A stretch of DNA of 64,000 bases from Bacteroidales bacterium (GCA_015493525.1 WGCY01000020.1:52604-116603), one strand, 5' to 3'; numbered from the stretch's first letter, positions 1 through 64,000 are shown. Program-made: numbers and translations. The notes: a model not told the origin generated them from the letters alone.

Positions 1-570
1 AGTTTGTTTCCCATTGTGCAGGGCAGTACGTTTCGCGATTTGCGCATAAAATCGGCGGAAACCATTGCCTCTTACGGTGCCGATGGCAATGCCATTGGCG
101 GACTTTCTGTGGGCGAACCCCACGAGGTAATGTACGAAATGACAGAATTGGTTTGCGGTATTTTGCCCAAAGAGAAGCCCCGTTATCTGATGGGCGTGGG
201 TACGCCGGAAAACATTCTCGAAAGTATTGCCCTCGGTGTGGATATGTTCGATTGCGTCATGCCTACGCGCAACGGGCGCAACGGCATGCTGTTTACCAAA
301 AATGGTATCATCAACATCAAAAACAAAAAATGGGAAAACGATTTTAGCCCGGTTGACGCGGATGGAACTTCCTTTGTTGACCGTCAATATTCGCGGGCTT
401 ACCTTCGCCATCTGTTTGCTGCCCGTGAATTGCTGGGCGGCATGATTGCCAGTATGCACAACCTCGCATTTTACCTGTGGCTGGTACGTGAAGCCCGCCG
501 GCATATCATCGCCGGAGATTTTAGTGCCTGGAAAGCCATGATGGTACCGAAGGTAAAACAACGGCTTTGA
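1..570 (+). CDS. tgt: tRNA-guanine transglycosylase (queuine tRNA-ribosyltransferase), C-terminal part; the 5' end lies outside the window
   Basis: Frame is open from base 1. Translation carries the Tgt hallmarks GLSVGEP and DMFDCVMPTRNGRNG. Confidence 0.9.
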   Translation, partial: SLFPIVQGSTFRDLRIKSAETIASYGADGNAIGGLSVGEPHEVMYEMTELVCGILPKEKPRYLMGVGTPENILESIALGVDMFDCVMPTRNGRNGMLFTKNGIINIKNKKWENDFSPVDADGTSFVDRQYSRAYLRHLFAARELLGGMIASMHNLAFYLWLVREARRHIIAGDFSAWKAMMVPKVKQRL

Positions 571-693
571 TTTTTATCGAAGAATGGTGTGTACACCGGA
601 AAGTACCAAAATCAATCTTTCAGCTTAAAAAAATGACGTATCTTTCACAAAAAATAACAGCTTAAATAAAAAAACCGGGACGAGCAAGCGGAC

Positions 694-1773
694 ATGAAAA
701 TCATTGATTGGTATATTATTAAAAAATATCTGGGAACTTTTTTCTATTCTATTACCCTGCTGATCCTTGTGGTAATTGTCTTCGATATTTCCGAGAAAAT
801 AGATGCTTTTATCCGTAACAACGCCCCTTTGCATGCCATCATCTTCGATTACTATCTGAATTTTATCCCCTATTTTGTAAATCTGTTTATTTACCTTTTT
901 TCCTTTATTGCTGTGGTGTTTTTCACGTCAAGGCTTGCCGGAAACAGTGAGATTATCGCCATGCTGAGCAGTGGGATTAGTTTTCGCCGGCTGCTGCGGC
1001 CGTACATGATGGTGGCACTTTTGCTCGCTATTTTTTCATTTCTCCTGCGTGGGTTCCTGTTGCCGGTTACCAACCACAACCTGCGGATTTTTATGAACAA
1101 ATATGTTGAGAACCTGACAAAAGACCAGGAACGAAATATTCATGTACAGCTTAGTCCCGGTACATTTGCCTATGTCGAATCGTATAATCTGGAGCGCAGT
1201 ACCGGTTATCGGTTTGCTTTGGAGAAATACAAAGGAGAGCGGTTGGTGTATAAATTGAATTCCCGGAAAATTGTACGCGACACTGTTTTGCACAAATGGG
1301 TTATTTATGATTATCACATCTTTCGTTTTGATACTACCGGAAGCCAACATCTGCAAAGTGGGTTTATGAAAGACACTACGCTTCCCCTTAAGCCCACCGA
1401 CCTTTATAAAATAAAGCAACGTTTTGAGGAGATGAATTATTTTCAGCTCAACCGCTATATCCGGAAAGAAAAAGAACGGGGGTCGCTGTCGTACAAACGT
1501 TATGAAATTGAGAAATACAAGCGTTATGCCGGGCCGGTAGCCATTCTGATTCTCACTTTGCTGGGGGTGGCACTCACCAGCCGGAAAGTGAGGGGAGGCA
1601 TGGGCATGCACCTCGGACTGGGGCTTCTGCTGGCATTTACCTACATTCTGTTGATGCAGGTGTCGGTTGTCTTTTCTACGCAAGGCAACCTGTTGCCCTC
1701 CATCGGCGTGTGGATACCCAATTTTATCTACCTCATTATTGCTTTGTATCTGCTAAAAAAAGCCCCGAAGTAG
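694..1773 (+). CDS. LptF/LptG (YjgP/YjgQ) family permease
   Basis: 359-aa ORF with N-terminal MKIIDWYIIKKYLGTF. Three TM segments, a long soluble loop, then three more TM segments, as in LPS export permeases. Confidence 0.8.
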   Translation: MKIIDWYIIKKYLGTFFYSITLLILVVIVFDISEKIDAFIRNNAPLHAIIFDYYLNFIPYFVNLFIYLFSFIAVVFFTSRLAGNSEIIAMLSSGISFRRLLRPYMMVALLLAIFSFLLRGFLLPVTNHNLRIFMNKYVENLTKDQERNIHVQLSPGTFAYVESYNLERSTGYRFALEKYKGERLVYKLNSRKIVRDTVLHKWVIYDYHIFRFDTTGSQHLQSGFMKDTTLPLKPTDLYKIKQRFEEMNYFQLNRYIRKEKERGSLSYKRYEIEKYKRYAGPVAILILTLLGVALTSRKVRGGMGMHLGLGLLLAFTYILLMQVSVVFSTQGNLLPSIGVWIPNFIYLIIALYLLKKAPK

Positions 1774-1943
1774 GTTTTGTAACTTTACAAAACGACTGTT
1801 TTTGTAAAGTTTGATTTTTTTATTTCAGGTTTCCGCATTGTGATTTTTTTGTGAATTGTCCCGTTTGCGATTTGGGTATTCTTTTCGGTACGAATTTGTA
1901 CATTTGCGCGGTAAATTTTGAATTGCTAAATAAGGAACTGTTT

Positions 1944-3344
1944 ATGGCACAAAAACCATCCATTCCGAAAGGAACACGCGACTTCGGCCCCTTCGAGATG
2001 GGCCGGCGCAACTATATTTTTAACACTATTCGGGGTGTTTTTGAAAAGTACGGCTACCAGCCCATCGAAACACCGGCCATGGAAAACCTGGGTACGTTGC
2101 TCGGAAAATACGGTGAGGAAGGAGACAGGTTGCTGTTTAAAATCCTTAACTCCGGCGATTATCTCTCCAAAGCCAATCCCGAATGGCTGGAGAAAAATGA
2201 TTCGCTGCGGCTGAGCACAAGTATCAGCGAAAAAGGACTGCGTTACGACCTGACGGTTCCTTTTGCCCGTTTTGTGGTGCAGCACCGCAACGACATCACT
2301 TTTCCTTTCAAGAGATACCAAATGCAGCCCGTGTGGCGTGCCGACAGGCCGCAGAAAGGCCGTTACCGCGAGTTTTACCAGTGCGATGTGGATGTCATTG
2401 GCTCCAATGCTTTGCTCAACGAGGTGGATTTAATCCGTATGATTGATGAGGTTTTTCAACGCCTGAACATCCGGGTGGTGATTAAATTAAATAACCGGAA
2501 ACTGCTGAGTGGAATAGCGCAGACCATTGATGCCCCTGAAAAACTTACCGATATAACAGTTGCCATGGACAAGCTGGAAAAAATCGGTGTGGAGAAAGTT
2601 TACGAAGAGCTTTTAAGCAAAGGCCTTTCGCAGGATGCCATCGATCATCTGGAGCCTGTTTTGAACCTTAGCGGCAGCAATATTTCCAAACTGAACTGCC
2701 TGAAAGAGCTGATTGGCGAAACGTCCGATGGTTCCAAAGGGTTGCTGGAGCTGGGTGCCATTCTGCAATATCTCGAACCTTTCGATTTAAAAGCCAAAAT
2801 AGAAATTGACCAGTCGTTGGCGCGCGGGCTGAACTATTATACCGGTGCCATTATTGAAGTAAAAGCAATGGATGCACAGATGGGAAGTATCTGTGGCGGG
2901 GGACGTTACGATAACCTTACCGGAATCTTTGGCTTGCCGGATGTTTCCGGGGTGGGAGTCTCTTTTGGTGCCGACCGTATTTACGACGTACTGACCGAAC
3001 TGAAACTGTTTCCCGAAGATGCGGCTTCACTGACCAACGTGCTGCTGGTGAATTTTGGTGAAAAAGAGGAACGCTACGCCCTCGGCATACTGGAGAAACT
3101 ACAACAGGCAGAGATTGCTTCGGAACTCTATCCCGAACCGGCCAAAATGAAAAAGCAGATGAAATATGCGAACCAAAAACAAATTCCCTACGTACTGTTA
3201 ATTGGAGAAGAAGAGATGAGTACCGGGAAACTCACGCTGAAAAATATGGTTACCGGCGAACAGGAAAAAATGAGTATTAATGAAATTATTAAAAAGATTG
3301 TTTCTGATTCGTCACCGGCAAATCATCGCAATGACGACTTTTAA
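1944..3344 (+). CDS. hisS: histidine--tRNA ligase
   Basis: Class II aaRS motifs [11 protein letters not shown] and GGGRYD. The conserved N-terminus [14 protein letters not shown] starts at ATG 1944; the ORF-track start 1851 is an upstream extension. Confidence 0.93.
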
Positions 3345-3493
3345 TCGTTCCTTTGGCTCATTCGGGTTTGAAACCCGAATGCAAAAGGGCTGAGGAATTT
3401 TTGCAGAAGGCACTCCTACGGAGTAATCCCGAATAGAGCCCCGAAATTTATGGATATTTATCATATAGAAAAACAATATCAAAAGAAGAAAAA

Positions 3494-5014
3494 ATGGACA
3501 ATTTTCATCTTATCAATAATGAAAAACTGACTTTTAAGACGGTTTTTAATATTATGAAAAACGGCGAAAAACTGACTTTGTCAGAAGAGGCGCAACAGCA
3601 AATCGTAAAATGTCGTGATTATCTCGACAAACGAATGGCCACGGATGACTCACCCATTTACGGCATCAATACCGGTTTTGGTGCCCTCTACAATAAAAGT
3701 ATTTCGTTTGAAGACCTGGGAAAACTTCAGGAAAACCTGGTTATGTCGCATGCCAGCGGAACAGGGGAGGAGGTGCCAACGGAAGTGGTGAAACTTATGC
3801 TGTTGCTGAAAATACAATCCTTGTCGTATGGCCATTCCGGTGTGCAACTGGTTACCGTTCAGCGGCTCATCGACTTCTTCAACGAAGGTGTTTTCCCGGT
3901 GGTTTATCAGCTGGGTTCGCTGGGGGCTTCCGGTGACTTGGCCCCGCTGGCGCATATGTCGCTTCCGTTGCTTGGGAAAGGGGAGGTTTATTACAAAGGT
4001 GAAAAACGCCCGGCCGGAGAGGTGCTGAAAGAGAAAAACTGGGAGCCTGTCCTGCTGCAATCCAAAGAGGGACTGGCCTTGCTCAACGGAACCCAGTTTA
4101 TGAGTGCTTTTGGAATTTATACCGTATTAAAGCTCTTTCGGCTTTCCGATATGGCCGACATTATCGGTGCCCTTTCGCTGGATGCCTTTGATGGCCGCAT
4201 AGAACCTTTTTATGAAGGGTTGCATACCCTTCGGCATCATCTCGGACAAATACAGACTGCTGCCCGTTTCCGTGAAATATTGGATGGCAGTGAGATTATC
4301 AGACAACACAAAGAACACGTGCAGGATCCCTATTCGTTCCGCTGTATTCCACAGGTACATGGTGCTACGAAAGATGCCATAAACCATGTGGCTTCGGTAT
4401 TCTCGGAAGAGATGAACGCCGTTACGGACAATCCCACCATTTTCCCCGATGAGGATGTCATTGTTTCGGGTGGAAACTTCCACGGGCAACCGCTGGCACT
4501 GGCATTGGATTACCTCGCCATTGCTGCTGCCGAAATCGGAAATATCTCGGAAAGAAGAACTTACCAGCTGATTGGCGGCAAGCGCGGACTGCCTTCTTTT
4601 TTGGTGGCCAACCCCGGGCTGAATTCCGGATTTATGATTCCGCAATACACCGCGGCTTCCATCGTCAGCCAGAACAAACAACTTTGTACCCCGGCTTCGG
4701 TTGATTCCATTGTCTCTTCGCAGGGACAGGAAGACCATGTGAGCATGGGGGCCAATGCCGCCACCAAAGTTTACCGCGTGATGATGAACCTGAGGCGTAT
4801 CCTGGCCATTGAGCTGTTTAATGCTGCCCAGGCACTGGAGTTTCGCCGTCCTTTGAAAACTTCGCCTTATCTCGAAGAATTTCTGGAAAAATACAGGAAA
4901 TTAGTGCCATTTGTTGAGCATGACAAGATTATGCACGACGAAATCGAAAAATCCATTGCCTTTTTGCAAGAGGTGGAATATGCGTTGCCCGAGGCACTGA
5001 TTCCGGGGATTTAG
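3494..5014 (+). CDS. hutH: histidine ammonia-lyase
   Basis: 506 aa with the MIO-forming GASGDLAPLAH motif. The LVMSHASG Ser-His selectivity pair is typical of histidases rather than Tyr/Phe ammonia-lyases. Confidence 0.88.
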   Translation: MDNFHLINNEKLTFKTVFNIMKNGEKLTLSEEAQQQIVKCRDYLDKRMATDDSPIYGINTGFGALYNKSISFEDLGKLQENLVMSHASGTGEEVPTEVVKLMLLLKIQSLSYGHSGVQLVTVQRLIDFFNEGVFPVVYQLGSLGASGDLAPLAHMSLPLLGKGEVYYKGEKRPAGEVLKEKNWEPVLLQSKEGLALLNGTQFMSAFGIYTVLKLFRLSDMADIIGALSLDAFDGRIEPFYEGLHTLRHHLGQIQTAARFREILDGSEIIRQHKEHVQDPYSFRCIPQVHGATKDAINHVASVFSEEMNAVTDNPTIFPDEDVIVSGGNFHGQPLALALDYLAIAAAEIGNISERRTYQLIGGKRGLPSFLVANPGLNSGFMIPQYTAASIVSQNKQLCTPASVDSIVSSQGQEDHVSMGANAATKVYRVMMNLRRILAIELFNAAQALEFRRPLKTSPYLEEFLEKYRKLVPFVEHDKIMHDEIEKSIAFLQEVEYALPEALIPGI

Positions 5015-5074
5015 GCCACCGATATTATTTAAAAGTTTGGCCACAAATTCACGAATGAAATTTAGTTTCTTCGG

Positions 5075-5410
5075 TTAATTCTCAAAAATCATCCGGTAGG
5101 GGCGTTCTATTTCCGAAGCCAGTTGCGGGATGGAGATGTACTTGCTTTCGCGGCGATATTCCCGCCCATCGAAAAACAGGATAAGTGTCGGGTTGGAAAA
5201 AACGTTGTATTGTGAAGGCAGTTCGGGAAATTTTTCCGAGTTTACAAAAGCCAGGTTGATGTTTGGAAAATTCTCTTCCACCAGCTTAATGACTTTCGGG
5301 CGCAAACTAAGACATGGGGCACAATGGTCGCTATAGAAATAAACCATGCTGGCCATGCCCTCATTGACATGGGCTTCCAATTGTTCCTGTGTTTGCAATT
5401 CGTTTTTCAT
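5075..5410 (-). CDS. thioredoxin family protein
   Basis: 111 aa with a CAPC redox motif in a thioredoxin-fold context (FYSDHCAPCLSLRP). Confidence 0.8.
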   Translation of the reverse strand: MKNELQTQEQLEAHVNEGMASMVYFYSDHCAPCLSLRPKVIKLVEENFPNINLAFVNSEKFPELPSQYNVFSNPTLILFFDGREYRRESKYISIPQLASEIERPYRMIFEN

Positions 5411-5529
5411 TTGTTGCCATTTTTTAAAATGGCTGCAAAAATACTATTTCCGGTATATCCCGCAAATGTTTTCTGCCTTATTTCTTTATTTTTCCTAATT
5501 TCGCAGCCCGGTTAAAAAATGAAAGCGTT

Positions 5530-5955
5530 ATGGAGCAGGAAAATAAGAAACCCCAGCTGTTGAAGGTGCTGTTGATACTGACTTTTATTGGCAGCGGGCT
5601 TACCCTGTTCTCCAATCTTTTTCTTTTCGGATTTTTTGATCAAATCAAAGCCATGCTGGCTACGCAGGGCTCCAGCTACTCATTTATGGGAAGCATCATG
5701 GATTTGGCCCCTTTTTTTCAAATAAGCCCCGCTTTTTATCTCATTCAGGGGTTGTTGTCGGGATTGGCACTTACCGGTGCCATTTTTATGTGGGATTTGC
5801 GAAAGATAGGTTTTCACTTTTATACGCTGGCACAGATTTGCCTGTTGATAGTTCCCAAGCTCTTTATCCGGAACCTCCCTTTTCCCGGAATGGAACTGCT
5901 GATTAGCTTTCTGTTCGTGTATCTTTATTACAAATTTTTAAAGATAATGGTTTGA
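5530..5955 (+). CDS. hypothetical 4-TM membrane protein
   Basis: 141-aa ORF with four hydrophobic segments. Its stop overlaps the next start (ATGA-type coupling). Confidence 0.5.
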   Translation: MEQENKKPQLLKVLLILTFIGSGLTLFSNLFLFGFFDQIKAMLATQGSSYSFMGSIMDLAPFFQISPAFYLIQGLLSGLALTGAIFMWDLRKIGFHFYTLAQICLLIVPKLFIRNLPFPGMELLISFLFVYLYYKFLKIMV

Positions 5956-6383
5956 TAATGAACCCTGTTTCTGACATAAAACAAGCCGGTAAAAGGAAGT
6001 CTCCTGCTATTATCTGGTTATTCTTTTACCGCTGGTCTGCTTTGCTGGTGTTGCTGTATGGCCTGTTGGGTTTTTTGTTTTATTTTTTTCTTCTTACAGG
6101 CGGTCATGCAGGGGCAACAACAAGCTTATCATACCGTGCGTTGCCAAAAAACGTGCTGTGGGACTGGTTACTTGTCTTTGCCGTTTTACATCTTGCTGTT
6201 TTTGCCGGTGGTTTATTGTTGCTCTTATATAATAAGGTATGGGGTTTCATTCTTTTTATTATTGCCATGCCCTCCATTCTTCTTGCCAATGCCGTTATTA
6301 ACCATGAAATCAATTTTACCTCCTGGGGAATTTTGGCAATTTTGGGTTTTTTCCTCTGGAAAGGACTTAACTGTAAAGGGTAA
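5952..6383 (+). CDS. hypothetical 4-TM membrane protein (possible paralog of the preceding gene)
   Basis: 143-aa ORF with the same topology. A similar W-x-x-RK/K-x-GF turn precedes TM3, and it is translationally coupled to 5530-5955. Confidence 0.5.
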   Translation: MIMNPVSDIKQAGKRKSPAIIWLFFYRWSALLVLLYGLLGFLFYFFLLTGGHAGATTSLSYRALPKNVLWDWLLVFAVLHLAVFAGGLLLLLYNKVWGFILFIIAMPSILLANAVINHEINFTSWGILAILGFFLWKGLNCKG

Positions 6384-6872
6384 ATAAAAAAATAATTTTT
6401 CTTATATCAGCTTTAAAATATTGTATTACAGTTACTTGTAATTCATATTCATTAAATTTATGTATTTGTTAATAATTGTTAAAGAATTCTTTTATATATT
6501 TGGTAGTTCTTAACGAGAAGAAAATATCAGATTTTAAAAATTTTATTAACCAAAATTTATCATTATGAGAAAAATTACTTTGATGTTTGCGTTGCATATA
6601 AGAGTTATTTCTGCCGGATATACTTAGTAAATACCTCTTTCAACCATATACCGGAAAAGTTTTACGGGCTGCTTTTGTGCTTTTTTTGAGAAGCGTTTTC
6701 GGAGATGTCCTTTTTTTAACATTTGCAAAACATTAATGAAAGGGCATAATATACTGAAAAACAGTAATAAACAATGCTAATTTAGAAAGATTATAAAAAA
6801 ATAACATTTTTTATGAGTTTTGAGAGAAAGTTCTAATTTTACACTTTAAATTTTTAACAAAAAATTATCGTT

Positions 6873-9800
6873 ATGAGAAAAATTACAATGATGCTTACGT
6901 TTTTGTTATTTGTGGGGCTCAATTTTGCCTTCGCTCAAACAAAAACGATTAGCGGTACGGTAACCAGTGCGGATGATGGCGCAGCCCTCCCCGGTGTTAC
7001 TGTTCAGGTAAAAGGTACCACAAATGGTACTGTTACAGATGCTAATGGAAAATATTCCTTAAATGTGGGCAACAGTGCCAAAACACTGGTCTTTTCATTT
7101 GTTGGAATGAAGTCACAGGAAATTGCCATTGATGGCAAAACAACCATTAATGTGGTTATGGCCAGCCAGGCTGTCGCTATGAATGAGGTTGTGGTAACTG
7201 CCCTCGGTATTTCCCGTGCAAAAAAATCGCTGGGTTATTCGGTGCAGGATGTAAAAGGTGCTGCTCTCTCCAGAGTACCGAAAGACAATGTGCTGAACGC
7301 ACTGGCCGGTCGTGTTTCCGGTGTACAGGTTACAGCCAGCAGTGGGGCCGTTGGTGCTTCCACACGTATTACCATTCGTGGTAACAGTTCTTTCAGGAGC
7401 AACAACCAGCCGCTGTTTGTGGTGGATGGCGTTCCGGTAAGTAACGCTACTTCAGGTGCTTCCCAGTGGGGTGGCCAGGACTTTGGTAATGCCATTGCCG
7501 ACATTGATCCGCAGAACATCAAATCGATGACTGTTCTGAAAGGTGCCAGTGCCGCTGCCCTTTATGGCAGCCGTGCCCTGAACGGTGTTATCCTGATTAC
7601 TACCAAACAGGGTAATGCCAAACAAAAAGGTATTGGAATTACTTATGATTTCAGTATCGGTTTTAGCAATATTTACATCCTTCCCGACTACCAGAACAAA
7701 TATGGCCAGGGATATATGGGTAGTGAATATTGGTACAAACATGGTTTCCAGAACTGGGTTATCTCTAACTATGGCTTTGACCCCGGTGACATGACCAAAC
7801 AGTACACTTATGCTGAATATGCCACAGGCGGTCCGTGGGGAATTCCCGGATTTACTTATTATGATGGTGCTTGGGGCGGCGTTATGGACGGTATGGACGA
7901 ATCCTGGGGCCCTCGTTTGGACATAGGCCTGAAAATTCCCCAGTTCGACAGCCCTTATACGCTTGATGCCAATGGTAATCCTGTATATGAGGCTACCCCT
8001 TGGGTTTCACAGCCAAATAACGTCAGGGATTTTTTTGTAACCGGTGTTCATCAAACGCACCATGTGGCCTTGACGGGTGGTAATGAAAAAGCCTACGGGC
8101 GTATTGCTTACACCTATGATGATGTAACCGGAACTGTTCCTAATACTGGTGAGATAAAACATAACTTTAATGTCAGTGGCCATATTCAGTTGGCAAAAAA
8201 ACTGAGTGCCGATGCTAACGTTACTTATGTGAACAACCACAGCGACAACCTTCCCGGTCAGGGCTACGATGTGAACAATGTTATGCAGTCCCTCGGTTCT
8301 TGGTTTGGCCGTCAGGTGAACATGCAGCATCTGAAAGAACATTGGAACGAGTTGAATCCCTGGGGAAATCCTTATAACTGGAACTCTTCCTATCACAACA
8401 ATCCATACTGGACAGTGTATAATAATACTACTTCTAGAGTTAGAAATCGTGTGTTTGGTAATGTTGCCGTTAAATGGGATATCCTGAACTGGATGAACCT
8501 GAATTTCCGTGCCGGTACCGATTTTTATCAGGAACGCAGGAAACATGTGGAACACAATCAGTCACAGGATTATCCTAATGGCTATTTTTGGCAAAGCAAA
8601 CGTTTCAATCAGGAAAATAACCTTGACCTGTTCTTGAATATTGACAAAAACCTTTCTAAAACTATACGCTTAACAGCCATGGTTGGAGGTAACTTTCGTC
8701 AGAATTTATATAATGGGACCAGCATGACGGCCAATGAATTGGGTGTGCCCAATTTATTTGACATTAGTAATGCAAAAGGTGTTCCGGTTGCTTCTATGTT
8801 CACGAGCAAACATGAAACAAATAGTATATATGCTCAAGCTGATTTGAGTATTAAAGATTACTTGTTTATTGGGGCTACTGCCCGTAACGACTGGAGTTCC
8901 ACACTTCCCAGTGGCGAATGGAGCTATTTTTATCCTTCTGTTAATATTGGCTGGGTTTTCACTAATAATTTCAAAACTCACAGTAAAGGTTTTACCTTTG
9001 GTAAAATTCGTGCCAGCTATGCTATTGTGGGGGGTGATGCCAGTCCTTATTCTTTAAGCAATGTTTATTTGGCTTCAGCCAGTAATTTTGATGGTATTGT
9101 TCAATATTCCTACAATCGTACATTGGCCGACTCCACATTAAAACCGGAAAGAAAATATTCGTGGGAATTGGGTGCCAACTTAAAGTTTTTAAGCAACAGA
9201 TTGGGACTTGATTTTACTTATTATAACTCAAAGACGAAGAACCAAATTATGGCTATTCAGATTCCGACTTCTTCCGGTTTCGGACATCGTTGGATTAATG
9301 CTGGACAGATTTCTAATAAAGGTATTGAAATTACATTTTATGCTGATATCTTTAAGAAAGCCGACGGTTTTAACTGGCGGGTTACTTTGAACTGGGCCAA
9401 AAACAATAATATGGTTGATAAACTTTATGGAGACCTTCAGTCCCTTCAGATTGGGAGTTCCTGGAATGGTCTTTCTGTTCAGGCCCGTCCGGGTGAAGAG
9501 TATGGTGTAATTCGAGGTTTGGGTTATGTGGTTGATTCTGCTACAGGAGCCTATGTTGTTGACGACAGCGGATTGCCTGAAACTACGCAAGGCAATAAGA
9601 ACCTTGGTAGTGTTACCCCTGACTGGACCGGTGGTATTGCCAATGATTTTAGTTACAAAGGTATCAACCTGCATGTCCTGATTGATGGGCGTAAAGGTGG
9701 TGATTTGTTTAGTGTAACAAAAATGTTCGGTTTGTATTCAGGTTTGCTGAAACAGACTGCCCAGGGCAACATTCGTGAGACAGGTGTTGTGGCCGGATTT

Positions 9801-10202
9801 AACGCCTTACAACAATATCATTTTGTTCACGAAGACGGTTCAGCCTTGAATACCAACCTTGATGATGCCAACAATACGGATATTGTTGATGCCCAAAGTT
9901 TTTACGAAAACTTCTATGGCCTGAAACAGGAAAGTATCATTGATGGTTCTTTTATTAAACTGAGAGAAATTTCACTTGGTTATACTTTCCCCAAATCTAT
10001 TTTGGGCAACCAGCATGTTGTTCAGTCCCTCAGTCTTTCGTTCTATGTACACAACGTGGCACTGCTTTATGTGGATAAATCGAATGATGTAAAGATTGAT
10101 CCGGAAACAGGTTATGGTAATGGAAACAGCGGAGTAGGTTTTGAACAATACCAGTTGCCTCCTTCACGTACTATGGGTTTTAAACTATCCGTTAAGTTCT
10201 AA
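6873..10202 (+). CDS. SusC/RagA family TonB-dependent outer membrane receptor
   Basis: 1109 aa with a signal peptide and a carboxypeptidase-regulatory-like domain (TISGTVTSADDGAALPGVTVQVKGT). It has a plug region and a C-terminal aromatic residue (KLSVKF), and is followed by a SusD-like gene. Confidence 0.93.
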   Translation: MRKITMMLTFLLFVGLNFAFAQTKTISGTVTSADDGAALPGVTVQVKGTTNGTVTDANGKYSLNVGNSAKTLVFSFVGMKSQEIAIDGKTTINVVMASQAVAMNEVVVTALGISRAKKSLGYSVQDVKGAALSRVPKDNVLNALAGRVSGVQVTASSGAVGASTRITIRGNSSFRSNNQPLFVVDGVPVSNATSGASQWGGQDFGNAIADIDPQNIKSMTVLKGASAAALYGSRALNGVILITTKQGNAKQKGIGITYDFSIGFSNIYILPDYQNKYGQGYMGSEYWYKHGFQNWVISNYGFDPGDMTKQYTYAEYATGGPWGIPGFTYYDGAWGGVMDGMDESWGPRLDIGLKIPQFDSPYTLDANGNPVYEATPWVSQPNNVRDFFVTGVHQTHHVALTGGNEKAYGRIAYTYDDVTGTVPNTGEIKHNFNVSGHIQLAKKLSADANVTYVNNHSDNLPGQGYDVNNVMQSLGSWFGRQVNMQHLKEHWNELNPWGNPYNWNSSYHNNPYWTVYNNTTSRVRNRVFGNVAVKWDILNWMNLNFRAGTDFYQERRKHVEHNQSQDYPNGYFWQSKRFNQENNLDLFLNIDKNLSKTIRLTAMVGGNFRQNLYNGTSMTANELGVPNLFDISNAKGVPVASMFTSKHETNSIYAQADLSIKDYLFIGATARNDWSSTLPSGEWSYFYPSVNIGWVFTNNFKTHSKGFTFGKIRASYAIVGGDASPYSLSNVYLASASNFDGIVQYSYNRTLADSTLKPERKYSWELGANLKFLSNRLGLDFTYYNSKTKNQIMAIQIPTSSGFGHRWINAGQISNKGIEITFYADIFKKADGFNWRVTLNWAKNNNMVDKLYGDLQSLQIGSSWNGLSVQARPGEEYGVIRGLGYVVDSATGAYVVDDSGLPETTQGNKNLGSVTPDWTGGIANDFSYKGINLHVLIDGRKGGDLFSVTKMFGLYSGLLKQTAQGNIRETGVVAGFNALQQYHFVHEDGSALNTNLDDANNTDIVDAQSFYENFYGLKQESIIDGSFIKLREISLGYTFPKSILGNQHVVQSLSLSFYVHNVALLYVDKSNDVKIDPETGYGNGNSGVGFEQYQLPPSRTMGFKLSVKF

Positions 10203-10219
10203 TTTGAAAAAATAAAGCT

Positions 10220-11758
10220 ATGAAAAGAATATATATTAAAACATTCGCAATCTTGTTCACGGTGTTGTTTGCAACATCCTGTACAAAGAACTGGGAAACG
10301 ATGAATACGGATCCTAATAACCCCAAGGATGCTGCCTATACTAATGTATTGGCCCATTCAATCCGTTATATCGGTTCCGTTATGTTTGATGACTGGCAGG
10401 GGATGAACAACTTCTGTAGTTATACCGGCCAGATTACCAAAATTCAATATACTGATGAGGCGCACTATCAGTATCGGGACAATGTGGTTTATAACGCGTG
10501 GAGTGATTATTACGAAACGCAACTTGACCTCAGTAAACTTATAGAAAAGGCCAAAGCAGCCGGCAACTCCGGTCAGGAAGGTGCTGCGCTTACATGGTCG
10601 GTTTACTTGTGGCAAATGGCCGCTGACCAGTGGGGCAATATTCCTTATTCGCAGGCTATTCAGGGAGAAAGTAAAGGCAATTATACCCCTGTTTATGATA
10701 AGCCATCTGCTATTTATAATTCCTTATTTGCCAAGATAGAGGAAGCTAATGATTTATTGGCCCACCCTAAAACAGTTACCGGTTCTACGGATCAGCTTGG
10801 TGAGGGGGATATTATTTATCATGGTAGTTTTGCTGAGTGGCAAAAATTTGCCAATTCGATACATTTGCGCCTCGCTATGCGGATTTCTAATGTTGATCCG
10901 GCAAAGGCACAGGCAGAAGTTGAGAAAATCTTGGGTGATCCTTCCAAATATCCTATATTCGAAAGTAGGGATGATGAGGCAAAATTAAAGTGGACGGGTG
11001 CTCCGTATTATGAACCTTATTATTATAATCATTACATTCGTAACCGTGACGACCATGGTATGGCCAAAACTTTGATTGATACTTTGTTAAGCTTTAATGA
11101 TCCACGAATTGCCGCTTTTGCCAAAAGAAATAGTGCTGGGCTTTACGTTGGGCAAGTGGAAGGCTCCAAGAGCGGGGATGTTAGGCATACTTCACGGATT
11201 GGTGCTATGTATCGCGATGACCCCAAGGGATATACTTATTTTCTGCGTTACGCCGAGGTTCAGTTTAATATTGCCGAGGCTGGCTTACGGGGTTGGAATA
11301 TTGGTTCTTATACTGCTAATGGTGCCTATGCTGCCGGTATTGCCGCTTCGTTTGATGAGACATATAGTGGCGAACTCTCTCCGCTTGATGTTAAGAATGA
11401 ATCTGCTGATTTAGCTGCCTATATGGCCAATCCTAAAGTAGCTTTAACGGGTGTGGTTGGTGCCCCCTTTAATATGGATCCCTCTACTGATTTGGTAAAA
11501 GTTTATATCCAAAAGTGGATTTCAATGTTCAAGGAAGGCCAGGAACTGTGGGCATTGCAGAGAAGGACCAACTATCCTCCTATGGCAGCTGCACCAGGTT
11601 CCAATTACCCCGGGCACAATGTGGGCCCTTTCCGTTATCCTTATCCAAGTACCGAATTTAACCTGAATGGTACAAATGCTACCGCTGCATCAGCAGGCAT
11701 TGTGGATCACTTCTGGGGAAAACAACTCTTCTGGGATGTCCGTACAGGTGTTCACTAG
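10220..11758 (+). CDS. SusD/RagB family nutrient-binding outer membrane lipoprotein
   Basis: 512 aa with a lipoprotein signal (LFATSC). It lies 18 nt downstream of the SusC gene and has TPR-like helical composition. Confidence 0.85.
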   Translation: MKRIYIKTFAILFTVLFATSCTKNWETMNTDPNNPKDAAYTNVLAHSIRYIGSVMFDDWQGMNNFCSYTGQITKIQYTDEAHYQYRDNVVYNAWSDYYETQLDLSKLIEKAKAAGNSGQEGAALTWSVYLWQMAADQWGNIPYSQAIQGESKGNYTPVYDKPSAIYNSLFAKIEEANDLLAHPKTVTGSTDQLGEGDIIYHGSFAEWQKFANSIHLRLAMRISNVDPAKAQAEVEKILGDPSKYPIFESRDDEAKLKWTGAPYYEPYYYNHYIRNRDDHGMAKTLIDTLLSFNDPRIAAFAKRNSAGLYVGQVEGSKSGDVRHTSRIGAMYRDDPKGYTYFLRYAEVQFNIAEAGLRGWNIGSYTANGAYAAGIAASFDETYSGELSPLDVKNESADLAAYMANPKVALTGVVGAPFNMDPSTDLVKVYIQKWISMFKEGQELWALQRRTNYPPMAAAPGSNYPGHNVGPFRYPYPSTEFNLNGTNATAASAGIVDHFWGKQLFWDVRTGVH

Positions 11759-11772
11759 AGATTAGTTTCTTA

Positions 11773-11813
11773 CTAAAAAAAAGGCTGTCCTGTTTAGGAT
11801 GGCCTTTTTTTTA
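11773..11813 (+). terminator. rho-independent terminator after the SusC/SusD pair
   Basis: A-run, then hairpin AAGGCTGTCCT-GTTT-AGGATGGCCTT (11781-11806), then a T-run. Confidence 0.6.
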
Positions 11814-11844
11814 TTCCTATTTTTGACTTTTATAAATTAGTATT

Positions 11845-12702
11845 ATGACAAAAAAGGTACCTGCCATTCAGCCTGAGTTTATTGATGTGGGAAAAGTCAT
11901 TGGGCGTAAGAGCCCCACGTTGCGAAAACGGTTGCCTGGGTTTGTCCTGAATTACCTGCGGCGCATTGTCCACGAGGCTGAACTGAACGAATTTCTTCGT
12001 TTGTACGGGCATTTGGAAGGGGTTCCTTTTATTGCCGGGGCCATGGAGTTTATGAATACCCAGATTAATGTTGTGGGGCTGGAGAATATTCCAGAGACCG
12101 GCAGATATATTGTGGCATCCAACCATCCCCTGGGCGGGCTGGATGGGCTGGCACTTATGCTCACAGCTGCCAAAAGACGAAAGGACATTGTCTTTCCGGT
12201 AAACGATATCCTTATGAACGTGAAGAACCTGGAACCGCTTTTTATTCCCATCAACAAACATGGTTCAAATACGGAAAACATTAAGATAATCAATGATACT
12301 TTTGCTTCCGACAAGTTAATTTGCTATTTCCCGGCAGGTTTGGTTTCTCGTAAGAATGGCGGGGTGATAAAAGATTTAATGTGGCACCCTACTTTTATTA
12401 CCAAAGCCAAAAGGTTCAAACGCGACATTATTCCCACCCACATTAGCGGGAGGAACTCAAATTTCTTCTACAACCTTGCCAAAATCCGAAAACTATTGCA
12501 CATCAAAGCCAACATAGAGATGCTTTATCTGGTCGACGAATTTCATAAGCAGAAGAACAAAACCATTACCATTACTTTTGGGAAACCGGTTTCGTACACG
12601 GTTTTCGACCACAAACATCCCAAGACGGAATGGGCCGCCCGAATGCGTGATTTTATCTATTTGCTGGAAGATAACCCAAAGGCTTTATTTGTCGCTGATT
12701 GA
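11845..12702 (+). CDS. lysophospholipid/PlsC-type O-acyltransferase (GlsA/OlsA-like)
   Basis: 285 aa with the acyltransferase His/Asp box SNHPLGGLDG. It is directly followed by an OlsB/GlsB-type N-acyltransferase gene, as in the Bacteroides glycine-lipid pair. Confidence 0.72.
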   Translation: MTKKVPAIQPEFIDVGKVIGRKSPTLRKRLPGFVLNYLRRIVHEAELNEFLRLYGHLEGVPFIAGAMEFMNTQINVVGLENIPETGRYIVASNHPLGGLDGLALMLTAAKRRKDIVFPVNDILMNVKNLEPLFIPINKHGSNTENIKIINDTFASDKLICYFPAGLVSRKNGGVIKDLMWHPTFITKAKRFKRDIIPTHISGRNSNFFYNLAKIRKLLHIKANIEMLYLVDEFHKQKNKTITITFGKPVSYTVFDHKHPKTEWAARMRDFIYLLEDNPKALFVAD

Positions 12703-12734
12703 TTGTATATTTGCAGCAAGCAAACTAAAGAAAA

Positions 12735-13655
12735 ATGGAAACAATTATTCCCCCTGTCAGCAAGGAGTTGTTACTTTCTGAATTAAATGAGAAAACGTTT
12801 CTCAGGAAGACCAACAGCGGAGGCAATGAAATTTATGACCTGATGGCCGGAGATGCGCCGCATGTAATGATGGAAATTGGCCGGTTGCGCGAAGTTACCT
12901 TTCGGGATGCCAAAGGCGGAACCGGCAAAAGCACGGATATCGATGAATACGACAGCGGTGAAGATGCTTTCAGGCAACTGATTGTCTGGGACCCGAAAGA
13001 ACAGGCCATTGTGGGCGGGTACCGTTATAAGCACTGCAAAGAGATGCGGGTGAAGAATGGGGAAGTCTTTACGCCCACTTCCCGGCTTTTCAAGTACAAC
13101 AAACGCTTTATTGACAAATACCTGCCTTATACGATTGAGCTGGGCCGCTCGTTTGTGCAACCCGACTACCAGCCTGTATATAACCTGAGACGTGGCCTGT
13201 TTTCGCTGGATAATCTTTGGGATGGGCTTGGTGCCGTAGTTGTGAAGTATTCGGATGCAAAATATCTGTTTGGAAAAATAACCATGTATCCGCATTTCGA
13301 CTCTTTTGCCCGCGATATGATCCTCTATTTTATGCGCAAATACTTTCCGGATAAGGAGAACCTGGTTGCCCCCAGAAATCCGCTTCCCATCAACACGGAT
13401 GTTAAAATACTGGAGAGTATTTTCAGTGGTGTGAATTATGAAGAAAATTACAGGATACTGGTGCAGAAAGTAAGAAAACTCGGGGAAAATATCCCGCCCC
13501 TTTTCAATGCTTACATGAGTTTGTCTTCCACCATGAAGACTTTTGGTACCGCACTGAATGACCATTTTGGTAATGTGGAGGAAACAGGCATTCTGGTTAC
13601 CGTGAATGACATATATGGTGAGAAAAAAGACAGGCATTTGAACATTCCCGCATAA
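12735..13655 (+). CDS. GNAT-fold N-acyl amino acid synthase (hemolysin-like, OlsB/GlsB type)
   Basis: 306 aa. IGRLREVTFRDAKGGTGKSTDIDEYD and QLIVWDPKEQAIVGGYRY resemble the OlsB-type Acetyltransf_5 family. It is paired with the preceding acyltransferase. Confidence 0.72.
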   Translation: METIIPPVSKELLLSELNEKTFLRKTNSGGNEIYDLMAGDAPHVMMEIGRLREVTFRDAKGGTGKSTDIDEYDSGEDAFRQLIVWDPKEQAIVGGYRYKHCKEMRVKNGEVFTPTSRLFKYNKRFIDKYLPYTIELGRSFVQPDYQPVYNLRRGLFSLDNLWDGLGAVVVKYSDAKYLFGKITMYPHFDSFARDMILYFMRKYFPDKENLVAPRNPLPINTDVKILESIFSGVNYEENYRILVQKVRKLGENIPPLFNAYMSLSSTMKTFGTALNDHFGNVEETGILVTVNDIYGEKKDRHLNIPA

Positions 13656-13666
13656 TAAAAGAAAGC

Positions 13667-14269
13667 ATGGAAATAAAAACGGCAGAATTTATCACCAGCT
13701 CGGTGATGGAGAGTCAGTGTCCGAAACCCATTTTACCTGAATACGCTTTTATCGGGCGTTCCAATGTGGGCAAGTCATTATTAATCAATATGATAACGAA
13801 TAACCGGAAATTGGCCAAGGTTTCCGGTAGTCCGGGGAAAACCATCACCATGAACCATTTTCTGATTGACAAAACGTGGTATCTTGTTGATTTACCCGGT
13901 TATGGTTTTGCCAGGCGTTCGAAGACAGAACGTAAAAAATGGGAAAGAATGATTCGTCATTATATCCTTACGCGCTCAAATTTGATGTCGCTTTTTGTGC
14001 TGGTTGACCTGCGCCACGAACCCCAGAAAATCGATACGGAATTTATGGAATGGCTGGCCATGTCGCAGATTCCGTTTGTGATTACATTTACCAAATCAGA
14101 TAAGCTGGGCAAAGTGAACGTGGAGAAAAACCTTTCCACGTACAAAGAGATACTTTTAGAAAGCTGGGAAGAGCTGCCTCCGTTTGTCGTTACTTCTGCA
14201 GTTGCTGGTACGGGCAAAGAAGAATTGTTGCAGTATGTCGCCGACACCAATAAACTTTTTCAACTCTAA
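13667..14269 (+). CDS. engB: ribosome biogenesis GTP-binding protein YihA/YsxC
   Basis: G1 GRSNVGKSLLIN, G3 DLPGYGFA, G4 TKSDK; 200 aa. Confidence 0.9.
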   Translation: MEIKTAEFITSSVMESQCPKPILPEYAFIGRSNVGKSLLINMITNNRKLAKVSGSPGKTITMNHFLIDKTWYLVDLPGYGFARRSKTERKKWERMIRHYILTRSNLMSLFVLVDLRHEPQKIDTEFMEWLAMSQIPFVITFTKSDKLGKVNVEKNLSTYKEILLESWEELPPFVVTSAVAGTGKEELLQYVADTNKLFQL

Positions 14270-14281
14270 TATCAACTGGCG

Positions 14282-14295
14282 TAAGCGTCCGCTTA
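14282..14295. repeat. 14-bp palindrome TAAGCG-TC-CGCTTA (member of a dispersed palindrome family)
   Basis: Perfect palindrome 13 nt after the engB stop. It is the reverse complement of the copy at 20757-20770. Confidence 0.55.
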
Positions 14296-14304
14296 TACCT
14301 ATAT

Positions 14305-14628
14305 TTAATACATTTCAACTAACAGTTGGTTTTTGGAAACCAAATCGTTGACTTTAACCCATACTTTTTTAATCCGGCCATCTTTTGGGGCAGCGATGAT
14401 GTTGCGCATTTTCATGGCTTCGAGCAAAAGTAACGGCTGGCCTTTTTCTACTTTCTGTCCGCGCTTTACTTTTACTTCCACAATGGTTCCCGGGATAAAT
14501 GCATTTAAAAGATTTAGGTCCGGTTCTTTGTATGGCTTTCTGTTTTTAAACTTATCGGTCAGGGTTGTTTTATAAAACATTCCTCCAATAGTAAAATCTT
14601 CCGACGGGTTATTTTGTTTTTCTGACAT
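14305..14628 (-). CDS. biotin/lipoyl-attachment domain protein (short biotin carboxyl carrier subunit)
   Basis: 107 aa with the biotinylation motif EAMKM. It lies immediately downstream of the carboxyltransferase gene. Confidence 0.8.
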   Translation of the reverse strand: MSEKQNNPSEDFTIGGMFYKTTLTDKFKNRKPYKEPDLNLLNAFIPGTIVEVKVKRGQKVEKGQPLLLLEAMKMRNIIAAPKDGRIKKVWVKVNDLVSKNQLLVEMY

Positions 14629-14640
14629 GACAGTTCAATT

Positions 14641-16188
14641 TTAAAACGGGGGAATTCCATGTTTTTTCTTCGGCAGAGAGACCTCTTTCTCCTGTGAAAT
14701 CCCTAATGCCCTGATAAGCATTTTTCTGGTTTCGGCTGGTTCAATAACGGCATCAATATATCCGTAAGCAGCGGCGACATAAGGGTTGGCAAATTTCTCT
14801 TTGTATTCATCCACCATTTTTTGCCTGAATGCATCCGGGTCTTTGGCGGCCATAATCTCTTTTCGGAAAATAATGTTGGCAGCTCCTTCGGGGCCCATCA
14901 CGGCAATCTCGGCCGTAGGCCAGGCAAAGACAAAATCGGCACGCAAATGGTGCGAACACATGGCAATGTAACCGCCACCATAAGCTTTTCGCATAATCAG
15001 GGTGATCTTTGGCACCGTGGCCTCAGAGTAAGCGTATAATATCTTGGCACCGTGACGGATAACCCCGGCATGTTCCTGGTCAACGCCCGGCAGGTAGCCC
15101 GGCAGGTCAACCAGTGTAACCAGCGGAATGTTAAACGCATCGCAATACCGGATAAAACGGGCTGCCTTGTCGGAAGAATCTACATCCAGCACACCGGCAA
15201 GCACCATGGGCTGGTTGGCCACAAAACCAACAGTATCGCCTTCCATACGGCCAAAACCAATGACTATGTTTTGGGCAAACAAGTCCTGAATTTCCATAAA
15301 TTCAGAATCATCGGTCAGGGAACGAATGACATCGCGCACATCATAAGGCTCGCGGGGGTCGGAGGGGATAATGTCTTCGATATTAAATTTTCTGGTTTTG
15401 GGTTTCTTCTTTGGATATTTTGCAGCTTTGCGCGTGTTGTTCCAGGGGATATAACTTACAAGTGATTTAATCTGGTTGAAACATTCCTCTTCGCTTTGCG
15501 CAAAAAAATGGGCATTTCCTGTTGTCTCACAATGAACGCGGGCACCGCCGAGTGCCTCCATGCTGATTTCTTCGCCAAGGACTGTTTTTATTACTTCCGG
15601 GCCGGTAATGAACATTTTGGAGATATTTTCAACCACAAAAACAAAGTCTGTCAACGCCGGGGAATAAACAGCACCTCCGGCACAAGGGCCGAGGATAACC
15701 GATATTTGCGGAATGACACCGGAAGCCAGTGTGTTGCGGTAAAAAATCTCGCCATAGCCTGCCAACGAGTTAACTCCTTCCTGAATACGCGCACCACCCG
15801 AATCGTTGATGCCGATGAGCGGAACCCTCAGCTTCAGCGCATGGTCCATAATTTTGGTGATTTTCTTGGCATGCATCCATCCCAGCGACCCGCCTGCTAC
15901 GGTAAAATCCTGCGCATAAATACACACCGGATGTCCTGAAATGGTCCCTGTCCCAGTGATAACCCCATCGCCGGGAAGGTATTTCTTGTCCATGTTAAAA
16001 TCCCTCGCTGCATGTTCTACAAATAAGTCATATTCATGAAAGGTGTCTGCATCCAGTAAGGCTACAATACGCTCACGGGCAGTCAGTTTGCCAATGGCTT
16101 TCTGCTTTTGAATGGCTTTGTCGCCACCGCCTTTTAATGCACTCCGCATACGCCTGCGCAGATCGGTTGATTTTTCTTTAAGTCCCAT
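14641..16188 (-). CDS. acyl-CoA carboxylase carboxyltransferase subunit (methylmalonyl-CoA decarboxylase alpha / propionyl-CoA carboxylase beta type)
   Basis: 515 aa with two crotonase-like carboxyltransferase halves. Typical stretches are GGARIQEG and RKAYGGGYIAM. Confidence 0.9.
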   Translation of the reverse strand: MGLKEKSTDLRRRMRSALKGGGDKAIQKQKAIGKLTARERIVALLDADTFHEYDLFVEHAARDFNMDKKYLPGDGVITGTGTISGHPVCIYAQDFTVAGGSLGWMHAKKITKIMDHALKLRVPLIGINDSGGARIQEGVNSLAGYGEIFYRNTLASGVIPQISVILGPCAGGAVYSPALTDFVFVVENISKMFITGPEVIKTVLGEEISMEALGGARVHCETTGNAHFFAQSEEECFNQIKSLVSYIPWNNTRKAAKYPKKKPKTRKFNIEDIIPSDPREPYDVRDVIRSLTDDSEFMEIQDLFAQNIVIGFGRMEGDTVGFVANQPMVLAGVLDVDSSDKAARFIRYCDAFNIPLVTLVDLPGYLPGVDQEHAGVIRHGAKILYAYSEATVPKITLIMRKAYGGGYIAMCSHHLRADFVFAWPTAEIAVMGPEGAANIIFRKEIMAAKDPDAFRQKMVDEYKEKFANPYVAAAYGYIDAVIEPAETRKMLIRALGISQEKEVSLPKKKHGIPPF

Positions 16189-16396
16189 AATGATATTTTA
16201 AATCTCTGAGTATTAGCGAAAAAAAAGAGATAAGTAAAGCAACATAACATTGCAGGCTCTCTTATCTCCGTGTGCAAAAGTAATGGATTTTAGAAAAAAG
16301 TCAAGTTTTTTATTTGATGCTGTCTAAATAACCGGAGATTGATGAAAGACCCGTTTTCATTATTTTTGCACAAATGCCTTCGCAAAACCGGGAAGA

Positions 16397-16756
16397 ATGA
16401 ACATAGAAATGATACGTGAATATTGTCTGGAGAAACCTGCCGTAACCGAAAGTTTTCCTTTTGATGAGGTAACCCTTGTTTTTAAAGTGGCGGGTAAAAT
16501 GTTTGCCCTTGTAAACCTTGATGGCAGCCTGCGCATCAACTTAAAATGTGATCCCGAAAAAGCCCTCGAACTGCGTGAGCACTATTCGTTTGTTTTGCCC
16601 GGTTATCACATGAACAAGCGGCTGTGGAACACCATTCTTTTAGATGGTTCAGTAGAAAGTGATATGCTAAAATCATGGATAGATGATTCGTATCACCTGG
16701 TGGTGGCAAAATTGCCTAAAAATATTCGGGAAAAATTGGTCCAAGTGGACACTTGA
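16397..16756 (+). CDS. MmcQ/YjbR family DNA-binding protein
   Basis: 119 aa. N-terminal IREYCLEKPAVTESFPFDE and HMNKRLWNTI are characteristic of the YjbR family. Confidence 0.7.
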   Translation: MNIEMIREYCLEKPAVTESFPFDEVTLVFKVAGKMFALVNLDGSLRINLKCDPEKALELREHYSFVLPGYHMNKRLWNTILLDGSVESDMLKSWIDDSYHLVVAKLPKNIREKLVQVDT

Positions 16757-16780
16757 ACCAGAAATCCAAGTGAACATTTG
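16742..16780. repeat. two tandem copies of the palindrome family (CAAGTG-GA-CACTTG and CAAGTG-AA-CATTTG), 25-bp period
   Basis: TCCAAGTGGACACTTGAACCAG and TCCAAGTGAACATTTGAACCAG. The first copy contains the yjbR stop codon (16754-16756). Confidence 0.55.
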
Positions 16781-16981
16781 AACCAGTAATTGGTTTATTG
16801 ACGAAAACGTTTTATGGAAAACGACCTTGCAGCAGGGATAGCAGTGGCAGCTCGCAGCAACAAAAAGAGAGGTGGAGCAGCCGGATATGAGCGATGGGCA
16901 TAAGCTCCATATTCCGGCGTTGCGAAACACGCTTTTTGTTGTTGCGACTATAACGGATAGCCCGCCCGGCTGCCCCGGGAA

Positions 16982-17572
16982 TTATTCAGACCGGTTTTCT
17001 TCGGCATACATGCGACCTGCTTTCAATGCTTTCAGGTTGAGTGCCACCATTTCTTCTCCTTTTTTCCCAAAGAGCTGCCGGATGGCATTTTCCAAAGAGG
17101 CATATTTCAGGCCAAGAAAAGGGGAAGCGGCACCGAGTACCACGATATTGGCCGCTTTTACAGAGCCCTGTGCCTGTGCAAGTTTGTCGGCATCAATGGT
17201 AATGTAACGGGGGAGCTTTGTTATTTCGGCCAACACATCCTCCATGGGGGGATAATCCGGAATGTTTTTAAACGGGTTGACACTCGTGATGAGCCAGCCC
17301 GATTGCCGGTTTAACATATTGAAATAGCGCATGGATTCCAGGGGTTCCACCGTGAGGATCATGTCGGCTTTCCCTTCGGGGATCAGGTCGGAAGCAATGG
17401 GCCTGGAGGAGAGCCGCAGGTTCGACTGCACATCGCCGCCCCGCTGGCTCATGCCATGTACCTCTGATTGTTTCAGTTGCAGCCCTTCCGAAAGGGCTGC
17501 CATTCCAATGACGGTGGCAATGGTCAGGATTCCCTGTCCCCCGACACCACCCAAAATAATATCTTTTTTCAT
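16982..17572 (-). CDS. iorB: indolepyruvate ferredoxin oxidoreductase subunit beta
   Basis: 196 aa with N-terminal GGVGGQGILT. It lies directly downstream of the iorA-like gene. Confidence 0.85.
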   Translation of the reverse strand: MKKDIILGGVGGQGILTIATVIGMAALSEGLQLKQSEVHGMSQRGGDVQSNLRLSSRPIASDLIPEGKADMILTVEPLESMRYFNMLNRQSGWLITSVNPFKNIPDYPPMEDVLAEITKLPRYITIDADKLAQAQGSVKAANIVVLGAASPFLGLKYASLENAIRQLFGKKGEEMVALNLKALKAGRMYAEENRSE

Positions 17573-17584
17573 TTTAGTGTCTTT

Positions 17585-19216
17585 TTACTGTGCTGTGTTT
17601 TCTTTGGCCACTTTCTTTTTGGCATGTTTCAGCTTCATTCGGCGTGCCAGTGTTTGCACACACTCACGCCGCGGAATAATGACCGAAACGCCCTGGTAGG
17701 CCAGTTCTTCTTTAAAAACTTTCACATTTTCGTCGTGTAACCGCCGCAAAGGTTTAATGATGCGGATATGCTCTTCTTCTACCCCGATACCCCTGATAAT
17801 ATTTTCGAGCTTGCCAAAGCCTGCCGAGTCCTGTCCGCCGGTCATGCCGGTTGTGCTGTTATCGAGTACCACCACAGTAATGGGTACTTTCCTGTTTACG
17901 GCATCCAGCAGGCCGGTCATGCCCGAATGGGTAAAGGTGGAATCGCCGATGACAGCCACGGACGGAACAAGCCCGGCTTCGGCAGTACCTACCGCCATGG
18001 TGATGGAAGCCCCCATATCTACGCAACTGTTAATGGATTCCAATGGTTTTAACGCACTTAAAGTGTAGCAGCCAATGTCGGCGAGGACACGTCCGGGGCC
18101 ATACTCTTTCATGGCTTCGTTTAAAGCACCGAAAGAGTCCCAGTGCGGACATCCGTCACAGAGCAATGGCGGGCGGCCTTTCAACACTGACGGGATGGGA
18201 TAGCCTTCGGCAATTTCCATTCCGAGTGCTTTTCCCACAATATTGGGATTTAACTCACCGGCACGAGGGATAGTACCATCCATGCGCCCTTTTACAGGTT
18301 TTCCCTCGTCCATAATGCCACGGAAAAGCTCTTCGAGGATAGGATAGCCTTCTTCGAGCATAAGAATGGAACCGACCTGGTCGTAAAATTCACGTACCAG
18401 CTTACGCGAAACAGGGTACTGACCAATTTTCAGGACAGGGTAAGGGATTTCTCCCCCCTGGTAATTTTCCAGAAGATAGTTGTAGGCAATTCCACAGGCC
18501 ACAATGCCCATACTTTTATCTTTTCCGGGTATCAGTTTATTGTAGCCGGAAGTTTCACTTTCTTCCTGAAAAGCAAGTTGTTTTCCCAACAAAGCATTGT
18601 ATTGTTTTTTGGCAATAGAGGGCAGCAATATAAACTGTTTCAGGTTGGAGGGAAGGCTTAATTCGTTTTGCTGACGGAGGTCTCCACGCTGCACTCCCGA
18701 CCGGGAATGCGACAGGCGGGTAGTAATACGAAACAAGACCGGTGTGCCGTATTTCTCAGACAGTTCAAAAGCATATTTGGTCATGTCGTAAGTCTCCTGC
18801 TGGTTGGCGGGTTCCAGAATGGGGATTTGTGCAAATTTCCCATAAAAACGGGAGTCCTGTTCATTTTGCGAAGAGTGCATGGAAGGGTCATCGGCAGAGA
18901 CGACCACCAGCCCGCCATGCGCCCCGGTAATGGCCGAATTGATAAAAGCATCAGCCGCCACGTTCAGCCCCACATGTTTCATACAAACCAGGGCGCGTTT
19001 GCCGGCATACGACATGCCAATGGAAGTTTCCATAGCCGTTTTCTCATTGGCAGACCAATGGGAAGCGATGTGCCTCTCTTTGGCCTCTTTGGAGGCCTGA
19101 ATATATTCGGTAATTTCGGTGGAAGGCGTTCCGGGATAAGCAAAAACGCCGGATATACCGGCATCTATGGCACCCTGGGCAATTGCCTCATCACCAAGTA
19201 GCAGTAGTTTGTCCAT
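17585..19216 (-). CDS. iorA: indolepyruvate ferredoxin oxidoreductase subunit alpha
   Basis: 543 aa with the TPP-binding motif GDSTFTHSG and a Cys cluster (CDGCPH). Confidence 0.87.
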   Translation of the reverse strand: MDKLLLLGDEAIAQGAIDAGISGVFAYPGTPSTEITEYIQASKEAKERHIASHWSANEKTAMETSIGMSYAGKRALVCMKHVGLNVAADAFINSAITGAHGGLVVVSADDPSMHSSQNEQDSRFYGKFAQIPILEPANQQETYDMTKYAFELSEKYGTPVLFRITTRLSHSRSGVQRGDLRQQNELSLPSNLKQFILLPSIAKKQYNALLGKQLAFQEESETSGYNKLIPGKDKSMGIVACGIAYNYLLENYQGGEIPYPVLKIGQYPVSRKLVREFYDQVGSILMLEEGYPILEELFRGIMDEGKPVKGRMDGTIPRAGELNPNIVGKALGMEIAEGYPIPSVLKGRPPLLCDGCPHWDSFGALNEAMKEYGPGRVLADIGCYTLSALKPLESINSCVDMGASITMAVGTAEAGLVPSVAVIGDSTFTHSGMTGLLDAVNRKVPITVVVLDNSTTGMTGGQDSAGFGKLENIIRGIGVEEEHIRIIKPLRRLHDENVKVFKEELAYQGVSVIIPRRECVQTLARRMKLKHAKKKVAKENTAQ

Positions 19217-19420
19217 ATATTTATGTTTTTATAATTTCTAAAAAGCAGGCAAAGGTACCAATTTTCGGCCGTCTTAATGCACGGGTTCAAAATCTATAAT
19301 AAATATAAATTGAACAAAACGATAATCTTTTGTTAAAAATAACACAGGGATTTCTTTTTGTAACCGGGATAACAGGCACACGCTTAACGTTTCTCATGAC
19401 AAAGGATGCGAAGGGGATTA

Positions 19421-19990
19421 ACCACGAAGGGGCGAGAGGGCGAGGGGGTGAGAGGGTGAAAAGGTGAGGGGACGAAGAGACTGAGGGACGGGGGGAAAAA
19501 ACAAAAATTCGTGTAATTCGTTGGTAAAAACCTTGGTGGCACTTGGTGGTTTACCTTTTACCACGAAGGGGCGCAAAGGGGTTTCACGAAGGGACACAAA
19601 GGACTAGGGGGCGAAAGGGACGAAGAAGAGACAAAGGGACGAAGGGATGAAGGGATGAAGGGACGGGGAAAAAACAAAAATTCGTATAATTCGCTGGTAA
19701 TAAAACCTTGGTGGGACTTGGTGAATATCCTTTGTGGTACTTAGTGGTTTACCTTTTACCACGAAGGAGCACTAAGGGGTTTCACTAAGGGGGGCACAAA
19801 GGACTAGGGGGCGAAAGGGACGCTACAACCGGGACTGCCACCTCCTTAGTCCGCCAGAGGCGGGACGGCTCAAATCGTAGCCTGTGAATTTATTCGCAGG
19901 CGAGAGAAAAATAAAAATTCGTATAATTCGCTGGTAATAAAACATTTGTGGTACTTAGTGGTTTAAATTTTACCACTTTTACCACAAAAG
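19421..19990. repeat. three tandem units (about 140, 198 and 213 bp) of a purine-rich intergenic element
   Basis: Each unit starts with ACCACGAAGG. Each ends with AAAAATTCGTRTAATTCGYTGGTAAWAAAAC...TTGGTGGTTTACCTTTT. Unit starts are at 19421, 19561 and 19759. Confidence 0.7.
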
Positions 19991-20016
19991 GGTAGCCAAA
20001 AAGACAACCAGCCTGA

Positions 20017-20220
20017 TTAATTCGGACGGTTCCAGCCCTTCGGCTGTTTCTGCGACTTGTAATCCTGGGTAAAAGCACATTCAATGCCTTTTTTTCTGAT
20101 TTCTTTGTTATGCCCTATTTTTGATTCAGGGAATTTACCATCTTTTTTTACCAAAATAGTTATGGCCATGGCAACAACCGCAACGGAAAGCAACAAGATA
20201 GATAGCAAGACTGTTTTCAT
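20017..20220 (-). CDS. small signal-anchored hypothetical protein
   Basis: 67-aa ORF with an N-terminal hydrophobic segment (LLSILLLSVAVVAMAITIL) and a basic C-terminal tail. No recognised motif. Confidence 0.45.
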   Translation of the reverse strand: MKTVLLSILLLSVAVVAMAITILVKKDGKFPESKIGHNKEIRKKGIECAFTQDYKSQKQPKGWNRPN

Positions 20221-20257
20221 GTGTATTTTGGGATGTTTCGTTTACTTCTCCATGATA

Positions 20258-20668
20258 TTAGGAATAAACCGTTAATACCAGCTTCCTGTGCCCGCCATGC
20301 CGCCGGAACTCACAAAGATAGATGCCCTGCCAGGTGCCGGTATTGAGCCGGTAATGCGTTATGGGAATAGTCAGCGAAGTTCCCAGTAAAGCCGACTTAA
20401 AATGGGCAGGCATGTCGTCAACGCCCTCCAGCACATGGGTGTAAAAAGGGGCTCCTTCGGGTGCAATTTTGTTAAACAATGCATCTAAATCTGTACGCAC
20501 ATCGGGGTCGGCATTTTCGTTGAGCATCAACGCTGCCGAAGTGTGTTTCAGGAAAAGATTGAGCAAGCCTGTTCCGGGAAGTTCTCCCAACGCATCAAGT
20601 ATCAGGTTGTCAATTAAATGAAACCCTTTGGGGAAAGGCGGAAGGATAATTTCTTTTTGTCTTACCAT
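20258..20668 (-). CDS. YjbQ/UPF0047 family (secondary thiamine-phosphate synthase) protein
   Basis: 136 aa. HTSAALMLNENADPDV and DDMPAHFKSALLG are typical of YjbQ. Confidence 0.8.
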   Translation of the reverse strand: MVRQKEIILPPFPKGFHLIDNLILDALGELPGTGLLNLFLKHTSAALMLNENADPDVRTDLDALFNKIAPEGAPFYTHVLEGVDDMPAHFKSALLGTSLTIPITHYRLNTGTWQGIYLCEFRRHGGHRKLVLTVYS

Positions 20669-20756
20669 GTGCCGTTTATTTTAGGCTAAATTGGATGTGT
20701 TTTCAAAATAAGTTACAACAGCTGTCCTGTAGTAGGGAATTATTCAACGAGTCGTC

Positions 20757-20800
20757 TAAGCGGACGCTTATATTCAATAGGTCGTCCAAGTGGACACTTG
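20757..20800. repeat. two tandem ~30-bp units each carrying a 14-bp palindrome (TAAGCG-GA-CGCTTA, CAAGTG-GA-CACTTG)
   Basis: TTCAACGAGTCGTCTAAGCGGACGCTTATA followed by TTCAATAGGTCGTCCAAGTGGACACTTGAACGAG. The second shares a 23-bp core with 16739-16761. Confidence 0.6.
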
Positions 20801-20811
20801 AACGAGTATTG

Positions 20812-20847
20812 TGTAAAAGTTAAAGCCCTACAGATAGCAGGGCTTTA
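20812..20847 (-). terminator. terminator-like hairpin downstream of citrate synthase
   Basis: AAAGCCCT-9 nt-AGGGCTTT (20822-20846), followed on the minus strand by a short T-run. Confidence 0.5.
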
Positions 20848-20873
20848 ACTTGGAATATTGGTTTATCGACAAA

Positions 20874-22178
20874 CTATTTGATACCGGCAATTTTTTCCAG
20901 CATATCGGTAGTCAGCGATTTCGGCCTTTCAATAGCATAACCCAAAGCCCTGTCCCAGGTAATGTTGGCCAGAACGCCCATGGCCCTGCCTACACCAAAC
21001 AGAACAGTATAGAAGTCATACTCACGCAGGCCATAATGCCATTGGATAACGCCAGACTGGGCATCCACATTTGGCCACGGGTTCTTGGCTTTGCCATGTT
21101 CCCTTAAAATATCGGGAACCACATCGTACAGACGTGAAACAAAAGCAAAGATCGGGTCATCGGGCAAATGTTTCAGACAGAATTCACGTTGCGACATATA
21201 ACGCGGGTCTGTTTTACGCAAAACGGCATGGCCGTATCCGGGGATCACCTGTCCGCTGTTCAGTGTTTCCCAAACAAATTTTTTCATTTCTTCTTCTGAA
21301 GGAAGCTCGCCGCCCATTTTGGCCATCACGTCCTGAATCCATTTCAATACTTCCTGATTGGCAAGGCCATGCAAGGGGCCGGCCAGTCCGCCAAGACCGG
21401 CAGAAAGTGAATAATAGGCATCCGAAAGGGCAGAAGCCACCAGGTGGGTAGTATGCGCCGATACGTTGCCCGACTCATGGTCGGAGTGAATAATGAAATA
21501 CATACGGGCCACATCGTCGTATGGCTCAGGCAATCCCATCATGTGGGCAAAGTTGCCACCCATGTCCAGATCAGGATCCGGGGCAATGTGGACATCTCCC
21601 TTATATTTCATGCGGTAGATGTAAGCAGCAATCACGGGAAGACGGGCGATAATATCGGTAGCATCTTCGTACATGGGTTCCCATGCTGTCATTTTGTTAA
21701 ATCCTTCGGCATAGAATTTGGCAAATTTGGATTCGCGTTGCATAGCCAAAACAGCTGCTGAGAACATAGTCATGGGATGGGTATCGCGAGGCATGGCCCT
21801 CAACACATCAAAAACATACTGCGGAACATTTCTTCTTTCTTTGAACTCTGCCACAATTTCCAGCGTTTCTTCCACTGTCGGCACATCGCCGGTAAGCAGA
21901 TAATACCAGAAAGCTTCAACATAAGGATAATCTTTTCCTTCGGGTTTGGGAATAATGGCCATCACTTCGGGAATAGTTTTTCCACGGAAACGAATACCCT
22001 CCATAGGGTCAAGATACGAAATGTCAGTTGTCAGCCCTTTAACTCCCCGCATACCATTAATGGTCTGAGAAATGTTAACTTCACCCACTTTCACATCGCC
22101 AAACTCCTTCAGCAAACGTGTAGTCCGTGGTCTGTGGGCATCAATTTTTTCTTTTAATTTTTCTTTTAAAGTTGCCAT
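20874..22178 (-). CDS. gltA: citrate synthase
   Basis: 434 aa with the conserved GYGHAVLRKTDPR active-site stretch. Confidence 0.93.
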   Translation of the reverse strand: MATLKEKLKEKIDAHRPRTTRLLKEFGDVKVGEVNISQTINGMRGVKGLTTDISYLDPMEGIRFRGKTIPEVMAIIPKPEGKDYPYVEAFWYYLLTGDVPTVEETLEIVAEFKERRNVPQYVFDVLRAMPRDTHPMTMFSAAVLAMQRESKFAKFYAEGFNKMTAWEPMYEDATDIIARLPVIAAYIYRMKYKGDVHIAPDPDLDMGGNFAHMMGLPEPYDDVARMYFIIHSDHESGNVSAHTTHLVASALSDAYYSLSAGLGGLAGPLHGLANQEVLKWIQDVMAKMGGELPSEEEMKKFVWETLNSGQVIPGYGHAVLRKTDPRYMSQREFCLKHLPDDPIFAFVSRLYDVVPDILREHGKAKNPWPNVDAQSGVIQWHYGLREYDFYTVLFGVGRAMGVLANITWDRALGYAIERPKSLTTDMLEKIAGIK

Positions 22179-22612
22179 AAATTTTTAAATTTTAATTCAG
22201 CCAATGCTGATGTTAAGGAACTAAAGTTTTTTTAAAGGTACAACCGTTATTTTTTCACTTTGGATGTATCTTACCTGCTCCAAAAGTACGATAAAATTCC
22301 CTTGCATATTGACGTCATATTTAGTTAAGCCCTATATTTTTACGTTTTCTAAATTACATCTCTCCCGGAAATTGTTATTTAATTAACATTATCTTTGTCT
22401 GGCATAGATTTTTCTCTTAAAAGGTATGCAGGTTGCCGATTTGGCCATAGGCAAAAAACAGTAAACGCTGTTGTTTTTAAAAAGTTAAGAAACAATATGA
22501 ATAACAAAAAAACATTGTTAATTCGAGATTTTCCTGCACTTTTGCAAGTGGAATAATTCTGTGATTATATCGCTGTTTATCGAACATAATTTTAACCTTT
22601 AATAAAAATACA

Positions 22613-24844
22613 ATGAAAGATAATTCATTAAAAATTAACTGGACAAAGGTGGATGAAGCCCCGGCACTGGCCAGTTACTCGTTTTTGCCCATCGCCAGGG
22701 CCTTTACTAAGTCCTCGGGTGTAGAGATTGCAACCAGCAACATTTCACTGGCCGGCAGGATACTGGCAAATTTTCCCGATTATCTCAAAGAAGGCCAAAA
22801 AATTGAAGATGCCCTTGCCCTGCTGGGCGAACTGGTTCTCCAACCGGATGCCAACGTCATCAAACTTCCAAATATCAGTGCTTCGGTACCCCAGCTGAAA
22901 GATGCCATTAAAGAACTGCAAAACAAAGGCTATGCCGTCCCGGATTATCCGGAAGAACCCGAAACGGAAGAAGAACGCAAACTTGCTGACCGCTATTCTA
23001 AGGTGCTGGGAAGTGCCGTAAACCCGGTATTGCGCCAGGGCAACTCCGACCGTAGGGCAGCTGATTCGGTAAAGAAAAATGCGCAAAAGCATCCGCACAA
23101 ACTGATGAAACCTTATCACAGCGATTGCAAAACCCACGTGGCCCACATGGAAGCCGATGACTTTTATGGTAATGAGAAATCGGTTGTTACCGAGAAAGGC
23201 GTTCCGTTCACAATTGAGCTGGTTGAGCCCGATGGAAATACCATCGTCCTGAAAGACGGTCTTGAATCGAAAGATGGCGAAGTGCTGGATGGTACTTTTA
23301 TGAACACAAAAGCGTTAAGGGCTTTTTATGCCGAACAAATTGAAGAGGCCAAAAAGCAAAACATCCTTTTTTCGGTTCACCTGAAAGCCACCATGATGAA
23401 AGTTTCCGACCCCGTTTTGTTTGGCCATGCCGTGGATGTGTTTTTTAAAGAGGTATTTGAAAAATATGCCGAAGAGCTTAACGCCATCGGGTTTAACCCC
23501 AATTTCGGGCTGGGCGACCTCTATAAAAAAATGGAAAAACTCCCCATCGAAAAACAAAATGAGATTAATGAGGCCATTCAGGAGACTTTTAAAGAAAAAC
23601 CCGATGTGGCCATGGTGGATTCTGCCAATGGTATCACCAACCTGCATGCACCCAACAAAGTCATTATCGATGCTTCAATGCCTGTCATTATCCGGGATGG
23701 TGGAAAAATGTGGGGGCCTGACGGTCAGCTGCACGAAACCAAAGCCGTGATTCCGGACAGATGTTATTCCACCTTTTATCAGGTGGTGATGGACGACTGC
23801 AAAGCCAACGGCCAGTTTGATCCCACCACCATGGGGAGCGCATCCAACGTGGGGCTTATGGCCCAGAAAGCCGAAGAGTACGGATCGCATCCCACCACTT
23901 TTGAAATTCCAGCCAGCGGTACCGTCAGGGTGATCGATGGTAACGGGAAAGTGCTGATGGAGCACAAAGTGGAAAAAGGCGATGTTTGGAGAATGTCGAG
24001 GGCAAAAGACATTCCCATAAAAGACTGGGTTAAATTGGCTGTTAACCGTGCAAAGGCAACCGGTTATCCGACTATTTTCTGGTTGGACAAAAACAGGGCC
24101 CACGATGCGCAAATCATTAAAAAGGTAGAAACATACCTGAAAGACTACGACCTGAACGGACTGGACATCCGTATTATGCCACCGGATGAGGCCATGCGGT
24201 TTACCCTGAAAGAGGTGAGGAAAGGCAACAACGTCATTTCTGTTTCGGGCAATGCCATAAGGGATTACCTGACCGACCTTTTCCCTATCCTTGAACTGGG
24301 GACCAGTGCCCGCATGTTATCTATCGTTCCTTTGCTTGCCGGTGGCGGCTTGTTTGAAACAGGTGCCGGTGGCTCTGCGCCCAAACACGTGCAGCAATTT
24401 CTAAACGAAGGACATTTAAGATGGGATTCTTTGGGCGAATTTTTAGCCCTGATGGTCTCGCTCGAATTTATGGGCAATAAGTATAACGACAACCGGCTGA
24501 AAGTGCTCTCCAAAGCACTGGACAAAGCTGTGGAAGTTTATCTGGAGAATGAAAAATCCCCTTCGCGTAAAGCAGGTGAACTGGACAACCGGGGCAGCCA
24601 TTACTTTCTGGCACAATATTGGGCTGTTGCTCTGGCAGAACAGGACGAAGACCAGGAGCTTAAAACACAGTTTGCCGATGTTGCCAAACAATTGACAGAG
24701 AACGAAAAAACAATTGTCCATGAGATTATGGCTTCCGAAGGCAAGCCCACTGATATTGGCGGTTATTACCTGCCCGATGATCAACTGGCAGAAAAGGCCA
24801 TGCGCCCCAGTGCCACGCTAAACAAAATTATTGACAGCCTGTAA
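22613..24844 (+). CDS. icd: NADP-dependent isocitrate dehydrogenase, monomeric type
   Basis: 743 aa, the length class of monomeric IDH. The N-terminal [17 protein letters not shown] is typical of that family. Confidence 0.92.
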
Positions 24845-24885
24845 TTATAAAAGGCTTACCATTATTTAAAAAGGTTGCTTTTATT

Positions 24886-24993
24886 GGTTCACGCAAAAGC
24901 CGCTAAGAAGTCGCAAAGTACGCAAAATACTTACTCTCAATAGTTTGGGTTTTGCGTATTTTGCGTTTTATTTTAACGTCCCTTGTGCGAACC
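24886..24993. repeat. imperfect ~108-bp palindromic element downstream of icd
   Basis: Ends GGTTCACGCAAAAG / CCCTTGTGCGAACC are inverted. Inner ACGCAAAA ... TTTTGCGT arms are also inverted. CGCAAAG-type words resemble the 19.4-kb repeat family. Confidence 0.4.
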
Positions 24994-25060
24994 TTTCTTT
25001 TTGGATGACCTCTTTTTTGTGAATTGTTCTGAATTTTTTTTACTTTACAAGACAGGCTTA

Positions 25061-25101
25061 TTCCTAAATCTAATTTCTAAAATCATAATTCTAAAATCAA
25101 A
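25061..25101. repeat. three tandem AT-rich 13-14-mers (TTCCTAAATCTAA / TTCTAAAATCATAA / TTCTAAAATCAAAA)
   Basis: Read directly from the sequence. Word content is similar to the 14-mer array at 46032-46073. Confidence 0.5.
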
Positions 25102-25240
25102 AACTGGAATTATCCATTAACAAACTGCAAACAAAGATTCACGGGCCGTTTACCGACAAAAAGCTGCCAATGACCGAATTTTTGTTTCACAGCGTACCGT
25201 GCCATCCTATTTTTGCTGAAAAATTAAAACAAATAATAAA

Positions 25241-25726
25241 ATGGCACAGACAAAAAAATTGTATCGGACAGTTCAGGACAAAGTAATAGGCGGCGTAGCA
25301 GGAGGGCTGGCAGAATATTTCGACATCGATGTAGTTGTATTCAGGCTCCTGTTCGTGTTGTTGGTCCTTTTTGGTGGCGGCGGGCTTATTGCCTACATCG
25401 TCATGTGGATTGTAATCCCTCCCCAAAAAATATCCTTTCAATACAACAACGGGACAACATCGAATCAGGGGCCGGCAAACCAGGGGCCTGACAAACAGCC
25501 GGATGACCTCTCTGACAAATCCCGGCAAACGCCCACAAAAAAAAGCACACCTTCCAATACCAGCCTTATTGCCGGGATAATCCTTATCGCCATGGGCGTT
25601 CTTTTTCTCATTAACCGCATGATGCCCTGGGTCAATTTGGGCAATTTCTGGCCGGTACTGCTCATCTTCGGTGGCTTTTTTATTATTGATCCGAATATTT
25701 TAAAATCTAAAAATAGACAACAATGA
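25241..25726 (+). CDS. PspC domain-containing membrane protein
   Basis: LYRTVQDKVIGGVAGGLAEYFDIDVVVFRLLFVLL is a canonical PspC domain. It is followed by a low-complexity linker and a second TM. Confidence 0.82.
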   Translation: MAQTKKLYRTVQDKVIGGVAGGLAEYFDIDVVVFRLLFVLLVLFGGGGLIAYIVMWIVIPPQKISFQYNNGTTSNQGPANQGPDKQPDDLSDKSRQTPTKKSTPSNTSLIAGIILIAMGVLFLINRMMPWVNLGNFWPVLLIFGGFFIIDPNILKSKNRQQ

Positions 25727-26646
25727 AATTTAAAAACGTTTTTTGGGGCATGAGCCTTATTATCATTGGCACCCTGCTGGTTGCCCGCAACACAGGATGG
25801 ATTGATTTTGACTGGATGAATATCATACGCCTGTGGCCGCTGCTCTTTATCCTCTGGGGCCTTTCGGTACTCCCCATCCGTGAAAACATAAAAATAGGCG
25901 TTCTGGTCATCCTTTTGGGCGGGGCTACCTGGTTTGTGCTGGACTATTCGGGACAAGGGCGATTCAATAATTTTGAATTTATCATCAACAAACAGTTTGA
26001 CAATGATGACAATACGCTGACAAACAGCCGGCAGGATTTCACCATTCCTTTTGCTGATTCCATCGAAAATGCCAGCCTCCATTTGGATGCCGCCGCAGGA
26101 AAATTTGTCGTTGACGATTCCACTGCCGACCTGCTCTCTTTCTCCCAGGAAGGAAGGCACACAGGACATTACGAATATCTGGTACGCCGAAACAAACATA
26201 ATGCAGTGGTTAAGATAACCGAAAGAGAGGAACATGTTTTTCATAACAACAACCACAAGGTAGTTACTATCCGGATGAATACGCACCCGGTGTGGGATAT
26301 TGACCTGGATGCCGGGGCCAGTGCCATCAATTACGATTTGCAGGCATTTAAGATAAGAAAAATCAACCTGGATGGGGGTGCCGGGTTATTCAAGATGACC
26401 GTGGGCGATAAATACCCTGATGTAAAAATAAATATTGATGCCGGCGCTTCTTCTATCACACTGCGCGTCCCCGAAGATGCAGGCTGCGACCTGGACATCA
26501 CAGCCGTCTTGTCCGGAAAACAGTTATCCGGATTCAAAAAAACAAGCAACGGGCACTACCAGACAGAAAATTATGATACTGCCAAAAACAAAATCCACCT
26601 GAATGTGGATGCCGCCGTATCCAGCTTCCATATTGTCCGATATTAA
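25723..26646 (+). CDS. LiaF-like membrane protein (N-terminal LiaI/LiaF-type TM bundle, C-terminal beta-rich putative toast-rack domain)
   Basis: ATGA overlap with pspC and three N-terminal TMs. The C-terminal repeats INLDGGAG / INIDAGASSITL / LDITAV resemble the LiaF/DUF2154-DUF4097 fold. Confidence 0.6.
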   Translation: MKFKNVFWGMSLIIIGTLLVARNTGWIDFDWMNIIRLWPLLFILWGLSVLPIRENIKIGVLVILLGGATWFVLDYSGQGRFNNFEFIINKQFDNDDNTLTNSRQDFTIPFADSIENASLHLDAAAGKFVVDDSTADLLSFSQEGRHTGHYEYLVRRNKHNAVVKITEREEHVFHNNNHKVVTIRMNTHPVWDIDLDAGASAINYDLQAFKIRKINLDGGAGLFKMTVGDKYPDVKINIDAGASSITLRVPEDAGCDLDITAVLSGKQLSGFKKTSNGHYQTENYDTAKNKIHLNVDAAVSSFHIVRY

Positions 26647-26682
26647 AATGTTATCCCTGGCACGACCAGGTTCCATATATCA

Positions 26683-26718
26683 AAACCGGCACAGAGAATT
26701 GTGCCGGTTTTTTTTTAA
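26683..26718 (+). terminator. rho-independent terminator after the pspC-liaF-like pair
   Basis: ACCGGCAC-8 nt-GTGCCGGT followed by a 9-T run. Confidence 0.72.
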
Positions 26719-26813
26719 TCACTGCTTTTGCCGTTCTTTGCAAAAATAAATTTTGAAAACAGATATGATTTAATTCATTGTTGTTCAGTTGTATAATTTT
26801 ATAGTTGTCGTAA

Positions 26814-28868
26814 ATGCAAACAAAAAACCAGAAAATACTTCCGCCAAAAGCAAAAAAAATCCCCAAAAGGTTAAAAAAACATGGCCATGTCCGCACAGAC
26901 AATTATTACTGGCTTAATGAACGGGAAAACCCGGAAGTCATGGCCTACTTAAAGGCAGAAAATGACTATACCGAAGCCGTTTTCAACAAGCCCACCAAAA
27001 CGCTGCAAAAGACGCTTTTCGACGAAATGGTTAGGCGCATCCCGCAAAAAGACAGCTCTGTTCCTTATACCGTAAATGGTTATTCTTACTATACCCGTTA
27101 CGAAAATGGGAAAGAGTACCCGGTTTATTGCCGTAAAAAAGTTACGGACAATGCACAGGAGGAGGTTATGCTCGATGGCAATAAAATGGCGAAAGGCCAT
27201 CGCTTCTTCGATATCAACAACTGGGAAGTCAGTCCCGACAACAACATCATTGCCTATGGCCTTGATACGGTCAGCCGACGCCAATATACCCTCTATTTTA
27301 AAAACCTGAAAACCGGAAAGACCTGTTCCGACAAAATTCCCAACACTTCGGGAGATATTGCCTGGGGCAACGATAACAAAACCATCTTCTATTCTGTAAA
27401 AGACGAAGCCCTCAGGCCCTATAAGATTTTCCGCCACATTTTAGGTGAACCTGTAAAAAACGACCGGCTTATCTTTCACGAAAAAGATGCTTCCTTTGAT
27501 ACCGGCGTTTACAAAAGCAAATCGGGGAGGTTTGTTGTAATAAACGCTGAATCAACACTGTCAACAGAATATCAATTATTGGATGCTGATAAGCCAACGG
27601 GAAAATTCAGTGTATTTTCCCCCCGCATGAAAAAGGTGGAGTACGAAATAGCCCATCAGGGCAACCGCTTTCTGATCCGTACCAACTACAAAGCCAATAA
27701 TTTCAGGCTGATGAAAACACCACTCGACAAAACGGGCATGGAAAACTGGAAAGAAGTTGTCCCCAACCGAAAAGATGTACTGCTTGAGGAGGTGGAAGTA
27801 TTTGATGACTTTTTTGTTGTGGCAGAACGAAAAAACGGCCTGCTTCGGTTTCGTGTATTTAATGTGAAAGAGGGTGCCGACCATTATCTGCAATTTGACG
27901 AACCGGATTATGCTGTCTATTTTGATGATAATTACGCTTACCATACGGACATTTTGCGTTACGGTTTTACTTCGTTGAAAACGCCAAACACCATTTACGA
28001 TTTTAACATGCATACAGGCAGGCAGGCGTTAAGAAAACGGCAGAAAGTCGTCGGGGGATATGATCCGGAAGCCTATGTTACCGAAAGAATTTATGTGGAA
28101 GCCCGCGACAATGTGAAAGTGCCGGTAAGTATCGTTTACAAAAAGAGCTTCCGCAAAAATGGAATGCAACCATTGCTGCTATATGCCTACGGTTCGTACG
28201 GCTACAGCATGGAATCGTCCTTCCGGTCTTCGCGCCTCAGCCTCCTCGACCGTGGTTTTGCATTTGCCGTTGCCCACATCCGTGGCGGGGAAGAGATGGG
28301 CCGTTTCTGGTATGAGGATGGAAAACTGCTCAAAAAGAAAAATACCTTTTTCGATTTTATTGACTGTGCAAAACAGCTGATCGCCGCAAAATATACCACT
28401 CCCGGGAAATTGTTTGCCATGGGGGGCAGTGCCGGCGGGTTGCTTATGGGTGCAGTTGTCAACTATGCACCTGAACTTTTCAAAGGCGTTGTGGCTGCCG
28501 TCCCCTTTGTAGATGTGGTTACGACCATGCTCGATGAGGACATCCCGCTTACCACCGAAGAGTATGACGAATGGGGAAATCCCAACGACAAGAAATATTA
28601 TGACTACATGCTTTCCTACTCCCCTTACGATAATGTAAAAGCACAAGATTATCCGGCCATGCTGGTAACCACCGGCCTGCACGACAGCCAGGTGCAATAC
28701 TGGGAACCGGCCAAATGGGTAGCCAAACTGCGCGATATGAAAACCGATGACCACCTTTTGCTGCTTTGGACCAACATGGATTTTGGGCATGGTGGTGCTT
28801 CCGGCCGTTTTGAACCGTTAAAAGAAACTGCCATGGAAGATGCTTTTATGCTTTATCTGTTATCCTGA
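26814..28868 (+). CDS. ptrB: oligopeptidase B (S9A prolyl oligopeptidase family)
   Basis: 684 aa with N-terminal HGHVRTDNYYWLNER, the nucleophile motif GGSAGGLLMG, and downstream Asp/His regions. Confidence 0.9.
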   Translation: MQTKNQKILPPKAKKIPKRLKKHGHVRTDNYYWLNERENPEVMAYLKAENDYTEAVFNKPTKTLQKTLFDEMVRRIPQKDSSVPYTVNGYSYYTRYENGKEYPVYCRKKVTDNAQEEVMLDGNKMAKGHRFFDINNWEVSPDNNIIAYGLDTVSRRQYTLYFKNLKTGKTCSDKIPNTSGDIAWGNDNKTIFYSVKDEALRPYKIFRHILGEPVKNDRLIFHEKDASFDTGVYKSKSGRFVVINAESTLSTEYQLLDADKPTGKFSVFSPRMKKVEYEIAHQGNRFLIRTNYKANNFRLMKTPLDKTGMENWKEVVPNRKDVLLEEVEVFDDFFVVAERKNGLLRFRVFNVKEGADHYLQFDEPDYAVYFDDNYAYHTDILRYGFTSLKTPNTIYDFNMHTGRQALRKRQKVVGGYDPEAYVTERIYVEARDNVKVPVSIVYKKSFRKNGMQPLLLYAYGSYGYSMESSFRSSRLSLLDRGFAFAVAHIRGGEEMGRFWYEDGKLLKKKNTFFDFIDCAKQLIAAKYTTPGKLFAMGGSAGGLLMGAVVNYAPELFKGVVAAVPFVDVVTTMLDEDIPLTTEEYDEWGNPNDKKYYDYMLSYSPYDNVKAQDYPAMLVTTGLHDSQVQYWEPAKWVAKLRDMKTDDHLLLLWTNMDFGHGGASGRFEPLKETAMEDAFMLYLLS

Positions 28869-29059
28869 GTTCAAGATAAGGCTTACTTGCCGGTTTACAG
28901 GTCCTTATAATTGGGCTTTATTTTAAACTTTATACAACTTCAACAAAAAGGAACATGGTATTATCTCGTCTTCATTATTTTTCTTTGTTCACAGCCAAAT
29001 CTTAAACCAAAATACAGCAATAATCCTAATTTTGCACATCTTTTAAATAGTAGAAGGAC

Positions 29060-30307
29060 ATGAACAGAAACCAGCTTCCGTATATTGTTATTTCACTCCT
29101 TTTGGTGTTTTCCCTGGCCATATCTTCTTGTCATCAGACCGGTGAACAACATCAAAAACTATCGGTACCGGTGGCCCATAAAGCCATGCACAAGGCCATA
29201 GCCAACATTATTTACGGTATTAACATAGACAGTCTACAGGTAAAAAAGGGGACGGTAAAACGCAACCAGTTTTTGTCCGATATTCTTTTAAAACAAAAGG
29301 TTAGCTATGCCACCATCGATTATATTGCACGCCATACAAAAAAAGTATTCGATGTCCGGCAAATTCGTAAAGGCCACAGCTATGCGTTTATCTGTAAAAA
29401 AGATTCGCTGGAAACCCCTGTGTGGTTTGCCTATGAAATTTCTCCTTCCAATTATGTACTTTATCACCTGCACGATTCCGTTTATGCCATGCTGGGAAAG
29501 AAGCCGATTGTCCATAAGCAGGTAATAACCAAAGGGACCATCAAAAGTTCCTTGTGGAATGCCATGCTTGCAGGCCATGACGATCCCAACCTCGCTATTC
29601 AGCTTTCCGATATCTATGCCTGGACCATCGACTTCTTCGAACTGCGAAAAGGCGACCGGTACGAAGCGGTTTACCAAAAAATTTATGTGGACGGCAACTA
29701 TGTGGGACTGGGAAAAGTTAAAGCCTCTGATTTTATCACCAAAGAAGGGCCGCATTATGCTTTTTATTTTGAACAAAACGGCAGGGGCAATTATTTCGAT
29801 GAGAACGGCAAAAGCCTGGAGCGTACTTTTTTGAAAGCACCCTTAAAATACCGGCGCATAAGCTCCCGTTTTTCCAACCACCGCTGGCATCCCATCCTGA
29901 AAATCTATCGTCCGCACCACGGCGTGGATTATGCTGCTGCCGAGGGCACACCGGTACATTCGCTGGGCGATGGGGTAATCATAAAAAGGGGGTATCAGCG
30001 TAACGGCGCCGGCAACTATCTGAAAATCCGCCACAACAGTGTGTACGTAACCCAGTATGCCCATCTCCGGGCTTTTGCACGCGGCATCCGGACAGGTGTA
30101 CACGTCAAGCAGGGACAGCTTATCGGCTATGTGGGCCATACGGGCCTTGCCACCGGCCCCCATCTTGATTTTAGGATTTTTAAGTACGGAACGCCCATCA
30201 ATCCGTTGACCGTAAAATCACCTTCGGCAAAACCCGTGGCACCGCAATACATGGCCGCCTTTGACTCCATCGTTCGCCATTACAAACCCATTCTCGATTC
30301 GTTGTAA
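29060..30307 (+). CDS. M23 family metallopeptidase
   Basis: Signal/lipoprotein-like N-terminus (AISSC). LytM motifs HHGVDYAA and GHTGLATGPHLDF. Confidence 0.86.
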   Translation: MNRNQLPYIVISLLLVFSLAISSCHQTGEQHQKLSVPVAHKAMHKAIANIIYGINIDSLQVKKGTVKRNQFLSDILLKQKVSYATIDYIARHTKKVFDVRQIRKGHSYAFICKKDSLETPVWFAYEISPSNYVLYHLHDSVYAMLGKKPIVHKQVITKGTIKSSLWNAMLAGHDDPNLAIQLSDIYAWTIDFFELRKGDRYEAVYQKIYVDGNYVGLGKVKASDFITKEGPHYAFYFEQNGRGNYFDENGKSLERTFLKAPLKYRRISSRFSNHRWHPILKIYRPHHGVDYAAAEGTPVHSLGDGVIIKRGYQRNGAGNYLKIRHNSVYVTQYAHLRAFARGIRTGVHVKQGQLIGYVGHTGLATGPHLDFRIFKYGTPINPLTVKSPSAKPVAPQYMAAFDSIVRHYKPILDSL

Positions 30308-30540
30308 TTTTATGCGGCATGGGGGTATTTTCCCGGGCCATAATCAGGCTTTTTCCGGCTTGCAGCCTGAAAACTTCGGACGACAAACTTCCTTATGCGC
30401 GTTATTAACAATATCACGGATTTCGGCTTGTTAATAAGTTTCCGGCATTTTTTACCCAAAAACTAACTTACTTAAAAACAGTTATTTGCAGTTTCTGTAA
30501 AAGAGAAATATTTTGCAAAACGTAACTTTTTTTTAACATT

Positions 30541-30593
30541 GTGGTAAAATGTGGTAAATAATGTTAAAATGTGGTAAATAGTTAGTATATTTA
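30541..30593 (+). promoter_or_regulatory. putative MraZ operator (10-bp phased GTGGTAAA boxes) overlapping the dcw promoter
   Basis: GTGGTAAA at 30541, 30551 and 30571, with a degenerate ATGTTAAA at 30561. A TATATTTA -7-like box sits at 30586-30593, 20 nt before the mraZ ATG. Confidence 0.55.
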
Positions 30594-30612
30594 CGCCATA
30601 AAACTGCATTTC

Positions 30613-31071
30613 ATGCTCAATATTTTAGGAACCTACGAAGCCAAAGTCGATGCCAAGGGAAGATTCATGTTTCCAGTGGCTTACAAAACCCAGATGGGGG
30701 ATGCGGTGAAGAATGGGTTCGTGGTAAAACGGAGCATTTTTAAAAAATGTCTTGAACTTTTTCCTGCTGACCAGTGGATGGCAGAAACGGCCATGGTGGG
30801 GAAGCTGAACATGTTTAAGAAAAAGAATGCGGATTTTGTTACCAAGTTTATGGCTGGCGTCAAACCGGTCGGGCTAGATGGTAGTGGCAGGTTACTTCTC
30901 CCGAAAGACTTGCTAAACTATGGCGGAATTGCTAAGCAGATCGTGCTCACATCAGTCGTAAACCGAATTGAGATCTGGGACAAAGCGGCCTATGAAAAAG
31001 CTGTGGATTATGACCCGGATGACTTTGCCAATTTGGCTGAAGAGGTTATGGGTGAGTTCGAAACTGAATAA
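30613..31071 (+). CDS. mraZ: division/cell wall cluster transcriptional regulator MraZ
   Basis: 152 aa with two SpoVT/AbrB-like halves carrying DAKGRFMFP and DGSGRLLLP. Confidence 0.93.
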   Translation: MLNILGTYEAKVDAKGRFMFPVAYKTQMGDAVKNGFVVKRSIFKKCLELFPADQWMAETAMVGKLNMFKKKNADFVTKFMAGVKPVGLDGSGRLLLPKDLLNYGGIAKQIVLTSVVNRIEIWDKAAYEKAVDYDPDDFANLAEEVMGEFETE

Positions 31072-31074
31072 AAT

Positions 31075-31977
31075 ATGTATCACAATCCGGTATTACTGCA
31101 CAAAAGTATTGATGGCCTGAACATTCGTCCCGATGGGGTTTATGTAGATGCTACTTTCGGCGGCGGTGGCCATGCACGGCTCATCTTGAGTAAGCTTGGT
31201 GCCCAAGGGCACCTGGTGGCTTTTGACCAGGATGCGGAGGCTGAAGCCAACAAACCCGACGATGAGCGGCTGATTTTTGTCAACCAGAATTTTCGTTACC
31301 TGAAAAATTTTCTGCGCTTGTATGATAGGCTGCCCGTAGATGGCATTCTTGCCGACCTCGGTGTCAGCTCGCACCAGTTTGATGAAGCAAAACGCGGTTT
31401 TTCTACCCGTTTTGATGGTCCGTTGGACATGCGTATGGGAAAACATCAAAACCTGTCGGCTGCCGATGTGGTCAATACCTATTCCGAAGATGAATTAAAC
31501 GAAATATTTCGCTTGTATGGTGAAATTAGAAACAGTCGTTGCATGGCAAAGCTCATTTGCGAAAAGCGAAAAACGAAAGCTTTTGAAACCACTTTTGAGT
31601 TAGAAGCAGCTGTAGGGAAATGTATCCCGCCTACGCGGAAAAACAAAATGCTGGCCATGCTTTTTCAGGCCATCCGTATTGAAGTGAACCAGGAACTGGA
31701 AGTGTTGAAAGCCTTTTTGGAACAAACGGCAGATGTGCTCAAACCCGGTGGCCGTCTGGTAGTTATCTCTTACCATTCGCTGGAAGACCGGCTGGTGAAA
31801 AATTTTATTAAAACCGGAAATTTTGAAGGAAAGGTCCAAAAAGACTTTTTCGGGAATAACCTGGTCGATTTCAAACCGGTAGTGAACAAAGCCATTGTGC
31901 CCGACGAAAAAGAGATAGCACAGAACAGCCGTGCCCGCTCGGCAAGGTTGCGGATTGCTGAAAAAATTGCTGAATAA
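31075..31977 (+). CDS. rsmH: 16S rRNA (cytosine1402-N4)-methyltransferase
   Basis: HNPVLL and the DATFGGGGH SAM-binding motif; 300 aa. Confidence 0.93.
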   Translation: MYHNPVLLHKSIDGLNIRPDGVYVDATFGGGGHARLILSKLGAQGHLVAFDQDAEAEANKPDDERLIFVNQNFRYLKNFLRLYDRLPVDGILADLGVSSHQFDEAKRGFSTRFDGPLDMRMGKHQNLSAADVVNTYSEDELNEIFRLYGEIRNSRCMAKLICEKRKTKAFETTFELEAAVGKCIPPTRKNKMLAMLFQAIRIEVNQELEVLKAFLEQTADVLKPGGRLVVISYHSLEDRLVKNFIKTGNFEGKVQKDFFGNNLVDFKPVVNKAIVPDEKEIAQNSRARSARLRIAEKIAE

Positions 31978-32381
31978 TGAAAACGAATAAACGCAAAAAG
32001 GAGTTGATGGGGAACGATGCAGGGCGTTCTGATGGTGTGGGCACTTTTGGCCGCGCCACACAGGATGTTTTGGGGGGCGCCATTCTCGAAACGGAGAGGA
32101 CACGCCGGATTTTCCCTTATCTGCTTTTCCTTGCCGGACTTGCGTTTGTTTATATCACCAACGATTATGTGCTGGAAAGTAAAGTCAGGGAAATTACCAA
32201 AACAGAACGGCAGATTAAAGCCTTGCGGTATGAGTATATCTCCATAAAATCTGACCTGATGACCATTAGCAAACAATCGCAACTGGAGAAACGATTGGAA
32301 AGCATCGGTATAAAAGAAACCAATGAACCGTTGAAAACAATAGTCATATATCAAAAGCAGGGAGGTGGTTTTGCCAAATAG
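31977..32381 (+). CDS. FtsL-like cell division protein
   Basis: 134 aa with a single TM (IFPYLLFLAGLAFVYI) followed by a coiled-coil-like region. It sits in the canonical slot between rsmH and ftsI, with a TAATG overlap. Confidence 0.6.
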   Translation: MKTNKRKKELMGNDAGRSDGVGTFGRATQDVLGGAILETERTRRIFPYLLFLAGLAFVYITNDYVLESKVREITKTERQIKALRYEYISIKSDLMTISKQSQLEKRLESIGIKETNEPLKTIVIYQKQGGGFAK

Positions 32382-34482
32382 CAAGAAAGTCATATTGTCC
32401 CGTGTTTACCTCGTCTATTTTGGGATGTTGGTTTTTGCCCTCATGATTATCGGAAAAATGTTTTATATCCGATACAAAGAAGGCCCTGCATTATTGGCCA
32501 AAGCACAAAAACAGGAAATCAAAGTCTTCAGCCTGAAAGCCGACCGCGGCAACATCCTCTCGGCACGCGATAACCTGCTGGCCACTTCTGTTCCCGAATT
32601 CGAAATACGAATGGATGTGGCCAACAACCACATCTCCAACGAATTATTCAACAGCAAGGTAGACTCGCTTTCCCTACAATTGGCTTCGATTTTCCCAGAA
32701 CGTTCGGCTGCGTATTACGAAAGAATCCTGAAACATGCCCGTGCGAAAAAAAACAGGTACCTGCTGATTCATCGCAGGGTGAGCTACGTACAGCTGAAAC
32801 AGTTACGCACTTTTCCTATTTTCCGCAGGGGAAAAAATCGCGGCGGATTGATTGTTATCCAAAAGACCACACGGCGGTTGCCTTTCGGCCAGCTTGCGGC
32901 CCGTACCATCGGTTACGAAAATAAAAAAGAACATCTGTACGTAGGCCTTGAAGGGGCCTATTCCCATGTGCTTACCGGTATTGACGGTAAACAAATCCGG
33001 CGCAAAATCAATGGAAACCAGTGGATACCCATTCACGATGACAATGAGATAATGCCCCAAAACGGAAAGGATATTGTTACTACGCTGGACATGAACCTGC
33101 AGGATGTGGCAGAGAATGCTTTGCTGAAACAGATGATAAACCATGAGGCGGAAATGGGATGTGCCGTGCTTATGCAGGTGAAAACAGGCGACATCAAAGC
33201 CATCGCCAACCTGCGTTACGATAAAAAATCGGGATTTTACAGCGAAAGTTACAATATGGCTATCGGTGAGAAATACGAACCCGGATCCACCTTTAAGCTG
33301 GCTTCGGTTATTTCGGGGCTGGAAGACCATAAATTTAAGTTAAGCGATACGGTTTCTGTTAAGAAAGGCTATGTTGTTTATTACGGGCGGACATTGCACG
33401 ATGCACATGTCATTGGCAACGGCATGATTACCATCCGCCAGGCTTTTGAGCACTCCTCCAATGTGGGGATATCCAAAGTGATACAGAAAGCATACAAAGA
33501 CAATCCTTTAAAATTTATTGCCCATCTGTATGCCATGGATTTAAACAAGCCGCTGGGGCTGAAAATTGCCGGCGAAGCAGCCCCAAATATTAAAAGCCCG
33601 AAAAATAAAAAATACTGGTACCGTACTTCTTTGCCCTGGATGTCGGTGGGATATGGACTGGAGATTACGCCATTGCAACTGTTGACCTTTTATAATGCCG
33701 TGGCCAACAATGGGGTAGAGGTAAAACCACGGTTTGTTACAGCCGTTGTCAATGGCGGACAGATAGTGAAAAAATTTGGTGTTCAGGTGCGAAATCCGCA
33801 AATTGCCCCTCTTTCCGTTATCCAAAAAGTCCAAAGCCTGCTTGTGGGCGTGGTTTTGCAGGGTACAGCCCAAAACCTGAAAAATAAACATTTTCAAATT
33901 GCCGGAAAAACGGGCACAGCCAAAATTTCTGTCGGTGGAAAATATATCCCGGGTGCTTACAACGCTTCATTTGTCGGTTATTTTCCGGCAGACGATCCGC
34001 AATATTCCTGTATTGTGGTGATAAACAAGCCAAAACAAGGATATTATGGTAGCGGTGTGGCGGCCCCTGTCTTTAAAGAAATTGCCGATAAGGTGTATGC
34101 CACTTCGCTGGCATTGCACGTAAAACCCCAACAAATTGCAGAAAACAATACGGTTCCCCTCGCGGTTAACGCCACCTGGTATCCCGATCTGAAAAAAATT
34201 TATAAAGACTTTGGTGTGAAAACATCCGGAGGGCCTTTAGCAGAAACATGGACTGTTACCGGCGACAAAAAAGGCAAAGTGGTTTTTTATTCCAAAACAT
34301 TCGCTAAAAATTTAGTCCCTAACGTGAAAGGGATGACCGCCAAAGATGCTGTTTATCTCCTGGAAAATATGGGAATTGCAACCGATGTACAGGGCAGGGG
34401 AGTGGTATATAGCCAGTCGCTAAAGCCCGGAATGCCACTGCGTAAAGGACAAAAAATAATCATCAGGCTTACGAACCTTTAA
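32365..34482 (+). CDS. ftsI: peptidoglycan D,D-transpeptidase (class B PBP)
   Basis: SxxK (GSTFK), SxN (HSSNVG) and KTGT motifs, an N-terminal TM anchor and C-terminal PASTA-like repeats. Uses a GTG start. Confidence 0.9.
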   Translation: MVLPNSKKVILSRVYLVYFGMLVFALMIIGKMFYIRYKEGPALLAKAQKQEIKVFSLKADRGNILSARDNLLATSVPEFEIRMDVANNHISNELFNSKVDSLSLQLASIFPERSAAYYERILKHARAKKNRYLLIHRRVSYVQLKQLRTFPIFRRGKNRGGLIVIQKTTRRLPFGQLAARTIGYENKKEHLYVGLEGAYSHVLTGIDGKQIRRKINGNQWIPIHDDNEIMPQNGKDIVTTLDMNLQDVAENALLKQMINHEAEMGCAVLMQVKTGDIKAIANLRYDKKSGFYSESYNMAIGEKYEPGSTFKLASVISGLEDHKFKLSDTVSVKKGYVVYYGRTLHDAHVIGNGMITIRQAFEHSSNVGISKVIQKAYKDNPLKFIAHLYAMDLNKPLGLKIAGEAAPNIKSPKNKKYWYRTSLPWMSVGYGLEITPLQLLTFYNAVANNGVEVKPRFVTAVVNGGQIVKKFGVQVRNPQIAPLSVIQKVQSLLVGVVLQGTAQNLKNKHFQIAGKTGTAKISVGGKYIPGAYNASFVGYFPADDPQYSCIVVINKPKQGYYGSGVAAPVFKEIADKVYATSLALHVKPQQIAENNTVPLAVNATWYPDLKKIYKDFGVKTSGGPLAETWTVTGDKKGKVVFYSKTFAKNLVPNVKGMTAKDAVYLLENMGIATDVQGRGVVYSQSLKPGMPLRKGQKIIIRLTNL

Positions 34483-34492
34483 ACTGGACCAT

Positions 34493-35950
34493 TTGAAAAA
34501 GTTATATGACATATTAGCGGATACGGGCATTGAGAAACTCATTGGAAAAGATGATGTTGCCATCTCCAATGTGGTTTTTGACTCGCGAAAGGTGCAACCC
34601 GGCGATGTGTTTGTAGCTGTGCCGGGAACCCTCGTAGATGGCCATCGTTTTATTGATGCTGCCGTAGGCCGTGGTGCTGTAGCCGTGGTTTGTGAAAATA
34701 TGCCACAAAAAACCGATGAAAAGGTTGTATGGGCCAAGGTGAAAAATTCAGCTTTTGCACTTGGGCAAATGGCATCCAATTTCTATGGCCGCCCTTCCGA
34801 AAAGCTGAAACTTGTGGGCGTAACCGGAACCAACGGAAAAACGACCATTGTAACCTTGCTGCACCAGCTGTTTACGGGCCTTGGCTATGAAGCGGGTTTG
34901 TTGTCGACCATTGTAAACAAGGTAAACCATAAAGAGATAAAATCTACCCATACCACGCCCGATGCGCTGAGTATCAACCATATACTCAGGGAAATGGTGG
35001 ATGCCGGATGCGGTTATGCCTTTATGGAAGTCAGCTCACATGCCATTGTGCAGGAGCGTATTGCAGGCCTGCACTTTGCCGGTGCTTTGTTTACCAACAT
35101 TACCCACGACCATCTGGACTATCACAAAACGTTTAAAGCTTATATCGCAGCGAAGAAAAAGTTCTTTGATGACCTGCCCCGGGAGGCTTTTGCCCTTGTC
35201 AACGTTGATGACCGGAATGCCGGCATCATGCTGAATAACACCCGGGCAAAGAAATACAGTTATGCCCTGAAAACTATGGCCGATTTCCGGGGCCGGCTTG
35301 TTGAAGATGAATTTTCGGGTTTGCAGATGGTCCTTGACAACAGGGATTTTTATTCTCCAATGGTCGGGTCTTTTAATGCCTCCAATTTGCTGGCAGTATA
35401 TGCTGCTGCGGTTTTGCTGGAGCAGGACAAAGAGGAGGTATTGGTGCAACTCAGCAGTTTGCGTGGTGCCGAAGGCCGTTTTGAAGTGCTTCGTTCGCCC
35501 GATGGTATTGTCTGTATTGTGGATTATGCACACACCCCGGATGCCTTGAAAAATGTGCTGGAAACCATTCTTGATATCGGTGGCGGTGCGGGACAGCTGA
35601 TTACTGTAGTGGGTGCCGGCGGCAACCGTGACAAGACAAAACGTCCCGAGATGGCTGCCATTGCAACGCTTCTGAGCAACCGTGTAATTCTTACTTCTGA
35701 CAACCCGCGTAACGAAAATCCGGAAGACATTCTCCAGGATATGAAAGCCGGTATTCATTCCGCCCACAAGAATACGACGCTCATTATCCCCGACCGCAGA
35801 GAAGCAATAAAAACGGCTGTTGCATTGGCCAACACCGGCGATATTGTTCTTGTGGCCGGTAAAGGGCATGAGAAATATCAGGAAATCAACGGGGTACGCC
35901 ATCCCTTTGACGACAGGCAAGTTTTAACAGAAATATTTAAAACCCGATAA
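34493..35950 (+). CDS. murE: UDP-N-acetylmuramoyl-L-alanyl-D-glutamate--2,6-diaminopimelate ligase
   Basis: [11 protein letters not shown]-loop and the DNPR motif (TSDNPRNE). Confidence 0.92.
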
Positions 35951-35952
35951 TT

Positions 35953-37194
35953 ATGCTGTACTATCTGTTTAAATATCTGCATGATGCCTATTCCTTTCCG
36001 GGTGCCGGACTGTTTCAATATCTCTCTTTCAGGGCTGCCATGGCGTTAATTACTTCTTTGCTTATAAGTTTGGTTTTCGGTGAGCACTGGATCAGGTTTC
36101 TGAATAAAAAACAGGTGGGGGAAACGGTGCGCGATCTCGGCCTTGAAGGCCAACTGGAGAAACAGGGTACGCCCACCATGGGAGGGCTGATTATCCTGGC
36201 TTCCATAGTGGTCCCGGCACTGCTTTTTGCCGATTTGGGCAACGTTTACATTATTCTGATGTTGTTTACCACCATCTGGCTTGGCTTGCTGGGCTTTGTA
36301 GACGATTACATCAAGGTTTTCAGGAAAGACAAAGCAGGGCTGAGTGGAAAATACAAGATTGTGGGACAAGTAGTTCTCGGTTTGGTGGTGGGATTGGTGA
36401 TGTATTTTAACAAAAATGTGGTTACACGGGAAAAACAACTCCCGAATATATCTCAGGTTTATTCGGTTATCAACAACCCGGGGCCTTCGGCACGCTATTC
36501 TATCACGGACAAACACTCTACCAAAACGACCATTCCGTTTTTGAAAAACAATGAATTTGATTATGCCGTATTGCTGAAATGGATGGGCCCGGGTTATGAG
36601 AAATGGGCTTTTTTGGTTTTTATCCCCATCGTTATTTTAATCATTACGGGTGTTTCAAACGGAGCCAATCTGACGGATGGCATGGATGGGCTGGCGGCAG
36701 GAACATCGGCTATCATAGGGGCTACCCTGGGTATCCTGGCCTGGGTATCGGGTAACATTATTTTTGCCGACTACCTGAACATCATGTATTTGCCCAATGT
36801 GGGTGAGCTGGCCGTGTATATCAGTGCCTTTGTGGGGGCCACCGTGGGGTTTTTATGGTACAACACCTATCCTGCACAGGTCTTTATGGGCGACACGGGC
36901 AGCCTGGCCATCGGCGGGATTATTGCCGTATTTGCCATCATCATCCGTAAAGAGCTGCTGATTCCTGTTTTTGGCGGTATTTTCCTCGCCGAGAGCCTTT
37001 CTGTGATTATGCAGGTGGGATACTTTAAATATACCCGAAAAAGATATGGCACAGGCAGGCGAATTTTCAAAATGGCACCGCTGCACCATCATTATCAAAA
37101 GTTGGGTTTCCCCGAGCCAAAAATTGTATTGCGGTTTTTTATTGTGGGCATTGCCTTGGCTGTGGCGACTATTATTACGCTGAAAATAAGATAG
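35953..37194 (+). CDS. mraY: phospho-N-acetylmuramoyl-pentapeptide transferase
   Basis: Polytopic protein with [13 protein letters not shown] and [10 protein letters not shown] motifs. Confidence 0.93.
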
Positions 37195-37206
37195 GTATCT
37201 ATAGAT

Positions 37207-38553
37207 ATGAAACAAAAAAATGAAATAGTTGTTCTTGGTGCCGGCGAAAGCGGGACGGGAGCTGCTGTGCTGGCTAAAAAGCAGGGCTTGCCGGTTTTTG
37301 TTTCTGAAAAAGGAAAAGTAAGCGATAAATACAGACGCGTTCTTAAGGAATTTGAAATAGGTTTTGAGGAAAATGGCCATGATTTCGTCCGAATCCTTGC
37401 TGCTGATAAAGTGGTGAAAAGCCCGGGAATCCCGGATACAATACCGCTGATAAAACAGTTGAATGAAAATGGGACTCCGGTAATTTCCGAAATTGAATTT
37501 GCTGCCGGATTTACCCATGCCAAAAAGGTCTGCATTACCGGGAGCAACGGGAAAACCACGACTACCTTATTGACGTACCATATTCTTAAAAATGCCGGTA
37601 TGAACGTGGGGCTTGCCGGCAATGTGGGAAAAAGTTTTGCCTGGCAGGTAGCTACCCGGGATTTTGATTATTATGTGTTGGAAATCAGTAGTTTCCAGCT
37701 GGATGGAATGTTCCGCTTCAGGGCAGATATCGCCATTTTGCTAAATATCACACCGGACCACCTCGACCGGTATGACAATAACTTCCAAAAATATACGGAC
37801 AGTAAATTCCGGATTCTTCAAAACCAGACTTCAAATGACTATTTCGTTTACTGGGCCGATGATCCGGTAATCCGGAGAGAATTAAAAAAAAGAAAGATAA
37901 AGGCTGTTCCGGTCCCCTTTGGTGAACACAGTGCCAACCGGTTTCCGGGAGCAGGGATAACCAACAAAAAGATAAGGATTAATAATGACAAAAACAGTTT
38001 TGATATGACACTCGAACAATTAGCATTACAGGGTAAGCACAATGTTTACAACTCCATGGCCTCGGGGGTTACCGCCCGTCTGATGGAAATTCGTAACGAA
38101 ACCATCAAACAGAGCCTTTCTGATTTTCAGAATATTGCCCACAGGCTGGAATATGTGGCCAGTGTCCATGGCATTACTTTTATCAACGACTCCAAAGCAA
38201 CCAACATCAATTCTGCCTGGTATGCCCTCGAATATATGGAAAAGCCTACTGTTTGGATTGTAGGTGGTGTGGACAAAGGAAACGACTACGACCTGCTCAA
38301 ACCATTGGTGGCCGAAAAGGTAAAAGCCATCGTTTGTCTTGGACAGGACAACCGGCATATCCATAAAGCATTTGATGGCTTGGTGGAGACAATTGTCGAT
38401 ACCGGCTCGGCACGTGAAGCTGTTGCCACTTCCTATTATCTTGCTGAGAAAGGTGATGCCGTTTTGCTCTCTCCGGCTTGTGCCAGTTTCGACTTGTTTG
38501 AAGACTATAAAGACCGTGGTAACCAGTTTAAAGCTGCCGTGAGTGAATTGTAA
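37207..38553 (+). CDS. murD: UDP-N-acetylmuramoylalanine--D-glutamate ligase
   Basis: Rossmann N-terminus VLGAGESG and the Mur ligase P-loop ITGSNGKTTT. Confidence 0.92.
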   Translation: MKQKNEIVVLGAGESGTGAAVLAKKQGLPVFVSEKGKVSDKYRRVLKEFEIGFEENGHDFVRILAADKVVKSPGIPDTIPLIKQLNENGTPVISEIEFAAGFTHAKKVCITGSNGKTTTTLLTYHILKNAGMNVGLAGNVGKSFAWQVATRDFDYYVLEISSFQLDGMFRFRADIAILLNITPDHLDRYDNNFQKYTDSKFRILQNQTSNDYFVYWADDPVIRRELKKRKIKAVPVPFGEHSANRFPGAGITNKKIRINNDKNSFDMTLEQLALQGKHNVYNSMASGVTARLMEIRNETIKQSLSDFQNIAHRLEYVASVHGITFINDSKATNINSAWYALEYMEKPTVWIVGGVDKGNDYDLLKPLVAEKVKAIVCLGQDNRHIHKAFDGLVETIVDTGSAREAVATSYYLAEKGDAVLLSPACASFDLFEDYKDRGNQFKAAVSEL

Positions 38554-38570
38554 ATTTATTTAAAAAAGCA

Positions 38571-39731
38571 ATGACAATTTTTAGCAGGGAAATAAAAGTA
38601 AAAGGAGACCGGGTTATTTGGGCAGTGGTGTTCATTTTGACCGTATTGTCTTTTCTTGCTGTTTATAGCTCAACGGGAACGCTGGCTTATAAATACCATG
38701 GGGGCAACGTCGCTTACTATATGATAAAACACGGAATTATTCTGCTTGCCGGACTACTGATTATGTATCTTGCCCATTTGCTGAAGTATACTTACTTCTC
38801 GCGAATTTTTCAAATCCTTTTTTATATCGCGGTTCCCTTGCTGTTGCTTACCCTTTTGTTCGGCCTGAACCTGAACGATGCCCGCCGTGCTTTGCCTTTG
38901 CCTTTCCATCTGAGTTTCGAGACTTCCGATTTTGCCAAACTTACCCTCACTGTCTATCTGGCCAGGGTGTTGACCAAGCGCGAAGAAGAACTAAAAGATT
39001 TTAACAAGGTATTGCTTTATCTGATGTTGCCTGTTTTGGTTGTCTGCGGACTGATTTTTCCAGCCAACTTCTCCACGGCAGCCCTTATTTTTGTTACAAG
39101 CCTGGTACTGATTTATATCGGGAGGGTAAAATTCTCCTACATTCTTTCTATCATAGGGCTGAGCGTGCTGTTGTTGGGGTTTGCCCTGGGTATTCTTTTG
39201 ATGATGCCGGCAGGAAAACAGGCCCGGTTGAATACCTGGAAAACCCGTATCGAGCAGTTTAAGAGTGGCGATAGCCGGGACAATTATCAGGTGGAACAAT
39301 CGAAAATTGCCATCGCTTCGGGCGGTATTCTGGGAAAAATGCCGGGGAAAAGTACCCAGCGCAATTTCCTGCCCCATCCGTATTCCGATTTTATTTTTGC
39401 CATTATCGTTGAAGAATACGGGTTGCTTGGCGGAACCGTTGTTGTTTTGCTTTATCTCATATTGCTGTTTCGGGCGGTGCGCATTGTTACGAAAGTCCCC
39501 AATAATTTTGGGGCTTATCTTGCTATCGGCCTGAGTTTTAGCCTGGTCTTCCAGGCATTGATAAATATGGCCGTTGCTGTACACCTGTTGCCGGTTACCG
39601 GCCAGCCGTTGCCCCTTGTGAGCATGGGCGGGACTTCTATCTGGTTTACCAGCCTGTCCATCGGTATTTTGTTAAGCGTAAGCAGAGACCTTGAAAGCAA
39701 AGAAACCAAAGAAACTGAACAACCTGCCTGA
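38571..39731 (+). CDS. ftsW: FtsW/RodA/SpoVE family peptidoglycan glycosyltransferase
   Basis: 10-TM SEDS protein with conserved PLPLVSMGGTS near the C-terminus. It occupies the dcw position between murD and murG. Confidence 0.88.
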   Translation: MTIFSREIKVKGDRVIWAVVFILTVLSFLAVYSSTGTLAYKYHGGNVAYYMIKHGIILLAGLLIMYLAHLLKYTYFSRIFQILFYIAVPLLLLTLLFGLNLNDARRALPLPFHLSFETSDFAKLTLTVYLARVLTKREEELKDFNKVLLYLMLPVLVVCGLIFPANFSTAALIFVTSLVLIYIGRVKFSYILSIIGLSVLLLGFALGILLMMPAGKQARLNTWKTRIEQFKSGDSRDNYQVEQSKIAIASGGILGKMPGKSTQRNFLPHPYSDFIFAIIVEEYGLLGGTVVVLLYLILLFRAVRIVTKVPNNFGAYLAIGLSFSLVFQALINMAVAVHLLPVTGQPLPLVSMGGTSIWFTSLSIGILLSVSRDLESKETKETEQPA

Positions 39732-40855
39732 TGAAAGAGAACAAAAAATATAGGATACTTGTGAGCGGGGGTGGTACCGGCGGGCATATTTTTCCGGCCA
39801 TTGCCATTGCCAATGCCTTAAAAGCCCGATGGGAAAATGCAGAAATCTTGTTTGTGGGGGCCAAAGGCCGTATGGAAATGGAGAAAGTCCCGCAGGCCGG
39901 TTTCCCCATCGAAGGTTTATGGATAAGCGGTATCCAGCGAAGGCTGACTTTAAAAAACCTCTCTTTCCCGTTTAAGCTCATTCATAGCCTTTTAAAAGCC
40001 CGGCATATTGTTAAACAGTTTCAGCCGGATGTTGTCATCGGAACGGGCGGCTATGCCAGCGGGCCGTTATTAAAGGCGGCGGCTTCTTTGGGATTTCCTA
40101 CACTTATTCTCGAACAAAACTCCTATCCCGGTATAACCAACAAATGGCTTGGCAAGGTGGTCGATGTGGTTTGTACGGCTTATGAAGGGATGGAAAAATA
40201 TTTCCCTGCTGAAAAAATTGTGATTACGGGAAGCCCCATCCGGAAAAATATCCGTGAAATGAAAATAACCCCGGCTGAAGCACGCAAGTCCTTTGGCCTG
40301 GATGAGAACCGTAAATTATTGTTGATTATTGGCGGGAGCCAGGGTGCCCTGCGCATTAACGAAGCGGTGGCAAAGAATGTTGAGCAGTTGCTGGCCTCGG
40401 GAATACAGATTATCTGGCAAACAGGTAAACTGTCATTGCCCATGGCAGAAAAATCCATATTGAATTCAAAATTCAGGAACAGGGTGGTGGTCAGGGAATT
40501 TATTTATGAAATGGACAAAGCCTATGCTGCCGCTGATGTGGTGGTGTCGCGTGCCGGTGCCATTGCCATAGCAGAAATTGTCCAGGTTGGGAAACCGGCA
40601 ATTTTTATCCCGTTGCCTTCGGCAGCCGAAGACCATCAAACACGCAACGCCAAAGCTTTGGCAGAGAAAAATGCGGCCCTTCTGCTGGCAGAGAAAAATG
40701 CGGCCCGTGATCTTTTTGAAAAAGTAAACGGATTGATGAAAGAGGAGAAAAAAACAGAAACCATAAAAGAAAATCTACGACAGTTTGAACATGGTGATGC
40801 CACCGAGAAAATTGTTGAAGAAGTTTTAAAATTAACAAAACAAAAAAAGGGTTGA
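39731..40855 (+). CDS. murG: UDP-N-acetylglucosamine--N-acetylmuramyl-(pentapeptide) pyrophosphoryl-undecaprenol GlcNAc transferase
   Basis: GGTGGHIFPAIA motif and GT28 architecture. Confidence 0.92.
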   Translation: MKENKKYRILVSGGGTGGHIFPAIAIANALKARWENAEILFVGAKGRMEMEKVPQAGFPIEGLWISGIQRRLTLKNLSFPFKLIHSLLKARHIVKQFQPDVVIGTGGYASGPLLKAAASLGFPTLILEQNSYPGITNKWLGKVVDVVCTAYEGMEKYFPAEKIVITGSPIRKNIREMKITPAEARKSFGLDENRKLLLIIGGSQGALRINEAVAKNVEQLLASGIQIIWQTGKLSLPMAEKSILNSKFRNRVVVREFIYEMDKAYAAADVVVSRAGAIAIAEIVQVGKPAIFIPLPSAAEDHQTRNAKALAEKNAALLLAEKNAARDLFEKVNGLMKEEKKTETIKENLRQFEHGDATEKIVEEVLKLTKQKKG

Positions 40856-42204
40856 AAACGACAAACGACAGCGTATATTTTTTGGGCATCGGAGGCATTG
40901 GAATGAGTGCACTGGCCCGGTATTTTCACAGACAGGGCATGATGGTCTATGGCTATGATGCCGGCAGGACACCGCTCACCATTCAGCTGGAATCCGAAGG
41001 GATACACATACACTATGTGGCTGATATAAAACAAATTCCCGAGAATATCTCACGGGTTGTTTACACGCCGGCCATCCCAGAATCCAATGTCGAGCTTCAA
41101 TATTTCAGGTCTTCCGGGATAAAAATGGAGAAACGGGCTGCCGTGATTGGGGAGATTAGCCGCGACTTGTTTACGGTAGCCATTGCCGGCACACACGGAA
41201 AAACCAGCATTACCGCCATGGTTGCGCAGATATTTCATGTTGCCCATCTTCCCATGGTCGCCTTTATTGGCGGGCTGGCCAAAAATTTTGGTTCAAATTT
41301 TGTTTTTACCGAAAAACCAAAATTTATGGTGGTGGAAGCCGATGAGTTTGATCGTTCCTTTTTGACATTGCATCCCGACATTGCCGTTATTACTTCCATG
41401 GATGCCGACCATTTGGATATTTATTCAGGGTTGGAAGATTTACAAAATACCTTTTTGCAATTTTCCGGGCTCTTGCCCCCGGATGGAAAACTCATCCATC
41501 ATGTGGCACTGAAAACATTAGAAAATGAGGCGACAAACAGGATAACTTACGGTCTTTCAGCGGGTTCCATGCTGCAAGCGGTAAATCTCCGGATAGAGAA
41601 TGAACGTTTTTGTTTTGATGTCCTGATGGATGGGCAAACCTTGATGTCCCTGAAAATCATCGTTCCGGGCGAGCATTATGTTGAGAACGCGCTGGCAGCG
41701 GTGGGGGCAGCATTGGCAGCAGGGGTGGAAGTTCCGGTGATAAAAAAGGCATTGGAACAATTTGCTGGCGTGCAGCGTCGGTTTGATTACAGGATACGTA
41801 CCGACAAAAAAATTTATATCGATGATTATGCCCATCATCCCAAAGAATTACAGGCGACCATCCAAACGGTACGCCGGTATTATCCCGACAAAGAACTCAC
41901 GGTTGTTTTTCAGCCGCACTTGTACACCAGAACCCGCGATTTTGCCGGTGATTTTGCAAAAGTCCTCAGCCAGGCCGACCGTTTGATTTTGCTGGATGTT
42001 TTTCCGGCGCGCGAAAAACCGATTCCGGGCGTAACATCATGGACAATAGCAGATAAAGTTACAATAGACGAAAAATATGTAATGGATAAGAAGGAGCTGC
42101 TTGCTTATTTAAGAAAAGAAAAACCAGAGCTGTTGCTGACACTCGGTGCCGGTGATATTGGGCGTATGACAAACCAGATTAAAGAGATATTGACGGAAAT
42201 ATGA
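40852..42204 (+). CDS. murC: UDP-N-acetylmuramate--L-alanine ligase
   Basis: GIGGIGMSALA and GTHGKTS motifs. The TTG start overlaps the murG stop. Confidence 0.92.
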   Translation: MKTTNDSVYFLGIGGIGMSALARYFHRQGMMVYGYDAGRTPLTIQLESEGIHIHYVADIKQIPENISRVVYTPAIPESNVELQYFRSSGIKMEKRAAVIGEISRDLFTVAIAGTHGKTSITAMVAQIFHVAHLPMVAFIGGLAKNFGSNFVFTEKPKFMVVEADEFDRSFLTLHPDIAVITSMDADHLDIYSGLEDLQNTFLQFSGLLPPDGKLIHHVALKTLENEATNRITYGLSAGSMLQAVNLRIENERFCFDVLMDGQTLMSLKIIVPGEHYVENALAAVGAALAAGVEVPVIKKALEQFAGVQRRFDYRIRTDKKIYIDDYAHHPKELQATIQTVRRYYPDKELTVVFQPHLYTRTRDFAGDFAKVLSQADRLILLDVFPAREKPIPGVTSWTIADKVTIDEKYVMDKKELLAYLRKEKPELLLTLGAGDIGRMTNQIKEILTEI

Positions 42205-42971
42205 AAAAAATATTTTCCATACTGTTTGTTTCGATTTTTGCATTGGCACTTATTTTGCTGGCCGGTTACGGGTACTTTCAGTACCGCAACCAAAAGGTAA
42301 ATCATGTGGTGATTCATATTCAGCGAAGGGGAGAGAAGGGATTTATTGACAAAAAGAAGTTATTGGCCAGCCTGCAAAAACAGGATTCTATTCCCGGGAA
42401 AATGATAAAATCAATAGATATTTCCCTTATTAAAAGTAAAATTGCCCGCAATCCTTATGTAAAAGCGGTGGATCTGTTTTTTAACCTGTCAGGCGATTTG
42501 ATGGTGAACATAAGGGAGAGAACGCCGTTGCTGAGAATCTATAATGAGCAGAACAAAAGCGGCTACATTGATGGGGATGGGAACCTTTTTCCCGTGAGCA
42601 ACAGTTTTGCCCCCAGGGTATTACCGGCGAACGGTTATATCAAAGCAAAGTTGATGATGGGAGAAAATATTCATGATGGAACATATAAAAATACGGCCCT
42701 TCCGGGATTGTATTTGCTGGCGAAGAAAATTGCCGCAAACCCTTTTCTGAAGGCAAATATTAGTCAGCTGTTCATCAATAGCAAGGGCGATATTGACATG
42801 GCTCCCGAACTGGGCCGGTTCATTTTTCATTTGGGCGGCACAGCGGACATGGACATTAAACTGGAAAATCTTGAGGCTTTCTGCAAAAAAATTCTTGCGC
42901 ACGGGGCCTGGTCGAAATACAGAAGTATAAACCTGCAATATACTAATCAGATAGTATGCACAAAAAAATAG
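42201..42971 (+). CDS. ftsQ: cell division protein FtsQ/DivIB
   Basis: N-terminal TM anchor followed by a POTRA-like region. Canonical position between murC and ftsA, with an ATGA overlap. Confidence 0.7.
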   Translation: MKKIFSILFVSIFALALILLAGYGYFQYRNQKVNHVVIHIQRRGEKGFIDKKKLLASLQKQDSIPGKMIKSIDISLIKSKIARNPYVKAVDLFFNLSGDLMVNIRERTPLLRIYNEQNKSGYIDGDGNLFPVSNSFAPRVLPANGYIKAKLMMGENIHDGTYKNTALPGLYLLAKKIAANPFLKANISQLFINSKGDIDMAPELGRFIFHLGGTADMDIKLENLEAFCKKILAHGAWSKYRSINLQYTNQIVCTKK

Positions 42972-42975
42972 GCTT

Positions 42976-44274
42976 ATGGAAGAAAATGAAATCATTGTCG
43001 GATTAGACATAGGAACTACAAAAATTGCCTCCATTGTCGGGCAAAAAGACCAATTTGGGAAAATTGAAATCCTTGGTTACGGAAAAACCGAATCCATCGG
43101 CGTGAAACGGGGCGTGGTGATAAATATTGAGGACACGGTAACCTCCATCAGGACGGCTGTGGCACAGGCAGAAGAGAAATCGGGCGTGGAGATCGAATCG
43201 GTGAACGTGGGCATTGCCGGCCAGCATATCAAAAGTATTCAGCATCGCGGCTCCCTCATTCGTCAGGATGCGGAAAAGGAGATTACCAACGAGGAGGTGG
43301 AAAAACTCATCAGCGATATGTATAAACTGAACATGTCGCCGGGCGAAGAAATTATTGAAGTCATTCCCCAGGATTTTATCGTGGATGATGAAGACGGAAT
43401 CCGCCATCCGGTGGGCATGTTGGGAAATAAGCTGGAAGCCAATTTCCATATTATCATCGGACAGATTGCCGCTGCCAAGAATATTTACAAATGTATAGTG
43501 AAGGCAGGCCTGGAAATGGCCGATTTGATTCTGGAACCCATGGCCTCGGCGCAGGCGGTGCTCAGTGAGGAAGAAAAAGAAGCCGGTGTGGCCCTGGTGG
43601 ATATTGGGGGTGGCACAACGGACATTGCCATTTTTCAGGACAGCATTATCCGGCATACTGCCGTGATACCGTTTGGCGGAGATGTGATTACCGAGGATGT
43701 GAAAGAGGGTTGCTCCATTATTCGCCGGCATGCCGAAGAGCTGAAAGTGAAATTCGGTTCTGCCCTTGCAGACGAAAACAAAGACAACGAGGTGGTGGCT
43801 ATTCCCGGGTTGCGTGGCCGCCCGCCCAAAGAGATAACTTTGAAAAACCTGGCTTCCATTATTCAGGCACGGATGGAAGAAATTATCGACCATGTGCACT
43901 ACGAAATCAAAACATCCGGCTTTGAGAAAAAGCTCATTGCAGGGATTGTCCTTACCGGTGGCGGCTCGCAATTGAAGCATGTCAACCAGCTCATGGAATT
44001 CAAAACCGGAATAGAAACACGTATCGGCTATCCCAACGAACATCTCGCCAAGGAAGTGCCCGAAGAGATGGCCAGCCCTATGTATGCCACCGGTATTGGC
44101 CTTGTGATTGAAGGGATAAGGCGCATGGAAAGCGATATCAAGACCTCGAAAGGGGATGTGGAAAAACCTTTGGAGAAACCAAATGCCAAAAAGAAAGAAT
44201 CAAAAGAACGGGATTTTAAAGGAAGCAGGGGGTTTCTCGGTAAAGTGAAAAAGTGGTTTGAAGACGATAATTAA
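42976..44274 (+). CDS. ftsA: cell division protein FtsA
   Basis: Actin-fold phosphate motifs (GLDIGTTKI, DIGGGTTD) and a C-terminal amphipathic tail. Confidence 0.9.
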   Translation: MEENEIIVGLDIGTTKIASIVGQKDQFGKIEILGYGKTESIGVKRGVVINIEDTVTSIRTAVAQAEEKSGVEIESVNVGIAGQHIKSIQHRGSLIRQDAEKEITNEEVEKLISDMYKLNMSPGEEIIEVIPQDFIVDDEDGIRHPVGMLGNKLEANFHIIIGQIAAAKNIYKCIVKAGLEMADLILEPMASAQAVLSEEEKEAGVALVDIGGGTTDIAIFQDSIIRHTAVIPFGGDVITEDVKEGCSIIRRHAEELKVKFGSALADENKDNEVVAIPGLRGRPPKEITLKNLASIIQARMEEIIDHVHYEIKTSGFEKKLIAGIVLTGGGSQLKHVNQLMEFKTGIETRIGYPNEHLAKEVPEEMASPMYATGIGLVIEGIRRMESDIKTSKGDVEKPLEKPNAKKKESKERDFKGSRGFLGKVKKWFEDDN

Positions 44275-44353
44275 ATTAACTTTTCAATGTTAAAAACTAT
44301 CTCTTTTCCCTCCGGGGGAAAGGAAACTATTAATTATTTTTATTTCGGATATT

Positions 44354-46027
44354 ATGGAAAATATAAAGCAGGATAAACCAATCAGTAATCTGTTCAATGT
44401 TATGGAAAGCAAGATAGAATTTAAGAAAAAAAAGAAGACCTCTATTATTAAAGTCATTGGTGTTGGCGGTGGCGGTGGCAATGCGGTAAACCACATGTTT
44501 GCCCAAGGTATCGAAGGTGTCGATTTTGTGGTGTGCAACACCGATATGCAGGCCCTCGATGCCAGCCCGGTCCCTGTAAAAGTCCAGCTGGGAAGCAGCG
44601 GCCTCGGTGCCGGGGCTATCCCGGAAGTTGCCGAAAAAGCGGCTGTCGAATCTATCGACAAGCTTAAAGCGGTGATAGACAATGATACACAAATGATCTT
44701 TATTACTGCCGGAATGGGTGGTGGTACCGGAACGGGGGCTGCCCCTGTGATTGCTAAATTTGCGCGCGAACAGGGCCTGCTTTCTGTAGCCATTGTTACC
44801 CTGCCGTTTCGTTTTGAAGGCCGCCGGAAGATGCTTAAAGCACAACAGGGAATTGCCGAACTTCGCAAGCATGTGGATACTTTACTGGTAATCAGCAATG
44901 ATAAATTGCGTGAACAGTATGGCGACCTTGGACTGGGAAATGCTTTTGCCCGGGCTGATGATGTGCTGACAACTGCTGCAAAAGGAATTGCCGAGTTGAT
45001 AACCGTTCATGGCTATGTGAATGTCGATTTTGAAGATGTGAAAACCGTTATGAAGGACAGCGGGAAAGCCCTTATGGGTTCCGCAGTCAAAAGTGGGGAA
45101 GACCGTGCTTATCAGGCTATTGAAGAGGCCATGCGCTCACCGTTGCTCAACGATAACGATGTCTCCGGTGCCCGAAATATACTTCTCTACATTGCCACAG
45201 GCAGCGAACAGGATGTTACCATGGACGAAATTTCGGTTATCACCGATTATATCTCCGATAAATGTGGCGACAATGAAACGGATGTAATTTGGGGCCGCGG
45301 CATCGATGAATCTATGGGCGACAGCCTTGGCGTAACCATCATCGCTACCGGCTTTGATGCCAAAGAAAAAGTGCATGAACTTTTTCCGGATAAAAATCAA
45401 CCCGCTGTTGAAAAGGCAGAACACCGGGAAGAAAAAATTGAGCTGGTGAACAGGCTGGATGAAAAAAACGCTGCCCCGAATGGCCCTTCTGCAGAAACGG
45501 AACAGGAGGAGAAAGATGTTTCCGGGTTAATCCATAAGCATGGTCCGGTGGACAATGACCTACCGGAAAATAAACCTGCCGGGCCGGAAGAAAAAATCGT
45601 TCATGTTTTGGGCGAAAATACGGAGGGCGAAACACAGACCTCTGTACAAGAGAAAATTAAATCATCGGATACTATCGAAAAGGAAGATGTGCCTTTGAAA
45701 AAGATTATCAAAAGCCAGCCTGTGGGTTCTGTTGGGAAAAAAGAAGAGACAGCAGCCATAGATGAAAGTGCCAATGACGAATTAAACAGCCGGTTGCACA
45801 AGGCTTCGGAGGCAAGAAAGAAGAAGCTGTCCGAGTTGAGTATGCTTCGTAGTAAACCGGTGTCGGAACAGGAAAAAATACCAGCCTATAAACGGCAGCA
45901 TGTCCAGCTCTCCGAACCGAATTACTCCACCGATTCGCAGGTGTCGCGATATACCCTTTCTGAAGATGGCAAGAAAAATACGATTATTAAATCGGACAAT
46001 TCATTTTTGCACGATAATGTGGACTAA
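44354..46027 (+). CDS. ftsZ: cell division protein FtsZ (with long acidic/lysine-rich C-terminal linker)
   Basis: Tubulin signature GGGTGTGAAPV and NTDMQAL. The globular core ends near aa 335 and about 200 aa of low-complexity linker follow. Confidence 0.93.
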   Translation: MENIKQDKPISNLFNVMESKIEFKKKKKTSIIKVIGVGGGGGNAVNHMFAQGIEGVDFVVCNTDMQALDASPVPVKVQLGSSGLGAGAIPEVAEKAAVESIDKLKAVIDNDTQMIFITAGMGGGTGTGAAPVIAKFAREQGLLSVAIVTLPFRFEGRRKMLKAQQGIAELRKHVDTLLVISNDKLREQYGDLGLGNAFARADDVLTTAAKGIAELITVHGYVNVDFEDVKTVMKDSGKALMGSAVKSGEDRAYQAIEEAMRSPLLNDNDVSGARNILLYIATGSEQDVTMDEISVITDYISDKCGDNETDVIWGRGIDESMGDSLGVTIIATGFDAKEKVHELFPDKNQPAVEKAEHREEKIELVNRLDEKNAAPNGPSAETEQEEKDVSGLIHKHGPVDNDLPENKPAGPEEKIVHVLGENTEGETQTSVQEKIKSSDTIEKEDVPLKKIIKSQPVGSVGKKEETAAIDESANDELNSRLHKASEARKKKLSELSMLRSKPVSEQEKIPAYKRQHVQLSEPNYSTDSQVSRYTLSEDGKKNTIIKSDNSFLHDNVD

Positions 46028-46031
46028 ATAA

Positions 46032-46175
46032 ATACCAAATCTCAAATACCAAATCTCAAATGCCAAATCTCAAATAAGTACCAATATTAAAAATCTGAAA
46101 TACAAAACGGTTTGGAATTTTAGGATTGGAGCTTTGGATTTATTTGGTTTTTGGAATTTGAATTTTGGAATTTTT
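46032..46175. repeat. three perfect/near-perfect 14-mers (ATACCAAATCTCAA) plus an opposing inverted arm (TTGGAATTT-type words)
   Basis: 14-mers at 46032-46045, 46046-46059 and 46060-46073. The right arm at 46111-46175 is the approximate reverse complement (TTTGGAATTTTAGGATTGGAGCTTTGGATTTATTTGG...). Confidence 0.6.
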
Positions 46176-46186
46176 AAAAAATCATT

Positions 46187-46639
46187 ATGGGACTGGAACA
46201 TTTAATCAATCAGGATATTAAAGAGGCCATGCTGGCCAAAGACAGGCAGAAACTGGAAGCTTTGCGTGCCATCAAGGCGGCACTGTTGCTCGAAAAAACA
46301 GGTGGCGGTGTGGGCGATGCTGAAATTCCGGAAAGTGTTGAGTTGAAACTGTTGCAGAAACAGGTGAAACAACGGCGCGATACAGCCAAGGTTTATCGGG
46401 AACAAAACCGTCCGGAATTGGCCGAAGAAGAGGAATACCAGGCTGCTATCATCGAAAAATACCTCCCCGAGCAGATGTCGGAAGAGGAGGTGAAAGCCGT
46501 GGTGGAAAAGGTGATTGCCGAAACGGGTGCCTCTTCCATAAAAGATATGGGCCGTGTGATGGGCATGGTTTCCAAACAACTTGCCGGGAAAGCCGATAAC
46601 AAAACAGTTTCTATTTTGGTAAAGCAGCTGCTTTCATAA
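46187..46639 (+). CDS. GatB/YqeY domain-containing protein
   Basis: 150 aa. IKEAMLAKDRQKLEALRAIKAALL and KDMGRVMGMV are typical of YqeY. Confidence 0.85.
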   Translation: MGLEHLINQDIKEAMLAKDRQKLEALRAIKAALLLEKTGGGVGDAEIPESVELKLLQKQVKQRRDTAKVYREQNRPELAEEEEYQAAIIEKYLPEQMSEEEVKAVVEKVIAETGASSIKDMGRVMGMVSKQLAGKADNKTVSILVKQLLS

Positions 46640-46652
46640 AATATGGTTAATC

Positions 46653-46671
46653 GGCATTATTATTTAATGCC
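46653..46671 (+). terminator. terminator-like hairpin after yqeY
   Basis: GGCATTA-5 nt-TAATGCC, with only a weak T tract after it. Confidence 0.4.
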
Positions 46672-46723
46672 TTCATCGGTGCGGGTTATGTTGCGTGCTG
46701 TATTTTATTGTTTTTTCTTCTTT

Positions 46724-47047
46724 TCAATCTACAAATGTTTCCTTAATCACTGATTTCATTTCTTTTATCTCTGGTTGTGATAGTCTTCCTAAAATTCTAA
46801 TAATTCGTTGTTTGTCAATAGTACGAATTTGATCAATTACAATCCAGCCGATTTTTCTGTCATGTTTTACTTCAATCCTGGTCGGATATTTTTTTGAAGT
46901 TGTTGTCTTCGGGGCAACAATAATTGTCCGAAGAAATTTATTCATTTCGTCCGGTGATATAATAACACAGGGCCTGGTCTTTTTAATTTCACTTCCTATT
47001 GTCGGATCAAGGTTGACAAGGACTATCTGATATTGTTTTAAATCCAT
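46724..47047 (-). CDS. mazF: type II toxin-antitoxin system PemK/MazF family toxin
   Basis: 107 aa with GSEIKKTRPCVIISPD and IDQIRTIDKQR, the MazF/PemK signature layout. It overlaps the upstream antitoxin gene by 10 nt. Confidence 0.85.
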   Translation of the reverse strand: MDLKQYQIVLVNLDPTIGSEIKKTRPCVIISPDEMNKFLRTIIVAPKTTTSKKYPTRIEVKHDRKIGWIVIDQIRTIDKQRIIRILGRLSQPEIKEMKSVIKETFVD

Positions 47048-47283
47048 TCTTCAAAATTTTCATTTTCAAAAATATCATCGAATAAAAGTTGGTCATCTCC
47101 TTTTTCATTCATTTCTTTAAATGCTGTTTCCCAACCTTTTCTTGGACTTGAAATTGGCTTTAAAATCAAATATCCTTTTTCAAGAATAAGTTCAACCTTG
47201 TCCTTGATATTATATTTTTCAATCAGGGTTTTGGGAAGCCTAAACCCCTTTGAATTCCCGATTCTTATTATTGATAATTCCAT
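47038..47283 (-). CDS. mazE: AbrB/MazE/SpoVT family antitoxin
   Basis: 81 aa. N-terminal IRIGNSKGFRLPKTLIEKY is a swapped-hairpin (AbrB-type) DNA-binding domain, followed by an acidic C-terminus. Confidence 0.75.
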   Translation of the reverse strand: MELSIIRIGNSKGFRLPKTLIEKYNIKDKVELILEKGYLILKPISSPRKGWETAFKEMNEKGDDQLLFDDIFENENFEEWI

Positions 47284-47308
47284 GATACAATATTTTTATA
47301 TGTAATTA

Positions 47309-47341
47309 CAAAGTTAGTACTTTATCTTCAATAATCAACGT
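47309..47341 (-). promoter_or_regulatory. candidate Bacteroidota-type promoter for mazEF
   Basis: Minus strand has TAACTTTG (TAnnTTTG, 47309-47316) 25 nt before the mazE ATG. A GTTG lies about 19 nt further upstream. Confidence 0.35.
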
Positions 47342-47425
47342 TTAAGGGAATTATTTTTTTCAAAATCTAAATACTATATATAATTGTAAATATTAAATTC
47401 ATATTGTTTCTCAATTTAATTGTTT

Positions 47426-48646
47426 TTAATCATATCTATTATCTAATAGCCAGTCAATTGCATTTATCTGTTTCACTCCGTTATGGTTACCTGTTTCATA
47501 ATCCATTGTGATGAGCAGTCTTTCGTTAAAGTCCGGAATTTTATTAAACGGGGCCAGTTCCCGTTCAAGTGTTTTTTTGTCTTTAACAGTGTATGCTACT
47601 TGAATATATTTTGTATAACCCTCTTTATTTCGGACAACAAAATCGACTTCAAGATGAGCTGTTTTTCCTATCCAAATTTGATAATCTCGACGTAATAATT
47701 CAAGATAGATTACATTTTCCAGTAAATGCCCTGCATCTGCCGTAAGTTCTTTTCCCAGTAATGTATGTCGTAAACCTAAATCTACGAGATAGTATTTTTT
47801 CTGGGTTGCCAAATGCTGTTTCCCTTTTATGTCGTATCTGTTTACTTTATAGAAAAGATAAGATTCCACAAGCGTATCAATGTATTTTGATACTGTTTTA
47901 TTATCAATTTTTTTACCGTTTGCAGTAAGAACTCTGGCAATATTTCTTGCCGAAACGTGTGAACCAATACTATCAATTAGAAACTTAACAACTTCGTTAT
48001 AAGATGTTTCATAATATATTGTGTGTCTTTTCTGTATGTCATTTTCATAAATGTTGCGAAAAACAGTTTTAAGATATTCGTAAACATAGCTTTCTCCTGA
48101 TTCGACGAATCCAACAGCTTCAGGAAAACCTCCTGTTCGCATATAATTAGCAAAAGCACGGTCAGGATTTGCTGTTTTTCCGGTAAATTCTAAATATTCG
48201 GAAAATGAGAATGGTAGAACGTTGATTTCATATGCTCTGCCTGTAAGTATGGTTGCTAATTCGCTTGATAAAAGGTAAGCATTTGAACCTGTAACATATA
48301 AATCAATATTTGAATTAACATATAATCCTTCAAGCAGTTTTTCAAATTCCGAAATATTTTGAACTTCGTCTATGAAAACATAATTTGTTTCATTTTCTCG
48401 TAATAATGATTGGATATAATCGTAAATTTCTTTCCAATTTTTCTCTCCAAGAAAGCGGAATTCGGGTAAATCCATGTTTATGGAAATAAGCGATACACTT
48501 GGATTTTTTTCCTTTAATAATTCCTGAAATTGCAAAAGTAAAGTCGATTTCCCTGCACGACGAATACCTGTAACAACCTTTATAAAGTTTTTATCTTTTA
48601 GAACAAGAAGTTTGTTAAGTAATACTTTTCTTAAAATCTTTTGCAT
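47426..48646 (-). CDS. AAA-superfamily ATPase of the COG1373 type (AAA_14 N-terminal domain plus DUF4143-like C-terminal domain)
   Basis: 406 aa with Walker A GIRRAGKST and Walker B YVFIDEVQ. The C-terminal half with LLENVIYLEL and EVDFVV is typical of DUF4143 proteins. Confidence 0.82.
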   Translation of the reverse strand: MQKILRKVLLNKLLVLKDKNFIKVVTGIRRAGKSTLLLQFQELLKEKNPSVSLISINMDLPEFRFLGEKNWKEIYDYIQSLLRENETNYVFIDEVQNISEFEKLLEGLYVNSNIDLYVTGSNAYLLSSELATILTGRAYEINVLPFSFSEYLEFTGKTANPDRAFANYMRTGGFPEAVGFVESGESYVYEYLKTVFRNIYENDIQKRHTIYYETSYNEVVKFLIDSIGSHVSARNIARVLTANGKKIDNKTVSKYIDTLVESYLFYKVNRYDIKGKQHLATQKKYYLVDLGLRHTLLGKELTADAGHLLENVIYLELLRRDYQIWIGKTAHLEVDFVVRNKEGYTKYIQVAYTVKDKKTLERELAPFNKIPDFNERLLITMDYETGNHNGVKQINAIDWLLDNRYD

Positions 48647-48682
48647 ATGGTTATTTTCAATTTTATGCTACAAAGATAATCC

Positions 48683-48724
48683 AAATTCCTCAAAGTTTCA
48701 TGATTTATTTAGTTTGAGGAATTT
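48683..48724. repeat. perfect 12-bp inverted repeat AAATTCCTCAAA / TTTGAGGAATTT with an 18-nt spacer
   Basis: Arms at 48683-48694 and 48713-48724, 37 nt upstream of the ATPase start codon. Confidence 0.6.
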
Positions 48725-48820
48725 CTTAGAAGATAGTTTTGTTTTGGTGCTGCCTAACTTCTTAGATCAGCATTAAATGAACGCTTTAATCCAATAAAAA
48801 GAATAACCGTTAATTTTAGC

Positions 48821-48859
48821 AAAAAAAAAGCTGTTCCACCTCAGGCGGAACAGCTTTTC
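48821..48859 (-). terminator. rho-independent (bidirectional-looking) terminator after tsf
   Basis: AGCTGTTCC-9 nt-GGAACAGCT, flanked by a 9-A run on one side and a T run on the other. Confidence 0.72.
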
Positions 48860-48882
48860 AAATTTATTCACTAAAATTTGCT

Positions 48883-49710
48883 TTAACCTAAAGCAAGACG
48901 TTTGAAGTCGGTAACGGTAAGTTCTTTGTCAAAACTTTGTAAATACTGACTGATATTTTTCTTGGAATCTTTAATGAAAGCCTGGTTCAGCAAGGTGTTT
49001 TCTTTGAAAAATTTGTTCAACTTGCCCTGTGCAATTCTTTCAATCATTGCTTCCGGTTTGCCCTCCTGGCGTGCCTGTTCTTTGCCAATTTCCAGCTCGC
49101 GTTGGATAACATCTTCAGCAACACGGTCTTTGTCGACAGCTACGGGGGCCATGGCAGCAATCTGCATGACCACATCATGGCCGGCGGCGGCAAATGCTTC
49201 GCCGGCTTTGTTAAAGCCTGCAATGCTGGCAATACGGTTGCCCGGGTGAATGTATGCATAAACAGATTCCGCTTCAACTATTTCGTAATGGCCCAACTGA
49301 ATTTTTTCGCCAATCACACCGGTTTTGTCTATAACTGATTCTTCTACTGTGCGTTCGCCAAGTTTTAATGCTTTTAATTCCTCCGTTGTCTTTACACGGT
49401 TTTCAACAGCGAGGTCAATGACTGATTTTACGTAATCGATAAAATCCTGGTTCTTGGCGACAAAATCTGTTTCGCAGTTGATCATGACGGCGGCAGCGAA
49501 TTTCTTATCGTCACTTACCTTTGCCAGTACAACACCTTCAGAGGCATCGCGGTCGGCACGTTTTGCTGCTACTTTTTGTCCTTTTTTGCGCAAATAATCA
49601 ATGGCTTTTTCTTTGTCGCCATTGGTTTCGACCAGTGCTTTTTTACAATCCATCATGCCGGCACCGGTGGCTTTTCTCAATTCGTTTACTTGTTGGGCAG
49701 TTATCTTCAT
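48883..49710 (-). CDS. tsf: translation elongation factor Ts
   Basis: N-terminal UBA-like ITAQQVNELRKATGAGMMDCKKAL; 275 aa. Confidence 0.93.
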   Translation of the reverse strand: MKITAQQVNELRKATGAGMMDCKKALVETNGDKEKAIDYLRKKGQKVAAKRADRDASEGVVLAKVSDDKKFAAAVMINCETDFVAKNQDFIDYVKSVIDLAVENRVKTTEELKALKLGERTVEESVIDKTGVIGEKIQLGHYEIVEAESVYAYIHPGNRIASIAGFNKAGEAFAAAGHDVVMQIAAMAPVAVDKDRVAEDVIQRELEIGKEQARQEGKPEAMIERIAQGKLNKFFKENTLLNQAFIKDSKKNISQYLQSFDKELTVTDFKRLALG

Positions 49711-49743
49711 TTTTATTCTTTTTATCTGTTTTCGTGAAAACGA

Positions 49744-50622
49744 TTATTTTTCAGGCTTCTTTGCAACAGGTTTTTTAGCAATACGGGGTTTTTTAACCTT
49801 TTTTTCTGCGGCAATGTCAGCTTCTTCTTCGGCTTGTTTCAGATTTTCCGATTTGGCTTTTAAATCTGCTTCCTTGGCGGCTGCGATGGCATCTTCTTTG
49901 GCTTTCTTCTCGGCAGCACTTTTTTCGCGGGCCATTTTACGCTCTGCAAGGCCTTCGGCCACAGCCGAACCGACAACATTCATGATTAAAGCAATACTTT
50001 TTGACGCATCATCGTTTGCAGGGATGGGAAAATCGATAAGGTGCGGGTCCGTGTTGGTATCTACCATGGCAAAAATGGGGATGTTCAGTTTCCGTGCTTC
50101 GGCAACAGCAATTTTCTCTTTGTTGATGTCGACGATGAACAAAGCTGCCGGAATACGTGCCATATCGGCAATGCTCCCCAGGTTCTTTTCCAGTTTGGCA
50201 CGCTCGCGGGTAACCTGCAAACGTTCACGCTTAGAGAGGTTTTTCCACGAGTTGGTGGTCATCATCTTGTCGATATTGGTCATTTTGCGGATGGCTTTGC
50301 GGATAGTGGCAAAGTTGGTAAGCATCCCGCCGGGCCAACGTTCTGTTACATAAGGCATGTTCACTTTTTGTGCCACATCGGCAACAATGTCTTTGGCTTG
50401 TTTCTTGGTGGAAACAAAAAGAATTCTGCGGCCCGATTTGGCCACTTGTTTCAGTGCATTGGAAGCTTCTTCCAGTTTTGCCTGTGTTTTGTACAGGTCA
50501 ATAATGTGAATACCATTGCGCTCCATAAAAATATACGGGGCCATGTTTGGATTCCATTTGCGTTTGAGGTGGCCAAAATGTACACCAGCCTCAAGCATCT
50601 CGTCAAAGGTTACTTTTACCAT
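49744..50622 (-). CDS. rpsB: 30S ribosomal protein S2 (with Lys/Ala/Glu-rich C-terminal extension)
   Basis: GVHFGHLKRKWNPNM and the conserved S2 core. About 60 aa of low-complexity tail. Confidence 0.93.
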   Translation of the reverse strand: MVKVTFDEMLEAGVHFGHLKRKWNPNMAPYIFMERNGIHIIDLYKTQAKLEEASNALKQVAKSGRRILFVSTKKQAKDIVADVAQKVNMPYVTERWPGGMLTNFATIRKAIRKMTNIDKMMTTNSWKNLSKRERLQVTRERAKLEKNLGSIADMARIPAALFIVDINKEKIAVAEARKLNIPIFAMVDTNTDPHLIDFPIPANDDASKSIALIMNVVGSAVAEGLAERKMAREKSAAEKKAKEDAIAAAKEADLKAKSENLKQAEEEADIAAEKKVKKPRIAKKPVAKKPEK

Positions 50623-50735
50623 GTTAATTTGTTTAAAATTTGTTTACATTCACTAAAGTCAATTGCTGAATAGTCTGCCTTTGGCAAAGTTTCAGCAATT
50701 TGGATACTAAACTCGTTCCAATATCTTGAAAAATA

Positions 50736-51122
50736 CTAACGTTTGGAAAACTGGAATTTTTTACGAGCTTTAGGTTGTCCCGGTTTTTTACGCTCTACCA
50801 TGCGGGGATCTCTTCTCATTAGGCCGTTTTCTTTGAGCACCGGACGATATTCTTCGTTCATTTTTACGAGTGCTCTTGAAATAGCCAGGCGAAGGGCTTC
50901 TGCCTGTCCGTTAAAACCACCTCCATCGAGGTTGGCTTTGATGTCGAATTTGCCGGTGTTTTCTGTGAGAATCAAAGGCTGTTCAACAACATAGTGCAAG
51001 ATGGCTGTAGGAAAGTACGCTTTAAAATCACGTCCGTTGACAGTAATTTTGCCGTCTCCATCTTTCACATAGATCCGTGCAATAGCAGTTTTTCTTCTTC
51101 CGAGTGCATTTAAAACTTCCAT
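50736..51122 (-). CDS. rpsI: 30S ribosomal protein S9
   Basis: 128 aa, GRRKTAIARI ... GGGFNGQAEA ... ending in KR. Confidence 0.93.
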   Translation of the reverse strand: MEVLNALGRRKTAIARIYVKDGDGKITVNGRDFKAYFPTAILHYVVEQPLILTENTGKFDIKANLDGGGFNGQAEALRLAISRALVKMNEEYRPVLKENGLMRRDPRMVERKKPGQPKARKKFQFSKR

Positions 51123-51126
51123 TCTG

Positions 51127-51582
51127 TTATCTGATTGAATTTAAATTAATTTTCTTAGGTTTCTGGGCTTCCTGTTCATGTTGGCTGCCGGCATAGACAT
51201 AAAGGTTTCTGAATAAGTCTGCACCCAGTTTGTTTTTTGGCAACATGCCTTTGATGGCTCTTTCCACCATTCCTTCAGGTTTTTTCTCCATCAGCTGTTT
51301 GGCTGTGGTGATGCGCTGGCCTCCCGGGTAACCGGTATGGCGGATATACTCTTTTTGTTCCCATTTTTTCCCGGTCAGGCGGATTTTATCGGCATTGATA
51401 ATGACCACATAATCACCGGTGTCGGCATGGGGGGTAAAGTTGGTTTTGTATTTTCCTCTCAGGAATTTGGCAGCTATGGAGGCCAGTCTGCCGAGAACCT
51501 GATTTTCTGCATCAATCAAAATCCACTCTTTGTTGGCGGTTGCTTTGTTTGCGCTGATTGTCTTATAACTTAATGTATCCAT
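51127..51582 (-). CDS. rplM: 50S ribosomal protein L13
   Basis: 151 aa with conserved W-x-x-IDA, GRLAS and HTGYPGG stretches. Confidence 0.93.
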   Translation of the reverse strand: MDTLSYKTISANKATANKEWILIDAENQVLGRLASIAAKFLRGKYKTNFTPHADTGDYVVIINADKIRLTGKKWEQKEYIRHTGYPGGQRITTAKQLMEKKPEGMVERAIKGMLPKNKLGADLFRNLYVYAGSQHEQEAQKPKKINLNSIR

Positions 51583-51635
51583 CTATCTAATTGTTTCTTA
51601 AGCTCTTTTGCTATTTCGTCCAAAAATCGGGGTGC

Positions 51636-51667
51636 AAAAATAGAAACTATTTTCCAAATAGCCAAAG
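51636..51667 (-). promoter_or_regulatory. candidate Bacteroidota-type promoter for rplM-rpsI
   Basis: Minus strand has TTTG (51664-51667), a 20-nt spacer, then TATTTTTG (51636-51643). This matches the TTTG / TAnnTTTG consensus. Confidence 0.4.
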
Positions 51668-51754
51668 TTTTAAACATTTTATTGTTGATTTTTTTCTGTG
51701 GCAAATTTTTTTGGTTTGGGCGGGCCTGCCCACGGGCTTTCACGGGCAGCTATT

Positions 51755-51987
51755 GCCGTGAGGGTCTCCGGATTTTTTACCACCAAGGAACACGAAGTGC
51801 ACCCAGGAATTAGTTTTTTTACCGTTTAACCCTGAGGCAATAAGCGAAAGCCTTGCGTGCAGAAATTGTTGTGAGAGCCTTGGGATTTTTTCACCACGAG
51901 GGAACACCAAGGACAACATGAAGGACACCAGGGAGGTATTTCTCAGATATTCTTTTTTTTTCCAACGTTCAACCCTGAGGCAATCAG
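51755..51987. repeat. two tandem units of an intergenic element related to the 19.4-kb repeats
   Basis: Unit 1 reads GTGAGGGTCTCCGGATTTTTTACCACCAAGGAACACGAAG...AACCCTGAGGCAATAAG. Unit 2 reads GTGAGAGCCTTGGGATTTTTTCACCACGAGGGAACACCAAGG...AACCCTGAGGCAATCAG. Confidence 0.55.
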
Positions 51988-52229
51988 GGCAGGTTGTGGG
52001 TTAGCATTGCCGTAAGGGGCTTAGTGTTTAGAAACGGAAATGATTTGTAGCGAAGATGCTTACACCGCCCTCCCGCACTATTCCCCGGCCCATGCGGCTC
52101 AGAAATAAATGAATGGTGAATTTTTATTATCGTTTAGCTCTTTGCAACACAGGCATTGAATCCGACAGGAATAATCCCTTATTTTTGTCGTGCCGGAACA
52201 TTCCGGCGTTGTTGAATAAACCATTTACC

Positions 52230-55109
52230 ATGTTGCATACTTTTTCAAGAGAGAAAACCTCCGCTTTTCTGTTTTCCGGATTTTTTATCCTGATGCTGCT
52301 TTTCCTGCTGACGGGAAACGGTGCCTATGCCCAGGCCGTATGGCTCAACCCGGCCAACCCGGGCCCCAACGACAGTGTTACCCTCTTTTTTAATGCCTCC
52401 AAGGGGAACAAGGCACTGGAAAACTACGACGGTGAAGTTTATCTGCACGCCGGCGTCATCACCAACAAAAGCCTGGACGCGCACAGCTGGAAAAACGTGG
52501 TGGGCAACTGGGGCAAGGCCGACCCCCGTGTGCACATGCAGCGCGTGGGCAAAAACCTGTATGCTTTTCATTTCATCATTCAAAAATTTTACAACCTGCA
52601 CAAAGACGAAGTGGTACAGCAGCTTACCTTCGTCTTCCGCAATGCCAACGGTTCCAAAGTGGCCAAAGACGAAAACGGACAGGATTTCCTGATTCCCGTT
52701 TTCGGTTATAAACCGCCGGTGAAAAAGAAAGCGGTTTACCTTTTCCCAAACAGAAAGATGACCGGCTTTTCGGTGAAAAACGGCATCCTGACCGTCAAAA
52801 CCGACCACGGTTTCCTGCAAGTTGCTTTTTACACGCCCAAAATTGCTGAAATCAAGAATTTCAAAGCCGGCACCCACGTTCCCGACTCTTCGGTGGCCCT
52901 TGTTTTGCCTCCCGCAGAGAATCTGGCTACCTTGAAAAACACGGGCAACAACCTGGTTTTCAGCAGCGACAGCCTGCAGGTCGTTATCCGGAAAAACCCG
53001 GTACGTATCGCTTTTGTTTATCATCACGACACGCTGCTGCGTGAAACACGGGGCTATTTCCGGCGTTCGGACAATGCCGGGCTGCAGTTTGCCATGGGTG
53101 CCCGCGAGCATTTCTACGGATTGGGCGAACGGGCTATTGACAACCTGAAAGGAAAGCGTTTTGAGCTGTTCAACCAGGCCCATTACAACTACCAGATCGG
53201 GGAGCCCAACCTCAACTTTTCGGTGCCCCTACTGCTCTCTTCCAAAAAATACCTTTTGTTTTTCGACAACCACGAAAAAGGATATGCCGACCTGGGCAAA
53301 ACCGTGAAAAACCAACTGGAATTCGGTGCCATAGGCGGAATGATGAAATATGTTTTTATCGCCGGGTACAGCTATCCCGACCTGTACCTGTCATACGGCC
53401 GGCTGACCGGCACACAGCCCCTGCCGCCGCGCTGGGCATTGGGAAACCTGCAATCGCGCATGGCTTACCGCACCCAGAAAGAGGCCGATTCCATTGTCCG
53501 CCTCATGCACGAAAAACATTTCCCCATGGATGCCATCATTCTCGACTTTTACTGGTTTGGCGACAGCATAAAAGGCACCATGGGACGGCTGGCGTGGTAC
53601 AAGCCCAATTGGCCGCACCCCAAACAGATGATTGCCCAATTCAGAAAAAAAGGCGTAAAAACCATCCTGATTACGGAACCTTACATTCTGGACACCCTGA
53701 AAAATTTCCACATTGCCGACAGCCTGCACATCCTGGCCACCGATAGCCTTGGGAAGACTTATGTCAACAACGAGTTTTATTTCGGCCCGGGTGCTTTAAT
53801 CGATATCTTTAAACCGAGAGCACGACAGTGGTTCTGGCAGCAATACCAAAAACAGATCAAAATCGGCGTGGCCGGCTGGTGGGGCGACCTGGGCGAGCCC
53901 GAAAGCCATCCGTTCGACCAGTATTGTGTGAATGGCAGTGCCTGGCAGATACATAATGTGTACGGTTTTTACTGGGAAAAAATGATTTTCGACAATTACC
54001 GGAAAAATTATCCGCAACAGCGTGTTTTCGACCTGAACCGTGCCGGATATGCCGGTTCGCAACGGCTTTCTGTTTTCCCGTGGTCGGGTGATGTGGCCCG
54101 CAGCTGGGGTGGGTTACAGGCACAGCTACCGGTGATGCTCCACATGAGCCTCAGCGGCATGCCATTTATCCATGCGGATGCGGGCGGCTTTGCCCAGGGT
54201 GTCCGCGACGATACCCTCTACGCCCGCTGGCTGCAGTTTGCCTGCTTTTCCCCCATTTTGCGGCCCCACGGCTCGGGCATCCCCTCGGAGCCGGTGTTTT
54301 TCGATACCACAACACAGCGGATTGTCCGGCACTTCATGGACGAACGTTACCGGTTGCTGCCTTATCTCTACACAACGGTCTGGCAGGCGCACCAGGCGGG
54401 AACGCCCATCATCCGGCCGTTGTTTTTCGCTTTCCCGGAAGATACGGTAACCTACTCCATCATGGACGAATACCTGTGGGGCGATGATTTTCTGGTGGCC
54501 CCCGTTTTGCACAATAAGATACAGCTAAAGCGGCTCTATCTCCCGGAAGGGACCTGGTACGACTGGTGGAGCGGCCGTAAATACCACGGCGTGCAATGGA
54601 TTACTGTTCCCGTCAGGCTGGAAACCATTCCCGTGTTTGTAAAAGCCGGTGCTTTTGTTCCCCTGGTAAAAGCGGTGGAATCAACCGATGACTATTCTTC
54701 CCGGGTGCTGACCCTCCGCTTCTATCCAACCGAAAATGGCGTAGGCAGCGAAAGTCTGATGTACGAAGACGATGGAAAAACATTCGGGGCGTACGAAAAA
54801 GGAGAATACGAACTGCTGCGGTTCCGGCAGGTTTCGGGGGACAGGTTTCTTTTTTCAAAAACCGGAAAAGGCTATGCCGGCATGCCGGCGCAACGGTCGG
54901 TCCGGTTTGAATGGATGACCGGAAAAGACCCCGGAAACAGAAAGTTTACCCTCACCGAAAACGGCAGAAAGAAAAAAATCAAAAAAGTGCGGGAGGATGA
55001 ACCACACAAACGAATGCCTGCGCCGGTTTGGTTTTATGACAAAGAGAAAAAATGCGTGGTTATTGATTTTGTGTGGGATGGAAAGCCGGTGGAAATCGTG
55101 ATGAATTAA
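52230..55109 (+). CDS. glycoside hydrolase family 31 alpha-glycosidase with an extra N-terminal beta-rich domain
   Basis: Signal peptide starts at ATG 52230 (MLHTFSREKTSAFLF...AYAQ). GH31-type nucleophile region GWWGDLGEPE and HADAGGF are present. The ORF-track start 52113 is an upstream extension. Confidence 0.82.
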   Translation: MLHTFSREKTSAFLFSGFFILMLLFLLTGNGAYAQAVWLNPANPGPNDSVTLFFNASKGNKALENYDGEVYLHAGVITNKSLDAHSWKNVVGNWGKADPRVHMQRVGKNLYAFHFIIQKFYNLHKDEVVQQLTFVFRNANGSKVAKDENGQDFLIPVFGYKPPVKKKAVYLFPNRKMTGFSVKNGILTVKTDHGFLQVAFYTPKIAEIKNFKAGTHVPDSSVALVLPPAENLATLKNTGNNLVFSSDSLQVVIRKNPVRIAFVYHHDTLLRETRGYFRRSDNAGLQFAMGAREHFYGLGERAIDNLKGKRFELFNQAHYNYQIGEPNLNFSVPLLLSSKKYLLFFDNHEKGYADLGKTVKNQLEFGAIGGMMKYVFIAGYSYPDLYLSYGRLTGTQPLPPRWALGNLQSRMAYRTQKEADSIVRLMHEKHFPMDAIILDFYWFGDSIKGTMGRLAWYKPNWPHPKQMIAQFRKKGVKTILITEPYILDTLKNFHIADSLHILATDSLGKTYVNNEFYFGPGALIDIFKPRARQWFWQQYQKQIKIGVAGWWGDLGEPESHPFDQYCVNGSAWQIHNVYGFYWEKMIFDNYRKNYPQQRVFDLNRAGYAGSQRLSVFPWSGDVARSWGGLQAQLPVMLHMSLSGMPFIHADAGGFAQGVRDDTLYARWLQFACFSPILRPHGSGIPSEPVFFDTTTQRIVRHFMDERYRLLPYLYTTVWQAHQAGTPIIRPLFFAFPEDTVTYSIMDEYLWGDDFLVAPVLHNKIQLKRLYLPEGTWYDWWSGRKYHGVQWITVPVRLETIPVFVKAGAFVPLVKAVESTDDYSSRVLTLRFYPTENGVGSESLMYEDDGKTFGAYEKGEYELLRFRQVSGDRFLFSKTGKGYAGMPAQRSVRFEWMTGKDPGNRKFTLTENGRKKKIKKVREDEPHKRMPAPVWFYDKEKKCVVIDFVWDGKPVEIVMN

Positions 55110-55167
55110 TAACTCAGTGATGAAAATAAGTAAGTAAAAACGGTCAACGCTATTCAGGCATCAACAA

Positions 55168-55230
55168 CTCCCGACTCCCGACTTCCGACTCCCGACTTCC
55201 GACTCCCGACTTCTGTCTTCCGCCTTCTCT
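55168..55230. repeat. nine tandem heptamers CTYCCGA (CTCCCGA/CTTCCGA alternating, degenerating at the 3' end)
   Basis: Read directly from the sequence. The array fills the convergent GH31/TolC spacer and ends on the TolC stop codon. Confidence 0.7.
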
Positions 55231-56548
55231 ACCAAATACGCAGTCCCATGGTTTCCATCAGGCGGTAGCGGTTCAGGGTAATTTTGTAAAGCCCGGCAAT
55301 GTAACTGAGGCGGGCACGGGTGAGCGAAGTCTCGGCATCCAGCAGGGTCAGGTTGGTGGCGTATCCGCTGCGGTAGTTCACGCGGGCCTGTTTGACGGCC
55401 GCCTGTGCGCTGAGGATTTCCAGCCTGGCCATTTTCAGTTGTTTTTCGCTCGTCAGCAGGTTCGAGGCGGCTTGTTGTACCTCGCGGCTCACCGTTTTTT
55501 TCAAAGCTTCAATGTGCTCGTTTACGGCCCGGGCATTCCACTGCGCCGTTTCCATTTTGGCTTTTTTCAGGCCGCCTTCGTAAATGGGAAAATCAGCCGC
55601 CACGCCCAGCATCCAGTTACCGCGCAGCCGGTTCAGGGCATCGGGATAACCGTTTTTTGCCCCCGCACTGCCTATGGCACTGAGCGTAGGTGCCGCACTG
55701 CGCCGCGCAATCTCCTTTTGAATGTTGGCTGCCTGCTGACCGATTTTTCCCAGCCTGATTTCCTCCCGGTGGCTCCAGGCCATATGGATGAGCGTATCAA
55801 GGGGTAATTCCGGCACCGTTTTCATGAACTCCCCGGTAACGGCCAGGGTGGTGTCATGCGGTAGGTTGAGCAACGATTTCAGCACAATTTCATTTTGGTG
55901 CAGCAGGTTTTCAATGGCGATTTCCTGGTTTTCGATGGCCGTTACCCGCACGCGAGTGGTAAGCGTATCCAGGCTGACGGCCGAACCGGTCTCCACCAGC
56001 TTTTTGGACACGTTGAGATGACTGAGCAGGTCTTTTCGCTGTTGTTCTTTTACCTTAAGGCTTTCGCGAAGAAACAGTACCGAATAAAAGGCCTGCACCG
56101 TCCGGTAGGCAAGCCTGTTTTTTAGCAGATTGATTTTTTCTTCCTGCGCCAGCCGGTTCGATTTCAGCAGGTTAATCCACTCGTTGCGGCGGTTGAAATC
56201 AAAAATCAGGTAACGCACATCCACATGGCCGGTGTAATTGTTGGCCGGTGCCACATCAACGGATTCCATTCCTGCCGGGGTAGCAAACGAAAAATAGGGA
56301 ACCGGCCCCATGTAATGGTACGAAAGTACTGCCGACACCTGTGGGAGCTTGCTGCTTTCGGTCTGTTTGATCTTTGCCCCGGCAGCTTGCACATAGCTTT
56401 CCGCTTCGCGCAGCAAAGGCTGGTTGCTGGTGGCCATAGAAACAGCCTTTGACAGAGTAAGTGAATCTTTTACAACATTTTGGGCATGCGCAAATACTGA
56501 AATGCCCACAAACATCATCAACATACAGAATGAAATTATTTTTTTCAT
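55229..56548 (-). CDS. TolC family outer membrane efflux protein
   Basis: 439 aa with a signal peptide and two-fold repeated coiled-coil/beta pattern. It is the last gene of the efflux operon. Confidence 0.85.
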   Translation of the reverse strand: MKKIISFCMLMMFVGISVFAHAQNVVKDSLTLSKAVSMATSNQPLLREAESYVQAAGAKIKQTESSKLPQVSAVLSYHYMGPVPYFSFATPAGMESVDVAPANNYTGHVDVRYLIFDFNRRNEWINLLKSNRLAQEEKINLLKNRLAYRTVQAFYSVLFLRESLKVKEQQRKDLLSHLNVSKKLVETGSAVSLDTLTTRVRVTAIENQEIAIENLLHQNEIVLKSLLNLPHDTTLAVTGEFMKTVPELPLDTLIHMAWSHREEIRLGKIGQQAANIQKEIARRSAAPTLSAIGSAGAKNGYPDALNRLRGNWMLGVAADFPIYEGGLKKAKMETAQWNARAVNEHIEALKKTVSREVQQAASNLLTSEKQLKMARLEILSAQAAVKQARVNYRSGYATNLTLLDAETSLTRARLSYIAGLYKITLNRYRLMETMGLRIW

Positions 56549-56559
56549 TGGTTCGTTTT

Positions 56560-58149
56560 TTAAGACCTCGAAGATTGTCTTTTGGTTTTTAACATCAATA
56601 ACGGAACAATAAGTGCCGCCGTCAGGAGTGCCCCCACAAAAAAGTCATCGTTAATTCCCTGTACAAATGCTTGTGCCACAATGTTTTTCACCAACATCAT
56701 TTTTGCTTCAATCACAGCAGTATGAGAAGATGCCCCGGCACTGTGAACGGCAAATGCTTCCAGTCTCTTCACCACCTCCCGGAAAGCAGGGGAATTGGCA
56801 CTCATCCGGCCACCATAAATTTCTTTATGAAAGATAACCCTTTGCGTAAGCAGGGTGCCCAGCACGGCAATACCAAAACTGCCCCCTATCTGCCGCACGG
56901 TGTTAAACAACCCTGAAGCCTGGCCGAGTTGCGGCTTGGGGATGTCCAGTAACGCAATGGTCGTCATGGGGGTAAAAATGAGGCCAAGGGCCAGCCCCCT
57001 GATATAAATCGGGAGCATCACCTGTCCGTGCATGGTCTGCAACGAGAAAAAACTGAACAGGTAAAGTGAAAGTGCCATAAAAAACATGCCAAATATCGCC
57101 GGGATTTTAGGATTTACCATATCGGTTACCTTACCTATGACCGGGGAGACAAAAGCCTGAAGGATCCCCACCGGAAAAAATACAAGTCCTGCCTGCAAAG
57201 CGGTGTAGCCCAGTGAGTTTTGTAAATAAATGGGCAACAGAAAAGCATTACCGTAAAAAGCTATGCCAAACACAAACATAACAAGGGAAGCCAAACCGAA
57301 ATTACGGTTCTTAAAAAGTTTCACGTTCACAATGGGATAACTGATCAAAGTCTCTACAAGAAAAAAGAGGACAAAACTCAGTGCCGAAACAAAAAAGCAG
57401 GACATGGTGAAAGCCGATGTCCAGCCATCCGTATTCCAGCTGGAATTTGCCGTTGATAAAGCCAGCAACAACATTCCCAGCGCAATGGTCATGAAAATGA
57501 ATCCGAAAAAATCAAATTTGGTTACACTTTTGGATTTGTACTCTTTCTGAATGACCCAGACGACGAGAAGGCCGATAATACCTACGGGGACGTTAATGTC
57601 AAAAATGGCGTGCCACGAGAAATTATCTACCAGATAGCCTCCTGCCAAAGGCCCGAGAGAGATGGATGCAGCAGCGGCAATTCCCCAGAAACCAAGTGCC
57701 ATGCCCCTTTGTTTGGGTGGAAAAGCCCGTGTTACAATGGCCATGCCCACCGGCATCACAAAGCCGGCACCAACCCCCTGAACAATCCTGAAAAGGATCA
57801 GCACATCTTCGTTCCACGAAAGGCTGCACAACAACGACCCGAAAGTAAAAAGGAAAAAGCCGAGCATGTAGGTTTTCTTGTATCCGAAATGGTCTGCAAT
57901 CCATCCCGACGAAGGCAATACCACGGCAAAAGCCAAAAGATAGGCAGTCATTACCCACTCAATCTGGTCTACGCTCACGCCAAAAGCAGCCATCATTTTC
58001 GGGAAAGCCACACTCACAATGGTAGAGTCCAGAACGGCCATAAACGTGCCGATCATAACACTCCCCAGCACCCACCATTTGTTGGGATCAGTATCGTTCG
58101 CCATAGCTGTCAAAACAGGCTGTTTACCAGATTGTAAATCCTTTGTCAC
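56560..58149 (-). CDS. DHA2-family MFS multidrug efflux transporter (EmrB/QacA type, 14 TM)
   Basis: 14 hydrophobic segments and MFS motif A-like GWIADHFGYKKT. The ATG at 58104 (MANDTDPNKWW) would remove the 26-nt overlap with the upstream gene. Confidence 0.87.
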   Translation of the reverse strand: MTKDLQSGKQPVLTAMANDTDPNKWWVLGSVMIGTFMAVLDSTIVSVAFPKMMAAFGVSVDQIEWVMTAYLLAFAVVLPSSGWIADHFGYKKTYMLGFFLFTFGSLLCSLSWNEDVLILFRIVQGVGAGFVMPVGMAIVTRAFPPKQRGMALGFWGIAAAASISLGPLAGGYLVDNFSWHAIFDINVPVGIIGLLVVWVIQKEYKSKSVTKFDFFGFIFMTIALGMLLLALSTANSSWNTDGWTSAFTMSCFFVSALSFVLFFLVETLISYPIVNVKLFKNRNFGLASLVMFVFGIAFYGNAFLLPIYLQNSLGYTALQAGLVFFPVGILQAFVSPVIGKVTDMVNPKIPAIFGMFFMALSLYLFSFFSLQTMHGQVMLPIYIRGLALGLIFTPMTTIALLDIPKPQLGQASGLFNTVRQIGGSFGIAVLGTLLTQRVIFHKEIYGGRMSANSPAFREVVKRLEAFAVHSAGASSHTAVIEAKMMLVKNIVAQAFVQGINDDFFVGALLTAALIVPLLMLKTKRQSSRS

Positions 58150-59113
58150 CTTTTACCTTCAATTTAATTTCAGCCGACATGCCCGGAAGCAGGCCATACT
58201 TCAATGCTGTTTTCTTCACGGCCCTGACAGAAATTTTTACAGGAATGCGCTGGGTAACTTTTGTAAAGTTGCCCGAAGCATTGTCCGGAGGGATCAGGGA
58301 GAAAAGCGCAGCCGTATTGCTGCCTATCTGAAAGATCTTCCCCGTAAATTTTATGTCGGGATAGGCATCCACATGAATGCGCACCGTATCGCCCGGGGAA
58401 ACTTTCTCCAGGTCCGTCTCTTTCAGCATGGCGGTAACCCAGATGTTTTTCAAATTGTAAATGGTGAAAATCGTTTGTCCGGGAGCTACCACATCGCCGG
58501 CCAGTATCCATCTCCTGGCAATAACCCCGGAAATATTTGAATAGAGGCGCGTATGTGCCAGGCCGGTTTTAATCACCTGTATCTGTGTTTTCAAAGTGGT
58601 TATTTTGCCTTTTGCCATTTCATACTCCACGTTGGCCGCCTGCGATTGTTTCAGGATGTTGTCATACCTCGCACGGGGAATCACATTTCCTTTTACCTGT
58701 ATTTCAGCCCTCTGAAGATTAATCTGTGCCTGCTCCATCCTCACTTTTGCCAGGTCAATACCAAGCCTGGCAACACTTAACGATGTTTCGGCCTGGCTCA
58801 GGCGTGATTTCATGTCAGAAGAATCCAAAACAGCCAAAAGTTCACCTTTTTTAACCACATCCCCTTCATCGGCATACAAAGCCATCACACGTCCCATGAT
58901 TTGAGGGCTTAGGTTTAACTTGTTGGCCGTAATATAAGCATCATCCGTCTCTACGAAACCCGTCTTGCGGACATACCAATAAGCCGCAGATGCCAGCACC
59001 ATGATAATAAGGACGACACCTGTGATAAGGCTGCCTGTCTTTCTTTTCCTGTTCCGTTTCTCACCGGTCTTAAGCTCCTGTGGAATAACCCCTTTGTCAT
59101 TTTTCACATCCAT
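58124..59113 (-). CDS. HlyD/EmrA family membrane fusion protein
   Basis: N-terminal TM anchor, coiled-coil hairpin and lipoyl/beta-barrel segments (VETDDAYITANK). Confidence 0.87.
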   Translation of the reverse strand: MDVKNDKGVIPQELKTGEKRNRKRKTGSLITGVVLIIMVLASAAYWYVRKTGFVETDDAYITANKLNLSPQIMGRVMALYADEGDVVKKGELLAVLDSSDMKSRLSQAETSLSVARLGIDLAKVRMEQAQINLQRAEIQVKGNVIPRARYDNILKQSQAANVEYEMAKGKITTLKTQIQVIKTGLAHTRLYSNISGVIARRWILAGDVVAPGQTIFTIYNLKNIWVTAMLKETDLEKVSPGDTVRIHVDAYPDIKFTGKIFQIGSNTAALFSLIPPDNASGNFTKVTQRIPVKISVRAVKKTALKYGLLPGMSAEIKLKVKGDKGFTIW

Positions 59114-59128
59114 AATGCCCTTTGTGTT

Positions 59129-59551
59129 TTATTCAAAATTCATATATATCATTTTAAGCAGCGACTGAAGCTGCGCAACCTCCTCTTTGTTGAGGTTCGT
59201 GTGTAACTTATCGTACACCTCTTTGTATATGGCATCCAGCTCGCCGGCAAAAGCCCCGGCCTTTTCCGTAGCATAAACTTTAAATTCCCTTTTGTCGTTC
59301 GGGTTAATCGTTCTCGAAACATAGCCAAGTTGCATCAGCCTTTTTATGCCTTTGCTTACGGTCGCTTTGTCAAGCAGGAGGTTACGGACAATTTCTTCCT
59401 GCGTCGCCCCCTCGTTTTTCAGGATAAACCGCAAAAAGAAAAACTGGCCCACATCAAGGTCTTTGTCCTTCAGCTGCCTCGCCACATAATTGTATATCCC
59501 CTGACGAATACGGGCTATCAGCCGGCCTATTCCTGGTTCTTCATGCTGCAT
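59129..59551 (-). CDS. MarR family transcriptional regulator
   Basis: 140 aa with a winged-helix core (LDKATVSKGIKRLMQLGYVSRTINPNDKRE). It is the first gene of the efflux operon. Confidence 0.88.
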   Translation of the reverse strand: MQHEEPGIGRLIARIRQGIYNYVARQLKDKDLDVGQFFFLRFILKNEGATQEEIVRNLLLDKATVSKGIKRLMQLGYVSRTINPNDKREFKVYATEKAGAFAGELDAIYKEVYDKLHTNLNKEEVAQLQSLLKMIYMNFE

Positions 59552-59575
59552 TTTTACAAATCTTTTTCAATTTAA

Positions 59576-59632
59576 TAGTTTACCGGTAAACTAATTTGCA
59601 AAGTAAAACCATTTTAGTTTACCATGCAACTA
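59576..59632. promoter_or_regulatory. putative MarR operator: perfect 18-bp palindrome plus a degenerate second copy
   Basis: TAGTTTACCGGTAAACTA at 59576-59593, 25 nt upstream of the marR ATG. TAGTTTACCATGCAACTA at 59615-59632. Confidence 0.5.
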
Positions 59633-59904
59633 TTTTTTTATTCCTTTTATTCTCCCCCGAAGAGTTTCATGCCCACACCGAAGCAAAAATTATTTTTCTT
59701 TTTCGGGTGCCTTTCGGGCTGTCCGTTATAGCTCCCTCAGGGTTGCCGGGCATCTGTAGGCGGTGCGGGGTCTTCCTGCCGTCAGCCTCCGCCCGCCAAC
59801 AGTTGCCGCACACCCCTTTCGGCAGGCTGCCACTGCCATCCCGGGCACAAGCGAATACTCACGCAGGGATTTTGTTTTTTAAACTAAAATTCGTGCAATT
59901 TATT

Positions 59905-59942
59905 AGTAAAAAAACCGTTCCTCCGCGTTTGCAACGCGGAGG
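59905..59942 (-). terminator. rho-independent terminator downstream of the PfkB kinase
   Basis: CCTCCGCG-TTTGCAA-CGCGGAGG (59920-59942), followed on the minus strand by AACGGTTTTTTT. A degenerate second copy lies at about 59960-59981. Confidence 0.6.
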
Positions 59943-60023
59943 TGTTTTCGGTGAACTTCTCCTCGTTTGCAACGTGGAGGTATCTTCCCCGGATATTTGC
60001 CATGCCTTTTTCAAAACATGCAG

Positions 60024-60932
60024 TTACCCATTGTTTTGCGGAATGTAATTGTCCTTCGACCCACACACGGCTGCCGAAAAGGCGATGCCGTTGTCGAGGC
60101 AGGCCTCCAATTGGTCCGGAATGTCTTCACTTTTCAATTTCTCCTGCACCATTCGGGCTATGACACCGGCGTTAAAGCCATCGCCGGCACCGATGGTGCT
60201 GACCACTTTTATTTTTCGGGCCGGTTTTTGGATAAGTCGGTTTCCGTGGGCTGCCAGTGCTCCCCGTTCGCCGAGGGTAACAAAAACAACAGCCTCCGGG
60301 TTGATTTGCTGCAGGGAAGCAACATAACTTTCGGGCGTTTGCTCCCCGAAAATGACCCCAAAATCTTCGTCGGAACCTTTGATAATATCCGCCATTTTCA
60401 GGTTTTCAAAGAGGGCCTGCCGGCGCGTTTTGTCCGAAAGCTGCTCCGCCATTCGGATGTTGGGATCATACATGATGCGTGTCCCCGCTTTTTGTGCGGC
60501 CCAAAGTATTTTTTCAATCTCCGGCCGGATGGCCGGGTCCAGGGCATACAACGAACCAAACAGCAGGATATCGTCCGGCTTGAATCGCTCCGGCAAAAGC
60601 AGGTTTCGCTCAGCGGGGTAGTACTTTTTGAAAGTATAAGCCGGTTTTTTCCGTTCGTCCAGTCTGGCCAGTGCCACCGACGTGGGATGCCCCGGATATT
60701 GCCGGATAAATTTTGTGGTCACGCCGTTGTTTTTCAGAAACCGGACAAGGAAATCACCCATGGCATCATCGCCTGCTTCCGAAACCAGGGCGGTCTTTAT
60801 GCCGGCGCGCGCCAGCGAAACGGCCGCATTGAGCATGGCCCCGCCGGGATGGCCGAAAGCCAGGTACTCTTCCGGCTGAACTTCTTTTTCCGTCAGCACA
60901 TCCAGCAACATTTCGCCGAGGGTATAAACCAT
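60024..60932 (-). CDS. PfkB family carbohydrate kinase (fructokinase-like)
   Basis: N-terminal MVYTLGEMLLDV and the C-terminal anion-hole motif TIGAGDGFNAG. The ATG at 60932 is preferred over the ORF-track start 61034. Confidence 0.85.
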   Translation of the reverse strand: MVYTLGEMLLDVLTEKEVQPEEYLAFGHPGGAMLNAAVSLARAGIKTALVSEAGDDAMGDFLVRFLKNNGVTTKFIRQYPGHPTSVALARLDERKKPAYTFKKYYPAERNLLLPERFKPDDILLFGSLYALDPAIRPEIEKILWAAQKAGTRIMYDPNIRMAEQLSDKTRRQALFENLKMADIIKGSDEDFGVIFGEQTPESYVASLQQINPEAVVFVTLGERGALAAHGNRLIQKPARKIKVVSTIGAGDGFNAGVIARMVQEKLKSEDIPDQLEACLDNGIAFSAAVCGSKDNYIPQNNG

Positions 60933-61057
60933 GGTTGCGTATTTTTTTACAAAGATAAAAATTAGGTGATCGTCCTGCCCCGGATGCTGGTCAGGATTTG
61001 CAATCCTGACCCTTTGGATTAAAAGATTTTCCATCTGCTTTTTGCAGAGCCGAAAGT

Positions 61058-62299
61058 GTGATAACGGCAGACTGGTCCCTAAGGGCCAGTACCGGCCTTT
61101 TTGCTATTTTTGTGCAAAACAACGGGGCTGACAGCATGTATTACATTCATAAAGATTATCTCGGCTCGTATCAAACCATTACCGATAGTGCCGGCCAAGT
61201 GGTGGAAAGGTTGAGTTTCGATCCGTGGGGACGGCGGCGTAACGCGCAAACCTGGACTTTTAACAACGTGCCTTCTTCTTATTTGTTCGACCGCGGTTTT
61301 ACGGGGCACGAACACATGGACCATTTTGCGTTGATTAACATGGGAGGCCGTGTTTACGACCCGGTGCTGGGCAATTTCCTCAGCCCCGACCCTTTTGTGC
61401 AGGCCCCTGCCAACCCGCAAAACTACAACCGGTATGGGTACGCGTTGAACAACCCCCTCAAATACACCGACCCTACCGGTTACCAGACCGCTTCGGTGCC
61501 CGGCACCGTAAGCTGGCTCGGCGGTGGCGGCGGCTGGGGCGAAAGCGGCCGGGGATTTGGCGGTAATGTAAACTGGGATTATTTTGTGCCGAATACCTCT
61601 TGGCACCAGTATTATGGAAATTACGCTTACGACACCTATAGTTGGAGCACCGGATATTATGAACATCATACGATGGAGGGTGTGGAAACCATAAGTTATG
61701 AACAAGCCTATTCCCGTGATTTGATGCCTTATGCCAGCGAATTTTATTTTGGGGCTGCTGCGGGACAAAAGTATAAGGTAATGAAAAAGGCCTATTTGAA
61801 AAGGCAGAAACAAATTTTGGAGGAATTGGAATCAACTTCAGCCTTTCTACATGATTTGAATCAGGTCATAACAGAAGCAGGCGGTTATGGGATGATGTTT
61901 GATGGGCCGGGTGACCCGCCGGGAGGGGGTGAGGATACTTATATGGCAGGAGCTTTTGTTTTAAGTGGAGCAATGATTACGGATGATGTTACAGGAGTTG
62001 GTGTTTTTGATGATTTTGCAATTCCTTTTATTCTTATTGGGGGTTATGTTTTAGATAGAACTTTAAGTCCAAATTTAGAAGGAACACATGAAAGTTTAGG
62101 ATTTCCATTTAAAGAAGTCCATGGCTTTGATAATAAAAACCCGTTTAATAATGGCCCTAAAATGCCATCTTGGCTTAAGGCAGCAGTTTGGGCTGCAACT
62201 GGGGGTGGCCTTTATTATCAGTGGTATAAAGTAATTCATCCCAGAGGAACAAGACATACAAAAAAAAATACGTTAATCATTAATCCAAGTGGAAACTAA
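61058..62299 (+). CDS. orphan (5'-truncated) RHS repeat-associated core plus C-terminal toxin module 1
   Basis: YYIHKDYLGS, FDPWGRRR, GRVYDPVLGNFLSPDPF and NNPLKYTDPTGY form an RHS core, followed by a 270-aa tail. Only about 25 codons precede the core, with a stop at 61007-61009, and the start is GTG. Confidence 0.8.
   Translation: MITADWSLRASTGLFAIFVQNNGADSMYYIHKDYLGSYQTITDSAGQVVERLSFDPWGRRRNAQTWTFNNVPSSYLFDRGFTGHEHMDHFALINMGGRVYDPVLGNFLSPDPFVQAPANPQNYNRYGYALNNPLKYTDPTGYQTASVPGTVSWLGGGGGWGESGRGFGGNVNWDYFVPNTSWHQYYGNYAYDTYSWSTGYYEHHTMEGVETISYEQAYSRDLMPYASEFYFGAAAGQKYKVMKKAYLKRQKQILEELESTSAFLHDLNQVITEAGGYGMMFDGPGDPPGGGEDTYMAGAFVLSGAMITDDVTGVGVFDDFAIPFILIGGYVLDRTLSPNLEGTHESLGFPFKEVHGFDNKNPFNNGPKMPSWLKAAVWAATGGGLYYQWYKVIHPRGTRHTKKNTLIINPSGN
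61446..61546 (+). repeat. 101-bp direct repeat, copy 1 (spans the NNPLKYTDPTGY motif and a Gly-rich linker)
   Basis: Hand alignment to 62841-62941 gives 7 mismatches and no gaps. Confidence 0.85.
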
Positions 62300-62309
62300 A
62301 ACTTAAGTC

Positions 62310-62492
62310 ATGTACGATATTTTTAAAAAAATAAGTAATATATCTATTTTCATAATAATAGTATTATTCATTTTTATTTTTTTCTTTAATGATTTACTTC
62401 CAATTCAATATAGGAAGTCTTCATATTATATTTTTTTAGTCATGTGGTTAATTTTTCCGGTTACTGAGATAATGAAAAGGAGATCAAAATAA
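62310..62492 (+). CDS. tiny 2-TM protein, candidate immunity protein for toxin module 1
   Basis: 60-aa AT-rich ORF 10 nt after the toxin stop, with two hydrophobic helices. Confidence 0.45.
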   Translation: MYDIFKKISNISIFIIIVLFIFIFFFNDLLPIQYRKSSYYIFLVMWLIFPVTEIMKRRSK

Positions 62493-62494
62493 TT

Positions 62495-62710
62495 ATGCAA
62501 AAATTATCAAAGAAAATAAGATACTTTATCGCTTATAATATTCATCAAATTATTAGTATTGTTTTTGTTATGTCAATGATTTTTCTCGTTATTTCCAGAA
62601 TATTTGACTTCGAATCATGTTTTTTAGACTATCTTTTCTTCTTTTTACTAGGTGCAAACGTGTTTAGTTATGTTTATCGATGGAGTTTAAAAGTTTTAAA
62701 TCATACGTAA
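62495..62710 (+). CDS. tiny 2-TM protein, second candidate immunity protein
   Basis: 71-aa AT-rich ORF 2 nt after the previous stop, with two hydrophobic helices. Confidence 0.45.
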   Translation: MQKLSKKIRYFIAYNIHQIISIVFVMSMIFLVISRIFDFESCFLDYLFFFLLGANVFSYVYRWSLKVLNHT

Positions 62711-62839
62711 CTGTATTCAATCCCCCCCTCCTCCGCGTTTGCCTGCCCGACTGCGTCATTCAGGCGGGTACCGCGGAGCTTTCTTCCCGGTCATTTACCC
62801 TGCCTCTTTCAAAACCGGAAAATTCCGTAGTTTTGAGAT

Positions 62840-63751
62840 ATGAACAACCCCCTCAAATACACCGACCCCACCGGTTACCAAACTGCCGCGGCGCCCGGCG
62901 CCGTAAGCTGGCTCGGCGGTGGCGGCGGCTGGGGCGAAAGCAGCGGCTGGGGGAATGTTGGCCCGCACTGGTCGCACTATATGCCCAATGTGTTTAGTGA
63001 CCCTACGTATTATTACTACGACTCGCAAGGTTATTATCACAAAGGGACTTATTTTGGAGGCGATGAGATTGTTTCGTTTAATCAGGTTATGGATGAGTAT
63101 ATTTTGCCCAATGCCATTACCACAATGGTTTTTAGCGGTTCTGATAATAATCACTATCAATATTTTAGGGGGCTGTTCTTTTCAGATGGACAACGTTGGT
63201 ACGTTGAGGATGGCTTAAATGCATTGACTGCCATTATAAATGGTGCTAAAGGAAACCATGCTTTCAGGAATGCTAATTGCTCGGCCGGTGGAGGGAAGTC
63301 TATACCTTCCTCAATAAGTTGGGCAAATAACGGAGCAAGTATTGCTGCTTATGGTGCTACTGTAGTTGGAGGCAGTGTGGGCTTTGTGAAAAGTGCTGCA
63401 ACACTGCGATGGTATGCCAATGCTTGGAGGGGGAATCCATATGTTGAAACTTTAGATATTGCCAGAATAGGAAAAGGTTTGGGAATTAGCACTTCACTCT
63501 TGGGGGCTGGGATAGGTATTGTTAATTTTGTTTTATCTGATAAAAGTTGGGGCGATTATGGCCAATTGGGTGTTTCTCTGTTGTCTGCGGGGTTAACGTT
63601 AGATGGAATAACAGCACCTGCCGGCATAGGTTTAGGAATCGTTGATGCAGCAGGTGGCTTTAACAGCTTCTACAACGCTCTGGATATTGATCAGCAACTT
63701 TATAAAAATACCGGGATTATTATGTTACCACCTGTAAATGGAATTCCATAG
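62840..63751 (+). CDS. orphan Rhs C-terminal toxin module 2 (starts at the core cleavage motif)
   Basis: Begins MNNPLKYTDPTGYQTAAAPGAVSWLGGGGGWGES, with an in-frame stop at 62834-62836. It is homologous to module 1 for about 90 aa and then diverges into a Gly/Ala/Ile-rich tail. Confidence 0.72.
   Translation: MNNPLKYTDPTGYQTAAAPGAVSWLGGGGGWGESSGWGNVGPHWSHYMPNVFSDPTYYYYDSQGYYHKGTYFGGDEIVSFNQVMDEYILPNAITTMVFSGSDNNHYQYFRGLFFSDGQRWYVEDGLNALTAIINGAKGNHAFRNANCSAGGGKSIPSSISWANNGASIAAYGATVVGGSVGFVKSAATLRWYANAWRGNPYVETLDIARIGKGLGISTSLLGAGIGIVNFVLSDKSWGDYGQLGVSLLSAGLTLDGITAPAGIGLGIVDAAGGFNSFYNALDIDQQLYKNTGIIMLPPVNGIP
62841..62941 (+). repeat. 101-bp direct repeat, copy 2
   Basis: See copy 1 at 61446-61546. 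Confidence 0.85.
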
Positions 63752-63774
63752 TTCATTCCATAAAAAATATCACT

Positions 63775-64000
63775 ATGAATATTTATTATTATTTGTATTA
63801 TAAGCTATCCAGGGTTTTAAACAGAAAGGGCAAGAATGAAATGGGGGTATTTTCTGCCCAATCTTTTTTGATTTATATAAATATAATCATTATCTATATA
63901 AAGATCTTTCATGTAACAAAAGAAAATTTTAATAGTGGTTATAAAACAATCTTAATAATTATTGGGGCAATTCTTTTTATCACAAATTCTTTTTTATTTT
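63775..64000 (+). CDS. partial AT-rich membrane ORF, candidate immunity protein for toxin module 2 (runs off the window)
   Basis: ATG at 63775, open to the window end (75 codons). Translation is MNIYYYLYYKLSRVLN...SFLIYINIIIIYIKIF...ILIIIGAILFITNSFLF, with hydrophobic helices. Confidence 0.4.
   Translation, partial: MNIYYYLYYKLSRVLNRKGKNEMGVFSAQSFLIYINIIIIYIKIFHVTKENFNSGYKTILIIIGAILFITNSFLF

Follow-up and report, generated by a model that had tools for sequence, protein, structure and literature searches.

The right-hand end of the window (the whole 64-kb stretch of DNA analysed) carries orphan Rhs toxin/immunity cassettes, and no shell or delivery gene is present at the locus. With a probability of roughly 0.55, we read it as an array made up solely of orphan Rhs C-terminal toxin/immunity cassettes, which would act both as an immunity island and as a self-transcribing recombination reservoir.

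Layout of the array

The window represents housekeeping chromosome (IDH, citrate synthase and dcw/FtsZ genes). In this core chromosome the array lies with pfkB, MarR and efflux genes at one end and a T9SS-secreted RCC1-repeat gene at the other, and it is detached from any Rhs shell gene as well as from the accessory genes seen with full-length relatives. The following features were assigned (coordinates, strand, description, basis):

59918-60047, + strand: solo leader copy beyond pfkB (blastn of L085 versus L001; seven-way alignment)
60024-60932, - strand: pfkB-family sugar kinase, 302 aa in public assemblies (Pfam PfkB, E = 1.3e-41; gene call L001 5103-6011)
60967-61051, no strand: 85-nt spacer from the synteny breakpoint to the first Rhs homology (alignment with the related genome L085)
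61052-61135, + strand: decayed 5' edge of the Rhs core stub (tblastn start at 61052; strain comparison)
61136-62299, + strand: cassette 1 toxin ORF, 387 aa from ATG (TIGR03696; PDB alignment; ortholog P0001)
61446-61549, + strand: junction repeat copy 1, GC 0.67 (repeat search of the window)
62310-62492, + strand: candidate immunity gene 1a, 60 aa, 2 TM, GC 0.20 (hydropathy; L002 copy with 1 substitution)
62495-62710, + strand: candidate immunity gene 1b, 71 aa, 2 TM, GC 0.25 (hydropathy; identical copy in L002)
62711-62839, + strand: inter-cassette leader (fold z = -4.0; seven array copies compared)
62840-63751, + strand: cassette 2 toxin ORF, 303 aa (begins M-NNPLKYTDPTGY, cassette-1-type linker, different tail)
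62841-62944, + strand: junction repeat copy 2, 92% identical to copy 1 (repeat search of the window)
63775-64000 (window edge, codon 75), + strand: candidate immunity gene 2, 117 aa at full length, 3 TM (L001 extension; hydropathy)

Cassette 1 retains the last ~130 shell residues, cassette 2 only a 12-residue cleavage-site motif, and a terminal junction stub closes the array. The GC content was 0.67-0.69 in the junctions, 0.40-0.43 in the tails and only 0.20-0.25 in the small ORFs, in agreement with the AT-rich tails and downstream ORFs described in an earlier note on this sequence. The interpretation given there stands as far as orphan cassettes without a shell are concerned; its three alternative explanations, a silent reservoir, a deletion remnant or a stand-alone module starting at GTG 61058, need revising. 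Absent from that note were the promoter-like box in a conserved leader, the third stub and the right border, the solo leader beyond pfkB, and the wide distribution of shell-less arrays in Bacteroidota.

The Rhs core stub and the missing shell

The divergently transcribed sugar kinase reported upstream is PfkB, with its start placed at 60932 by gene callers. Homology to L085 breaks off ~35 nt upstream of the start codon of pfkB, and a perfect hairpin (60989-61011) lies in the spacer that follows. Directly after a TGA at 61007-61009, the + frame opens at 61010 as stated earlier, and residues 71-157 of this frame matched TIGR03696 with E = 6.4e-17 and 61.8 bits (cut-off 32.5 bits), which bears out the proposed RHS repeat-associated core; Pfam gave a sub-threshold RHS match only. 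The core in cassette 1 ends in the DPxG autoproteolysis motif and aligned to the C-terminal ~110 residues that lead to the cleavage site in solved Rhs/TcC shells (8h8a 1042-1152; TccC3).

Using ten full-length relatives as tblastn queries, the window was matched only at 61052-61519, corresponding to query residues ~1680-2066, the last ~130 shell residues. The rest of the 64 kb contained no YD-repeat shell, the 61 kb upstream showed no homology to a shell in any frame, and none of the SpvB, FG-GAP and TcdB_midN domains of the full-length relatives was found in the window. The cassette 1 ORF begins 0-43 codons ahead of YYIHKDYLGS and has no N-terminal delivery domain. The reported absence of the shell and of this domain was therefore confirmed by tblastn, which also found no hidden YD repeats upstream of 61010. 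Assignment as a full-length Rhs/YD-repeat toxin was rejected: the core with its DPxG motif is present, but the long shell and the delivery domain are absent from the window. The earlier estimate of about 25 codons in front of the core was corrected to 43 codons of open frame before YYIHKDYLGS, with Rhs homology recognisable from 29 codons before it.

A sequencing or assembly error that hides upstream YD repeats or joins unrelated contigs at the pfkB/stub boundary is very improbable. Rhs loci are repeat-rich and often mis-assembled, and the related contigs L002 and L085 break inside the leader; however, the upstream 61 kb is free of shell homology, the pfkB start lies only 120 nt from the stub, and the same junction is found in L001 (100% identical over 9079 nt) and, diverged, in L076. 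Since L076 is an independent contig from another strain, the pfkB/stub junction is not a sequencing artefact.

Between strains, nine differences, eight of them non-synonymous, were found in the 5' region of the stub (61000-61135), all upstream of 61091, and the last 45 nt before ATG 61136 were identical. Over the 104 codons from this ATG, comparison with L076 revealed three synonymous and no non-synonymous changes. A start at GTG 61058, as suggested before, is unlikely because the surrounding stretch (61010-61090, with all nine differences) is not conserved as coding between strains, in contrast to the sequence from 61136 onward. A TAnnTTTG match, TATTTTTG, is located at 61105-61112, 24 nt ahead of ATG 61136.

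Toxin tails and candidate immunity genes

The cassette 1 ORF consists of the core stub, which includes the autoproteolysis-site motif NNPLKYTDPTGY and extends to 61483, a conserved linker QTA..PG.VSWLGGGGGWGES (to ~61546) and the tail, whose last ~125 residues contain the hydrophobic motif TYMAGA..LSG....DDVTGV.V.DD.AIPFI..G..LD. Its orphan ortholog P0001 is 95% identical, and relatives of the tail are found C-terminally in further proteins of Rhs type, among them P0159 with 1194 aa. A dN/dS of 0.225 was determined for toxin 1 (Fisher p = 1.4e-4, a statistic based on few substitutions). The immunity ORFs differed at 1 of 393 nt versus 28 of 849 nt for toxin 1 (p = 3.6e-4, again from few substitutions). 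The two small 2-TM ORFs reported downstream of the tail are indeed present, each with two hydrophobic segments; gene 1a starts 10 nt past the toxin-1 stop codon. In L002, toxin 1 is a leader-type orphan with both ORFs alongside, and L085 contains a pseudogenised toxin-1 copy as an example of cassette decay.

The second module begins with an ATG at 62840 and has a different tail, as previously described, and the junction repeat that it shares with module 1 comprises 104 nt. The C-terminal ~80 residues of toxin 2 belong to a SDKSWGDYGQLG...GGFNGFY family with four predicted hydrophobic helices; AlphaFold pLDDT values of 56-75 were reached only for residues ~220-296. The AT-rich TM ORF that had been seen to leave the window was completed by the rightward contig extension proposed earlier: candidate immunity gene 2 ends at the window-equivalent position 64128. 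Further along (L001 9208-9389), a third leader is followed by a junction stub of 26 codons, MDNPLKYANPTGYQTAPAPGAVSWLGG, and then by the 3' end of the convergent RCC1-repeat gene with its T9SS sorting domain (Por_Secre_tail on the paralog in L085). The right border of the array is located 0.3 kb past the window.

In L082 and L084, as in the window, the toxin-2 family is accompanied by a homologous 117-aa ORF; in L084 this family adjoins a full-length Rhs gene and the 117-aa ORF, and it was also found on the stub proteins P0128 and P0097. For both toxins, other genomes contain the same tip, on a different core or as an orphan, together with the same candidate immunity gene, and the small ORFs adjoin homologous tails in L002 (cassette 1) and in L082 and L084 (cassette 2). 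Neither tail has an annotated domain or matched a housekeeping domain, which the earlier note had named as contrary evidence, and the small ORFs gave no match in Pfam or NCBIfam. Both toxins are probably membrane-inserting; their C-termini are hydrophobic or glycine-rich helical, and their partners are 2-3-TM proteins.

The repeated leader and its putative promoter

Each cassette is bracketed by one ~235-nt unit composed of a leader and the junction NNPLKYTDPTGYQTA.APGAVSWLGGGGGWGES. The inter-cassette leader contains a GC-rich hairpin (62731-62778), TTTC at 62807-62810 (-33 position) and a consensus sigma-A -7 box, TAGTTTTG, at 62828-62835, 4 nt ahead of ATG 62840; the palindrome CAAAACCGGAA-AA-TTCCG-TA-GTTTTG overlaps this box. 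The box and its 4-nt spacing to ATG are kept in seven of seven array leaders, and the box is not present in the two pfkB-side copies; its frequency in the window is 4.9e-4 per position. The Flavobacterium -7 box occupies -12 to -5 (PMC9723704). The 4-nt distance therefore places the predicted transcription start at 62840, the A of the ATG; with the box so near, the transcript could equally begin within the ORF, a few bases in. Promoter, transcription start and leaderless translation are all predicted from the consensus. Other lineages have a terminator followed by TAnnTTTG and ATG-NNPLKY. Judged by such signals, the cassettes do not look silent.

The solo leader overlaps the last 8 pfkB codons in antisense and consists of the hairpin CCTCCGCG-TTTGCAA-CGCGGAGG, a second degenerate hairpin and a promoter-like part up to ATG 60045-60047, where the homology to the array leaders stops exactly (seven-way alignment). 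On the - strand, its hairpin and T-run look like a pfkB terminator. Only two leader sites are present within the 64 kb, and the one across pfkB is not accounted for by the orphan-array model.

Strain variation and occurrence in Bacteroidota

L076 encodes an identical stub protein followed by a different tail and a different candidate immunity gene; cassette content thus varies between co-occurring strains while the stub stays identical. At least nine different tails were found on the same junction. Synteny around pfkB and RCC1 differs among related genomes, indicating rearrangement. Shell-less stub/orphan arrays with 10 kb of clean upstream sequence were identified at further loci (L003, L007, L015, L036, L039, L043, L046, L054, L064, L065, L079/L080 and L082), whereas at the related locus L084 an orphan accompanies a full-length gene, as is canonical. 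Several lineages have ORFs initiated by M-NNPLKYTDPxGY, and the contigs that carry them reach 437 kb.

According to the classical model, a full-length rhs gene elsewhere in the genome recruits tips from an inactive array by homologous recombination. Such a role is established for orphan modules (PMC3150448, PMC2935791), the ~430 nt of core in the stub and the junction in every cassette are suitable homology arms, and other Bacteroidota encode full-length relatives with SpvB, FG-GAP and TcdB_midN domains that reach 66% identity. However, in a search of 5.8e9 proteins, which included the assembly of this organism (P0121, P0170), the lineage-specific junction was seen only in orphan/stub proteins of ≤420 aa, and the next best core to the stub, strain variant aside, was 72% identical. 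The silent store for an rhs gene elsewhere that the earlier note had considered was therefore left without support; an own start codon and a promoter-like box would also be needless for a purely silent store, and we regard this explanation as improbable.

It is unlikely that the array is a decaying remnant, that is, neutral debris of a former full-length rhs gene at this position or of an array split off by rearrangement, with the leader as a recent duplicate. The unconstrained 5' edge of the stub (61052-61090), the truncated terminal stub, the pseudogenised toxin-1 copy in the related genome, the synteny differences around pfkB/RCC1 and the documented rhs "relics" at conserved positions in E. 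coli (PMC2935791) would all fit such decay. Against it stand the intact state of both toxin ORFs and all three small ORFs in AT-rich DNA, the dN/dS of 0.22 of toxin 1 with none of the three stub changes non-synonymous, the -7 box kept in all seven array leaders but in neither pfkB-side copy, the exchange of cassettes behind an identical stub, and the shell-less layout across many lineages.

Comparison with known systems

The array shares with orphan Rhs-CT/immunity modules of Enterobacteria, Serratia, Dickeya and Snodgrassella (PMC2935791, PMC3150448, PMC5727410) the partial 3' core with cleavage-site motif, variable tip and small immunity gene, the GC peak at the core with an AT-rich tip, the tandem arrangement, and the recurrence of a given tip in other genomes, attached to a different core or as an orphan. 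In contrast to these modules, no full-length rhs heads the array, the upstream neighbour being pfkB on the opposite strand, and the parent family combines a signal-peptide SpvB/FG-GAP/RHS cocoon with a T9SS-CTD partner gene and is not a PAAR/VgrG-linked T6SS effector. Classical orphans are described as silent and without initiation signals, whereas cassette 2 combines the 12-residue motif with a grafted ATG (62840) and a conserved leader, the consensus box lying at -12 to -5 in silico.

The rAID-1/AID islands of Bacteroidales (Ross et al. 2019, 10.1101/471110) are defined by a 5' XerD-like recombinase and at least two co-directional genes of GC ≤ 41% with repetitive intergenic sequences; they contain toxin remnants, and their orphan immunity genes are thought to protect against contact-dependent toxins of neighbours. 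The array resembles them in its co-directional low-GC genes (tails and small ORFs, GC 0.20-0.43) and repeated leader, but it has no adjacent 5' XerD-like tyrosine recombinase and only three cassettes, and its toxin genes are intact and paired with candidate immunity genes. As the array repeats contain coding junction sequence, homologous rather than site-specific recombination is indicated. An integron-type cassette array, which would have an IntI integrase with attI and attC sites around promoterless cassettes, was rejected: no integrase is adjacent, and the repeats hold coding sequence and a promoter-like box.

Like the E. coli/Shigella rhs relics (Jackson 2009), the locus has only the 3' part of rhs and no functional full-length copy at the position; unlike them, it has intact tips and candidate immunity genes, purifying selection, strain polymorphism and promoter-like leaders. 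Orphan cdiA-CT/cdiI and Neisseria mafB-CT arrays (PMC3150448; PMC4287609; PMC4436062) similarly consist of pairs that begin at a short recombination-junction motif (VENN; here NNPLKYTDPxGY), but they belong to other delivery families and normally follow a full-length gene.

Proposed mechanism and implications

In the orphan-array model, the repeated unit would be the substrate of homologous recombination for cassette insertion, deletion and swapping between strains. Each leader would combine a terminator hairpin for the preceding cassette with a sigma-A promoter for the next (-33 TTTC, -7 TAGTTTTG), and a leaderless mRNA would begin at the grafted ATG. With such a promoter at each cassette, the tip and its immunity gene(s) would be co-transcribed without an rhs promoter. 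Delivery of the tips by the Rhs route would be impossible because there is no cocoon, signal peptide or T9SS partner. The selected function would then reside mainly in the small membrane immunity proteins, shielding the cell against Rhs toxins from neighbours, and the linked intact tips would persist as a recombination reservoir or merely through rapid cassette turnover. For selection on immunity alone, the intact 300-390-codon toxin ORFs and the purifying selection on toxin 1 and the stub are unexpected.

This selection, the own ATG and promoter-like box of each toxin, the M-NNPLKYTDP.GY-initiated ORFs in several lineages, and the transcribed and toxic orphan Rhs genes of S. alvi (PMC5727410) would agree with stub-toxin and M-NNPLKY-toxin proteins that act without a cocoon, through addiction, lysis/vesicle release or as trans-loaded cargo. 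Such independent action is nevertheless doubtful: neither protein has a signal peptide, T9SS CTD or other export signal, the 130-residue stub is too small for a cocoon by structure alignment, and the Met may be just the first usable codon chosen by gene callers. Moreover, we know of no precedent for trans-loading of an Rhs tip.

Compared with classical orphans, the missing heading rhs gene, the grafted ATG and the conserved promoter-like leader are unusual; otherwise the cassettes are recognisable orphan modules. A broader generalisation, that shell-less tips are autonomous genes in many Bacteroidota with a leader promoter, a leaderless AUG on the cleavage-site motif and functional proteins, is put forward as a long shot. 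Such proteins might be loaded in trans into a cocoon encoded elsewhere, leave the cell by a route that needs no Rhs shell, or serve as addiction modules by which immunity islands are fixed in the chromosome.

Anatomy of the array

The plus-strand frame reported in the earlier note is open from 61010, and the RHS-associated core claimed within it scored above threshold (TIGR03696, E = 6.4e-17, 61.8 bits versus a cut-off of 32.5). Aligned with solved cocoons of the Rhs, TcC and teneurin-like type (8h8a residues 1042-1152; TccC3), this stub covers their last ~110 residues and stops at the cleavage site. The divergent sugar kinase described upstream was recovered as a minus-strand pfkB kinase (start at 60932 in public gene calls), and both tiny ORFs after the toxin 1 ORF were found, with the two hydrophobic segments ascribed to each. 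The second module does begin at 62840: its ORF starts with M-NNPLKYTDPTGY at a 104-nt direct repeat (61446-61549 versus 62841-62944, 92% identity) that marks the second ORF start. The AT-richness noted for the variable regions amounted to a GC content of 0.40-0.43 for the tails and of 0.20-0.25 for the small ORFs; both copies of the junction, the repeated segment at the cleavage site, reach 0.67-0.69 at a window average of 0.45.

The public metagenome scaffold L001 is 100% identical over 9079 nt and prolongs the locus by 0.8 kb to the right. It completes the third small ORF (117 aa, three TM segments), beyond which lie a third leader, a 26-codon junction stub and the 3' terminus of a gene that runs towards the array; its paralog in a related genome encodes RCC1 repeats and a T9SS sorting domain. 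The spacer from the pfkB start to the Rhs stub contains a hairpin of 9 perfect base pairs (GGTCAGGAT-TTGCA-ATCCTGACC, 60989-61011). Part of it is duplicated in L076, another scaffold of the same sample that represents a different strain; the hairpin could be a pfkB operator or a relic terminator.

Absence of a shell gene

Ten full-length relatives obtained from the GTDB genome scan were searched against the 64-kb window by tblastn. The sole match (61052-61519) corresponded to residues ~1680-2066 of the relatives, in agreement with the earlier claim that an Rhs shell gene is missing. The remaining window is ordinary chromosome with genes for monomeric IDH, citrate synthase, PBP, FtsZ, a SusC-like protein and a GH31 protein. 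With the match confined in this way and the right border present on L001, both ends of the array are defined and no shell lies between them. L076 has the same arrangement at the pfkB/stub junction. Its occurrence in another strain excludes a sequencing or assembly artefact, to which we assign a negligible probability, and together with the tblastn result it rules out a hidden shell or a frameshift upstream. L076 additionally carries a MITE-like insert of ~150 nt (55-200), placed precisely where synteny breaks off upstream of pfkB, with terminal inverted repeats AGACCTTTACAAAAC and GTTTTGTAAAAGTCTCT and ATTAG duplicated at both ends. Among GTDB representatives, a set that does not include the window's own genome, the closest match was 66%.

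Toxin 1 and its partners

The strain comparison also bears on the start proposed at GTG 61058. Between the window and L076, nine differences fall in 61010-61090, eight of them non-synonymous in the open frame, and none in 61091-61135; the 104 stub codons from ATG 61136 hold three synonymous and no non-synonymous changes (neutral probability 0.01). This distribution argues against GTG 61058, and the functional ORF, if any, begins at ATG 61136. A TATTTTTG box lies before cassette 1 at 61105-61112.

A copy of toxin 1 with 95% protein identity was found in L002 (GCA_054011475.1) as a leader-type orphan beginning with M-NNPLKYTDPTGY, followed by the two small ORFs of cassette 1. The tails differ by 15 synonymous and 13 non-synonymous changes (dN/dS = 0.225, Fisher p = 1.4e-4), which shows purifying selection on the predicted toxin. 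The two small ORFs differ at only 1 of 393 nt, significantly less than the toxin (p = 3.6e-4), suggesting that the 3' part of the cassette was exchanged more recently. Rhs relics are known in E. coli (PMC2935791), and the related array L085 holds a toxin-1 pseudogene (TGG to TAG, plus truncation); that the present array is a neutral remnant nevertheless appears unlikely, given the selection on toxin 1.

An exhaustive search without profiles, covering 1.84e9 representative proteins, yielded only 28 relatives of the toxin 1 tail. They share a C-terminal module of ~125 residues (TYMAGA..LSG....DD.TGV.V.DDIAIPFI), which also terminates other Rhs-type proteins, including a YD-repeat protein of 1194 aa.

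Toxin 2 and the nature of the tails

Toxin 2 carries a C-terminal domain of the family characterised by SDKSWGDYGQLG...GGFNGFY. The family is also borne by the stub-carrying proteins P0128 and P0097 and by M-NNPLKYTDPSGY orphans in two further lineages (L082 and L084), in both of which a homolog of the 117-aa ORF comes after the toxin 2-family gene. Predicted toxin and candidate immunity genes are thereby shown to co-occur. The AlphaFold model of ORF2 had a mean pLDDT of 43, and its sole confidently modelled part is a bundle of four hydrophobic helices (residues ~207-291).

Neither tail gave a significant sequence match in Pfam, NCBIfam or the PDB; weak matches comprised a Lactococcin-like hit (E = 0.01) and EspP without an aligned stretch. 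An assignment of toxin function from known domains or structures was rejected, as no match reached a meaningful level. From their composition and the nature of their partners, we infer that both toxins are membrane-inserting and toxic at the membrane, with small polytopic proteins conferring immunity. Toxins acting autonomously without a shell are a quite improbable explanation of the array. The window's ten largest ORFs included no C39/ABC bacteriocin exporter and no T6SS genes.

The leader and its predicted promoter

The cassettes are separated by a leader with the following features.

Features of the inter-cassette leader
62711-62839, plus strand: inter-cassette leader of 129 nt, conserved at every available inter-cassette position
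62731-62778: GC-rich hairpin directly after the immunity stop codon (fold z = -4.0)
62807-62810: TTTC
62828-62835: TAGTTTTG, match to the -7 box

Seven array copies were compared (one each from the window, the terminal stub of L001 and L076, and two each from L002 and L085). The -7 box of Bacteroidota sigma-A, TAnnTTTG, spans -12 to -5 in the transcription-start map of Flavobacterium psychrophilum, where leaderless mRNAs account for ~5.5% (PMC9723704). By this position, the predicted +1 would fall on 62840, the A of the ATG, with TTTC at -33. The box occurs at a frequency of 4.9e-4 per position in the window, and its spacing of 4 nt to the ATG is kept in 7/7 array copies. As consensus matches, these elements predict promoter activity and leaderless translation. 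M-NNPLKY orphans, whose ATG directly precedes the cleavage-site motif, have a terminator-like hairpin and TAnnTTTG ~20-25 nt upstream in two unrelated lineages. TAnnTTTG was present upstream of four of the eight non-redundant stand-alone stubs versus one of ten full-length genes, a difference that is suggestive only.

The usual account of orphan Rhs modules is of a silent stock of parts behind a functional rhs gene, and the classical ones are described as devoid of initiation signals (PMC3150448). The present array, in contrast, does not stand behind a full-length gene and appears to possess initiation signals, as judged from the consensus matches. A silent reservoir serving an unseen rhs gene is in our view a doubtful explanation. 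A junction-peptide search for full-length carriers returned two candidates, a yield set by its word index and therefore uninformative.

Every array copy has kept a near-perfect palindrome (CAAAACCGGAA-AA-TTCCG-TA-GTTTTG, 62811-62835) that overlaps the leader's -7 box. The palindrome could serve as operator for a dimeric regulator or form an RNA hairpin close to the start codon. For the leader itself, a genome-wide REP-like repeat was rejected within the window, where only two sites exist, and so was degenerate core sequence, since upstream of NNPLKY it aligned to the core no better than background. An exact-pattern scan of JGI metagenomes for the leader gave zero matches.

A solo copy of the leader is located at the 3' end of pfkB (59918-60047), on the side opposite to the array and in the array's orientation; pfkB is consequently bracketed by leader copies. 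The solo copy overlaps the last eight pfkB codons in antisense, it ceases to resemble the array leaders precisely at the ATG 60045-60047, and it departs from the consensus at -7 (TTGTTTTG). Read on the minus strand, its hairpin and T-run would form a terminator for pfkB. The arrangement recurs in the related genome (L085 78-188). A simple inversion was discarded as its origin because the junctions would restore no intact gene, and the solo copy stands outside the model proposed below. In the GC-rich spacer between a MarR gene and pfkB, outside the array, the only Rfam match was a sub-threshold one to Flavo-1 (RF01705; 59708-59850, minus strand, 30.1 bits versus a gathering score of 42, E = 0.0018).

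Cassette exchange and rearrangement

Exchange of the predicted cassettes is evident from several loci. L076 carries the identical stub on a different tail (P0002), followed by a signal-anchored partner of 224 aa, then by a longer leader and another orphan. In public data, the lineage-specific junction NNPLKYTDPTGYQTA.APGAVSWLGGGGGWGES is carried by at least nine distinct tails, several of which are mosaics of one another. In GCA_054011475.1 (L085 1-7466), the RCC1/T9SS-CTD gene directly follows pfkB, and homology with the window (compared over 59971-61000) ends ~35 nt upstream of the pfkB ATG; the pfkB-proximal site is therefore empty in this genome. Beyond the RCC1 gene, its array opens with an incomplete leader and an M-NNPLKC orphan; no shell is present there either. 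The flanking genes are thus ordered differently from those of the window, a sign of rearrangement around the array. The ~235-nt unit of leader plus junction, which brackets every cassette and the terminal stub, would be an obvious substrate for homologous recombination.

Related loci in Bacteroidota

Among 72 related loci surveyed in GTDB genomes, ~24 are full-length, with 1600-1950 codons open upstream, and many others are short. Stubs on their own, or arrays, preceded by 10 kb without shell sequence were found at L003 (on a 4.8-Mb contig), L007, L015, L036, L039, L043, L046, L054, L064, L065, L079/L080 (with three cassettes next to IS elements) and L082 (with four). L084, which has its left flank in common with L082, is canonical: a 2048-aa Rhs gene and its partners precede the orphan. 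None of the best 120 database matches to ORF1 exceeded 750 aa. The shell-less three-cassette array of L079 (8292-9535 and 12460-14442, on a 513-kb contig) and L080 is flanked by an IS3-type transposase, and one variant of it is interrupted by an IS21 element; IS activity thus accompanies shell-less arrays.

The full-length relatives have ~2050-2350 aa, a signal peptide and SpvB, FG-GAP, TcdB_midN and RHS domains. Their upstream regions were inspected at L004, L005, L012, L017, L021, L023, L037, L047, L051, L056 and L084. The ORF immediately upstream (139-161 aa) contained the T9SS sorting domain Por_Secre_tail in 8/8 cases tested (39-51 bits), and the gene further upstream often ends with ...HLPxVPSAxEV..NG..LGEM..LLKKVEELTLY. 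This suggests a conserved operon that would tie Bacteroidota Rhs cocoons to type IX secretion; a comparable link has been proposed for TANFOR toxins (PMC7073777).

Discussion

The assignment to orphan toxin/immunity cassettes is upheld: the locus works like Rhs-CT/immunity modules minus the full-length gene ahead, and resembles the orphan modules of Enterobacteria and Snodgrassella (PMC2935791, PMC3150448, PMC5727410). With the rAID-1 islands of Bacteroidales (10.1101/471110) it shares low-GC co-directional genes and repeated intergenic sequences; unlike these, it is without the XerD-like recombinase that defines rAID-1, and its toxin genes are intact. We favour, at a probability of roughly 55%, a self-transcribed orphan-only array in which immunity, with a putative protective role, is the selected product and the linked toxin tips are a reservoir.

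In the window and a dozen comparable Bacteroidota loci, cassettes are kept, pass between strains and seem to drive their own transcription in the absence of any shell gene nearby. Should the predicted promoters prove real, immunity islands built from Rhs cassettes would be the better description of such arrays. This view, if true, would bear on the resistance of environmental Bacteroidota to contact-dependent killing, and would affect the annotation of the 300-700 aa "RHS repeat-associated core" proteins that dominate the database matches.
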